Assembly (NCBI GenBank): GCA_030141605.1
Contig: JAQGDQ010000586.1
Span: 62,001 to 126,000, forward strand
Reading direction: 5' to 3'
Source: Tubiluchus corallicola
Taxonomy: Eukaryota; Animalia; Priapulida
DNA: 64,000 bases
Below are positions 1 to 64,000 of this stretch, one piece after another; position 1 is the first letter of the stretch, and every line of letters starts with the position of its first letter. Below the pieces are notes generated by a model. That model was not told where the DNA came from and ran no database searches. It worked only from the letters and a program-made list of their open reading frames with translations. A program made the position numbers and the translations under genes.

Positions 1-74
1 GAGAATTAAATAGCCTGGGTTCGTCTAACCCTGTAAAATAGTAATAAAATTGCAAAACTACATTTACGTTATAT

Positions 75-435
75 CAGGGGTGTGCAAATTGCGGCCCGCG
101 GGCCACTTGCGGCCCGCCGAGAGAATTTGTGTGGCCCGTGAAGAGATTTGTCAACCTAATGAAAGCGCGGCCCGGGCGATTAATTGAGTGTATCCAGCTG
201 AAGTCCGTGCCACGATCCCAAAGATAGTGCGGGTAGTTTTTTCTACTAGATCGGATGCCATTACCCCTTACAAGACGGTTGTAGCTTAATGTCACTGTAC
301 TACACAGACTGTGTGATACACATTACTAATATGCATTGTATTTAAATTACCACTATCCGTCCTGAAAGTAGAAATATATGGTTTGTAATGTAAATTTTAA
401 TAACTTGTAAAATAGTTTCTTGAGCGTAGTAGTAC
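75..435. mobile_element. hAT-type MITE family A, partial copy (left end only)
   Basis: Starts CAGGGGTGTGCAAATTGCGGCCCG and is near-identical to the first ~360 bp of the full copies at 22735 and 43234. No right TIR seen. Confidence 0.8.
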
Positions 436-1494
436 TTTCTGTACTCGGTTTGCTGGACAAAAGGAGGGGAAACGTCGGTCCAAATTTGCCGATTGTCTGT
501 ATTTACCGATACTAAACTAATATAGAGGGCGTCGTGTATTAGATTCACAGTACTGCAGAATCGATCGTCTAAATGTTTCAGAAAACATCTAGTGCGGGCC
601 GTTCCTATGCAAAAGGTTATAAAAACTGTCGGCAATTGATTCAAATGGCTGTGAACCACTTAAACAGGCTGATTAAACTACTAAACATGCTGACATGCAA
701 CAAACACACGTGCCGTTATATGCTGCTTGAATGTAAACAAAGTGATGGCCTGCAAACTAGCAGTCAGCTCGCGAAATAGCAGATCGTGTCCGCAGTACGC
801 TGGAGTTCTTAGCGGGCCAGATTTTGCCCAAATTTTCCGATATCCGTAAAAGCGAGGTCCGACAAACCGAGATATGAGTGCAATTTTAAACTTCTGTTGC
901 CGACCTGCACAATCAATATTATATCCTGATATAGCCTAAACGTTTTTCTTGTAAATAATCTGAAGTCTGCTGTATTTTCGCCTTAAATAATTTCTTAGCT
1001 CGTGCCATTAAACATTGCACGTAAAAACCAAGTCGTACATCACAGATGCCACAGAAAGTGCGCAATGTATAAAGGCACAAGTGCATGAAGTTAATGTATA
1101 ACAAACACTAACTCATAGTTGAAAAAGAATCAATGCACAAATTATGCATAACACAGAAAATTGTCAAAATTTACAAAACTGATACTAAACAAAAGAATCA
1201 CATGATGATGTTTGAGATTATTTAGCTTTGAGAGAGATGTTTCCCGACTGAGTGCATTCTAATTTTATTACAGAAATCAATTACATTAAAATAACATACG
1301 TGCCATTTTTCACGTGCCATTTTTATTTACTTTTATATTTGTACCACTTTTACCGTGCACCAGGCTTATGTAATCAGAATGAAGATGAAAAAGTACAGTA
1401 AGTAGTAAGCTACTAAGCTAGTGACGTGAGTTCTAGCTTACTAAGTGGCAGTTCTGAGTAAGTTATTTATTTATCACGATTGGCAAACAAGATT

Positions 1495-1890
1495 AATAAC
1501 AGATTTACCTTTTTTCCAAATCTTATCGTTAATTCCAGAACAAGCAATCTAAAACAAATTAGGACAAATACCCACTATGGAACGAACTCTGTAATCAAAC
1601 AAGCAATTCTACTTTGGAATTCTCTACCATTACAGGTTAAACAAATCAAGTCCCTATCAGCATTTAAAACAAAATTAAAATCACTAATATTAACCAGATA
1701 TGAAATACCATCACACCAGTACGACAACATACACACTAATTCAGAATTCATATATCCACGGCCATATTAATTAAATCATAGTTTTTTCATTTTTTTGTGC
1801 ATAGTTGTAAATAAGTTTGATTTTGTTCGTCGTTACTTTCCATTACTGCACAGTAGTTTAGATTGCACTGACGCATTTGCTTTTAGCAGT
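1495..1890 (+). mobile_element. Non-LTR retrotransposon (LINE) 3' fragment
   Basis: Encodes LWNSLPLQVKQIKSLSAFKTKLK, typical of a LINE ORF2 C-terminus. Near-identical copy at ~32443-32828. Confidence 0.75.
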
Positions 1891-2029
1891 GTAAGTTTTT
1901 ATTAACTAACACTGATTGGTCATCTCTGTAAAGTTCTTATTCTCTTTCAAGAGTCATGAGAGGACTAGAGTGGTTGAATAAGTCAATTATTTATCACGAT
2001 TGGCAAACAAGATTAGCCCAACGCAAAAA

Positions 2030-2390
2030 TGGTAGAAGGGTTGAAGATGTTCCATATTGCCAAAGACTTAAGCGTCCAGGTCTGCATACATATCTAGAAG
2101 GACGTGTGAGCTGATTTAATACAAGCTTTCAAAATCATTAAAGGAATTGATGATTTGGATGTTGGAATCTTCTTCTCTTTCAAGAGTCACGAGAGGATGA
2201 TGCGAGGACATCAGTTAGAACTGTACAAGAAAAGAGCCAAGCCGGATTTAAGGAAATATTTTTTCAGCCGTAGGATAATTGATTTGTGGAATGGTTTACC
2301 TCAAATGGCTATCGAAGCAGTTACAGTCAATAAGTTTAAGGGGCCATCCAAACGTATGTCAATGCCATTGAGGAACGAAATATAGATTGG
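2030..2390 (+). mobile_element. CR1-like LINE 3' fragment
   Basis: RGHQLELYK...RKYFFSRRIIDLWNGLP...FK motif of CR1/L2 ORF2 ends; degenerate. Confidence 0.7.
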
Positions 2391-4876
2391 ATTCACGAGA
2401 AACATGTCTGCGAACACTGAATCTTTCTACAGCATGATACTAGTACCCTAGGTTATAGATGCCTAGTTTTTGCTCACATATTATAGTGTACATAACGTTG
2501 CAAGCCATTATACTCTTGTAGTTAAAGTGCAAGAGCCAAAAGAAAGAGTGTATGATAGTGTATGGTGTTTAGAGATTGCAGAAAGTTGAAGATAGGTACC
2601 TACGATTATGTTATGTTATGTCATCTCCTAAGTAATTGTTACTCTTTCTCATACTTACTTTTTCTAATAAATTTTTCTATATTACACTTTTTTGATACTT
2701 ATTTTTTTCTTTCCATACGCTCAAGTTTTTGACTTTACTCACTAATCTTGGTCAAATTCCCCTGTTAATAAGACCCCATTTGAAACTACTACGTATAATA
2801 ATCCTAATTACTGAATAATTGTATTGTTTTGCTTAGATTTAGGTATCTAACTTTATTATTTTTTGTTTTCAGTTCTTTTTGGATAATTTGTATCATTTAG
2901 ACTGTTTTTATTATCTTTTTCTTATTTGTTTTTGTTATCTGCAGCATCACCGTTAATTTTTAATATACTAATCTGTTTATAAGAAAGGGCAGGAGACTAG
3001 ATGACCCTATGGTCCTTCCCTGCTCCATGGTTATAATTACTTAATATTTAAAAAACTTTTGATGTTAAACTAATTAGAGAAAATAAATGTGCTATGTCTA
3101 TATGTCTATGCAACTGATTTGCGTCTCGAGAGTTGTTCACTCCAACAGTGAAGAGAAACAGCTGACTTGTATGAGGTATTCAAGTACATAAATGGAGACA
3201 GCCACGTTAGTTGCGATACACTATTTAAGTCAGCTGTCCACTCGGCTGGTCATTCTAAGCAATTGCATAAACCGTATGCAAGAACTAATTGTGAACAAAT
3301 GCACCGAATTTAAACCTTTTTAAGGAGAGATTGAGGGCATCACGATAGTCATGCTTTAAGAAACCAAAATTATTATGAAAGGATAAAACCCAGCATGGGT
3401 TCCTTACACAACGGCTACCAAAATTAAAGCTTCATAAATAGCCAGAATAATGGGGGTAGCTGAAAAGGTGAGTTAAAATACAAATCGAGAAATACGTACT
3501 AGCCCAAGAATTAATTAATACAAACAAGTGAAAAGGAGACAAAACTTGTTAACTTTTCAATGTCAGCTAGAATAGACATTAAAAACTTAAACCCTAATAT
3601 TAACCATAATGCACTAATAGTAACAAATACTAATAATTATTTTTATTATAATTGTAAAGCATGAAAAACAGAGCGCTTTCTGATCATACAATACCGGAAA
3701 TCAACGTCTGCCAAACACCGCGTATCAGGAGGCATTTTGTGTTGCTTTAAAGCCTTTAGCGAGGGCATTTAAAGCCATTAAACTGCTTTAAAGCCATTGC
3801 TTTGAAGCATTATTAAACTAATCAAAGAAAAAAATAAACCAAGCAAAGACTTGCAAAAATGAAATACGTTATAAAAACAAGTAAAGATAAAGCAGATCAG
3901 ATGAAGGTTTAATTCAATTATAGCATTGCGGGCTAATTGATGTATTCAATTTGGCTCACTGCAGACTTCACAAAAATAACAATAGTATTAAAAATATGAT
4001 CTTGTCTAAAAAGCAAATAAGAGCCATATGTATGACTACAATAAAAAAACGGATTTTTAAAGGACCAGTAAGAATTATTAGTAAAATATTTGTTAATTAT
4101 GGAAAGAGCGATAGAAGGTCGATCTAGAGATACTAATGAGTGAAATTAAAAGAGGAACACTAATGTCTGAGAACATTTCGTAGACACTACAATTGGATTA
4201 TTGCACTGTACAAAATATAAGTGCTGGAGCAGATCATCAAAGCTGTTACGAACAGTTTAATATTCTAGGTAAGTTTTACTCACACGAACCCTATGCACAG
4301 ATTCCTTAATAAGCCAGTTTCCCTTCTGGAAAATCTTCACAAATTCGTTTATAACCTTATGCAAGGATTAGAGCTTGCACAGGCAAAATTTTGCATGTCG
4401 TGTACAGTTTAAAAAACTTTAAATAAACTATGTGGCTATGCCCAGTGTTTTGGCGGAAGAGGAAAAGGCTGATAACAAAAATTTAGTACATGGAGGATGT
4501 ATTTTCACAGCACGTTAAAATTAGACCTTTCAGATGAAAGCAGATATGCAAATTATGTATATATTTCACACAGCAGACTATATGGTTGCCATCACCACCA
4601 CATAATCACCATCATCGCTGTCATCATTATCAGCAGCCAAACTGCAATGTTCAGTACCTGATCCCGAACTTCAGGTGCACAATGTCCATATTGTACGCTA
4701 GTAATCCAGTTCGATGATGCTGCTTGTCTTTTTGTACGACCGCCTCCGGGTGGTGGTCTGGAATCTTTGTTCCTAAAATATTGAAGCAATTCATGCAATT
4801 TAAACAGGTAGTTGTAAAAATGTGTTATGCTATATTCACACTATTTACAGGTAAGACTGCCTGTTACAGTATGCAT

Positions 4877-5160
<284 letters not shown>

Positions 5161-5948
5161 TGTATAATACCTACCTATGTATAGACTGACTGACTATAAT
5201 ATCAATTTGACCAGTCAGTCAACAAACCAGCCTGCCCAGTTGTGTATCTATTTATGAACTTTTCTTTGTCGTTTTTCCCATTAGTTTCACTGGCCGTTTA
5301 GAGTGATTTTATAAGCAGGCAAGAGAGTGAGAAGGTGTTGTTATGGTTTCATAGTATGTACAGCAATTATGTCTGAACGATACTGCTAAAATTAACCCAC
5401 ACGTCTTGTAACCTTGGAAGTAAGACCGATGCCAACTTCTGCCAGCTTCACCTAGTCTTCATTCAAAAAAATAGATAAGAACTACATAGTTTGAAGTTTC
5501 TTAAAACACTCAAGAAGTTCTCAAGAAGTACTTATATATATGAGTGCGCACAAAAACCTTTACAAACATCTTAGTGAATCCCAGCCCAGGCGTTTATAAT
5601 GAGTCAACAAACAAAGCAAAGCAAAAAACACTTGCAACAAGAAAAAATTGAAATAATTTCAAAAACTGTGTAATTAATAGTATTAATGGCAATTTAATGT
5701 TTTTCAATTGTTTTCTATTATATTGGTTAATGTTTTTCATTCACGAGCAGCATTTTCGTAATAATTATATTAATGGTTTATTACAATTGAAATAATTTTC
5801 ATTAATTTCAATTATTTTAAATTAAAAGTAGAATTGCGACATTACGTCTAATATTAAATTATTATTACACCAGGTGTATTGTAACGATTGAAATAATGCG
5901 TCACTGTTTTATTCACGTGAATTCATGTAAACTAATTTCACTGGCTGT

Positions 5949-6389
5949 TAGGGGTGAGCATCGAACGTTCGAGTTCGAACGTTCGAATCGAATTCGAACG
6001 CTCGAGTTCGATTCGAACGAGTTTTTTTTAGTTCGAACTCGATTCGAATCCAAAACAATAGATTCGAATAATTCAGCACTTCAATCACACATGTTCTTTA
6101 TCACTAAAACGATTGAAACATCATGCAATAAGCATAATTTAGCTGTGATTTCTGCACACAACTTTAAACAAGTTACTAATCGTTTTATTGCAGAACAAAA
6201 TCTAGTGATATGCATGGTCTTTGTAAGACTAATTTTTGCTGGTGGTTCGAAAACTTGTTCGAAAATCTTTCGATCTCAATTCGAATTCGGTTCGAATTCG
6301 AAACACTGAAGCTCGGTTCGATTCGAATTCGAAAGTCACAAATTCGGTTCGATTCGAATTCGCTTTCTGGTAGAGAAAGCTCATCCCTA
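5949..6389. mobile_element. hAT-type MITE family B (TTCGAA-rich)
   Basis: TIR TAGGGGTGAGC...GCTCATCCCTA with a perfect 8-bp TSD CTGGCTGT. Relatives at 19562, 26149, ~39060 and ~47250. Confidence 0.88.
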
Positions 6390-7275
6390 CTGGCTGTGAG
6401 CCTATGCCTGTCAACGGGTGGCACCGTGCAAAGAGCGCGAAATACTAACAGCGGTGGTTCGTGAAAATGTGAAATCACAGTTTAGCTTCAAACCCATTGA
6501 AGCATTCTCCTATTAGGTTTTTAAGAGAACTGACGACGCGATTCGCGAGCGAAAAATGTGACAAAAATTAAGAAAATTAATGTTCTTGTAGCTTTGCTTC
6601 AGAAAAGTAGTCTACTGAACTTTACGTGGTTGGCCAATTTAGAACTGTGGTAGGGCAGGATTATTACCATACGGAGTCACCCCCTAACTCGCCGTCACAC
6701 ATTTTAAATATTTCTTGTGATATTTTACTTTTACTTTACTCAGTAACATTCGCGTAGTCTGGAGTAAATTTGCTGCAAAGTCAGAGAAAATTCTTTAAAT
6801 AAACTGAATAGCTATTTTTGGTTTGTCCATAAAAATATTCTTTAAGAAACACCACTATTTTGCTATTTATTCCAAACTTAATTAGCACGTATTTCAACAC
6901 AACTGCAATGAAAAAATAGATTTTTTACAACTGTTTTCAAAGCTTGAGGGGCCCTAGGCTGCAGTTTACACTAGCCTATAGGCTTTTCATGTTTATGCTT
7001 TAAATTTTATTTTTGCTTTAATTTTTGGTACATGCATTTTGATTTCGACCCCCCAAAATGCCAGAGTTTCTGGATTATTAAGTTGCTCCTAGGACCACTA
7101 CTCGGGCTTTTTACATTTCACACTCATGATTACCACAATTGGTTGCCAGGTCTGTATCTTTGTGACCAATAAATAAAAAGACATTATATTATAGCTTGAT
7201 TATAAGCCTTTACACATTCACGGTGTATGTTGGCTTTAGTGATATTAAATCGTGCATTTATTTTTGCAGATTTAG

Positions 7276-7386
<111 letters not shown>

Positions 7387-7975
7387 TAAGAGCTTCTACA
7401 ATTAAACAAACTTTGCCTGCATAAAGTATCAAAACTCTACTTTTTCAGCACATTATGTCTCTGGCAAAACAATGTTAAAATTCTTTGTTTAGGGGATTGT
7501 GTTTAGAAAGCATTTACCATTGTTCATTGAAAGCATTGTCAATCTTGTAAATGTAATGTGTCGCTCATTTATTTTATGCTGAAAAGTTTTCATTGCAAGA
7601 ATGCAGTCTAAACTGATTAGTTAATTAATGCTGAACTACTTTCTTTGCACTTTGTCACCATGCAGGCTAGAATCGTGTAAGGTTTAGAATCCCTAGTGCG
7701 ATGTTTGCGGCATTGTCAGAGCTTGGCTCATCAATTGGACTCCCTAATATGAGCTGCTGGATCAGCCGAAGTGTATTAGCCATGTTAAGATCTAACTGCC
7801 ATCTATATACACCCTCCCGAGGTAAATATTTAAACGAAACAACCAGGATCAGTATGGCCGAATGAAACCGCCCAGATCTAGTATCGAACTCAAGCCGTCA
7901 TGAACCATTCATGCATGTACATATCTGCTTGGTGATGAACCCTACCATACCGACTAGACTACGAGTCATAATTAA

Positions 7976-8107
<132 letters not shown>

Positions 8108-9029
8108 CCACGGAAAGTTATCATCGTCAAAAAGTAATCAGGATCATTTTGGATGTGTATACTCTAGCAGCCTTCTTGTGAACGAAAATTTTATTTTCAA
8201 GTGGTACATTGCCACCTAAAGTACAATGTCACAAAATGGCCGTTTGCATCTGTTTTGACTGCACATCACTTCTCAAATCTTTTGAGAAGTGTATCCCTCT
8301 GTATTTGCGAAAGTTTATAGTCACATGTATATGGTACAGTTTTTGTAAGCTTAGATTTACTACGTGTCTTCTTTACTTTTACAACATGTACAGACATTTA
8401 AAGTATGACCTTTACTATTGTACTACATCAGACTGTCATTGTCTGTGAAATGATAGCCGACCGCGATCTTATAAGAAAACACCAGGCCTTAATTAAAATT
8501 ATAAGCAGTAACTAAATTATCGAATATGTATAACTTAATGCTTTTTGATTCTTAAAGAGGCAGAATAAATCTTAATCGTGTAACAGTCAGTGCTAATATT
8601 TTCTGCTGATGACTCTTGAGAATTATAATACTTTGTAAATAAAATGTTTTCAAAATGTTTGATTTTTTTATTTAATTCTTGTAACTATATTGCTAGTGAT
8701 AAAACTTAACTCTTGCCATTCTTCAGAAAGCTAACAGGGTTGTACTCTTCTGGTAAATAATTCCATGGATAAGAGGCTCAAGGGAAAAAATGGATTTCAA
8801 ACAGCCATACTGCATCTATTAACTCCATGATAGTTCCTGAAAGAGCAGGTTAAACGCTTTAACGCGATTCCAAGTCAGGTCATCATTGTCTTGTCTGGCG
8901 TTAACGTATCTTATCTGGCTTGGATAAGGCAAACTTTAAGTGCTGGTTACCCCATTAAAAGAACAAGTTAAGTAGAACAACAAGAAGACCCGAACTGACA
9001 AAATTTCCGTGAAACAGCAAAAACTGAAA

Positions 9030-9370
9030 GGCACTACTGTTACTAATAACTATGCACTAATGTTACTACTAACTAGGCACTAGCATTACTAACAACTATG
9101 CACTAATGTTACTACTAACTAGGCACTAGCATTACTAATAACTAGGCATTAATGTTACTAATAACTAGGTACTAGTGTTACCAATAAATAGCCACTAGTG
9201 TTACTAATAACTAGCTACTACTGTTACTAATAACTAGCCGCTACTGTTACCAATAAATAGCCACTAGTGTCACTAATAACTAGCCACTAGTGTTACTAAT
9301 AACTAGCCACTACTGTTACCAACAAATAGGCACTAGTGTTGCTAATAACTAGGCACTAATGTCACTAGTC
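9030..9370. repeat. Degenerate ~21-22-bp minisatellite (ACTAGTGTTACTAATAACTAGCC-like)
   Basis: Repeated CACTAxTGTTACTAxTAACTA units between the convergent POLR2L and CLN3 3' ends. Confidence 0.85.
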
Positions 9371-10085
9371 ACATTCTGTCTTTGAAAAACGATGTAAGAG
9401 CAAAACAAATAAAACAAAACAGCAGCCTAAATAAGCAAGTTCACTTTCACGTTTTGTTTATAGTTGGTTGTTATGAAACGGACATTGTTCTCGTTATAAT
9501 GAATTTAGAAACAGTACTTTGGTACGTCTTTGCAAATTCTAGGCAACAACAATGAGAGAAATTGATTGTATGTCAAGAAATATATTAAGCAACACACATC
9601 ATGTCCTGTACATATACGTAAAAAATAGCAATATTAATTTTACATCACAATGTTAATAAGTAATGAAGCACATTTTAAATTACTTGATGTTACAAATGCA
9701 TTTTGCATCATTCATCATGATTAAATTGTCATTAAATATAAAATATATAAAGAAAAATGATAAATCTGTACAGTGTCATTGTCATTTAAAACATTTGCAC
9801 ATTATTTCAGCAAGAAATGCCAGGGGATTGTGTGCTGTTCAGTACATACCTGTGGCAAGACCAGAGTTTAGCAATTATCATCAGAGGTACTCCTCACAAT
9901 GAGGTACTGGGCAAACACATTTTAGCCGTGTCACGATGCATGAACATCCGCTGTACGAGAAAGGTAATTTAAGGTGGTAACCACACATCCATTTACCGAC
10001 CAGGCTTAGTGCTATTCAACTTCAGTTGCTAAGCACAAATCATGACCACTCATTATAACAGTGTAAATGGAAAACAATACTCTAA

Positions 10086-10655
10086 AGGAAGACAGGATAA
10101 TTTTTCATATACTACCCCATTTTGAAGTCCGATAAAAAGTACACATTTTGACACAAGTAATACTGCAAAAGCGTTTCCGATAATTAAATAATAGATTAAG
10201 AATTTAATTAACGGCGGGCGAGCTCAACTATTGACGACATTACAAATTAACATAATTTTCAACTGCAAAAATAGTCCACGAACGTGTTGCACATGTGTGC
10301 GAAAGCGAAAATTGAAGTAAAGTGCTACTGTAAGATATTTAGTGTGTCGTACTAAAACTACTCAAGTTTTAAGATAAAATTTCAAATTTACCCCTCTGTA
10401 GTTCGTCACAAACTAACACATCCGAACTGTTTTTGAGCAACTCTTTGCGAAATGCAGGTGCTAGTTCCCCCGTTTAACTAGCAAATGGCGAAATGATGTA
10501 ACAGCGAAGAACTAGCGGTGCGAACGCGAAATTGCATTTGTGTGGTAATAATTCTTTCACGTAAGTCATTTGTGAAAAAAATAGTATGCTTTCTTTCAAT
10601 ATTTTAAAGAGTAGATTGTTTTGACCTACAGTTTAACATTGGGTCCAGTTTTGCT
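10086..10655. mobile_element. Kolobok-like non-autonomous DNA element, family C
   Basis: AGG...CT termini at (C/T)TAA/TTAA sites. Homologous copies at ~17370-17990, 27327-27959, ~41330-41705 and ~49570-50145. Confidence 0.65.
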
Positions 10656-11191
10656 TTAAAAAAGTCGATTTACAACACTTCAATTGAAAATACATCTGCT
10701 AACTACTAATAAACTTACAATGCATAAATAAAGACATTAACTAAAGCAAATCTTTGGGCACTGAAATATGTATAAAATGAAGTAAATTTTTGCTTTAAAT
10801 GTGTACAAGTAAAATGACAAAATATGAATGATAATCTACATTAAAAATACATCTCTTTATAAAAAGTCTTAGCCGTTCTTTTTGTCTTCAATTTAGACCT
10901 AGCAAATGTCCTCAGCTCGCACGCTTTACCGAACAATTTTGCATTTATTCCTATAATTTTTTTAATGAATTTCGTCCCATATATGACTTTTTCACTTTCC
11001 CCGTCTGCTCCATTCCACATATTATTTGTCGACTAAACACAAAATGATTAGATCTACATCGTTAGACTATAAGCAATTCACTGACACCCAAGATAAAAAT
11101 GTTCAAAAGAAAATTACAAAGTTGCATGTGTACAATTTAGTAAAATGATGACTCTACCGTAGAATCAAGTAACAAATTTGAACAACTTTAG

Positions 11192-12520
11192 CTATAACGG
11201 CATTGAGCAAATTTTATTGTGGACAGGAATGGACAGAAACCCCGCAAGGCACACCCCCAACGTGTCTGCTACGCTGGCCACCCCGAGACTAAACTCTCTC
11301 ACTTCTTCTTTCGTCTCTTCCGAAATCGTGAAAAAGGAATTCACGTAAGCCGCACCTCCCCATAAACCTTCAAAGAAAATAAGACAGCAAACCAACCAGA
11401 AGGGCATGAAGAGAAAAATGGCGTCGAACGTGAAAAGTACGGCGTTCAAAACTTGAAGGATGGGAAAAATCCAAATCTTTTTTGTGTGAAAACAGTTCAC
11501 GGATGAACGAGAGATGAAAACTCCGAGTTGATAATCGGCTTGGTACCAGCGATATTGCTCGCTTATTGTCAACCAATTGACGTTCCTGAAGTTAACCAAT
11601 TCAAACAGCGCCTGGTTGATGTAATACTCGGCGACGTAAACCAGAAACAATGGAATCATGTACTTCAGTAAAGGCACTATTAATTTCAAACGCTGCAACG
11701 TCGATAACTTCTTAACGTAATCACTATAACCGGAGTTATGATCCGGTTTTATACCATCATCGCTATCCTCAAGCACCTGGTTTGTTTCTTCTGTTATCGG
11801 CGACGACTGATGAGTTTCTTCGTTCCTCAACAGAGGTGATTCGTCTCCTCGATGTTCTGGACTCTCAGTCGGCGTCAATATCACATAATAGCTGGTAGTC
11901 ATTATCACAGGCACAGTGAGCATGACTAGAATTGTGTGTTGTGGCGACAACCCGACGCCGGTCAATCCCGCGTACGACAAAGCGCCAAACAGTCCAGCGC
12001 CTCCAGTACCGGACGACCAAGTAGATATGGTATTCCTATGGTACAAAGACGTAAGACTGAGAAAGGTGATTTCTCCAAGTCCAGAGCTGATGCTAGCGCA
12101 AACGACGCCGAACAAACTCATCCAAACGTCGGTTGAAAAAGCGACAATGAGAAAACTGGCCGCAGCGAAAACTATAGCGACCGGAATTCGAATTCTGTAA
12201 TGTATTCTGTGTATATAAAACGCGGCAGTGAGCTTTATGAACAAAGTTGGCAAGACGTCTGCAAGAAGGATTGCTCCTGTTGACATCTGATTACATATTC
12301 TCGTGTCAGGTGGCGCTGTTGTAGCATTCAGCAAGTTCTCTGTACTATTCCCATGTTCTTGCACACTTAGAATGTCGTAAGCAGCACTGAGCATTATCAC
12401 ATACCCGAAATTGTTGCACAAACCGAGAAACCAGAAGCCAATTAAATCCCGACGATATTTGATCTTGTGGACCCGATTAGCTCGAATGACCTCATCAGTG
12501 GTAGAACCCACTGTGAGTAC
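11192..12520 (-). CDS. CLN3: Battenin (CLN3/Btn1 lysosomal MFS-like protein), main coding exon
   Basis: 439-aa ORF with family motifs FWFLGLCNNFGYVIMLSAAYDIL, LLADVLPTL, WSSGTGGAG, EYYINQ, QYRWYQ..YQLGVFISRSS and EGLWGGAAYVN. Acceptor TTTGTTCTGCAG ends just before 12520. The likely upstream exon ends in ATG|GTATGA at 12778-12780. Confidence 0.96.
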   Translation of the reverse strand, partial: VLTVGSTTDEVIRANRVHKIKYRRDLIGFWFLGLCNNFGYVIMLSAAYDILSVQEHGNSTENLLNATTAPPDTRICNQMSTGAILLADVLPTLFIKLTAAFYIHRIHYRIRIPVAIVFAAASFLIVAFSTDVWMSLFGVVCASISSGLGEITFLSLTSLYHRNTISTWSSGTGGAGLFGALSYAGLTGVGLSPQHTILVMLTVPVIMTTSYYVILTPTESPEHRGDESPLLRNEETHQSSPITEETNQVLEDSDDGIKPDHNSGYSDYVKKLSTLQRLKLIVPLLKYMIPLFLVYVAEYYINQALFELVNFRNVNWLTISEQYRWYQADYQLGVFISRSSVNCFHTKKIWIFPILQVLNAVLFTFDAIFLFMPFWLVCCLIFFEGLWGGAAYVNSFFTISEETKEEVREFSLGVASVADTLGVCLAGFLSIPVHNKICSMPL

Positions 12521-13898
12521 CTGCAGAACAAACTTTTATACATTTATTTTTTCATAATACTGCACACTATAATATTATATTATTCATAAATACTTTATAA
12601 CGTTATAACGTACAATTACGTTAAAACGATCTAAATCGAGTTTTACTCTTTGGTTTCACTATCTTATTGTTCTGACAGCATAATAATGAAACACGCTGAA
12701 GTGTATTATTACAATGACTAAAAATATTAAGCCTTTTGAAATCTCATTAGTAAGTATTAATAAATTCATGGTCATACCATGCTTGTTGTCAACATGTCTG
12801 CATAATAATATTGTGCGTCTCTGCTGAATGCAGTCTTAGTCTTCTAAATGCAATTATGGCACCATGTACAAAAGCAACTCGCTAACTACTACAGTACTAT
12901 CATGGAAATGCAGCATCGACAAAATTAAACAAAGTACAAGCCACTAACGTCTATACGTAAACAAAAACGAAATTAACGTCAAATAAACTAAATTCACGGA
13001 CAGATGGCAGCACCTTCATGAACTACTGTACATTTCCACATATTAACAATACAGGATGCACATGGTCAGTTCTGTGTACCCTTTAGTGTTGTTTTAGCCC
13101 GTTTTCAAACTAGTGATGGATTTTTATAGGTGTATTTAGATTTAAAGCGTTCCGTATTCACTATTGTCTATTATAGTTATAGAATTTTGTTGTGGTTTTC
13201 TAAAAACTTTATTTTGATCAACCGGAAATCATCGATTTTTTTATAATTACGTCACTTGTTTGGCGCGTGTGCAAACAGCTGAGCGTGTGTAGGATCGAGC
13301 GCAAAACGAAGAACGTTTTGAAATGAAAATGTGATTGAAGTTTTTGTCGGCTGAATTTTTATAATCATGTTTCACTTCCGATGATTCCAGTCGTACTGTG
13401 ATTGAGACAACGTGGAGTATTCTGTGTGTATGGCCAAGTGTTAATTTCAGGCGTTTTTCAATTCACTCGAGAGTCCGACCGACTCGCCTAGGAAAAGCTT
13501 GGAAATTTAATTCAACCTGCTCATCTCAGGGTTCGTAATCTGAATTTTAAATAGCTAGTCACTTTAGATCTTTCACAACTTGTAGATAGACGATAACTGT
13601 AAAACATTATCATTTTTATTTGATTGTTGTAAAAACTTGTATTGATGTATATTCGTTAATGCGAATTTGTAGCCTATTTTAGGCTTATGTACGAATTATT
13701 AACCATTTCGCTAAAGGATTTATATTAATAATAATAATAATAATAATTTATATTTTTACAAAAAAACAACAGCATGCAGACAATTATTAAGATTTTAAAA
13801 AATAACTGTAAACAGCAATTTTTTTGAATAAATGAAATTTATTCGGTGCTGACCATATCTAAACTCACTCACTCACTCTCTCGCTCTCGCCCTCCCTG

Positions 13899-13947
<49 letters not shown>

Positions 13948-14692
13948 CGCCCTCCCTGTCTATCTCTCTCTCGCTCAGAGAGCAAATTCATTTATGCTTG
14001 CAGAATAAGGTGCACATCATCACATATGTGATGTGTTTGCAGACGGAATCTAGGGGCTATTATTGATCTGCAGACTTCTCATTAATTTTTGCTAATCGCT
14101 CAGTGTTGCACTACCCAAGTACCCATGCTAATTAATGAGTTTTTCTGAAAGCACTGCTGTGTACACTTGTCTCACAACTAATCTTATTATTGATGAATGC
14201 CTTATTTATAATTTATTCTCGCAAAAATACCATTAACACAATAAAACCGCACGGTACATTTAATAAAAAAATATACGAATAAAATTAGTAGCATATTTGC
14301 AGTACACGATACACAGAATTATGTAGCAGAAAAAACAATCTAGCAGGGTTCCCACAGTCTGGAAAAATCCTGGAATATCCTTGAAAATACAGGCTGTCCT
14401 GGAAAGTCATGTTAAACTCTGAGAAAAAAAAAGATAATTTGATGGGGAAAATGATGAAAATGGGGCAAAAAGTCAGGGAAATTTGGAGGGGTTGCAAAAA
14501 CAATCACCGCGAACCGATATTTTTTCAAACATATTTTTCAGCGATTTGTGTTAAAATAAAATTTTGCTATGGCAGTCCGCCAGTTTCGATTTCTGTTCCA
14601 AAGATAATGATTGGATCAAGAACATTAATTTAATGTGATTAGCGTAATTTCGTTAGCACCACTGGTAATTGTACATGTACATGTATACTTAC

Positions 14693-16397
14693 GGAAACTG
14701 GAAGCTTCAAAGGTAGTGCGTCCCTCGCATCCAGAGCATCTTGTGTATGGTTATCTATTACATGTACTAGTAGACAATCATATTTTAACTGATTCCATAC
14801 AGTAACTCTAAACTAGACATATATGATACTGACTAATCATACACTTTGAAATGCCATAAAGTCAATTGCTAATAATTAATTCTCCATAATAAACATTAAA
14901 ATTTCATTTAATTCAGACAAATTAGAAATTTAAGAGAGATCAGTGCTTCTATTGTATTTAAAATATCAATGGCCAGAGATGTATTATTCCTTTGAAAGCT
15001 TACACACCACACATGGCTGTGATGCCAACAGCTGGTACAATAACAGAATCCCAGAATAAAGTAATGGAAAAGTGTGATGTTTTTTTAACACACTGTTTTG
15101 AACAATGACACAGCAAAAAAGCATAAAATAGATCTAAAAAAATCTAAATCATTTAGCAAAATTACAAAGTCGCATTGCACACAAATATCACTAATATTAA
15201 GCACAGCAAATAACATTAGAGACAAAATGCATTATTAAAGGCAGAAGCTAAAACATACAGAAAACATGACTGCTAATTGTTCGTTAGCTTCCTTGCTAAT
15301 TCCGTGTATATTTCTGAGTTACAAAATCCAAAAAATGGCTTTTGTGAATTTTTACTGAAGCAAAACTGCGTGTCTTCAAACTCCTCATTGCCCCATGGTG
15401 AGATTTTTCTTTTCGTAATCTTTTAAACTATTTTTCTTTTTGAGATTATCAGTGCAGCACAGATTTGCTGTTTGTTTAAGTTTTGCATGGGTAACTTGTA
15501 TTTTTTTTCCTTAGTTGGAAACGTAAAATGATAATTTTGACTACTTAAGTTGTATACAAAATCTACTGACAAAATCTGTGTTATACATGTGTGTGTTGTT
15601 GTACGCATTTTTTATATAGCCATGCTTTTACTGATTGTCAAAGAGACAAAAGAATAAAATCTTTGGCTACAGTAACCACTGATAAATAGAAAGAAGAAAT
15701 GGTATACAGATGGTATAACTATTGTAGATGAAATACATAGATTAATAGATAAATATATTAGTATATCTATTAATTGATAAATAGATTAATATATATTGAA
15801 ATACATACATTAGTACAATGCTACATACTAAACAAGCAAAAGGCATAAAATGTCCGACACTAATAAGCGAATTGACAAGTATTTTTGTATATGTTTGAAT
15901 AATATCAAAATAACTATATTTTGGTCATGGTTTAGAAGTGTACTACCATTTAAGAGTATACTAATTAGAGATTCAGTATTCAAAAGAATAATGTCAAATA
16001 CGTTATACACATGCATGTATACATGATGTAATAAACACGTAAAATTGAAATAGTAATTTTAGATACCAGGTTTTACTGACAGAAAACTAATTTCTTTTGA
16101 AAAAATTCAAATACCAAGACCCGTAGACCACTAGACCACACAGCCACTGTAATCACAGCAGTTCTTAAGTATCTATCTAAACTTAATTTATCTAAACTTT
16201 TTCTTAAGTTAACCAATCGCTCACTGACATAAAGCCATTCCTTGGGGGCATTAGTTCACTCACACCAGAGCACTTACTGTCAAAAGTTTCAATGTCACAT
16301 CCAGCCAGACTGGCAACTTTCTAATATTTTTCTTTATTTGGGCTGTAGGCGCTGTATCTTCTTTCACAAATTCAAAGGAAAACCCACAAACAAGTCT
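14693..16397 (-). CDS. Candidate unrecognised spliced ORF (exons 16397-16278, 15133-15004, 14754-14693)
   Basis: Three stop-free, phase-compatible segments (0-0, 0-1, 1-0), each ending at a GTAAG donor. No recognisable homology; two acceptors are weak. Confidence 0.33.
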
Positions 16398-16399
16398 CT

Positions 16400-17300
16400 G
16401 TCGAATTTATTTCCTACTAATTAGTGATTAATTAATCAACAGTCAAAAGTTTAAACGAAAACCCACTTTCAAGTTTCTGTGTTAATTGATGCCCTGTAGA
16501 GTTTATTACCTACTAATTAATAATTAATTAATAAACAATCAAAAGTTTAAACGAAAACCCACTTTCAAGTTTCTGCATTAATTGTAGCCCTGTAGAGTTT
16601 ATTACCTACTAATTAATAATTAATTAATAAACAATCAAAAGTTTATATGAAAACCCACTTTCAAGTTTCTGCGTTAATTGTAGCCCTGTAGAGTTTATTA
16701 CCTACTAATTAATAATTAATTAATAAACAATCAAAAGTTTAAATGAAAACCCACTTTCAAGTTTCTGCGTTAATTGTAGCCCTGTAGAGTTTATTACCTA
16801 CTAATTAATAATTAATTAATAAACAATCAAAAGTTTAAATGAAAACCCACTTTCAAGTTTCTACGTTAATTGTAGCCCTGTAGAGTTTATTACCTACTAA
16901 TTAATAATTAATTAATAAACAATCAAAAGTTTAAACGAAAACCCACTTTCAAGTTTCTACGTTAATTGTAGCCCTGTAGAGTTTATTACCTACTAATTAA
17001 TAATTAATTAATAAACAATCAAACGTTTAAATGAAAACCCACTAAGTTTCTGCATTAATTGTAGCCCTGTAGAATTTATTACCTACTAATTAATAATTAA
17101 TTAATAAACAATCAAACGTTTAAATGAAAACCCACTAAGTTTCTGCATTAATTGTAGCTCTGTAGAATTTATTACCTACTAATTAATAATTAATTAATAA
17201 ACAATTAAAAATTTAAACGAAAACCCACTTTCAAGTTTCTGCGTTAATTGTAGCCCTGTAGAATTTATTACCTACTAATTAATAGTTAATTAATAAACAA
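16400..17300. repeat. 96-bp minisatellite, ~9 copies (two 93-bp variants)
   Basis: The AAACCCACT anchor recurs at 16461, 16557 ... 16941, 17037, 17130, 17223. Confidence 0.95.
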
Positions 17301-18335
17301 CGCGTGCTAGAATCAACTGTATACATATGCTGGAATTGTTTCTATAGCTGTATTAATTCCATAGGCATTGAATTGTTGAACTAAATCAAAACCGGACCCA
17401 ATTTTATAGGTCAAAACAATCTACTCTTTAAAATCTTGAAAGGAAACATACTGTTTTTTTCAAAAATGTCTAACTTGAAAGAATTATTATCACACAAACA
17501 CAATTTTACCTTCACACCACTAGGTCTTTACTGTTACCTGCATTTCGCCATTCGCTAGTTAGACAGGCACTAGCGCCTGCATTTCGGAAACGTATTGCAC
17601 AAAAAACAGTTGCTGTACCACTCAGTTTAGATGTATTAGTTTGTGACGAACTGCACACGTTTCACAGCTCATGCGTGAATACAGCAGTAAATTTGAAATT
17701 TGAATTTTTATCTCAAAACTTGCCTAGTTTTAGTACAACATACTGAATATCTTACAGTAGAACCAAACTTCAATTTTCGCTTTCGCAAACACACTCGTGG
17801 AACATATTTGTTATTGAAAATTATGTTAGTTTGTGATGTCAATAATGGTTGGGCTCGCCCGCAGTTAATAAAGATCTTAACCTATTATTTAATTATCAGA
17901 AACGCTTTTGCAGTATTAATTGTGTCAAGATGTGTATTTTTTATCAGACTGGAAAATGGGGTAGTGTGTGAAAAATCATCCTGTCTTCCATTAAGTACCA
18001 GAACTTTATTGCACAACTTTGAACGTAGCACATATATACATATGCAATATATACAGCTGCATTAATACAATTTGCATAAGCCAAGGAAAAAGCTTAGTAA
18101 ACCAGGAAGCTAGCACAGTAGATTAATATATTCGCGCTTATGGGAGTTCACGCTACTGTACACTCAAATTGTGTTTGTACGTCTTGGTCTAATTCTCCCA
18201 TTCGTATCAACGACTCCCTTTTACTAGTGATAGTAATCTAATTATATTCATGCCGTGATTAAATAGTACAGCTGTATGCTTTGAAACGTATCTTTCAAAC
18301 CAACCGTATGTGTTACAGTAACACATGACCTCTAC

Positions 18336-18344
18336 GTCACGTGA
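18336..18344. promoter_or_regulatory. CLEAR/E-box-like motif GTCACGTGA overlapping a CRE-like TACGTCA
   Basis: 9/10 match to the GTCACGTGAC consensus. Target gene uncertain. Confidence 0.3.
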
Positions 18345-18896
18345 TAAAACAATCTCTAGTCCAGATTTTTAGACAAGAGCAGGTAAGATGAAAAAAATTA
18401 CCTGTTCAAAATTTCCGTTTGAAAGCTTCCTGAAATTTGAGAAAGTTGAACGATGTGAACGAAGAAAATTGAATTTTAAGGTGCCTCTCAAGGAACTTTC
18501 CAATCAAAGTTATATTACTTAGAATTACGCTTATCCTATTTAAGACTTCTGTTATTAAAAAGAAACTTCTTCGTGGGTTAAAATGTTAGCGCCATCTAGT
18601 AAAACGGCACTGCATCGCCATCCCAGTGTGCATCACTGGCTCACAAAAAAAGCAAATCATGTAGCGAGCGGCGCGACACTATTGGGTGTTGAGTCTGAGT
18701 TTGTCGGGTTTGGTTGGTTTTGATGAATTCGTGACGGTTTGACACCATCAAACTAAAACTCAAGCTGAAACCAACAAAGAGGTTCGACGAAAAAAACTGA
18801 CATTCTAAGTAGGGCCGTAGAGTCGGTAAATTAAACTACTGACTCTGCTATCCTAAAATTTTAGGAGCCATCCTGCCGACTCCCTCCAGCCTTTAA

Positions 18897-19346
18897 CCCT
18901 TTCATACCCTTTGTATCCCGTGGGATACGAGAATATTTTGTGCCTTTAAAATTAATAAAATTTTAAAACTGACAGTTATTTGATCTGTTAATAGCTATTT
19001 TGATTTAAGCCAATAACAATAGACTAAAAATGGTGATAAATGGCAAACTAGAAAATCTACATAGCATAAAAAACTGCGCAAGGTACAGTACTTTAGAGAC
19101 GACTTTGTACAGATCAGCATAGCATGCATACTAAATGTCTTAAATACTTTAAAAAATTATCAGCAGTTGCAATATGAAGGACATTTTATGCTTCCATTGA
19201 ATTCCAACGTATCCCGTGGGATATAGGTTATATTTAGCACACGGGCACAGGTAGAAAAAAATTATTATGTGTAAACAAGATGGACATACTGAACAAAAGT
19301 ACCAAGCCAAAAAATTCTCTCTTATTAAAAATTGGGACTGAAAGGG
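18897..19346. mobile_element. piggyBac-like MITE family D
   Basis: TTAA|CCCTTTCA...TGAAAGGG|TTAA. Inverted sister copy at 21038-21478. Confidence 0.85.
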
Positions 19347-19561
19347 TTAAGTAACTGTTCGTAGTACTCTCAATATTCAGCTACAGATGTATTTCTTCAC
19401 TTTTACCTCTTGAGCTCGAAAACCAGTTTAACCGCGTAGACACCAGACACCAAGAAGGAAAGCCATGCATGAATGTGTTAACTTGAGTTTGTCTATTTTT
19501 TACCGACTCCTCTAACAATACGTGTACTCCCGAGTCCCGACCCCGACTCCAATACCCTGAG

Positions 19562-19990
19562 TAGGGGTGAGCATCGAACGTTCGAGTTCGAACGTTCGAA
19601 TCGAATTAGAACGCTCGAATTCGATTCGAACGAGTTTTTTTTAGTTCGAACTCGATTCGAATCCAATACTATAGATTCGAATAATTCTGCACTTCAATCA
19701 CACGTGTTCCTGATCATTAAAACGATTGAAACATCATGCAATTAGCATAATTTAGCTGTGATTTCTGCACACAATTTTAAAGAAATTACTAGTCGTTTTT
19801 TGCAGAACAAAATCTAATGATATGCATGATCTTTGTAAGACTAATTTTTGCTTGTGGTTCGAAAACTTGTTCGAAAATCTTTCGATCTCAATTCGAATTC
19901 GAAACACTGAAGTTCGGTTCGATTCGAATTCGAAAGTCGCAAATTCGGTTCGATTCGAATTCGCTTTCTGGTAGAGAATGCTCACCCCTA
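19562..19990. mobile_element. hAT-type MITE family B
   Basis: TIR TAGGGGTGAGCA...TGCTCACCCCTA; TSD ACCCTGAG/ACCCTAAG. Confidence 0.88.
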
Positions 19991-20289
19991 ACCCTAAGTT
20001 TTCACCATTCCTACTCCGACTCCTTTAGCAGGAAGTTTCACTGCCGACTCAAATCGGTTTCCACAGTCCTGCTTCTAAGCGGACTTTAAGAAAGTACACA
20101 GCTTGGTCGCACAGTTATTTATCTAGTTTATCCATTATCTTCTAATCTATGTTTAATTGTCAGCGTCTGAATTACTTATTGTAGTATCAGTTGTGTACTT
20201 AATTAATAGTATGAAATTAAGTATGTAAAAACAACCCGAATTTATTTTTTGTCAGCTAACGTCTAGATTTAATACAATAATCAATGCAT

Positions 20290-20860
20290 TACACATTAGT
20301 GTGTACACATGCGCCTACGCAACCGGAAGACAAATTAACCATCCAATATTTCCGAATTGTAACTGTGGATTTCGATTTGAGTCTGTTGAACACTTTTTGT
20401 TGCACTACCCATTGTATCAACTAGCTAGGGTTGTTGTGTTTGATAAATTAAATGAAATACTTCTGCCCGAAAACCTTAATATAGCTGTCTTAGGAAATAA
20501 TGATCTGTTGAAGTTGTCATTATTCGGTAAAGATGAATTTAACTATGTTGCTAACTGTAAAATATTCCAATGTGTACATGACTTTATATTACGTACGAAA
20601 CGCTTCCAGTAGTTTCTATCTGATATAAAATGCATCATTCTTAAATAATCGTACATTAATATTTACTAACCGTCATTTTCTACTAATGTCTAATGTATCA
20701 CTGTAGTAAAACTTTAGTATACTAGAGTATACTAAAAACTAAGTATAGTCTATTCTTACTGTAAATGTTCTTGTATATAGTGTATAAAGTCTGTTGTGGC
20801 GAGAACCTTAAGTCATGTTGTACAAACTGCCTGATCCAATCCTAAATAAATTATGTTTAA
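20290..20860 (+). mobile_element. LINE 3' fragment (Cys/His knuckle CNCG..ESVEHFLL, ending FILRTKRF)
   Basis: Typical non-LTR ORF2 C-terminal motif followed by a 3' tail with AATAAA. Confidence 0.65.
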
Positions 20861-21037
20861 ATTAACCATCTCGGGTAACATTTAGTGGATACGGTTGAGT
20901 GAGCATGAAAATTGGCATGTAGGTCTGTAGTTAATTACAACGAATGAAATCAGAATATTAATTTAATATTAAATTGATAATTTTAAAATTACAAAAACGA
21001 TGTTGGCGCGACCCTGATAAGCGCTAGTTCAGTTTAA

Positions 21038-21478
21038 CCCTTTCATTCCCAAATTATTTTTTTAATAAGAAAACATTTTTTTTTTTGGCTTGGTACTTTT
21101 GTTCCCAATGTATCCTGTGGGATACACAACATTCTTTGTCATATGCAAAAAAAAAACAAAGTCCGACTTTTTTAAAAATACAACAAAAGCAAAAAATGCA
21201 ACTGCTGATAATTTTTTGAAGTATTTAAGATATTTAGTATGCATGCTATGCTGATGTGTACAAAGTCGACTCTAAAGTACTGTACCTTGCGCAGTTTTTT
21301 AAATTTATGCTATGTAGATTTTCTAGTTTGCCATTTTATCACCATTTTAGTCTATTGTGATTGACTTATATCCAAATAACTATTAACAGATCAAATAACT
21401 GTCAGTTTTAAAATTTTATTAATTTTAAAGGCAGAAAATATTCTCGTATCCCACGGGATACAACTGGGTATGAAAGGG
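21038..21478. mobile_element. piggyBac-like MITE family D (inverted relative to the 18897 copy)
   Basis: TTAA|CCCTTTCA...TGAAAGGG|ATAA; reverse-complement match to 18897-19346. Confidence 0.85.
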
Positions 21479-21584
21479 ATAACTCTTTTAACAAAATAAT
21501 TTGCGCGAGTTTTTTATCTGTGAAGTTACATGACCGGTCCTCGCCCTGGTGGTGCATATTACGTCACGTAGGGGGAATTTTTCC

Positions 21585-21596
21585 GTGCCGTGTGCA
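21585..21596 (-). promoter_or_regulatory. Metal response element (MTF-1 site) TGCACACGGCAC
   Basis: Perfect TGCRCNC core and 11/12 match to the extended TGCRCNCGGCCC consensus, in a CpG-rich patch upstream of the ZnT gene. Confidence 0.75.
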
Positions 21597-21669
21597 ATAC
21601 TCTTAATTCTCGGTACCTGCCGGATATCGGACAGCGTCGGGGTTTTCCTCTCGCTTCAAAACGTGCCAC

Positions 21670-21681
21670 GGGCGGAGTGCA
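21670..21681 (-). promoter_or_regulatory. Metal response element (MTF-1 site) TGCACTCCGCCC
   Basis: Perfect core plus GC-rich flank, as I recall for the strong metallothionein MREd. Lies upstream of the ZnT gene. Confidence 0.78.
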
Positions 21682-21992
21682 AAGCAAACACGAAATTTCC
21701 CTTCAAAAGAGGTTATGTTCGTTCTTTCAAAATAAGTTGAACAGTTATGCATAAAAGCGTGTAGGTTGCATGATTCAGTTCACCTCACCGATGCTTACAT
21801 GTTTGCGGATCGATATTATTGATTATTAAGTGTTTCTTGCCTGGTTTAAATATAGAATAATTACTGTTAGTTCAAGAGGAAAGTTAGTGAATTGTTGGCC
21901 CAACGGTGTAAACAGTACCAGTAACGGTAGGCGGCATCACAGTGTGGCGTCTCTTGTGTAAGTTCAGATTAAGAAGTTCAGTAACCTGTTAG

Positions 21993-22520
21993 CACACGTG
22001 TTCATTTCACCATCTATTGTTCCATGATCATGTTGTTGTTTTTCAGTTGACCTTCAACAATGGGAAGATACAGCGGTAAGACATGTCGTCTGCTGTCCAT
22101 GCTTTCTCTCCCCATCAGCTTCGAATCCACACGTGTTCATTCCATAATTTATTGTTCCATGATCATATTGTTGTTTTTCAGCTGACCTTCAACAATGGGA
22201 AGATACAGCAGGAAGACATGTCGTCTGCTGTCCATGCTTTCCCTCACCTTCACCTTCGACACCACACGTGTTCATTCCATAATTTATTGTTCCATGATCA
22301 TATTGTTGTTTTTCAGCTGACCTTCAACAATGGGAAGATACAGCGGGAAGACATGTCGTCTGCTGTCCATGCTTTCTCTCCCCATCAGCTTCGAATCCAC
22401 ACGTGTTCATTCCATCATTTATTGGTCTATGATCATGTTGTTGTTGTTTTTCAGCTTACTTCAACAATGGGAAGATACAGCGGGAAGACGTGTCGTTTGC
22501 TATCCATGCTTTCTCTCACC
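21993..22520 (+). repeat. 135-bp tandem repeat (4 copies) of the ZnT intron end, acceptor and start codon
   Basis: Acceptors end at 22046, 22181, 22316, 22454. ATGGGAAGATACAGC starts at 22060, 22195, 22330, 22467. Confidence 0.95.
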
Positions 22521-22643
22521 ACCACATTCTTCCTGGTGGAGATTACGGTCGGGTACATCACCAATTCCATGGCCCTGGTGGCGGATTCGTTTCACATGTT
22601 GTCTGATGTGGTAGCTCTCCTAGTGGGCCTGACGTCTGTTAGG
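22467..22643 (+). CDS. SLC30A1: ZnT1/ZnT10-family CDF zinc exporter, coding exon 1
   Basis: MGRYSGKTCRLLSMLSLTTTFFLVEITVGYITNSMALVADSFHMLSDVVALLVGLTSVR|GTAAAG; includes the TM2 HxxxD motif. Confidence 0.93.
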
Positions 22644-22734
22644 GTAAAGTATACATTTATTTCGTATCATTCATGTTTATTTCGTACACGTTAATTGTAT
22701 TAATTAAACGGTTTGATAGGTTGACAGTTTAGTG

Positions 22735-23219
22735 CAGGGGTGTGCAAATTGCGGTTGGCGGGCCACTTGAGAATTTGTGCGGCCCGCGAAGAGATTTGTC
22801 AACCTAATGAAAGTGCGGCCCGGGCGATTAATTGGGTGTATCCAGCTGAAGTCCATGCCACGATACCAAAGATAGTGCAGGTAGTTTTTTCTACTAGATC
22901 GGATGCCACTAACCCTTGCAAGACGGTTGTAGCTTAATGTCACTGTACTACACAGACTGTGCGATACACATTACTAATATGCATTGTAATGAAATTACAA
23001 CTATCTGTCCTGAACGTAGAAATATATGGGTTGTAATGTAAATTTTAATAACTTCTAAAATAGTTTCTTGAGTAGTAGTAATGATGTACGCAGGTCGGAT
23101 GCAAAAAATCGTTATTAGGCCCTACTATACTTGGCTCCTTGGTTAAACTGCATGTGGCCCGCAGGAATTGCGGGAAAGTTTAATGTGGCCCGGCTAGTCA
23201 GATAATTTGCACACCCCTG
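22735..23219. mobile_element. hAT-type MITE family A, full length
   Basis: TIR CAGGGGTGTGCAAATT...AATTTGCACACCCCTG; TSD GTTTAGTG/ATTTAGTG. Confidence 0.9.
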
Positions 23220-23527
23220 ATTTAGTGTGTTAATTAGTACTACTAATTTGTGTAAGCTGAGGTGCTATGGATGAAAATTTTCAAGGAGACAGAATTCTAT
23301 TCTGGAGGAATGGGGATGCAACAACTTCGTTACCCGACTGTAGACTGTAGTTCAGATGGAGCCAGCAATTCACACTCTTGCTCACATCTTTGATCATGTT
23401 TCTGTTTAATTATATTTTCTATTTTCTTTTTTCGTTCCAATTATAGCACATTTGTTGTTTTCAGAATTTCCGAAAAAGAAATTTTTTGGCATAGTAGCCG
23501 TAAGACCGTTTCTTGGCATCTTTCAGA

Positions 23528-23985
<458 letters not shown>

Positions 23986-25129
23986 AAATCTCTAGTAGTT
24001 GTTAGAATATAACTTTTGAGACAAATAGTTCTTCGACTGTAATTGTGACAAATTGCACATACAATAGATTGTCATCAACACCTAGGTGACTCCACTGGCA
24101 AGTTTTCTCACTATAATATTAGTTTAGGACTTTGTAAAAGTTTCGCACCGTCAATTTGTGAAGATGTGTTAAATAATAATAATAAATAGCGTTTATCTCA
24201 TCTTTATTCTAAACTTTTATTTGTGTTTTTGTATAGTAGAAATGTCAAATTTCAAGGTGAATCAGTGTTGGATGTAAAATGGGTCATTTTAGGATTACTT
24301 CGAAATTTGTTTTTATCTTAGAGTTAGCCTTAATATTTTGATTAGCGAACAGCTTACAGCATTGTTTCTCTTCTAGCGTTCCATAGATACCCAGTATAAT
24401 GTGCGTGTAGGTCAAGTTATCTAGGTCCTAGGTACAGCCTGTTTGACTGACATTAAACTTCAAAAAAAAATTAGACGCTCATAATTGAAAATGCGCCATA
24501 GTTATTCATGCAGTTTAACTAATCCTTTTTATGAAGTGCTTAGTTGTTATGTAAATAATACGGAAATTGGGACGCAAATTTCATGTACATTATCGACGCA
24601 GTTTAATGTAATCAGATTTAGTGTGTAAAAGATTGACATTTTAATAAATTTTAATAAACTAGCTCAGGGACAGAATCTTTGTTAATTAATTGTTTTGTTC
24701 ATCGTGCCAGTTTATATTTTACTACCAGTAGATTCGTAAAGAGAGGATACGTTTTATTACCCCGCTGATCGTAATAGTCATGCCAGTTGCCTGTAAAACT
24801 GTGTCAGTAATGCGTAATCTGAAGTTGGCACACGAACGCTGAAGTGCAAAACTTCCACGCTACGGTGCGCCTGATTAAATAACTTTCATTTGTATGCAAA
24901 GAGCGTAGTAGTTTTGTCAGCGCGACCGCGTGTTATGGCCGTGGCGTAGTGTGGCTGTGGGTTAGTAGTAAGTACTTGCTGGCATAGGTTGTAAGTCGTA
25001 GTCAGGGCACGCTGTTTCTGTGTTGCAGTGTTCCATACCCTCGGGACATTGACAGTGTGGTCTGGTGGTTGATCATATCAACTTGCGATACTCGACTCTC
25101 TCCACCTATCAGAGGCGAGCACCTTCGAA

Positions 25130-25735
25130 AGTCTATTCTTCTATAACGCTGATCTTTTAGTTGTCTTTTCCCAGTTTAATGTCTTTATCCTGTATTCCAT
25201 GCATTCGTTCACTAGATTTCTAATTTCTAGCAATCCTTTTCACAGTTCATTATAATATTATTATTAATAATAATAATATCTGAGTTCAAAATTTTTTCCA
25301 TTCTCCACATCTGTAACATCTAAGCATATGTTCAGTAGTGTCATCATCTTCACCACACACTGGGCATAATAACCGATCCTTAGACTCATTCTTGTAGTTT
25401 CCTTTAACTTTAATCATATTCAGTCTTATTTTCAATATATCCTTAACCTCTTCTGGCTTGCATGTGTCTACGTAATTTTGTCGTTTCCACTCGGTATGCC
25501 TTAAAAATCTTAATTTAGTGCTGCTCCTGCATTTTTCTGCACATTCATTCTTTATACAACATTCAATGTTATTCTTTGTTTTTTTCTTCCATTCAGACTT
25601 TTTCATGACCTTCACCTTTTCTTTATTAGCATCTATGGTATATTTTTTTGCAGCCTCGACTACTTCGTTCATTGAATACATAGCTACAACCATTCACGGG
25701 TTCACCATTTGTTTAAGCTTAGTCACTCTGTCTTG
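25130..25735 (-). mobile_element. Non-LTR retrotransposon 3' fragment
   Basis: ORF 25286-25693 with a CPVCG..DTTEHMLRC knuckle typical of LINE ORF2 C-termini. Confidence 0.7.
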
Positions 25736-25889
25736 AAAAAGAAATTGTCTAAGTAAGACGTATATTAAAAATTATAAAAAGTCTTATCATAATTTTGCGC
25801 CTAATGTTTCGTTGCAATATGGGAAATTTTTGTTCTGAAGTGCAGAAATGAGTTAATGCTAATGCCAAGTATGTCTATTTCCATTTCAG

Positions 25890-26112
25890 ATAGCAAGGAA
25901 GAAGACTTCCAAGAACACATTTGGTTGGGTGCGGGCGGAGGTGCTCGGTGCTCTAGTGAACGCTGTGTTTCTAGTCGCTCTTTGTTTCTCCATCTTCGTC
26001 GAGTCCTTGGAGAGGCTCATTGACGTGGAGAAGATTGAAAATGTCGAGTTGCTGCTGATTGTCGGAGGTGCCGGTCTTCTAGTTAATATCCTCGGATTAT
26101 TCCTCTTTCACA
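25890..26112 (+). CDS. SLC30A1: ZnT coding exon 2
   Basis: TTTCAG|IARKKTSKNTFGWVRAEVLGALVNAVFLVALCFSIFVESLERL...LGLFLFH|GTAAGT; phase 0 to 1. Confidence 0.95.
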
Positions 26113-26148
26113 GTAAGTGGTAACAGCTTGAAAATGGGCAGTTCTTAA

Positions 26149-26515
26149 TAGGGGTGAGCATGATCCATCAGAAAGCAAATGCGAATCGAACGGAATTTCT
26201 GTGTTTCCGAATCGAATTCAAATTGAGTTTGAAACATTTTCGAACAAGTTTTCTAACCACTGGTAAAAAGTGGTCTTACGAGGATCATGCATATTTACTT
26301 GATTTTGTTCTGCAGTAAAACCACTGTTAGTTTGTTAAAAAAACTTGCACAGAAACAGCAGCTAAATTGTGCTAATTGCTTGCTGTTTCAAATATTTTAA
26401 TGTTAAAGAAGTAATGTGGCTGAAGTGCTGCATATTCGAATCTTTAATTTTAGTTTCGAATCGAATTCGAACTAAAAAACTCATTTGAATCGAGTTCGAA
26501 CGTTCGATGCCCGTC
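26149..26515. mobile_element. hAT-type MITE family B, diverged reverse copy
   Basis: TAGGGGTGAGCA terminus and reverse-complement similarity to 5949-6389. Confidence 0.75.
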
Positions 26516-26656
26516 CTTAATAGAACAGAATGGGAGTTTTGAAACATATCATGAAGACCAAAGTTATATTATTTTGCATCATGCTTACCTGCTTGAAAGA
26601 CTTGCTTGTAACTAGAAAAGACAATTCTTAATAACTTAAAATGTTCATAAAATGAA

Positions 26657-26851
26657 CACTGGCTCACCTTCCCAGTGTGCACCACTGACTCACCCTTCCC
26701 AGTGTGCACCACTGACTCACCTTCCCAGTGTGCACCATTGACTCACCTACCCAATGTGCACCATTGACTCATATTCCCAGTGTGCACCACTGACTCACCT
26801 TCCCAATGTGCACCACTGACTCACCTTCCCACTGTGCGCCACTGACTCACC
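26657..26851. repeat. 26-bp minisatellite (~7.5 copies) CACTGACTCACCTTCCCAGTGTGCAC
   Basis: Direct reading; a single related copy sits at ~18621-18645. Confidence 0.92.
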
Positions 26852-27326
26852 AAAAAAACCAGTTCTTTAGTTCATTATTTGTTTATTCTATGGGTATTCC
26901 AAAGAATGCATGTGTTTTATATAGTTTCAGTATGTTCTTATTTATACATATTCATTTGTGCTTTTCGTACACATAATTGTGCAAGTGCACATGGTATCGT
27001 AATGCTACACTTTTTAGTGTGTCATGTCATTATTTGCACTTGCGCAACTACCTAGAATCGTAATTTGTCAAAATAGCTTGTCTAAATACTTGAGCTTCAG
27101 TTGGTTTAATTGTTATATCAATACTAACATGCATAAGTGTTGTTTTCTTGAGTAATTATTTATAATTTGTATGAGTACTTGATGATATAATACGACTACC
27201 TATTTTTCGTAAGTGTGCAAGAGCAATTTTTGGGCATATCCAGTATTTAGATTAGTGAATGTGCCCACCCAGCAAACCTTAATGGGTCAGTATAAGATTC
27301 AACGTGTGTCTCGTTTTCTTTATTAA

Positions 27327-27959
27327 AGGGAGATAGGATGATTTTCCATATAGTACCCGATTTTCAAGTCCGATAAAAAGTGTACATTTTGACACAATTA
27401 ATACTGCAAAATCGCTTCAGATAGTTAAATAACAGATTAAAAACTTAATTAACGCCAGGCGAGCACAACTGTTGATGACATCACAAACTAACATAATTTT
27501 CAGGAGCAATTATTCTATGAGCGTGATAATGCCCGCTTATATTCACAGATAATATTCCACGAGCGTGTTGCACGTGTTTGAGAACACGAAAAAATTAAAG
27601 TACAGTGCTACTGTAAGATATTCAATGTGTTGTATTAAAAGTAGGCATGTTTTAAGATAAAAATTAGAATTTCAGATTTACCACCGTGCTCACGCATGAG
27701 TGTCGAACGTCACAAATTAACACATTTGAACTGAGAGGTACAGTGCTTGTTTTTGTGCAGTTCCTTTCCGAAATGCAGGCGCTAGTGCCCGTCTAACTAG
27801 CGAGTACTGAAATGCATGTAACAACGAACGTGAAATTGTGTTTGTGCGTTAATAATTCTTTCACGAAAGTCTTTTTTGAAAACAATAGTACGTTTCCTTT
27901 CATTATTTTAAAGAGCAGATTGTTTTGACGTACGCTTTATGATTGGGTCTGGCTTTACT
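27327..27959. mobile_element. Kolobok-like element, family C
   Basis: TTAA|AGGG...ACT|TTAA; homologous to 10086-10655. Confidence 0.7.
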
Positions 27960-28129
27960 TTAAGGTACTGGAGATTTTTTCACCAATTGATATTTTTCTC
28001 CCATTTCATTTGCAAACTTTGTAAATAGTAACTTCAAACTAGTAATAATTTATTCTATCTGCATTTGTTTCACATTTGTGACTATAGGTGGCAGCACAGG
28101 TTTCTCTTTGATTGATGTTTTCGTTGCAG

Positions 28130-28375
28130 GCCATGGACATGGTCACCATCATGGTCATTCTCACAACACGGGTATTTCGCAGACAGCAGCGCGCTCTGTT
28201 GGCGGAGTTCGGTACCTGCAGTCGATGACGGATGAGCCAGAGAGCGAGGAGGACACTCCGCTGGAGGGCATTCCTAATGGTCTAGCTCCAAAAGCCGTGG
28301 AGGAGAAAGGATTAAGTACCCCAAGTCTTTCAGAGATACCCGCAAAAGAGTGTAAACAAAAGCAGAAACAGCTAG
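28130..28375 (+). CDS. SLC30A1: ZnT coding exon 3 (His-rich cytosolic loop)
   Basis: TTGCAG|(S)HGHGHHHGHSHN...KQKQL|GTATGT; phase 1 to 1. Confidence 0.92.
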
Positions 28376-28951
28376 GTATGTTAAAAAACAAAAACTTTAA
28401 TCTTTTTTGTCTTTAAAACAGCTTAGATTTAAATATAATGAAATATAATTTGAAGTATTGTTGGGCGATTTTAAAATTTTCTAATTCGATTATAATCTTG
28501 GTTCTTTTGCCATGACTTTTTATAGTTTTTGCCATATTTTTCAATGATTGCCGTGAAATATAACCTATGATTTCTTCCCGGGCTTCTAAAGTCGTTATCC
28601 TATAGATTTCCACACGTTTTTTCTGTGTGTAATATGTAATATATGTATGTATATGTAATATGTATATATATGTAAGTTCAATTACGGAAACAGGTAACGA
28701 GCATAGTAATGAATGTGACGCATTCTTGTGTGTTATGCAAAATTTGCAATTGTGCAACTACCTAGAATAGCAATTAATCAAAATGACTTATCTAAATACT
28801 AGGACATCAGTTGGTTTCATCGTTACATCAATATTGTCATGCAAAAATGTTGTTTGCTTGAGTAATTAGTTATAATTTGTATAATCAGTTGATGATGTAC
28901 ATGATAGTATAGCACACAGAACTAATTAGTTAAATTAACTAAATTATTTAA

Positions 28952-29712
28952 AGGAAGACCGGATGATTGTTTAGACTCAATCTCATTTTAACTTACTGTC
29001 CAAAATATGTACAATTTCTTGCGTATAAAAGTTAGCAATTGTTCCTTATGTTTGAATAGTTAGCTTAGAAAGTTAACTAACGGTAACCGAACACAGCTAG
29101 TTGCTTACGTCAGAAACTAATCACAGTTTGTGCAATGGCAGGCGTCTTCCCTTCTCGGTCAAACACATTTGCATAAGTGTTGCAGTACTGTTTAAACGCA
29201 TGACGTCACAAAAAATGTGCTTTACATCATATGACATCATGAAACTAACACTGCAGTTCATGATCATGCTTATCACGGTACCGCCTTCTATTTGTCCGCC
29301 ACGCGAATGTGTCAAAAAGGCGCCACTGCCAATCTTAGTAGATTCACTGAGACGTGCGTAGCTTTGAAAGTTTAACAAAATTTAGTAACCGAGGTGATTA
29401 TTATTTAATCTAAGCTTTGATTTAAAAAAGCTATTGTAGTTTTCAATATCTTTATAAACGCTCCCACACTCTTATACATGACCCTTTCCCGTAATAACTT
29501 TTCCCATACTGTACACGTACCTTTTAAAAAATGTTACATAAATGTTCATAAAAATGTTTTAAACTCTTAAACCTAGATACGTAGTTTTGACGGAGTATCG
29601 CAAAAACCCGCGAAACACCGAGTCCGCGATAAAAGAACCGCGAGGTAGCGAGGGAACGCTGTGGAGCATTCTTTATTCTGAACTAACGTTTACACAATCG
29701 TCCATTTTTCCT
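28952..29712. mobile_element. Kolobok-like element, family E
   Basis: TTAA|AGGAAGACCGGATGATTGT...TTTTTCCT|TTAA. Copies at 57257-57790 and ~60590-60770. Confidence 0.72.
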
Positions 29713-29882
29713 TTAATTAGTTTAATTCATTGATTAACGTCTAATAACGTACGTGTTCGGCTCGTGTTCCCTGAAAAGCTGACCCCATATAAATGACCAA
29801 CGAATACGTTGTTTTTTGTGTATTTCTCTTAATTTGTTTCCTTGCTTGAAATCATTATTAGTTGTTTTAATGTTTTTTTCAG

Positions 29883-30024
29883 CCTCCAGCGAACAGCTGA
29901 ACATGAAGGGCGTGTTCCTACATGTCCTGGGTGACGCATTGGGATCTGTTATTGTTATCGTATCAGCCCTGGTTGTAATGTTCATCGAAGGTGACTGGAA
30001 AGATTACGTTGATCCAGCCATGAG
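29883..30024 (+). CDS. SLC30A1: ZnT coding exon 4
   Basis: (A)SSEQLNMKGVFLHVLGDALGSVIVIVSAL...DYVDPAM; TM5 HxxxD motif; phase 1 to 2. Confidence 0.95.
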
Positions 30025-30399
30025 GTATTCTTATATATATATAATATGTATTATATAATAATATAATATATATATATATATTAATTCTTTATTTGTCATT
30101 AAAATGGTTCACTCATTATAATAAAATTGAGTAAGCCTCAGCGTAATGTTAAAATAACAACACTATTCAAGACAAATGCGTCCAGTGCAGACTAAAAAAA
30201 AACTACAGTGCAAAACTAAGGCCTAATTATATACAATAAATGAACATATTTACAAGCACCATATTAAAATATTTTTACAAAACAATATTACAAAAGTACA
30301 TTAAATTTTACGTGACATATTTTACACTATATATACATTTGACATGACACAATTAACAGAAACATGCTTTACATCACATAAATTTCACTAATTACAGTA

Positions 30400-31170
30400 C
30401 ATAATTTTCTAAAAAAAAATTCATTTTTAATTGTTTTATGTAGTCAGGGGCGGGGGTAGATGAAAGTGGAGTCTGTGTAATTAGTATCAGATGCACAATG
30501 TGGAAGTTGAAACCTGTTATACTGATATTCTTTTAATTTCTTTTTAAAGTGGTGGAGAGATTCTATTAGTTTTATTTCACTGGGTAGTAAGTTCCAAAAA
30601 TGTATGGCCTGTTTTGATATAGAGTTATTTCCAAATTTATTGTTTACTGTAATTTGCTTTAAATTGTGTGTTCTAGTGTTTAAAGTGGTATCAGGAATGA
30701 ATGCTAAGAGATTGTTTATAAATGGAATGCTCAGTTTGTTGATATATTTATAAAGAAATATCAGTGTTTTGTAATCTCGATAGGCTTCTAATATTGGTAT
30801 TTTTGTGGACGTTCTTAAGCTTGTCGCAGATGCAGCATGTTGTTTAGCAGTTTTGTTAGAGTAGCCATGAATTAATCAAAGTGCGTAATTTTGCATTGTA
30901 TTTAGTTTTCTAAAGTTTTCACTTTTAACGTTTCGAAGTAAAGTGCAGCCATACAGATAATGTGGTAATATTAGACTTTTGTAGATGAGAATTTTTGTTT
31001 TCTTGGTTAGATGGCCTCTGGTTTGGCATAAGAATATCGTGCTTAATGCCATCTTGTTGTGTATTTGTTCAAACTGTTCATCCCAAGTGAGTTTGTTTTC
31101 GACAGTAATGCCCAAAAATTTTACATTTTTTGCTTGTTCTTGGATTCTTTGGCAATTATCCAAACTAGCT
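30400..31170 (-). mobile_element. Degenerate LINE reverse-transcriptase C-terminal fragment
   Basis: KNVKFLGITVENKLTW...IYKSLILPHYLYG motif, interrupted by stops. Confidence 0.78.
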
Positions 31171-31589
31171 GCATTGAGACTGGCTTCCCTTTAACTTTTT
31201 CATTACGTAAATATAGACTCCACACCTGTGAGTTGTGCGGTAAATGTAAGGAGCTGTGCGATTGTCCGTCTACTTGTCCATTTTCCTTATACAGTAACTC
31301 CTCGCTTAACAGTTGTCATTGTGAACGACCGAAAATCATAAAAATACATTTAATTTGCAATTAGATTAATAACCTGTAAAACCGCTATTACTGTAGTAGA
31401 TCTTCTGTCTATCTGTTACCTATTCTAAAAATAGGTTTAACCTAATAGTGAACGGTTGCTGTAGTTTTGCTATATTCTGTACTACCAGTTGGCTTTTACA
31501 AGACATTATATGGACATCATTTTACCTGTATTTCTGTAGAAACTTCTATATCAATAGTATATTCTGCTGTTATACCTTATGTCAAGACG

Positions 31590-31850
31590 ACAGCACTGCA
31601 AAAATGGCTAGCTTGATTTAAATCATCGACCCCATAGTCTAACAGGCTTCTCAGGTACCCCTTGTGGTGTTTCCTGGCACCCCCAAGGGGTACTAGTACC
31701 CCAGGTTGGTAACCGAGGGACAACACTGCAAAAATGGCTAGCTTGATTTAAATCATCGATCCCATAGTCTAACAGGCTTCTTAGCTACCCCTTGCGGTGT
31801 TTGCTGGTACCCCCAAGGGGAACTAGTACTCCAGGTTGGGAACCGAGGTA
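31590..31850. repeat. 130-bp tandem duplication
   Basis: CACTGCAAAAATGGCTAGC at 31594 and 31724. Confidence 0.85.
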
Positions 31851-32442
31851 TTACAGCTTTAAAACTGATAAGAAAAAAGTAGTACAGCTTTAAAACTGAT
31901 AACAACCAATTCAGTTTAACTTACTTTTAAATTACAATTTAACTTACAATTTTAAATTATAAATTTTACAATTTATATATACTGTATATATTGTATATAG
32001 TCTATTATAATTTGCGTGTAATGTTATAATGTATATTTTGTTTTAAATTTGCACTGGACACAATTGCCTTTAGCAGTTGTGTGAATTTTATTCTCATGCT
32101 GCGATGTTCTTTTATGCTTTTATAGTTATGATTATCGATTTTTATGGCAAATAAAGATTATTATTATATATATATATATATAACACGGAATATGCATGCT
32201 GCACGACCTCCTCTGTAATCCGTGAGACGGACAACAGACTACTGTTTATGACTTGATGTGCCATCATGCCATAAAAAGGCACCTGTGTTTTAGCAATGCA
32301 ACAATGCCATCTGATAGAAATATAGGGAAGTAATCATAGGTTTAACTTAATCTATAGTCAGTAATCATTGAAGCAGACAAAGAATATTTTACTCTGCTTT
32401 TCGTATTTCAACACATGAGCAACATCAGCAAACCATTGCGGA

Positions 32443-32828
32443 ATAACAGATTTACCTTTTTTCCAAATCCTATCGTTAATTCCAGAACAAGTAACCTAAA
32501 AAAATGGGCCAAATACCCACTATGGAACGAACTCTGTAATCAAACAAGCAATTTTACTTTGGAATTCTCTACCATTACAGGTTAAACAAATCCAGTCCCT
32601 TTCAGCATTTAAAACAAAATTAAAATCACTAATATTAACCAGATATGAAAAACCATCACACCAGTATGCCAACATACACACTAATTCAGAATTCATATAT
32701 CCATATTAATAAAATCATAATTTCTTCATTTTCTGTGCATAGTTGTAAATATGTTTGATTTTATTCGTCGTTACTTTCCATTACTGCACAGTAGTTTAGA
32801 TTGCACTGACGCATTTGCCTTTAGCAGT
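32443..32828 (+). mobile_element. LINE 3' fragment, same family as 1495-1890
   Basis: Near-identical sequence over ~390 bp. Confidence 0.75.
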
Positions 32829-32845
32829 GCTTGAGCTGTGTGCGC

Positions 32846-33250
32846 ACTGTGCTGGGCTGTGAAGCAAACAGTACTACCCTGACGCCCTCTGGTTCCATAC
32901 AAGTATAAAGAAACACACCACTGTGCTGGGCTGTGAAGCAAACAGTACTACCCTGACGCCCTCTGGTTCCATACAAGTATAAAGAAACACACCACTGTGC
33001 TGGGCTGTGAAACAAACAGTACCACCCTGACGCCCTCTGGTTCCATACAAGTATAAAGAAACACACCACTGTGCTGGGCTGTGAAGCAAACAGTACTACC
33101 CTGACGCCCTCTGGTTCCATACAAGTATAAAGAAACACACCACTGTGCTGGGCTGTGAAGCAAACAGTACTACCCTGACGCCCTCTGGTTCCATACAAGT
33201 ATAAAGAAACACACCACTGTGCTGGCCTGTGAAGCAAACAGTACTGCCTT
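32846..33250. repeat. 74-bp minisatellite, ~5.5 copies
   Basis: Unit CTGTGCTGGGCTGTGAAGCAAACAGTACTACCCTGACGCC... repeated near-perfectly. Confidence 0.95.
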
Positions 33251-33561
33251 CATGCTTTCCGGTTCCGCACAAGTATAAAAAAGAACTAAAGAAAAAATAC
33301 TTATTATATTGAATATTATCGATAATACTGAGTGCAAATAGGGGGTGATACGGTTCCACGGTACTTATAAACGAGCTAATACTGTGCAAATGAAACGTTT
33401 GATTTATACGGTTATCTGGGAGCAGATAGATAGTTCACAAGCCTGTATTTACACAAAACTGATTTGTTTGCTGTCAGTCTGTAACTTGCTTTATATTTTT
33501 AACTTGTCTCTACTTTTGTGATATGTTGGTCTAGGTGTGTAGGAATGTAGAAATTTATATA

Positions 33562-33562
<1 letters not shown>

Positions 33563-33620
<58 letters not shown>
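33563..33620. repeat. (GT)n microsatellite
   Basis: Direct reading. Confidence 0.95.
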
Positions 33621-33626
<6 letters not shown>

Positions 33627-34632
33627 TGTGTGTTTGTCTAGCCAGAATAGAAAATTCCAAATGCGGGACACTCTTAAAATCTCTGTCTCTCTCTCTCTTT
33701 ACATATATATATATAGGGTCAGCGCATTTGTGACAAATTTATCAAATATGGAACGTCTGGCAACCCTGATAGCATGCATCCATTACATTTACGTTATATG
33801 CTTAAAAAACTTCAGCAGCTATTGTAATATCACACACACGCACCCACACACACGCACGCGCGCACACACACACACACACTCATAATAAGCTTTATTTGCC
33901 ATTAAAATACATCGATGATTTCTGATAAAAACTTTACACACACACACATATATATATATTATATATATATAGAGGATAGGATTTGGAAAAAAGGTAATTC
34001 TGCTATTCTGGAATGGTTTGCTGATGTTGTTCATGTATTTAAATATAAAAAGCAGGGTAACATATTCTTTGTGTGCTTCATATATCATCATCGGGGGTTT
34101 GTCCGGGTTTTGCCTCAATCCGTAAGTATGTACGGACATTGCCAACTGCAGAGGCGTACGACAGTATGAGACAAAGAAAAGCTCGTTAATTTTCAATACA
34201 AGATGTTGGTAACATCTCAAAATGCAACCCTTGTAAAAGCTTTGTGTACATATTTACTGAACAAAAGTAAGCGATACGCACATCACTATGGGTCACACGA
34301 CTCACACCGCTGTCGATACTATTCGCCAACGACTTAAAATGACGTCAGCTTCTGGGAGCCATTTTGTTTGTTTTTACGTGAATTTCTTTAAATTTGTATA
34401 GTTTTGCTGTTTTGCAATTGAGCCAAGAAGAATCAGGCGACTGACAGTTGCAGTGTGTTAATGTTTTTTACATTGTAGCCATTATTGTTATTAGAATACA
34501 TGTAGGCCTATTTGTATAATTAGCATTTTATTTTGCATTGTTTTAATAGACCCTAGACTGGTCATTTTGGCCTACTTACAAGTGTGCGAAAAAGTGTCCT
34601 CTTTTTCAACTCAGACAATATGGTAACCCTAC

Positions 34633-34673
34633 GAGAGAGAGAGACAGAGAGAAAGAGAGAGAGAGAGGGAGAG

Positions 34674-34753
<80 letters not shown>
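34633..34753. repeat. (GA)n microsatellite
   Basis: Direct reading. Confidence 0.95.
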
Positions 34754-34757
<4 letters not shown>

Positions 34758-34855
34758 AAGACTGTCCAGTATTTCTAATTTTCTATTCTGCCTACCCTAC
34801 ATGTTATTAATGTTTATAGTTTGTCAATAAAATGATTATATCTTTTTCTTTGCAG

Positions 34856-34899
34856 TATATTAATGGTTGGGATTATTTTATCAACCACTTTGCCTTTAC
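34856..34899 (+). CDS. SLC30A1: ZnT coding exon 5 (44 nt, TM6)
   Basis: TTTGCAG|(S)ILMVGIILSTTLPL|GTAAGT; phase 2 to 1 bridges exons 4 and 6 exactly. Confidence 0.9.
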
Positions 34900-35329
34900 G
34901 TAAGTATGCCTTCCTGCATCTCTCTGTGTTTGTAATTTTTGCATGGACAAGTTGGCAAATAGAATTGTCTTGTCTTCCTTTAAGAACTATTGGCATCTTG
35001 CATTTTTATTCGGGTGTACTAATATCACCGGGAGGTTGCCGAAATGAAATTTTTGTTGTGGCTAGCCGATAATTGCACTTTCGGTTAGGTTTAGTTTCAG
35101 TGAAATTTATTAAATTTTGTAGCCAAATTTTTCGATAATTTTCTGTAGCATTTTTCTGAGGTTTTACTAGTATTTATCCAGTTTACCTTTTCGTTTCTCC
35201 TAGATGTCAAAAACCACTGAAAAATCTTAGCTAAATTAGTTCAAATAAAGCGAAAATATCGGCTATATAACAGTTTGTGACGTGCTTTTGCCGGCAATGC
35301 GGCGTATCTTCAGTGCTGATGACTGTGAC

Positions 35330-35665
35330 AACAGGATCTACAGGCCCAATCAAACGAAAAATCAAACCACATTTGAATTTACCTGGATCTGCAGGCCCAA
35401 TCAAACCACATTTGAATTTACCTGGATCTGCAGGCCCAATCAAACAAAAAATCAAACCACATTTGAATTTACCTGGATCTGCAGGCCCAATCAAACGAAA
35501 AATCAAACCACATTTGAATTTACCTGGATCTGCAGGCCCAATCAAACCACATTTGAATTTACCTGGATCTGCAGGCCCAATCAAACAAAAAATCAAACCA
35601 CATTTGAATTTACCTGGATCTGCAGGCCCAATCAAACAAAAAAATCAAACCACATTTGAATTTAG
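35330..35665. repeat. 51/39-bp minisatellite with higher-order (51+39+51)x2 structure
   Basis: GGATCT anchors at 35334, 35385, 35424, 35475, 35526, 35565, 35616. Confidence 0.92.
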
Positions 35666-36065
35666 TTAAGCAAAATCACATTTCATTTTATAATTCATGA
35701 AATAAAGTCAATATAATATCTACAAAATAAAATTTGTTTATTTAAAAATGAAGCATTATGATCTTTAAATGTGAATCATTAAGGAAACTTAAATCCAAAA
35801 ACATTATAACACATTTTCTTCTAGGAAAGCAACTCCTTCAAGCTTGAGATTCTATACGATAAAACTTCCTTGTCCTTCTTGTATTCGAATTTTTTATCAA
35901 TAATTTTGCATCACGGCAAAGAAAAGCAAACAAACAAAACATTTTACTTATTTTAGAATTTTCACTTTTAATAGTAGTTGGTTCTGCAAAAATGTTTCGT
36001 TTCGGTTGCCTGTCGCTATCGGTTTCTTATCGTACATGTTAATTCTACTGGTATATATTTATATA

Positions 36066-36585
36066 CTAGCAAAGGCCCCGCAAAAAAATTTGCATATAAA
36101 TGCACGTATAATCAAAAATACGCAAACATCCTACCTAGTGTTTCTTTACTTCAGGGCGCCCTGCAACGGGCGTTTTCCCGGACCCAACTCGCGATTTTTC
36201 GAAATTTTGACCAAACAGCATGCGGAGAAACCCTCTAGCCGCACCTGGTGGGACTCTCGGAAGGAGATATGTAGCTCTTTAGAAAGAGCAAGAACACGGC
36301 TACACGATGATGTTGGCTATATTTTTAGTACACGTCCCACCAAGAGGAGTACTGACTAGTTAATTAGATGTTCTATTTTTGGCAATTTTCGCTTAGAAAA
36401 CTGCTGACGCAAAGTCATTGTTCTGACATGACTCCATCATACTCTGTCTATAACCTTATAGCTTTAATTCAGTAAAAGCTGCCTCTGCTGGCTTTGCGCT
36501 ATAAATGAGGACTAGGTGGGATGTTTGCGTATTTTTGATTATACGTGTATTTGTATGCAAAATTTTTTGCACGGCCTTTGCTAGT
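36066..36585. mobile_element. TIR MITE (CTAGCAAAGGCC...GGCCTTTGCTAG)
   Basis: Long terminal inverted repeats flanked by TA; related reverse copy from ~63278. Confidence 0.72.
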
Positions 36586-36808
36586 AGTTCATAAATTTTG
36601 GTTTGTGAATTCAGTTTTGGTAAAACATCCCTGACTAATACTCAATGGTGGCTTGGCAAGGTGAACTAGAGTCCTGTCAGAGAACGTGTGACTCTAGAAA
36701 CGAATGAATGAATGAAATACTGCATTATGAAAGAGAGAAAGAAATCGCTATTTAATTTTGTCCTGTTTCACGTCAAAGTTGCCTTTAATTCTGCTTTATT
36801 TCTTGCAG

Positions 36809-36891
36809 TAAAAGAATCAGGATTAATTTTATTGCAAACTGTACCGGAACACCTTGAGGTAGAAACCATGGAAAAGAAGCTTCTGGCAAAA
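36809..36891 (+). CDS. SLC30A1: ZnT coding exon 6
   Basis: TTGCAG|(L)KESGLILLQTVPEHLEVETMEKKLLAK|GTAAGT. Confidence 0.93.
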
Positions 36892-36896
36892 GTAAG

Positions 36897-37037
36897 TACC
36901 TTTTTTGCTCACTTATTAATTGTTACCTGTTTTGCTCACTTATTAATTCTTACCTGTTTTGCTCACTTATTAATTGTTACCTGTTTTGCTCACTTATTAA
37001 TTGTTACCTGTTTTGTTCACTTATTAATTGTTACCTG
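36897..37037. repeat. 27-bp minisatellite x5 directly behind the exon-6 donor
   Basis: Unit TTTTGCTCACTTATTAATTGTTACCTG. Confidence 0.92.
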
Positions 37038-37954
37038 AAAGAAACGATTTAATAGCATAGATACAAAAGCCTTTTCTTCATGTTCCCAGGATTTGCAACA
37101 TTTCTTATTAAGATCTACTGTTAAGCGGAAGCGTTATCTATGCGGAAATCTCTACCCTTCCTGCACGCATGTTTTGTCAAATATTTAGACACGCCAATCA
37201 TTGAATTTGTGCCATTTAGACATCACGTTAACTTTTACTTTGTGGTTCCAAGAACGTTTCCATATAAAACTTGCTATTTCTTTGGTAATTTTGGGGACCT
37301 TTTAGGTTCTTTACATGTAGCATCAGTTAGATTCATAGTGTGATATTGCTGAAGGATTCTTACAGGGGCAAATAATAGCTATGTATGGAAAATTTCCTAT
37401 ACAAAACCTACAGAATAATTTCGTACAACGATACGTAGCATCTAAACAGAATTTACAATCGGCAACCTGGTTTTTTACAGTCTTCCTTTGTGCATTATTT
37501 CCTGACCAATGCACTCGATGAAAAGCTAGCATTTTTGGCAGAGTTATTCTGCTATGACTAAGACTTTTTGAAAAGATTTGTGCGAGACGCAAACTTATTA
37601 TGCTCTTGCAAGTTCAACACAGTTATGTTGATGGAAAAGAACATTCTTTGTTGATTTTTTTGACTTTAATTACTAACTGAGGTCAAAGTTTACACGTGAA
37701 AACCTTAGTTACAACATGCTGTCGAGGTCAATACTAATTTATTTTGTGTTGCAACACATTTTTCCTAACTACGCACACCTGAATTATGTACCGATTGCAG
37801 ACAGTGATCTTTGAGCATTTAGCTGCAATGGGGGAAATCAATTTTTATCGAAAATTACATCAAGTGACCTTTGACCTCTTCAGCAGTGACATCTTTGTCT
37901 TTTTTCACTCAATTAGCAAACATAAAGATAATGAAATTAATATTGGCTGAAAAA

Positions 37955-37988
<34 letters not shown>

Positions 37989-39512
37989 GTGATAATTTAC
38001 ATGCGCTTGCAAACCAAAACCGTCCACAGTCGGCATAGTTAAAACTACGTTATGATGCTTCAAAGTAGAGCGTACCAATAATTTGGTCAAATTGGAATTT
38101 TTTGTTTTTTTTATGTAAACAAGTGCCAAATATATTGGACTTTTACAAATCTCTAACGTCAAATTATCAAGAAAATGTCCAAAAAATACTGTTATAACCC
38201 TGTGCTCACTTTTCATTTTTAGAAACTGGTGCTGCAATTGCAAATAACTTGTATTTTTAAACTCCGATTGTAGCTCATGGAAACAGTCAATTTGCCTGGC
38301 GGTTTTTGTGTTGCCAAGCCCAGATCTTCGTCAGGAAGAGAATCTACTAGTTTTAAACATAACTTCAATGTGCTCTTGCCAAGTCCGTAGCAACCACACT
38401 TTCGTACGATTCCTAAGTGTTTTGTAGAAATGCAGCAAAACACAATGGCTGACGTAAAAAAAATATTGGATTTATATTCTAGTACCAAATTGTCATGAAA
38501 ATGTTCAAAAATATTAAAAATCTAATTTTATAACTTCTTGCCCACTATCCTGTCTAGAAACTGGTACTGCAAAGTCTGCAATCGTAAAAAACTTTATAAC
38601 GCCAACTGCAGCTCCTGGAAGCTGTCATTTTGCCTCGGGAGTTTTCCTGTTGCCAAGGCTACATCTTCATTAGGAAGAGCCATCTACTGGATTTAAACAT
38701 AACTTCAATGTTTTCTTGCAAAGTCCGTAGCAAACAACATTTCTGTGGTTACTGAGTGTTTTGTAGAGACGCGACAAAAAACAATGGCTGACTTTAACAG
38801 TGATTTTCTCAAGGTTTCTCGGTGCGCTGCCTGCACTTCAACTTCAACGTGGATTATCTCAGCTTAGAAATAACATAGAGAGATGAATTTGGTATCAAAA
38901 TGATCCACATGAAATAGAGATTCAGGATATGTGAATAACATTTAACGATTATGGACGATTTTGTTGCGCAGGCACACAATTAGTAGCTCATAGGCTCTTC
39001 AACTTGCGTACCGAGTTTAGTCTTTAGTTACCTGTTTTGACTATCTTTATGTCCATTTGCTAGCAGTCGAATTCGAACGATTTTTTTAATTCGAATTTGA
39101 TTCAAACCTAAAATTATTGGATTCGAGTAATTCACCACTTCAACTGTAAATGTTCTTTATCATTAAAACATTTGAAACGTCATGCAATCTGCACAATTTA
39201 GCTGCAAGTTCTGTGCAAATTTTTTTAACAAATTATTTGTGTTTTTAGTGCAGAACAAAATCCAGCAATATGCACAATCTTTCTGAGACCGTTTTTCATT
39301 AGTGATTTGAAAATTCATTCGAAAATCTTTTAGGCTGAATTCAAATTCGATTCTTATTTCAAAATCTTGAAATTTGGCTTGATTCGAGTTCAAAAGTCAG
39401 TAATTCGATTCGAATTCTCCTGCTGATAGGAAATGCTCACCGCTACTATGTATATTCTTTAGCTTTGCGGCTCTTAATAAAATCTATTAATAGCAAAGTA
39501 AAGTCTTAGAAT

Positions 39513-40015
39513 CGGGGATGAGAATTTTCCGCGGATACGCGGAATTCCGAGTTTTTGGAAGAACAGTAGTGCCATTTTTGTAAATCGCGTGAATTCGTTG
39601 AGAAAATTTTTACGGACCCAGTACATTATTTCACAAACTGACCGCTAGTTGGCAGGCCGTCACTTTGTTTACATCACATACATCAGTGAAACCACGTGTA
39701 TATCTCTATGTATAAAAGTATAGAATCAATTGTGCGGAGTTATTTGAGTCAATTGCAGACAGTTTTTATATACTTTTGCATAGGAGCTGCCAGTGCTTAG
39801 GCGTTTTTGAGACAATTAGGTATCATGTATCCTTGATAGTTGGGTATTTTAAATTATGCATGAAACAAGGTAATTGATATTTTAAGTCCACTTAGAGGCT
39901 CTCTATGGTCACAAAATTGCAATTTGTTCCCCTTGAACCCCCATGTGGGGCTTACGCGGCCCCCAAACCCCCAGCCTGTTTCAGAGTTTTTTGCAATTTG
40001 TCATTCTCATCCCTG
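39513..40015. mobile_element. hAT-type MITE family F
   Basis: CGGGGATGAGAAT...ATTCTCATCCCTG; TSD CTTAGAAT/CTTACAAT. Second copy at 53200-53659. Confidence 0.85.
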
Positions 40016-40085
40016 CTTACAATACTAAACTAATTATAAGTTTGATTTTGTTCGATAGTAAACCAGACCTGTTTGTTTTTCGTAG

Positions 40086-40271
40086 ATTTCGGGCGTTCTC
40101 GCCGTACACGAATTCCACGTGTGGCAGCTGGCTGGCAACCGTATCATAGCGTCGGCCCACATACGCTGCCGCACTCTAAAGGATTACATGAAGATTGCGG
40201 AACAGGTGAAAGATTTCTTTCACAACGAGGGCATACATTCCACCACAATTCAGCCGGAATTTGTGGAACCG
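40086..40271 (+). CDS. SLC30A1: ZnT coding exon 7 (C-terminal domain)
   Basis: CGTAG|ISGVLAVHEFHVWQLAGNRIIASAHIRC...FFHNEGIHSTTIQPEFVEP|GTAAGT. Confidence 0.96.
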
Positions 40272-41773
40272 GTAAGTCGTTCGGGTTTTGCCGATGCCCT
40301 CATTCTCTACGTGCGCATTCTAGCCATTCCTAGATGTTGAACAACTACATTTCGTACGACTGCAGACAGTGCGATTATGCGCTTGCCTCGCTTTTTGAAC
40401 TCGGCGCTAGACGGCAGCCAAAATGTTACTCCGTCACCATGGCAACGCCAACTGTTGCGCACATAAGCGCTGTGAGGCCAAAAAGCACTTAGTATTATCT
40501 ACAGCAGCTTCTTCTAACAGGACAATGCAGTGCGCGCACACACACACACACACAGAGCAAGCTGAGCATTTCGGTAACCATGGTAACCCATTGTTTCAAC
40601 TAGGCTGCCTCTTGCTACAGAGTAGTGAAAACATTTGCAAAATTAGCATACGCTGCTAGGCTATTTCTTCAGCTCTTTAAAACTGCTGGCTGTTTTTCTT
40701 TCGTTTCTTCTGATAATTGCAACATTTCAGAAAAATCCGCCGTTACCCCATGAAAAATGCTCCATTTGCTGTACAAAATAGCACAAAACACTCGACAAAT
40801 TTACTCGAAATGCACAAAAAACTCAAAACAGATCTTGGTATTGGAGACTGGCAACATTTGGAGCTTGTAATTGCACTATAAGAACAGTTTACAGGCAAAA
40901 TTAATGGAAATTAACCAATTAACCGATTAATGGTAATTTTCTGTAGCATTGTTCCCAGATTTTATTAGTGTTTATCCAGCTTTCCCATTTTTTTCTCGTA
41001 GATGTTAAAAATTGCTGAAAAGTTTTGGCTGAAATAGTTAAAGTAAACCACAAATATTGTTTCTTTAACTTTTTATACCATTTGTAGCATGCTTTTCACG
41101 GCAATATGGCATATCTTTACAGCTGACGACTGTGAAGCTTTATAAAGTCTCCAGACACAACAATTTTATTCTAAAATTCATCTAACATGCTCTGTCACTG
41201 TAACGGCTGCTTCGTAGAATCCAGTTAATCGTTGGTTCTTCAAACTTTTCACATTCTATGTTCAAAAATTTCCCTCTTATTTGAACATATTCCTCTAAAG
41301 TTTCGCTCGATATGTTTATAGTCGGCAAATTCTCTCCTGTCAGTTCAGATGTGTTAGTTTGTGACGAACTACACATGTTCGACCACTCACGCATGAGCAC
41401 AGCTATAAATTTGAATTTTTACCTTAAAACTTGCCCAATTTTTGGTACAACACACTTAATATCTTGCAATAGCACTGTACTTCAATTTTCGCTTTCACAA
41501 ACACGTGCAACACGCTCGTGGAATATTTCTGCTGTTGGAAATTATGTTAGTTTGTGATGTTATCAATATAATTAATGCTCGCCCGACATTATTCAAGTTT
41601 TTGATCTATTATTTAATCATCTGAAACGCTTTTACAGCATTAATTCTTTTATCCGACTTGAAAATGGAGGAATAATATATGAAAAATCATCCTCTTTTCT
41701 TTTAACAGCATTCCTTGACTCACGCACGCAATTCAATTCCGCAGTAGGTTAACTTGTCGCGTGTGTTGAATAT

Positions 41774-42092
41774 TGTAGCAGTAAAGAGGACCTGTTAAAT
41801 TATGTTGATGAATGCTGGCATGAAGTTAAGGTGTGGTGTCATGTGATCAAGTGATTCAGAACCGAAGCATAGGCGTTGAGGCATCGAAGCTCGGCGCACG
41901 AGATATAAGCCTTGTGATGTGCCCAGCTCAGGGGATTGAGTCTGGGAGCCGAAGGAGAGCAGGCTAGATCAGGGGGCTTGGCATTACTATCTGTTACATT
42001 TATTGTGTTTGATGTTCAATAAACGTGTAGTTTTATAATCTGACTCTTCATAGTTTTGCCATCCCTAAAACACCAATAATCAGCGTCACACA
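41774..42092 (+). mobile_element. Possible solo LTR
   Basis: TG...CA bounded GC-richer block with a TATA-like GATATAAG and AATAAA. TSD not confirmed. Confidence 0.4.
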
Positions 42093-42188
42093 ACCAATAC
42101 AACGAATTTTTTTACTGTAGCCACTACGTACTATAGGTAAAGTCGTATCTCAAGCGAGGAATTTAGATCTCTCCTTTTGTTTCTTTAG

Positions 42189-42443
42189 TTATCGGAGAAA
42201 GCTAGCATGTCCGACATCACCGACTGCGTACTGGAATGCGAGGGAGGACGTAATCTCGACTGTTTGCCCCACACCTGTTGCGGGCCGCCGAAAGTCTCCA
42301 GCAAAGATAGCCCGGGCGGCGTCAGATTTCGATTAGGCAACGGCGGATCCGTTAGTTCTCTCACGCACGTCGTGTCCAGTTCGCCTGGCGGGCCGGATGA
42401 TTCCGGGGACAAAGTCAGCGCGGCGGATCCGACGATGGTATAG
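42189..42443 (+). CDS. SLC30A1: ZnT terminal coding exon 8
   Basis: TTCTTTAG|LSEKASMSDITDCVLECEGGRNLDCLPHTCCGPP...DPTMV*; contains the CxLxC...C....CCG motif of ZnT1/ZnT10 tails. Confidence 0.9.
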   Translation, partial: LSEKASMSDITDCVLECEGGRNLDCLPHTCCGPPKVSSKDSPGGVRFRLGNGGSVSSLTHVVSSSPGGPDDSGDKVSAADPTMV

Positions 42444-43233
42444 CGTTAAAACTTGTGATATGTGTAACGTTTAGCTTTGTCGTTGCTGTTGCCGTTTGTG
42501 GACGCGTAGATGTACTTGCCAGGCTTGTTGTTGCTAAAGTGCTATGTGCCAGTCTAAATCATGACAGGAAAGCAAGTCGTGCACTAGCGTAGCCTGTAGA
42601 GTAGCGACATAGTCAAAATCCACTACCTATTGTTATGAGGTTGTGTGGCGGCCATCTTGAATTCTTGATTGGCATCACACACGTGGTGTTGTAACTGGCA
42701 AATTGAAGGGGCCGTTGTCATGAGGCTCTTTTTTATCAGTAACTGATGAGCTTCTGGCTTTCCTCTTGCAAAATTCTGGTATTGTTAAGCATAGAAACTG
42801 AGCATCGCCCCACTTATGTACAACGTTCTTTGGAAGTTTCTTAAGTTTTGTATAGCCTCCGCTGTTTTTTGTAATGATGTTGTTTGATCTCCCCAAAACG
42901 CACATTCAATTAGCAGCTTACCATAAACTTGTTTTTAATTTTTTGCATTGCTTTAAACGGTTTGATTAATTTTGGAAAATTTTTTGTGGTTTTTTTTTTT
43001 TGCTTTTTTCTTTTCCAATTACTCAGTGATTTTTGTTTTGTTTCTGTGTTTCGTAAGAATTGTGTTCACGTTCTTATCAGTGAGTTTTATTACTCGTCAT
43101 CCCCTCCTCCCACGTCCAGAGAAATTCCGCTAAATTTGCGCGGGTCCTGCCTCCCAAAAGTTTCCTTTTAGTCAGATTTTGCCATGAGGTGAAATTGAAA
43201 TGACTCGTGTCAAAAACGAGAACCCGTTTAAAT

Positions 43234-43733
43234 CAGGGGTGTGCAAATTGCGGCCCTCGGGCCACTTGCGACACACCGAGAGAATTTGTGCGGCCCGCGA
43301 AGAGATTTGTCAACCTAATGAAAGTGCGGCCCAGGCGATTAATTGAGTGTATCCAGCTGAAATCCGTGCCACGATCCCAAAGATAGTGCGGGTAGTTTTT
43401 TCTGCTAGATCGGATGCCATTAACCCTTACAAGATGGTTGTAGCTTAATGTCACTGTACTACACAGACTGTGTGATACATATTACTAATATGCATTGTAT
43501 TGAAATTACCACTATCTGTCCTGAAAGTAGAAATATATGGTTTGTAATATAAATTTTAATAACTTCTAAAATAGTTTCTTGAGTGTAGTAGTAATGATGT
43601 ACGCAGGTCGAATGCAAAAAAATCGTTATTAGGCCTTTCTGTACTTGGCTCCTTGATCAAACTGCCTGTGGCCCGCAGGAATTGCGGAAAAGTTTAATGT
43701 GGCCCGGCTAGTCAGGTAATTTGCGCACCCCTG
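43234..43733. mobile_element. hAT-type MITE family A, full length
   Basis: TIRs plus a perfect 8-bp TSD GTTTAAAT. Confidence 0.92.
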
Positions 43734-43799
43734 GTTTAAATAGTGACATGTCTTGAGCTGAAACCAAATCAAAAACAAGAGGCCGCATGTTCGGTGGGG

Positions 43800-43930
43800 C
43801 CGCACACCCCATCCATACCGCACGCTCGGTGAACGTTGATTTCCGCCGCACACCCCATCCATACCGCACGCTCGGTGAACGTTGATTTCCGCCGCACACC
43901 CCATCCATACCGCACGCTCAGTGAACGTTT
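43800..43930. repeat. 46-bp tandem repeat, ~3 copies
   Basis: CGCACACCCCATCCATACCG at 43801, 43847, 43893. Confidence 0.88.
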
Positions 43931-44470
43931 TACAGAAATCAGTTGTCAGTATCTCAGTTGAAAACGCCTCGGCTAGTCCTTATTTCTGTTATCTAAAAAT
44001 CTTAATTTTATTACAGTTTTACTTAATTGTGGTGGTAAAAATGGTAGTTGGAAATTTTCACTTCATAAGTTCTCTTTTCGCCTATAGGTGGCGCCATCGT
44101 GTTTTGCAATTTACGGACACCCGCACACACATATAGCTGGGTGAAGAATGCTTAAGGTGTGTGTTCATGTCCAAAGTTGAGCAGTGTTGGGTCTAACTAA
44201 TAAACGGATGGGTAACTAAAACGAAAATTAGTACCACCCATACCATTGATTATTTACCTTGTTGTGGAAAGACATATATACATATATATATATATATATA
44301 TATTTATGACTGTATTTTGAATAACGTACAGCCACCTCCTCCTATGTTAGACAAGTGATGACTCTTAAATTTAAATTCCTTTAAATTTGGATGCATTCCA
44401 CTGTACACCTTGCCAAACATAAATGGTACGATGGTTTTTAAGTTCGGAGAGTTTTTCCTGGGTTTGGTTG

Positions 44471-45575
44471 TACTGAAAGTCCTCGCTTAACGATGCCTCC
44501 GTTAACAATGTTTCCATAAATGACCCATTTTGCTAGAACGTGTTAGCGCCTCGCTTAACGATGCCTCCGTTAACAACGTTTCCATAAATGACCCATTTTG
44601 CTAGAACGTGTTAGCGCCTCGCTTAACGATGCCTCCGTTAACAACGTTTCCATAAATGACCCATTTTGCTAGAACGTGTTAGCGCCTCGCTTAACGATGC
44701 CGCCTTTAACAATGTTTCCATAAATGACCCATTTTGCTAGAACGTGTTAGCGCCTCGCTTAACGATGCCTCCTTTAACAACGTTTCCATAAATGACCCAT
44801 TTTGCTAGAACGTGTTAGCGCCTCGCTTAACGACGCCTCCTTTAACAATGTTTCCATAAATGACCCATTTTGCTAGAACGTGTTAGCGCCTCGCTTAACG
44901 ATGCCTCCTTTAACAACGTTTCCATAAATGACCCATTTTGCTAAAACGTGTTAGCACCTCGCTTAACGACGCCTCCTTTAACAATGTTTCCATAAATGAC
45001 CCATTTTGCTAAAACGTGTTAGCGCCTCGCTTAACGACGCCTCCTTTAACAATGTTTCCATAAATGACCCATTTTGCTAGAACGTGTTAGCGCCTCGCTT
45101 AACGATGCCTCCTTTAACAATGTTTCCATAAATGACCCATTTTGCTAGAATGCGTTAGCGCCTCGCTTAACGAAGCATCGTTCAACAACGTTTCCATAAA
45201 TGACCCATTTTGCTAGAACGTGTTAGCGCCTCGCTTAACGATGCCTCCTTTAACAATGTTTCCATAAATGACCCATTTTGCTAGAACGTGTTAGCGCCTC
45301 GCTTAACGACGCCTCCTTTAACAACGTTTCCATTAATGACCCATTTTGCTAGAACGTGTTAGCGCCTCTCTTAACGACGCCTCCTTTAACAATGTTTCCA
45401 TAAATGACCCATTTTGCTAGAACGTGTTAGCGCCTCGCTTAACGACGCCTCCTTTAACAATGTTTCCATAAATGACCCATTTTGCTAGAACACATTATCG
45501 CCTCGCATAACGATGCATCGTTCAACAACGTTTCCATTTTGCCGGAACGCGTTAGCATCGTTAAGCATGGACTTA
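44471..45575. repeat. 68-bp minisatellite x16 inside a pogo/Tigger-like MITE
   Basis: CCTCGCTTAACGA every 68 bp from 44481 to 45501. The array is closed by an inverted copy, GCATCGTTAAGCATGGACTT. Confidence 0.93.
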
Positions 45576-48519
45576 TGACACATTGCAAAAGTAAGCATAA
45601 ATTAGGCGTGTATTCCAAGTCTGTAGGTGTGTAATCTTACTGTAATTTATAACAGTATTTATACAATACCGTAGTATTGTTTTTTTTATGTATTTTATAA
45701 CTTCTGTATTATACTGTATTTGTTTCAATCATATTGCACCTTAGTGTTAGACTAAAATATGCTATAATTGTGATAAAATCGATACTTTGCTTAACCTCAG
45801 TATTGTATTTAATTTTGTCATCGAAGACGATTAATACCATACAGTAGTTTCGACTTCCGTACAATCCGTTCAACTTGGTTTTCTCGGTGAGACCAAACTG
45901 AACGTCGCTGTACCGGTAGTTTCATCAAACGAGCGTAATTACTGACCGTCGGTCAGCACTCTGCTTTTGTAGTATATTTTGTTAATAAACACATTACTGT
46001 TTTTGTTTATAAGACTTGCTTTCATGATTTCGCTGTCCGGTTTTGGTGGTGGGCGGGGAGAGTTTTCGTGGGCGTGTGTGCGCCATCGTTTCTGTGTAGA
46101 GATCATCGATCGTTTGCTGTTCCAGGTAAGTCACGGACCGTACTGATATGCGTTAATTACGATCAAACCTCCTTATACCGCCTGCTTTGGGACTGAAAAA
46201 AATGAAGGGAGATAGGCATCATAACGAGGTGCATTAATGCACACGTGCCTATGCAAATATAGACGCTTTATTTTTCTAAAAACATGGGTGCTAAGCAAGG
46301 TTGGCATTAAAAAATGAGGCGTTAAAACGAGGTTTGACCGTGTGTATGTCCATTTTAGCATGTGTATCTATTTCACCATCAGTAGCATTATCTCATCCTA
46401 TCAGTAGCATTTCTGATGTCTGTGAATTTCTGTTTTAATAAACGAAATGTATGTTTGCGTTTCGCTCAAAGGATAGAATGCCTGCGAAAAGTTGTTTTCG
46501 GATAATAAAACAGGTTTATTTTTCGATTGTTATATGCAAAAATATTCTAGTTATGAAATAAGTATTGATTCAGTGAGATTCGTTTTACATTTTTAGAAGT
46601 TCAGTGCATTTCCAGGTATCTATAGATTGTGTATTCATGACCAAAATGTCTCTTCGATCAATTTGTTTCTGATAAATGTAATTAGCGTATCTAAATTTAT
46701 TTACAAAACTGTTCCGTGTGTTGGTATAACGTGTCTCACTTTCACTTGCAGCATAACGGATATCGACTTTTTGGGAGGCAGAGGGTGGACAGCAGCACGC
46801 TATTCATCGTCACTGAGTGGATGTAATAGTTGTGATATTTTGGGAGATAGAAGCTCACCAATGCTCCACATTCGTAATCAGTAATGGCCAGTAGTAACTG
46901 TGAGGTAGTTGTAGATCCTCAAATGATACAGCATTTATAATCATTGATTGGTTGGGACGGTTGCACGTGATTGGCTAGGATACTTGTCTGGTTGCTCGTG
47001 ATTGGCTAGGATAGTTGTGTGTTTGCGTGTTATTGGCTAATGCGTTCCAGCAAAACGAAGCCAAGACTTCCATAGGAAGTAAAGTAGTTTATGAATTTCT
47101 TTCTACTTGCCTGAAGCCACCTGCATATCTTGCTTACCTAGCTAGCAGTTTCTCTTTCATTAACATTTAAGTGTAAGCAGCGATTAAACAATAAACACTT
47201 TTGTTTAGAAACATTTTCCAATCATCTCGTAAAGAATTGCAGTTGTTCTGCAGTAAATGCTAATGTTTGTCTAAAAATTGTGCACAGAAATCACAGCTAA
47301 ATTATGCTGTTTCAAACCTTTTAATGGCAAAGTATTTGAAGCGTTGAATTATTCGAATCTATAATTTTTGGTTTGAATTGAATTCAAATTAAAAAAAGCT
47401 CGTTCGAATCGAAAACTCGAACGTTCGATGCTCACCCTTAATAATAAGCAGATAGTTCACCCTTAATAATAAGCAGATAATTGAGTATAGAACTGTAGCG
47501 CTGTTACATTTGGATATGTAGAAGAGCGGAGTTCTGCTGTTTAGTAAACTAGGTTGTTTTCCAAGTGTCAAGCTTGGCTTTTTGCAATGCGAAAAACGGT
47601 CAAAAAAGCGCGTTTTTTGGAGGTTTTTTGCCCCCCTCCATTCCTCCCAGTGGACCCGATTTGAAAAATAAACCCCCAGGTGCGAACCTATGGGTGAAGA
47701 CCTTTCGTTTGACCATGTAGATCGTCGAAAATGGTGCCGTCGTCGGAGGTGTAGCCTCGTTGGTTACATATGCATATACCACCGGAATTAATATATACGA
47801 TTGTCTAATGGGAAAATGTAGTCTATATATACAGGGTAATCTTGGCCAGTTTGAATAAAATTTGTTTTAATTAACATGGACCGTTTGTTACGATTTGACG
47901 CAAACGTGTAAATCTGTGCAAGCTTTTGAATGTTAAATTTTATTTTTAGTACTTTTGTGTGTATATTACTTGTACAGTACGATCGTGATTTATAAACACA
48001 ATGCCACTGTGTGCTATAATCATGTGGTTTTTGAGTTTTTCTCGAGTTCAGGGCTTGTGTGTAGGCTAAAGTGGCCAAAATGGCACGAGTTTCTGTTCTT
48101 TGCCTCGCAATGGAGACTAAAATTCTCCGTTACGCAAGTACAATTCTGAAATGAAAACTTTACATAAAATTAATCCAACACATCTGTACCACAACCATAT
48201 GAGTACAGACTAGTTTAGCTTTCATGCGAGAATTATGAATACGAAGACAATGTACAGCATCCTATATCGTACAAAAAAATTAACCGTTTATTTCATAACA
48301 TCCTTCATTATGTACATAATAATAACCAATACTTTTTGCCATATTATTTCATCGTAAACAATTTATATTAGAAACTATTTGTATTTATACATGTTATGAA
48401 TATTGCACAAATCGATCGTACGCAACCCTGCGTACAAACTAACACTGATGAAAAAACTTAATCACATTCGAAGCGCAACTAAAACCAGAACTAAAACTTG
48501 GAAACAATCAAATAAAAGA

Positions 48520-48950
48520 AGCGATAACAAACAATAATAAATGCTAAAGACAACAGTAATCATGCTCACGCTTTTGGGAAAAACCTAGCAAGTCCATTTT
48601 TGGACAATTATTGGTATCAGGCATTCTTAGTAACATGCTGCATTTTATAATACAATAATAAACGCTAAAGTCACCAGTAATTGTGTTCCCGCTTTCGGGA
48701 AAAACCTAGCAAGTCCATTTTTGGACAAAATTGAGTTATTGGTATCAGGCATTCTTAGTAACATGCTGCATTTTATAATACAATAATAAACGCTAAAATC
48801 ACCAGTAATCGTGCTCCCACTGTCTGGAAAAAGGGCATTCTTAGTAACATGCTACATTTTATCATACAATAATAAACGCTAAAGTCACCAGTAATCGTGC
48901 TCCCGTTTTCAGGAAAAAGGGCATTCTTAGTAACATGCTACATTTTATCA
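48520..48950. repeat. Complex tandem duplications downstream of the LIN9 stop
   Basis: GGCATTCTTAGTAACATGCT x4 with ACAATAATAAACGCTAAA units. Confidence 0.8.
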
Positions 48951-49439
48951 TTAAATGATTTATAATAACAATAATTTCGTTTAGGACGTACACATAGTCC
49001 AAGGATAACACCTCCAGTAACGTACTTATTTCCAAGGTGATTCCGGTTATTATTACCTGCACATTACTTCAATAAACCAGCGAGCTTGATTGAAAAATCA
49101 GCAGTACCATTTTTCAAGTCTTTAGTATGACTCGGTCTAGAGTTGAACCCACGACCTTACGGGCGATAAACGAGAAAACTTTATTTGATCATTCAAAGCC
49201 ATTTCAGACAAACTAAAAAAACCTAGTAAAACCTTTTTAGGCAAACAAAAAACTTTTTAAAACTAGCTGGAGCAGACTTAACTAGGTTTTTCCAAGAAAC
49301 GTGAGAAATGCGACTAAAACGAGGCATTTTCTAACCATCTTTTCAATAAGATCCACCACAGTTATCAGAAGGTCTTGAAAACGACTACCAGAGAATGGTG
49401 CAATTTTCTCCAATCTACGTTGCCGTTATCACCCGTTCG

Positions 49440-49530
49440 TTAGGTAACGGAAAAGGCGTGAAGGTTGCCAAGTCTGCTGAGTCCACTCTGAATGTGGTTG
49501 ACGTGAATCTCCACATAATTTTGAAATATT
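49440..49530 (-). CDS. LIN9: LIN9 terminal exon
   Basis: IFQNYVEIHVNHIQSGLSRLGNLHAFSVT*; matches the conserved LIN9 C-terminus FQNNVEIHVAHIQSGL. Confidence 0.93.
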
Positions 49531-50144
49531 CTGCAAGAGGAAGTATTGAAATTGATTCTTATGCATTCGTAAAGCAAAACCGGACCCCAATTGTAAACTG
49601 TAGGTCAAAACAATTTACTCTTTAGGAAACATACTATTACCATACATCACGTTCAAATATCTCAACAAGATAAATAATTAGACACGGTGTGGAATATCAG
49701 ACAGATTTCTCCCGAATGAGTTTCCTGGAAGACACCCACACAGTTTCTGCTTGATCCAGTGTTGCTCAATACCACCGCATCACAGCCTGGACACTTTTAA
49801 TCAAGAAATGGGCATAGAAATAATCTCTTCAATCCAAAACATACTGCTAATGGCTAAACAATACTTAAAGGGAAACTGAACCCATCTTAAACTATAGCTC
49901 AAAACATTCTACCCCATTGAAGGGGAAAAGTTTTTCAGGAATAACTTACATGAAAGAATTATTACCACACAAACACAATTTCACATTCGTGCCGCTAGTT
50001 CTTCGCCTTTACATGCATTTCACCATTTGCTAGTTACCCGCGCACTAGCGCCTGCATTTCAAAAACGTGTTGCACAGAAACAGGTGCTGTACCTCTCAGT
50101 TCAGATGTGTTAGTTTCTTACGAACTGCACACGTTCGACAGCTA

Positions 50145-50728
50145 AAGCTATTTCCCATTGCCTGTTCACCAATCCATTTACTAAAGTGGGTCCTGTACTG
50201 CTTAACTTAGTAGCCAAGCATACCAAGACAGCTCAAGCTATTTCCCCTTGCCTAAAATCTAAGAGGAGATACAGTGCTGGTCACCAATCCATTTACTAAA
50301 CTGGGTCCTGTACTGCTTAACTTAGTAACCAAGCATACCAAGACAGCTCAAGCTATTTCCCATTGCCTGTTCACCAATCCATTTACTAAACTGGGTCCTG
50401 TGCAGCTTAACTTAGTAACCAAGCACACCAAGACAGCTCAAGCTATTTCCCATTGCCTGTTCACCAATCCATTTACTAAACTGGGTCCTGTACTGCTTAA
50501 CTTAGTAACCAAGCACACCAAGACAGCTCAAGCTATTTCCCATTGCCTGTTCACCAATCCATTTACTAAAGTGGGTCCTGTGCAGCTTAACTTAGTAACC
50601 AAGAACACCAAGACAGCTCAAGCTATTTCCCCTTGCCTGTTCACCAATCCATTTACTAAAGTGGGTCCTGTACTGCTTAACTTAGTAACCAAGCACACCA
50701 TGGCCCCTCAAGCTATTTCCCCTTGCCC
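50145..50728. repeat. 90-bp minisatellite, ~6 copies, starting ~15 nt into the last LIN9 intron
   Basis: TCACCAATCCATTTACTAAA at 50281, 50371, 50461, 50551, 50641, plus an offset copy at ~50166. Confidence 0.93.
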
Positions 50729-50743
50729 TAACACCACACTTAC

Positions 50744-50838
50744 CGTTGATTTGGAGGTTCTAACGTTGTTTTGATGTCTTCCATGGCGTCGGACAGTGAC
50801 TTAAAATCAAACGAGGTCAGTTCGTTCTGTGACAGTGA
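50744..50838 (-). CDS. LIN9: LIN9 exon
   Basis: TTGTAG|SLSQNELTSFDFKSLSDAMEDIKTTLEPPNQ(R)|GTAAGT; phase 0 to 2. Confidence 0.92.
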
Positions 50839-51839
50839 CTACAATAACAAAAAATACAAAATACTAAAACTTTCATTTCCTAAAACTTTATACCGGTATG
50901 TCCTAATTTTGTCGTATTTCCAACAAATATTTTAAAATGTTAAAATTATTAAAGATATAATTTTAAAATTAGCTCAAGAAAAATACTTTTTATAAATTAA
51001 GCTGAATAAAATGTTCCTTGTGAAATTTTATATCACACGCTGTCTTACTGCTTACAGGGCTTGTCTGGGCAGTAAAGCTGTACAAAACTTGTAAACTTTT
51101 TACCATTTGGCACAATATATTTTAAATTATTATGCATTTTCTTTTCCGATTGTATAAGCTGTGAGGATTTTTCCTGAAATTCAAACACCAGGTGGCAGTA
51201 GTATACGGCAGGTGTGAGCGTAGACACTAAAGTGGCAAGGCTTAATGTGTGAACTGAGACGCTCATTTTTGTTACTGTGTTTGCCAAATATTTGTATTTT
51301 TTCTTTGTCTTGTCTTAGTGCTACACTTATTTCAGCTAACTATATGCTGCTATGATGTGAGTAATTAAGAAAATTACACCACCCTTTTTTGAACTTCCAA
51401 ATTTGCATTCACACGTCAGAAAACGTGCTATAATACTTTAGCTTACAATTTTACTATTTAATCACCTATGTATTTTGCATTTGAGTATTTTTTGCTATCA
51501 GAATATTTTGTTTCGACTTATTAGGCTCAAACTTTATGTCTGTTTTTCTCAATTTAACCCCTATAGGGTCACCGGTGGGGTAAAAAATTACCCCCAGACC
51601 GGTTTTTTGCATTTTAGCCTTTTAACATACGCATCCCAGTAAACCTTTTCTATGACTTTTATAAATATGTTTTGTGCACAAAATACTTTCAGTTATTTAT
51701 TTTAGGCGCATTGTCTCACCACGAAATAAAAGTGAAAATGCAATATGTCGATTTTTTAAAATTGTCGAAAAGGTAAATCTTACCTGTATCTGTAGCATCA
51801 GCGATATAAGATGACTGATCAAGCCAAGGTAAATCTTAC

Positions 51840-52013
51840 CTGTATCTGCAGCATCAGTGATGTAAGATGACTGATCAAACCTCGGACGTTCCTGTTTTTC
51901 ACAGTAAATTCGTGGTTAATCTGAGCAACTATGCCGTCAGCTTCACCGCTGCAATGCTCCTTCACAGCAATGGGATGTCTGACCGGTTCCTCAAGGCCGT
52001 ACTCCGGTGCTAG
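51840..52013 (-). CDS. LIN9: LIN9 exon
   Basis: TTACAG|LAPEYGLEEPVRHPIAVKEHC...GLISHLTSLMLQIQ|GTAAGA; 58 codons. Confidence 0.9.
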
Positions 52014-52083
52014 CTGTAAGAATTAAATCAGATCACCATTATAATCTAAATGAATAAACAACCCGAGTTAATAGGTGCTAGAA

Positions 52084-52350
52084 GGCCCAGTGGTCGAGTG
52101 GTACAGCGCTCGGCTGCCAACCATCCAGGCTCTGGGTTCAAATCTCACTCATATCAGAGTTTTCCAGCCATGTTCCACTGAAGCAGGACTTTATGGTCAC
52201 TTTCCTTGGAGTACTCAGGCTCGATTAACTAACTAAAGTACTCAGGCTTGATTAACTATCTAATCATGAATTGTGGGTAGAAAAGCAGCCAATCAAAGAG
52301 CTAGCCACTTGTTGTTGTGCACAGGGTTCGTAAATAGATGGCAGCACCAT
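52084..52350 (+). mobile_element. tRNA-derived SINE-like element
   Basis: A box TGGTCGAGTGG and B box GGTTCAAATC; no acceptor-stem pairing. Confidence 0.55.
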
Positions 52351-52664
52351 CTATTTCCCAATTTCCCATTGTTCTAAAATACTAATCTAATCCACTTGGT
52401 TCAGAATCGACCTTGTATACAAACATTTATGTTTCGCACGGAATAAGCAAATATTTTTATTACGTTCAGGTACACAAAGCTCTCAAATCACATCTAGTGT
52501 CATCAAGCCAAAATTTTGCCCTTTTATTAATGTTCATAAGCATTGCTGAAGAACACAAACGGAAGAGCATTGCTGTAAGACATTATTGCGCACTTAACAT
52601 CAAATGCAGACAGAATTGGTTGCATTGTTATACATAGTAATGCAATGTTAAGCAAATACACATA

Positions 52665-52981
52665 CAGTCAACCCTCGTTAAACCAGACTAATTTCCCGGT
52701 TTAGCTGATTGTCCGATTTATCAGATATACCTATAAATGGTGTATATTATGCAGGAATAATCACCTTAATAAGGCCTATATACATTGCACTATATACTAT
52801 ACTGTATATTACTTTAAAATAGTTAACCTGTGAGGATAAAGAAATTATTGTACAGTTGGTAGGCCGTGTTGTGTTCAGCGCTCGGGCTCGGACGGAAATC
52901 GGTCAGTTTCCATTACCACGGATGACGTCCGTCTTATCTGATATCCAGGCTAACAGGGTCCGGTTTAACGAGGGTTGACTG
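52665..52981. mobile_element. pogo/Tigger-like MITE
   Basis: TA|CAGTCAACCCTCGTTAAACC...GGTTTAACGAGGGTTGACTG|TA. Confidence 0.88.
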
Positions 52982-53199
52982 TACAATTTTAACACGCCAT
53001 GGAATTTGTCAAATCAAACCTCGTTATAATGCCAACCTTGCTTAATGTCCATATTTTTGGAAAAATAAAATATCTATCTTTGCATAGACATGAACATATT
53101 AATGCACCTCGTTACGACGCCAAACTTTCTTAATGCCTGCCAAATATTTTCAGTCCCAAAGTAGGCAGTATAAGGTCTTTTAACTGTATTTATAAGTTT

Positions 53200-53659
53200 C
53201 AGGGATGAAAATTTTCTGCGGATACGCGGAATTCCGAGTTTTTGGAAGACCAATAGTGCCATTTTTGTAAATCGCGTGAATTCGTTGAGAAAATTTTTAC
53301 GGACCCAGTACATTATTTCACAAGCTGATCGCTAGTTGGCAGGCCGTCACTTTGTTTACATCACGTACATCAGTGTAACCACATGTATATCTCTATGTAT
53401 AAAAATATAGAATCAATTGTGCGGAGTTATTTGAGTCAATTGCAGACAGCTTTTATATACTTTTGCATAGGAGCGGCACGTACTTAGGCGTTTTTGAGAC
53501 AATTAGGTATCATGTATCCTTGATAGTTGAGTATTTTAAATTATGCATGAAACAAGGTAACTGATATTTTAAGTCAACTTAGAGGCTCTCTATGGTCTAC
53601 TCGGCCCCAAACCCCCGGCCTATTTCAGAGTATTTTGCAATTTGTCATTCTCATCCCTG
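53200..53659. mobile_element. hAT-type MITE family F
   Basis: CAGGGATGA...TCATCCCTG; near-identical to 39513-40015. Confidence 0.82.
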
Positions 53660-53729
53660 AAGTTTAAGAGTATGGTTGGAACGATGCAACTTCTGTGTGA
53701 TGTACAAACAAGCATTACTGGCAGACAGC

Positions 53730-55531
53730 TAACAGATTGTTGTAGAAAGGGAACATACGGTTTTACAGTACTGCTGACAGATTGTTGTAGAAAGACTACA
53801 TACGGTTTTACAGTACTGCTGACAGATTGTTGTAGAAAGACTACATACGGTTTTACACTACTGCTGACAGATTGTTGTAGAAAGACTACATACGGTTTTA
53901 CAGTACTGCTGACAGATTGTTGTAGAAAGAGTACATACGGTTTTACAGTACTGCTGACAGATTGTTGTAGAAAGAGTACATACGGTTTTACAGTACTGCT
54001 GACAGATTGTTGTAGAAAGAGTACATACGGTTTTACAGTACTGCTGACAGATTGTTGTAGAAAGAGTACATACGGTTTTACAGTACTGCTGACAGATTGT
54101 TGTAGAAAGAGTACATACGGTTTTACAGTACTGCTGACATATTGTTGTAGAAAGACTACATACGGTTTTACAGTACTGCTGATATATTGTTGTAGAAAGA
54201 GAACATACGGTTTTACAGTACTGCTGACAGATTGTTGTAGAAAGAGTACATACGGTTTTACAGTACTGCTGACAGATTGTTGTAGAAAGAGTACATACGG
54301 TTTTACAGTACTGCTGACAGATTGTTGTAGAAAGAGTACATACGGTTTTACAGTACTGCTGACAGATTGTTGTAGAAAGAGTACATACGGTTTTACAGTA
54401 CTGCTGACAGATTGTTGTAGAAAGAGTACATACGGTTTTACAGTACTGCTGACAGATTGTTGTAGAAAGAGTACATACGGTTTTACAGTACTGCTGACAG
54501 ATTGTTGTAGAAAGAGTACATACGGTTTTACAGTACTGCTGACAGATTGTTGTAGAAAGAGTACATACGGTTTTACAGTACTGCTGACAGATTGTTGTAG
54601 AAAGAGTACATACGGTTTTACAGTACTGCTGACAGATTGTTGTAGAAAGAGTACATACGGTTTTACAGTACTGCTGACAGATTGTTGTAGAAAGAGTACA
54701 TACGGTTTTACAGTACTGCTGACAGATTGTTGTAGAAAGAGTACATACGGTTTTACAGTACTGCTGACAGATTGTTGTAGAAAGAGTACATACGGTTTTA
54801 CAGTACTGCTGACAGATTGTTGTAGAAAGAGTACATACGGTTTTACAGTACTGCTGACAGATTGTTGTAGAAAGAGTACATACGGTTTTACAGTACTGCT
54901 GACAGATTGTTGTAGAAAGAGTACATACGGTTTTACAGTACTGCTGACAGATTGTTGTAGAAAGAGTACATACGGTTTTACAGTACTGCTGACAGATTGT
55001 TGTAGAAAGAGTACATACGGTTTTACAGTACTGCTGACAGATTGTTGTAGAAAGAGTACATACGGTTTTACAGTACTGCTGACAGATTGTTGTAGAAAGA
55101 GTACATACGGTTTTACAGTACTGCTGACAGATTGTTGTAGAAAGAGTACATACGGTTTTACAGTACTGCTGACATATTGTTGTAGAAAGAGTACATACGG
55201 TTTTACAGTACTGCTGACATATTGTTGTAGAAAGAGTACATACGGTTTTACAGTACTGCTGACAGATTGTTGTAGAAAGAGTACATACGGTTTTACAGTA
55301 CTGCTGACAGATTGTTGTAGAAAGAGTACATACGGTTTTACAGTACTGCTGACAGATTGTTGTAGAAAGAGTACATACGGTTTTACAGTACTGCTGACAG
55401 ATTGTTGTAGAAAGAGTACATACGGTTTTACAGTACTGCTGACAGATTGTTGTAGAAAGAGTACATACGGTTTTACAGTACTGCTGACAGATTGTTGTAG
55501 AAAGACTACATACGGTTTTACAGTACTGCTG
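53730..55531 (-). repeat. 45-bp minisatellite x40 = LIN9 exon end (18 nt) + GTATGT donor + intron start (27 nt)
   Basis: Minus-strand unit CAGCAGTACTGTAAAACC|GTATGTACTCTTTCTACAACAATCTGT; donors from 55513 to 53758 in exact 45-nt register. Confidence 0.97.
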
Positions 55532-55639
55532 CGCACCCAGCAGATGCTCGTTCAAACTCTTATTCAAAGCGTCCAGCTCCAGCACGACGTGCGCAAATCG
55601 TTTCTGGAAGTTCGACTCAATCGGCTTCTGTTGCGATTT
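55514..55639 (-). CDS. LIN9: LIN9 exon (coiled-coil region)
   Basis: TTCTAG|KSQQKPIESNFQKRFAHVVLELDALNKSLNEHLLGAQQYCKT|GTATGT; compare LIN9 FQRRYATIVLELEQLNKDLN..VQQYC. Confidence 0.93.
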
Positions 55640-55986
55640 CTAGAATCAAATCAAGAAAGATCCAGATTTCGGTAGAAATTAAGACATGACAGGGAAAGAA
55701 CACATTTGTTAGTTCACTAAAAACCAAAGTTTCCTATCCACACGTCCACACGCAATTTTAATATCCTATTTACTACAGTTATAAATCTATAAGCTTTGTA
55801 AACTGTATATTTTTATACGAAATAAACTCATAAAAATAATAATATATACAGTATAATATCATTAATACAAACATGGTTTATTGTTCATGCATTAGCAATG
55901 CGAACTTATGTAAAAAAGAACGAACTTCCATCATTTATTTAATTAATATAATACCATTCAATGTAATGTAATGTAAAATTTATATA

Positions 55987-56458
55987 CAGTCTAGCCTCGT
56001 TATCTCGCCCCTCGTTATGCCGCCAAACTCGTCTCTCGCCATAGAAAGCACCAGGACGGATTTCCTGCTTTGATGTTTACCTCGTTAAGTCGCCACCCTC
56101 GCTTCTCGCCCTCGCCACGTCATGCTAGGATAAGTGCTTATGTAAACTATATTCGTTACGTCGCCAAACAGACAAACTCAGAGGTGAATCGATCAATACA
56201 TATACCGCGTGTCGATCAATATAACCGCAGTCTGTAGACAATGCTGCTGTACTACGCGATCGCAAAATGTCGTCATCACTGATGCTGTTTTGCACGAAAA
56301 GGCCAAGCACTTTGGAAATGAACTGGGCATAACCGACTTCCAGTACTCTAACGGATGGCTGCAACGTTTCAAGTTGAGGTTCTCGTTATCTCGCCATACT
56401 CGCCTCTCGCCAAAAATTTGCCCTAGACGGACAGTGGCGAGATAACGAGGCTAGACTG
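55987..56458 (+). mobile_element. pogo/Tigger deletion derivative retaining a CENP-B-type HTH fragment
   Basis: TA|CAGTCTAGCCTCGTTATCTCGCC TIRs; internal ITDAVLHEKAKHFGNELGITDFQYSNGWLQRFKLRF. Confidence 0.9.
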
Positions 56459-57256
56459 TATATATATATATCACACTACATCATTTAAAATCTCGGCACG
56501 CTGAACAATAAAACACATTTAAAATTCATAAGAATCATACAAAAATTTAAGATATTAAAAAATTTTAAATAATTCATCATAAAAAGTACAATTTAAACAA
56601 ATTTGTTTTAAGATGTTGTTTAAAACAATCCAATGAATTTGTAGAACGTGTAGCAACAGGTAAGTTATTCCAGAGACGGAAAAAGCTTTTTCATCATAGA
56701 ATACTGCATTAGGAATTGGCTATTGTGTACTGCAGGCTTTTCGTCTGACCCAATAGTTTGCACTGCTACATACTTAGAGCTTATTACTGCATATTTACCT
56801 TTGCCAGCCATTTGCAAATTAATTTACAGTTTACATTAATTAAATTACAGTTTAAATTAATTTAATTTGAATTAAATTAAGTTTCGTCTACAGTGAAGAA
56901 ATCAGATTCAAAGTCTGAAATCATGTCACTTGTAGTCAGAATCACTACTGTCACGGACTCCACGGGACGAATTTTTAAGAATTTAAATGATTTCAATTTT
57001 TTTAGACATTACAAGACAAGAAAAAACAAGCAATTACTAACTAAAGTACGCGCGGCTGGTGCGATCGTATTCAAAATTCGTGATATTTGCGAGAATTTGC
57101 AGCTATTGGTAGCCGATATTATCTGGTAGTTACAAAACTTTCTCACTTACTATTCGGTTTCATTATAGGCCACGTTTGTGTTTGACAAAAATTTTACGCA
57201 CATTTACTCTTCGTCTGTGTGCGGCAGTACATGTGTCTGTAGCATAGCCAACTTGA

Positions 57257-57790
57257 AGGAAAACCGCTCGATTGTTTAGACTCAATCTCATTTTAATTTA
57301 CTGTCCAAAATACATATTTTCTTGCTTGTAAAAGTTAGCAATTGTTTCTTATATTTGAATAATTAGCTTAGAAACCGAACACAGCTATTGCTTACGTCAG
57401 AAACTAAACACAGTTTGTGCAAAGACAGGCGTCTTCCGTTGCGCATCAAGCACATTTGCATAAGTGTTACAGTACTGTTTAAACGCGTGATGTCACGAAA
57501 AATGAGCTCTACATCATACGACATCAGAAACTAACACTGCAGTTCATGATCATGCTTATCACGGTACCGCCTTCTATTTGTCGGCAATGCGCATGTGACA
57601 AAAAGGCACCAGTGCCAATGTTAGTAGATTCACTGAACCGCACGTAGCTTTGAAAGTTTAACGAAATTTGAGTATCTGAGGTAATTATTATTTAATCTAA
57701 GCTTTGATTTAAAATAAGCTATTGTAGTTTTCAATATTTTAGAGCATTCTTTATTCTGAAGTCGTGTTTACACAATCATCCGGTTTTCCT
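57257..57790. mobile_element. Kolobok-like element, family E
   Basis: Homologous to 28952-29712; ends TTTTCCT|TTAA. Confidence 0.72.
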
Positions 57791-57957
57791 TTAACAGCGT
57801 GTGCATAAGCTAGGGTTATTTAAGAACAGTGACTAAAACAAGGCCCTAAAATTTGCAGATAATTACTACATTTCACTATACAAACGAATGTACCAGAATA
57901 TTTCCTATTAGAATCTACCTAGTTATAAACCCGAATCCGGAAATCAATTTAAAGATA

Positions 57958-58423
57958 CAGTCAATCTCGGATATAAGGGACACTTCCCGACCGGAAAAAA
58001 ACGTCCCTTATATCCGATGTCCCTTATAGCCGAAGCCGAGGGTGCATCTAGACCTGCACTTTTACCCATATTTTTATGGATTATTGTTACACATTCAGTG
58101 CAAACGGTATGTAGGAAGAATCTCCTTCAGTGATGCGAGATGTATGTGACCGTGGAAACTGAGCTGTTTGAAGGCCGAGTTTGCGAAAAATGAGGTTAAA
58201 AATCGATCAATTTTGCTTTGATCATGGGGTCCCTTATATGCGAGGTAATTTACCTGGGTTTCTATTACACGGGATCTGAAGACATCGTCCCTTATAACCG
58301 AAAGTCACTTATATTCGAGTACCATATATACGAAGATTTTTATAAGAAAAATCGGGACCAGTGTTGATGGTCCCTTATAAGAGTGTCCATTATAAGCAAG
58401 TACCTTATACCCGAGATTGACTG
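57958..58423. mobile_element. pogo/Tigger-like MITE
   Basis: TA|CAGTCAATCTCGG.TATAAGG...CCTTATACCCGAGATTGACTG|TA. Confidence 0.87.
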
Positions 58424-58514
58424 TATATCCGGTATTCACTATCCGGTAAAAATCTGCATCCGGAGTGTAAAACCACTAAACGTAACAGCAAAAGTGAAAA
58501 CGAACAGAACTTAC

Positions 58515-58595
58515 CATTTTCTCTGCCTCGCCGTTCATTTCCTTCAGTGTCGCGACTAGAGACCTTTTCTGATTTAAAATTTTCGTCAACTTTGT
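58515..58595 (-). CDS. LIN9: LIN9 exon
   Basis: TTTCAG|TKLTKILNQKRSLVATLKEMNGEAEKM|GTAAGT; compare TRLSKILMIKKEHIKKLREMNTEAEKL. Confidence 0.92.
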
Positions 58596-58874
58596 CTGAA
58601 ATCATAGAACGCAAAGAAACGGACGAGTTTAGTATGTTCAACGCAAAATTCTGATTTGCAAACAAACAATGTTTTACTAACGTAATTAAAATCCGATTCA
58701 CAGCCTACAAAAAAAATTCAAGATAAGATAGAGTTCATCAGATTTCGCAGCAATTACTGATGTATACAATGAGACGGTATGTCAAGAAAAATTCTTTTAG
58801 CTTTATATATTATAGATAAAGGGTTTTCTTGTACTTTAAAAACAAGTGGTCTAATCACAAGTCTATCTCCTGTG

Positions 58875-59570
58875 TTTACTCACAACTTACTCAGTTTACT
58901 CATCACTCACACAGTTTACTCATAACTCACACAGTTTACTCATAACTCACTCAGTTTACTCATAACTAACTCAGTTTACTCAAAGCTCACATTTACTCAT
59001 AACTCACTCAGTTTACTCAAAACTCACTTCAGTTCACTCAAAAATCACACCGTTTACTCATAGCTCACTCAGTTTACTCATAACTCACTCAGTTTACTCA
59101 AAACTCACATAGTTTACTCATAACTCACACAGTTTACTCATAACTCATGCAGTTTATTCAAAGCTCACTCAGTTTACTCATAGCTCACTCAGTTTACTCA
59201 TAACTCACTCAGTTTACTCATAACTCACTCAGTTTTGCTCATAACTCACACAGTTGACTCAAAACTCACACAGTTTACTCATAACTCATGCAGTTTACTC
59301 ATAACTCACACAGTTTGCTAATAACTTACTCAGTTTACTCAGAACTCACGCAATTTACTCATAACTCACACCATTTACACATCACTTACTCAGTTTACTC
59401 AGAACTCACGCAGTTTACTCATAACTCATGCAGTTTACTCATAACTCACACAGACTATGCATAACTCACACCATTTACACACCACTTACTCAGTTTACTC
59501 ATAACTCACTCAGTCTACTCATAACTCACTCAATTACGCCCATCACTCACACAATTTACTCACACCTCAC
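58875..59570. repeat. ~20-bp minisatellite (CAGTTTACTCATAACTCACT)n
   Basis: About 34 variably degenerate units in a LIN9 intron. Confidence 0.92.
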
Positions 59571-59906
59571 ACACTTGCAACACAATGCGTCTGAAATCCG
59601 AACTGTCGGCATCTTACGACGAATGCGACTCTTTGACAATATCATCACCAGCCGTCTTCCCCGGGCGAAACTTGAATATAAGCTACGCCACAGTGGGCAC
59701 ATGATGAAGTTTAGATGTTCATCAAAAAAAATCAGAACGGACTAAAAAGGTGATTTGAAAATTCTGTTGATTTTTAATCCTCCAGCAAAGTTTACGTAAT
59801 TAGCTCGATAACAACAAAAAAATAAGAATTAAATTTGTAGCCATCATCAATTCACCGCCAAGTGACTAATAATAAAAGTTAAATAAGCTTAACATCTAAA
59901 ACGTAC

Positions 59907-60014
59907 CAACAAAAACAGAAATCGCACTGGATATCCACCGTAATTTGTATCGTTGTCCAGATGCTGGATGATTTCCGACTTCCTGGGCGATCCGGGTAAA
60001 AGCGGATCGTTGTC
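59907..60014 (-). CDS. LIN9: LIN9 exon
   Basis: TTACAG|DNDPLLPGSPRKSEIIQHLDNDTNYGGYPVRFLFLL|GTACGT; compare DNDPLLGQSP...GGFPVEFL. Confidence 0.92.
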
Positions 60015-61043
60015 CTGTAAACCGGAAAATGTTATATGCGTCACTCTAAAGAGACAGACGTCCCAACACGAACGAATCAGAAACAAAACGGAAAAACAAG
60101 AGAAGAAGAAAGAGCAGTTGTTTGTTTATTGATCAAACGAACTCTCAACAAGGAAAAGTGCGACAGTAATGTGCGGTACAGTGCGGTTTTGCGGTATACC
60201 CTGAGTAGACTAAAAAATGAAGCATCAATGAACTCGAGCTAGATGTGTGAAAGTAGAGACAGGGGCGTCGTGCACCAATAAAAATTAGGGGAGCCCGACT
60301 GTATATAATGTCCGAACTTAACTGTTTAAAAAACGTATAATTTTGAATTCCCACACCAGTATTTTGCGTGCAAGAAAAACGATTTATTTATTCACAACTG
60401 GGATTTAATTTAAAGCTATAGCAACGGAAACTTAATTAAAATTAAAAATTACTTGACTGTTGATAATGACTACATTTTTTCTAAGTGTAAGGAGACGCAT
60501 CACAATTTAATCAGAGAGAATCGGCTTTCTAATCCAGCTAACACTGCAAGTGTTTATCTAGGGGGAAGCAATATCATTGGCCCACCATTGCACAAACTGT
60601 GGTTAGTTTCTGACGTAAGCAACAGCTGTGTTCAGTCGCTGTTAATTAATTTTCTAAGCTAATTATTAAAATATAAGAAACAATTGTTAACTTTTACACG
60701 CAAGAAAATGTATATTTTGGACAGTAAATTAAAATGAGATTGAGTCTAAACAATCGTCCGGTCTTTCTTTAAAGTTTTATCATTGTAATTTGTCTTCTCA
60801 TGTAAAAGTAAAACTTTTCCCATTGTACAAAATACAGTTTAAAAACCTATACAGATTGCTTATCTCGTACCATACCGTTCTTAACATATGCATAATAATC
60901 AACCCGAAACCCACATAAAATGATATTAACGTATGATCTACATTCGAGGTAATTTAGCTTTCACGTAAAAAGCTGGAATATCATCAAAAAAGTAAACATC
61001 ATTTCATACAGGCTACAAAAAATCAATAACTACAGATACGCAC

Positions 61044-61157
61044 CAGTTGAGGTAAATCTCCCACGACGGGTCGAGGCGGAGATGCAAAGGGAAGGCGTAC
61101 GCATCGTTCGCGCTCTATAAACGAAGACAACGGCACGGACTCCGCCTCGTCAATACC
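61044..61157 (-). CDS. LIN9: LIN9 exon
   Basis: TTGTCAG|GIDEAESVPLSSFIERERCVRLPFASPPRPVVGDLPQL|GTGCGT; phase 0 to 0, fits between the flanking exons. Confidence 0.85.
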
Positions 61158-61265
61158 CTGACAAGATAAAAAAAGTAGACTTGAATTAACTTTCTGGTCG
61201 TTTTCAATTACACCAACAAAACAGAGCTAACAAGGGTCACCATAAAAAAGTTGCTTTTAAAAAAC

Positions 61266-62819
61266 TAGGGATGTGCCGTATCCGGTTCCTGATCCAGAAA
61301 TTTTAATGGGCGAAGATCCGGCAAAAATGTTCGTCGGATTTTGCACTGTTTGCATTTCTATTTCTCTGTGCGTAAAACTAACAACTTCAAACCGATTGTG
61401 AAAAAAATTAGAGTGGGTAAAAAAATATACAAAATTGCTGAATAGTCTTAATTTTTTTAAAAAAATAACGGATTTCTGTTTAAACCTTCATAAATTTACA
61501 AAAGAATCACTTGGTTTTTATGCCGCCATGCTTGTAGCGCAAGAAATACCAGTAATCTTCATGTTGCGGTTCCGTGCAGCAACGAACTTCCAAGAAGAGC
61601 GCTACTGCTGCAAATTGTCTGCTAAAAATCTAGAGTCTACTCCCACTGTCTACTTCTTCTTTTTCCCAGCTTTTCCCTAAGCTGCGGGGTCGCCATCGTG
61701 AATGAGTCTTCTCCACGCTTTCCTGTTGTTGACCATCTCTTCATTTATGTCTTCCCTTCCCACATGATCTTCACCGACTCTTCTTTTCAGGTGTCCATAC
61801 CATCGCAATCTTGCGAGGCTTCCACTACTTTTACTGTTCCTCTGATATTATTATTTCTAATTTTATCTCTTCTTGTTATTCCCACCATCCATGTCAACAT
61901 CCTCATCTCCACCACATCCATTTTCTTCTCTTCGGTCTTCTTTAGAGAAGCTGCTTCCAGCCCATAGATTAGAGCGGGTCTGACCACTTCTTTGTGGACT
62001 TTACCTTTAAGTCTCACTGATTCATTCATAGAAGGTTTTGGCGCAGTTTTTACAGGTGGATGCCCTTCCTGACCCTAACCCTCCCTATTTATCCGGGCTT
62101 GGGACCGGCACTGAGTTGGGCTGGCTTGCGCCACCCCCCCAATGGCTAGGTTCTACTTCCACTGTCTACTATCTACTTCCAGTAAAAGAGAAATATGGCG
62201 ACTTTTTACTTCAAAACGAGAGCAGCACAAGTACTTAAAATTACAGTACATGAACACTTGCAGTGTTTATATTTAAAATCACTCAGTGACCCTGATAATA
62301 AGCCTTTGCACAGTTTTGGAGATTGATGATGATCTTGAAAAGGTCAAAGGTTAAGTGTAACAGACAACGCAATTGTGTACAATTGACAACGCCTCGCAGC
62401 CCAAGCTATTGTAATAGCAACAGTTTCAACAGCTAGCTAGAACCTTACCTAGTTCAGTTTTTCTTGTTCACAAGCAAGATCCTGCTAGCAAAATACTCTA
62501 CGCACAGCATAATACATAATTAAGTAAAGTCCACGTTAAATAACAGAAGTTACTGAACTGATGCGGCAAACAGCTTGGTTTTGCCCACATGTCACGTGGC
62601 GGTACGTGTCACATATAGCAACTGCGGATGCACACAACAAAACTATGAAAGGCTTATTGGCAGGCAATACCATCACATGAACAAGAGGCGAAACAAAAGA
62701 AATATTATTTAGTCAGTTAACTAATTCTCTTGACAACTGTATAGTAGACCAACAACATTAACTTGTACATCCAGAACCGGAACCGGATCCGAATGTGATC
62801 CAGATCCGGCGCATCCCTA
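61266..62819. mobile_element. hAT-like TIR element carrying a nested RTE fragment
   Basis: TAGGGATGTGCCG.ATCCGG...CCGGCGCATCCCTA termini; TSD not evident. Confidence 0.55.
61650..62150 (-). mobile_element. RTE-clade LINE 3' fragment
   Basis: RLKGKVHKEVVRPALIYGLE...EMRMLTWMVGITRRDKIRNNNIRG, characteristic of RTE ORF ends. Confidence 0.85.
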
Positions 62820-62853
62820 CCAAATACCGCCCTAAGATTAGTTAAAAACTTAC

Positions 62854-62987
62854 AGCCACTTCATAATCGAGCACGTTACGGGTGCCCAATCCGGGTCGAT
62901 CGAACGTGACCCGGTAAGTGAAGTTTTGCGTGTCGACCGCATCGATGACGCCGCTGTAAAGACCCTCCTGCGGAGCGTGGAGCCACG
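62854..62987 (-). CDS. LIN9: LIN9 exon (Tudor-like domain); gene continues beyond the window
   Basis: TTTTCAG|WLHAPQEGLYSGVIDAVDTQNFTYRVTFDRPGLGTRNVLDYEVA|GTAAGT; compare DGLFTGQIDAVDT..TYRVTFDR.GLGT...DYEV. Confidence 0.94.
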
Positions 62988-63277
62988 CTGAAAAAAATCA
63001 ATAATGCAATTTCACACCACGTGACCTCTACTCACACGACAATCACATACAGTTTTCGAAATATAATGATTTCCGTAAATGCTCATTCACATTTAGGGAT
63101 GCGAAAACAGATAAAACAGAATAAAAAATATTTAATGCAGCCAATAAAGTGTAAGACAGGGGAATTTTAAAGTACACCCCCAAAAACTTTCCATACACAG
63201 TTACGTTATTCAGCATTACGTTTACCTATTAGAAAGAAATTATGCAATTGAAAAAGATGATTCGTAATAATTTAAGA

Positions 63278-64000
63278 CTAGCAAAGGCCGCGCAAAAAAT
63301 TTTGAGTATAAATTTACACATATAATCAAAAATACACAAACATCCTACCTAGTGTTTGTTTACTTACCTAACGCAAAGCCAGTAGCAGCAGCTTTTACTG
63401 AATTAAAGCTATAAGGTTATAAGCAGAGTATAATGGATGACGTCAGAACAATGGCTTTGCGTGAGCAGTTTTCTGAGCGAAAATTGCCAAAAATAGAACA
63501 TGTAATTAACTCCTCGCTACTCCTCTCAGTGGACGTGTCCTAAAATGCAGCCCACATCAACGTGTAGCCCTGTTCTTCCTCTTTCTAAAGAGCCGTATAT
63601 CTCTTTCCGAGAGTACCACCAGGCGCCACTAAAATGTTTTTCTGCAGGCTGTTTTACAAAAATTTCGAAAAAATCGCGAGTTGGGTCCGGGAAAACGCCC
63701 ATCACGGGACGCCGTGGCCCTCTCGCGAATTATAAATATGCCTATGACACCCCCGCTGAACGGGCTATCTATCCATCACCAGCACCACCCATGGCCCGTT
63801 CCCGTTCTTCAGATCTCAGGCGTATAACTTTTGCAAAAAAACGGCCGAAAAATGGCCATTTTTGGAGGTTTTTCGCCCCCCCCCCACGTTCGTCCCGGTG
63901 GGCCCGATTCGAAAAATAAACCCCCAATGGCACGGCACTAGATCGAGACCTTTCGTTTGATGTATAAATAGCCACAAATGGTGCCCTCGTCGAAGCTGTA
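63278..64000. mobile_element. Dispersed repeats related to 36066-36585 and to ~47600-47770
   Basis: CTAGCAAAGGCCGCGCAAAAAA terminus; TTTTGGAGGTTTT...GAAAAATAAACCCCCA block shared with 47614-47760. Confidence 0.6.

What the first reader, a model, noticed from the sequence alone, without database searches (positions are those of the whole stretch)
53730..55639. LIN9 splice donor amplified 40-fold in frame: a possible variable-length Cys-rich insertion cassette
Seen: the 45-bp unit is the last 18 nt of a LIN9 exon (QQYCKT) plus the first 27 nt of its intron. There are therefore 40 identical ACC|GTATGT donors at 45-nt spacing (55513 to 53758). All are phase 0, like the downstream exon LAPEYG.... 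The frame stays open for 36 extra units, mostly VCTLSTTICQQYCKT (3 Cys per 15 aa); a single TAG at 53858-53860 closes only the last 3 donors. Known: this part of LIN9 is the coiled-coil region that works with LIN52 and B-MYB in MuvB, and competing identical donors can be used alternatively. Inference: donor choice could give a ladder of LIN9 isoforms with 0-36 inserts (up to 540 aa) plus stop-containing NMD isoforms. Copy number could then tune a cell-cycle regulator, or the cell must strictly select the first of 40 identical donors.
Basis: partly seen in the sequence, partly recalled or inferred. Interest (0 to 1): 0.88.

Follow-up and report, generated by a model that had tools for sequence, protein, structure and literature searches.

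The report
Splice-donor minisatellite in a LIN9 intron
A 45-base piece covering the end of an exon of the cell-cycle gene LIN9 and the start of its intron is repeated 40 times head to tail in an animal genome; this is a further example of a repeat type known from several human genes, and the cell likely keeps splicing at the first copy rather than making a ladder of longer proteins.

Summary
Observation confirmed: 40 units of 45 bp (18 exon + 27 intron bases), 40 identical phase-0 donors at 55513..53758, open in frame up to a TAG at 53858-53860. Donor 1 is the orthologous LIN9 junction: 25 of 28 LIN9 hits end at the same phase-0 GT, and human LIN9 residues 415/416 are contiguous across it. The arrangement is known: human F7, 6-16, CBS, LMNB2 and PDGF carry such arrays and use only the first one to three donors (PMC1557585). 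This scan also found it before on other DNA. The open frame is weak evidence: 3 of 6 frames of the unit are open, about 1 in 5 such duplications would be in frame and stop-free, and variants show no coding constraint. Two other junction-spanning duplications in the same window break the frame. DNA contigs hold the unit at high depth, so it is probably not an artefact. No RNA contig reached this donor, so donor use is untested. Verdict: new member of a known kind, likely neutral; the isoform ladder is not excluded but unsupported.

The parts
55514..55639 (-). LIN9 coding exon, 126 nt, phase 0/0; coiled-coil (Myb/LIN52-binding) region; its last 18 nt are the head of unit 1
   Evidence: acceptor supported by a spliced joint in run X2
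55508..55516 (-). Donor 1, the orthologous splice donor (G of GT at 55513); weak, 5 of 9 matches to the U1 consensus
   Evidence: 25 of 28 LIN9 hits show Val (GT) right after the same codon
53728..55531 (-). 45-bp minisatellite, 40.1 copies, 31 of 40 identical; 39 extra donor copies 55468..53758; variants mostly near the ends (units 1, 7-8, 30-31, 37-40)
53858..53860 (-). TAG in unit 38 (C>G variant) closing donors 38-40
53720..53731 (-). Intron sequence just after the last unit; resembles the unit's first bases (4 of 6, 8 of 11 with one gap), likely the microhomology that seeded the first duplication
   Evidence: boundaries printed; origin inferred
52014..55513 (-). LIN9 intron, 3500 nt from donor 1, of which about 1785 nt are the array
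51840..52013 (-). Next LIN9 exon, 174 nt, phase 0/0 (human 416-474)
51770..51878 (-). 56-bp duplication of that exon's end plus donor: second donor copy at 51783, out of frame with stops; an internal control
   Evidence: present in an X1 contig 51780-51930 with 0 differences

Best explanation
This is a 40-copy intronic minisatellite whose first unit straddles the conserved LIN9 exon-intron junction, so the splice donor is copied 39 times into the intron, and the spliceosome likely uses the first copy almost exclusively, removing the array and giving normal LIN9. Shown: the anatomy, the orthology of donor 1, the near-identity of the central units. Inferred: the array began as one 45-bp slippage between short similar sequences at the exon end and 27 bases into the intron, then expanded recently by unequal exchange or slippage; donor 1 wins because it alone gives a 126-nt exon and lies most 5' (exon definition and 5'-first selection as in F7); donors 2-3 may leak at a low level and add 15 or 30 residues; the in-frame unit length is a 1-in-5 accident, not an adaptation.
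For: Donor 1 sits at the family's intron position (25 of 28 LIN9 hits; human 415/416; Pfam 148/150). Spliced full-length hits P0022 and P0023 run straight on without an insert. Known arrays of this type use donor 1 only (F7, LMNB2, PDGF) or donors 1-3 (6-16 with 25 extra sites, CBS with 15-20 units), and in F7 frame-preserving distal sites were still not used (PMC1557585). Distal donors need exons of 171-1881 nt, while the 13 internal exons annotated here are 44-246 nt. Variants 2 silent / 3 missense / 1 stop against 30/97/8 possible. The window holds 30 merged arrays of period 15 or more; 2 others span junctions against 0.63 expected (P 0.13), and both break the frame. Boundary similarity at the array ends.
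Against: No RNA was seen across this donor, so first-donor use rests on analogy with mammalian cases. The donor is weak (5 of 9) and all 40 copies share 18 upstream bases, so some leakage is plausible. Six variant sites give little power to detect selection. One earlier scan note (e1-9353532, unchecked) reports a similar array in which RNA used the last donor.
Confidence: 0.8

Rival explanations
1. Functional ladder: many donors are used and yield LIN9 isoforms with 0-36 Cys-rich 15-residue inserts after the coiled-coil helix, plus NMD isoforms from donors 38-40, so copy number would tune MuvB.
For: 36 extra donors are in frame and stop-free; the site lies at position 84/85 of the 119-residue LIN9 piece in 6C48, just before a Pro-containing stretch that may be a linker; donor core unchanged in 40 of 40 units.
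Against: Core invariance is expected by chance (P 0.24); open frame expected about 1 in 5; no LIN9 hit with such an insert (0 of 28); in five human precedents at most three donors are used; exons over 300 nt from donor 5 on.
Confidence: 0.05
2. Fixed shift: one distal donor (up to 37) has become the main one, so much of the array is a constitutive coding repeat in LIN9.
Against: The last three donors are closed by a stop; units carry missense and nonsense variants freely; up to 540 Cys-rich residues would fall inside the piece that binds LIN52/B-MYB (PMC9424243 passages); two other frames of the unit are just as open.
Confidence: 0.04
3. Micro-exon or stepwise splicing: each unit also has two AGs preceded by a modest pyrimidine stretch, so splicing from donor 1 into a later unit could include in-frame 15- or 12-nt micro-exons.
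For: Internal AG context 11 of 17 pyrimidines, micro-exons of 5 or 4 residues in frame.
Against: T content 7 and 4 of 17 is below all 16 annotated acceptors (8-13); no RNA evidence.
Confidence: 0.04
4. Assembly artefact: the array is inflated or false.
For: 21 consecutive identical units (9-29) cannot be resolved by short reads; no contig spans the array.
Against: In DNA-like run X1 the bin holding the unit has summed contig depth 29 against 0-2.4 in neighbouring exon bins; units carry distinct variants near both ends. The tool warns that this depth is no copy number, and X1 may be the source of the window.
Confidence: 0.07

Closest known systems
Human F7 intron 7 minisatellite (37 bp, 5-9 copies); Borensztajn et al. 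2006, PMC1557585 (read: abstract, Introduction, Discussion)
   Same: First unit spans the exon-intron boundary; identical donor copies follow in the intron; the authentic donor is the most 5'.
   Different: Here 40 copies, 18 exon bases per unit rather than 4, unit length a multiple of 3 with 36 stop-free extra donors; donor use not measured here.
Human interferon-inducible 6-16 intron 2 (25 extra donors; two nearest also used) and CBS intron 13 (15-20 units; two extra donors used), as summarised in the Introduction of PMC1557585; original papers not read
   Same: Many tandem donor copies; the likely pattern of slight leakage to the nearest copies.
   Different: Other genes and unit lengths; here the host is a MuvB core subunit in a non-human animal.
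LMNB2 (100 bp x 10-15) and PDGF intron 4 (81 bp x 16-18) minisatellites, as summarised in PMC1557585
   Same: Junction-spanning arrays; PDGF unit length is also a multiple of 3, and only the authentic donor is used.
   Different: Fewer, longer units.
LIN9 (MuvB core; Pfam PF19438; PDB 6C48, 7R1D)
   Same: Both flanking exons match and are contiguous in the family.
   Different: No family member examined carries the repeat peptide.

Membership tests
Exon-intron boundary-spanning minisatellite (F7 IVS7 type) | Head-to-tail array of a 10-100 bp unit | tested here: met
   45 bp x 40.1, 98% matches
Exon-intron boundary-spanning minisatellite (F7 IVS7 type) | First unit contains the authentic exon-intron junction | tested here: met
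   18 + 27 nt; donor 1 at the family's intron position
Exon-intron boundary-spanning minisatellite (F7 IVS7 type) | Donor sequence reiterated unchanged in the intron | tested here: met
   40 of 40 units keep the 9-base core
Exon-intron boundary-spanning minisatellite (F7 IVS7 type) | Splicing confined to the first one to three donors | tested here: inconclusive
   The one RNA-like run stops 25 nt into the exon and has nothing on the next exon
Exon-intron boundary-spanning minisatellite (F7 IVS7 type) | Copy number varies between alleles | not testable with these tools
Coding VNTR / variable-length exon cassette | Repeat is present in mature mRNA and protein | not testable with these tools
   No RNA cover at the junction; no proteomics
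Coding VNTR / variable-length exon cassette | Coding constraint on the unit or conservation of the insert in homologs | tested here: inconclusive
   2 silent, 3 missense, 1 nonsense of 6 variant sites, close to the neutral mix but few; 0 of 28 LIN9 hits with an insert, none of them a close relative
LIN9 | LIN9_C domain and collinear exons matching LIN9 | tested here: met
   Pfam above cut-off for both exons; 8 collinear minus-strand exons 62987-49443 by tblastn and inspection

The most novel reading that the evidence does not exclude
Several of the 36 in-frame donors are really used, so LIN9 in this animal comes as a ladder of isoforms with Cys-rich 15-residue spacers between its LIN52/B-MYB-binding helix and the nucleosome-binding C-terminal domain, and allele-to-allele copy number sets the mix: a splice-donor VNTR acting as a length dial on a core cell-cycle complex.
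Probability: 0.06. Interest if true: 0.75.

Novelty: new member of a known kind. Interest (0 to 1): 0.22.

Why it matters
On the best reading it is a harmless oddity of a minisatellite-rich genome. It has some use as a natural test: 36 identical, in-frame, stop-free donors remove NMD as a filter, so junction counts would read donor choice directly and test outside mammals the 5'-first selection shown for F7. It is also a trap for gene prediction and read alignment. Only if distal donors are used would it bear on MuvB regulation.

Tried and rejected
No whole genome is held, so no genome-wide count. Run search: no RNA holder listed; X1 is DNA-like, X2 an RNA guess added by species label. X2 gave one 201-nt contig (depth 33, 7 differences in 79 nt) that joins the exon at 58516-58595 to the acceptor at 55639 but ends 25 nt into the exon; it had no cover on 52013-51840 at 88% likeness: no information on donor choice. 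Two word-based protein searches for longer relatives of the downstream exon and of exon plus two units found nothing significant (3 and 9 candidates): weak negatives. Pfam on the 593-aa read-through gave only LIN9_C above cut-off; FANCI_S2 and RdDM_RDM1 were below cut-off with no passing stretch. Two of the 30 HMMER hits (P0020, P0021) are unrelated repeat proteins and were dropped before the 25-of-28 count. Local RNA folding did not single out donor 1 (unpaired 0.50, 0.62, 0.27, 0.66 for donors 1, 2, 11, 40). Enrichment of junction-spanning arrays in the window is not significant once the focal array is left out (2 observed, 0.63 expected, P 0.13); counting arrays that start near a donor gives P 0.015-0.12 depending on a distance chosen after looking, and a TA run was dropped from that count. 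No structure prediction was run: a single-sequence fold of the repeat would not decide whether it is translated. Paper searches: (LIN9, isoform, alternative splicing, coiled-coil, B-MYB) returned 0 papers; searches listed nothing on a LIN9 junction repeat (listings only). No look-alike among earlier findings by sequence or by LIN9.

Full report
Observation. The array is as described. TRF gives 53728-55531, period 45, 40.1 copies, 98% matches, no indels. On the minus strand there are 40 donors with the same 9-base core, G of GT at 55513 down to 53758, all 39 spacings 45 nt; each unit is the last 18 bases of the exon and the first 27 of the intron; 31 of 40 units are identical and units 9-29 are an unbroken identical run. 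The exon 55639-55514 is 126 nt, phase 0. Read-through stays open to a TAG at 53860-53858 in unit 38, so donors 2-37 are in frame and donors 38-40 are closed.

Gene and junction. The exon matches LIN9 (6C48_A 43-82, E 1.8e-7; 7R1D_C 374-413) and Pfam LIN9_C 108-148; the exon at 52013-51840 matches LIN9_C 150-209 and 7R1D_C 416-474. The 42-residue exon therefore ends at human residue 415 and the next begins at 416, with no room for an insert in the family. A HMMER search of 1.84 billion representatives gave 30 hits; 2 are unrelated repeat proteins; of the 28 LIN9 hits, 25 show Val straight after the codon equivalent to this exon's last one, as read-through into a phase-0 GT gives, and 3 go on otherwise, two of them (P0022, P0023) into the next exon's sequence. 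Donor 1 is thus the orthologous junction. Eight LIN9 exons lie collinearly at 62987-49443. From passages read in bioRxiv 10.1101/788265 and PMC9424243, this region forms the LIN9-LIN52 coiled coil that binds B-MYB and is followed by a four-helix C-terminal domain that docks on the nucleosome; the junction falls at position 84/85 of the 119-residue piece in 6C48. The organism is an animal; I did not determine the phylum.

Is the array real, and is it spliced? The run search listed two runs, neither on record as RNA. X1 behaves as low-depth DNA of the same species: contigs of 151-413 aligned bases with 0-1 differences on unique parts. In X1 the bin holding the repeat unit (55425-55537) has summed depth 29, against 0 in the next two bins and 1.0-2.4 over the downstream exon. 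This fits a multi-copy unit, but the tool warns that such depth is no copy number, and X1 may be the window's own source. X2, an RNA guess about 9% divergent, has one contig that joins the upstream exon to the acceptor at 55639 and whose loose end matches the exon before that at 29 of 30 bases, so LIN9 is spliced in a relative; it stops 25 nt into the exon and does not reach the donor, and X2 has no cover on the next exon. Donor use is therefore untested, and the exact copy number is unconfirmed.

How much does the open frame mean? Little. Three of the unit's six frames are stop-free, and the list of ORFs shows 593-, 643- and 700-codon frames over the array. A 27-base intron head is stop-free 61% of the time in this window, so about 0.20 of junction duplications would be in frame and open. 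The six variant sites are 2 silent, 3 missense and 1 nonsense against 30/97/8 possible changes: the neutral mix, on small numbers. None falls in the 9-base donor core, with chance 0.24. The window is rich in minisatellites (30 merged arrays of period 15 or more). Two others span a junction: a 56-bp duplication of the very next LIN9 donor, whose second copy (51783) is out of frame and runs into stops, and a 135-bp x 3.9 array of the acceptor and start codon of a zinc transporter gene, whose three upstream ATG copies are out of frame with the real one. Junction duplication here does not need to keep the frame. Two of 28 arrays at 29 sites is not above random placement (0.63 expected, P 0.13); adding arrays that begin close to a donor gives P 0.039, 0.015, 0.033 and 0.12 for 10, 25, 50 and 100 nt, a post-hoc hint only.

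Mechanism. Shown: unit structure, orthology of donor 1, a homogeneous centre with variants towards the ends. Inferred: the bases after the last unit resemble the unit's first bases, as expected if one slippage between short similar sequences made the first duplication; repeated expansion followed, recent enough that 21 units in a row are identical. The donor is weak (5 of 9 matches to the U1 consensus, recalled; the 14 annotated donors score 5-8), so it depends on exon context. Donor 1 gives a 126-nt exon; donors 2-4 give 171-261 nt; later ones 306-1881 nt, beyond the 44-246 nt of the 13 internal exons annotated here. I expect donor 1 to dominate, with possible low use of donors 2-3 adding 15 or 30 residues (0.80). 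Rivals: a used ladder (0.05), a fixed distal donor (0.04), in-frame micro-exons from the weak internal AGs (0.04), an inflated assembly (0.07).

Comparison with what is known. Borensztajn et al. 2006 (PMC1557585; abstract, Introduction and Discussion read) describe this class: F7 intron 7 (37 bp, 5-9 copies, first donor only), 6-16 (25 extra sites, the two nearest also used), CBS intron 13 (15-20 units, two extra used), LMNB2 and PDGF (first only). With 50 constructs they found the downstream F7 copies functional but unused while the first is intact, including copies that would keep the frame. I did not read the original 6-16, CBS, LMNB2 or PDGF papers, nor any supplements. The structural membership features are met; the splicing pattern is inconclusive here and allelic variation not testable. 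Earlier notes of this scan list 13 findings of the same sort in at least 10 other genomes, with up to about 300 copies (AI notes, not checked by me); I had found the F7 paper before that look-up. What differs here is the combination of 40 copies, an in-frame unit, 36 stop-free donors and a MuvB core subunit as host.

Verdict. Real feature, new member of a known kind, likely neutral. Interest 0.22: the in-frame design makes it a clean natural test of donor choice without NMD, but nothing seen here supports a regulatory cassette. The ladder reading is not excluded (0.06) and would deserve about 0.75 if shown.

Noticed in passing
window 51770-51878 (-): 56-bp duplication of the next LIN9 exon's end and donor; second donor at 51783 is out of frame; present in an X1 DNA contig.
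   Followed up: yes
window 50162-50727: 90/115-bp array beginning 16 nt after the following LIN9 donor (50743): three consecutive LIN9 donors have a tandem repeat on or beside them.
   Followed up: partly
window 21993-22521 (+): 135-bp x 3.9 array copying the acceptor and start codon of an SLC30A1-like zinc transporter; upstream ATG copies (22060, 22195, 22330) are out of frame with the real one (22467) and would act as upstream ORFs if an earlier acceptor were used.
   Followed up: partly
window 36897-37037 (+): 27-bp x 5.2 array starting at base +6 of a zinc transporter intron (donor 36892).
   Followed up: partly
window 11192-12535 (-): Intronless CLN3 (battenin) reading frame, 447 codons, Pfam E 3e-140, among intron-rich genes; perhaps a retrocopy.
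   Followed up: no
window 35334-35664 and 26657-26851: Arrays inside zinc transporter introns whose units contain splice-signal-like motifs on the opposite strand; no matching exon found.
   Followed up: no
protein P0008: In another, unnamed organism a 19-residue (57-bp) tandem repeat abuts the acceptor of the same LIN9 exon.
   Followed up: no
window 53728-55531: Each unit contains an 8-base palindrome that pairs between neighbouring units in RNA folds; it might favour slippage.
   Followed up: no
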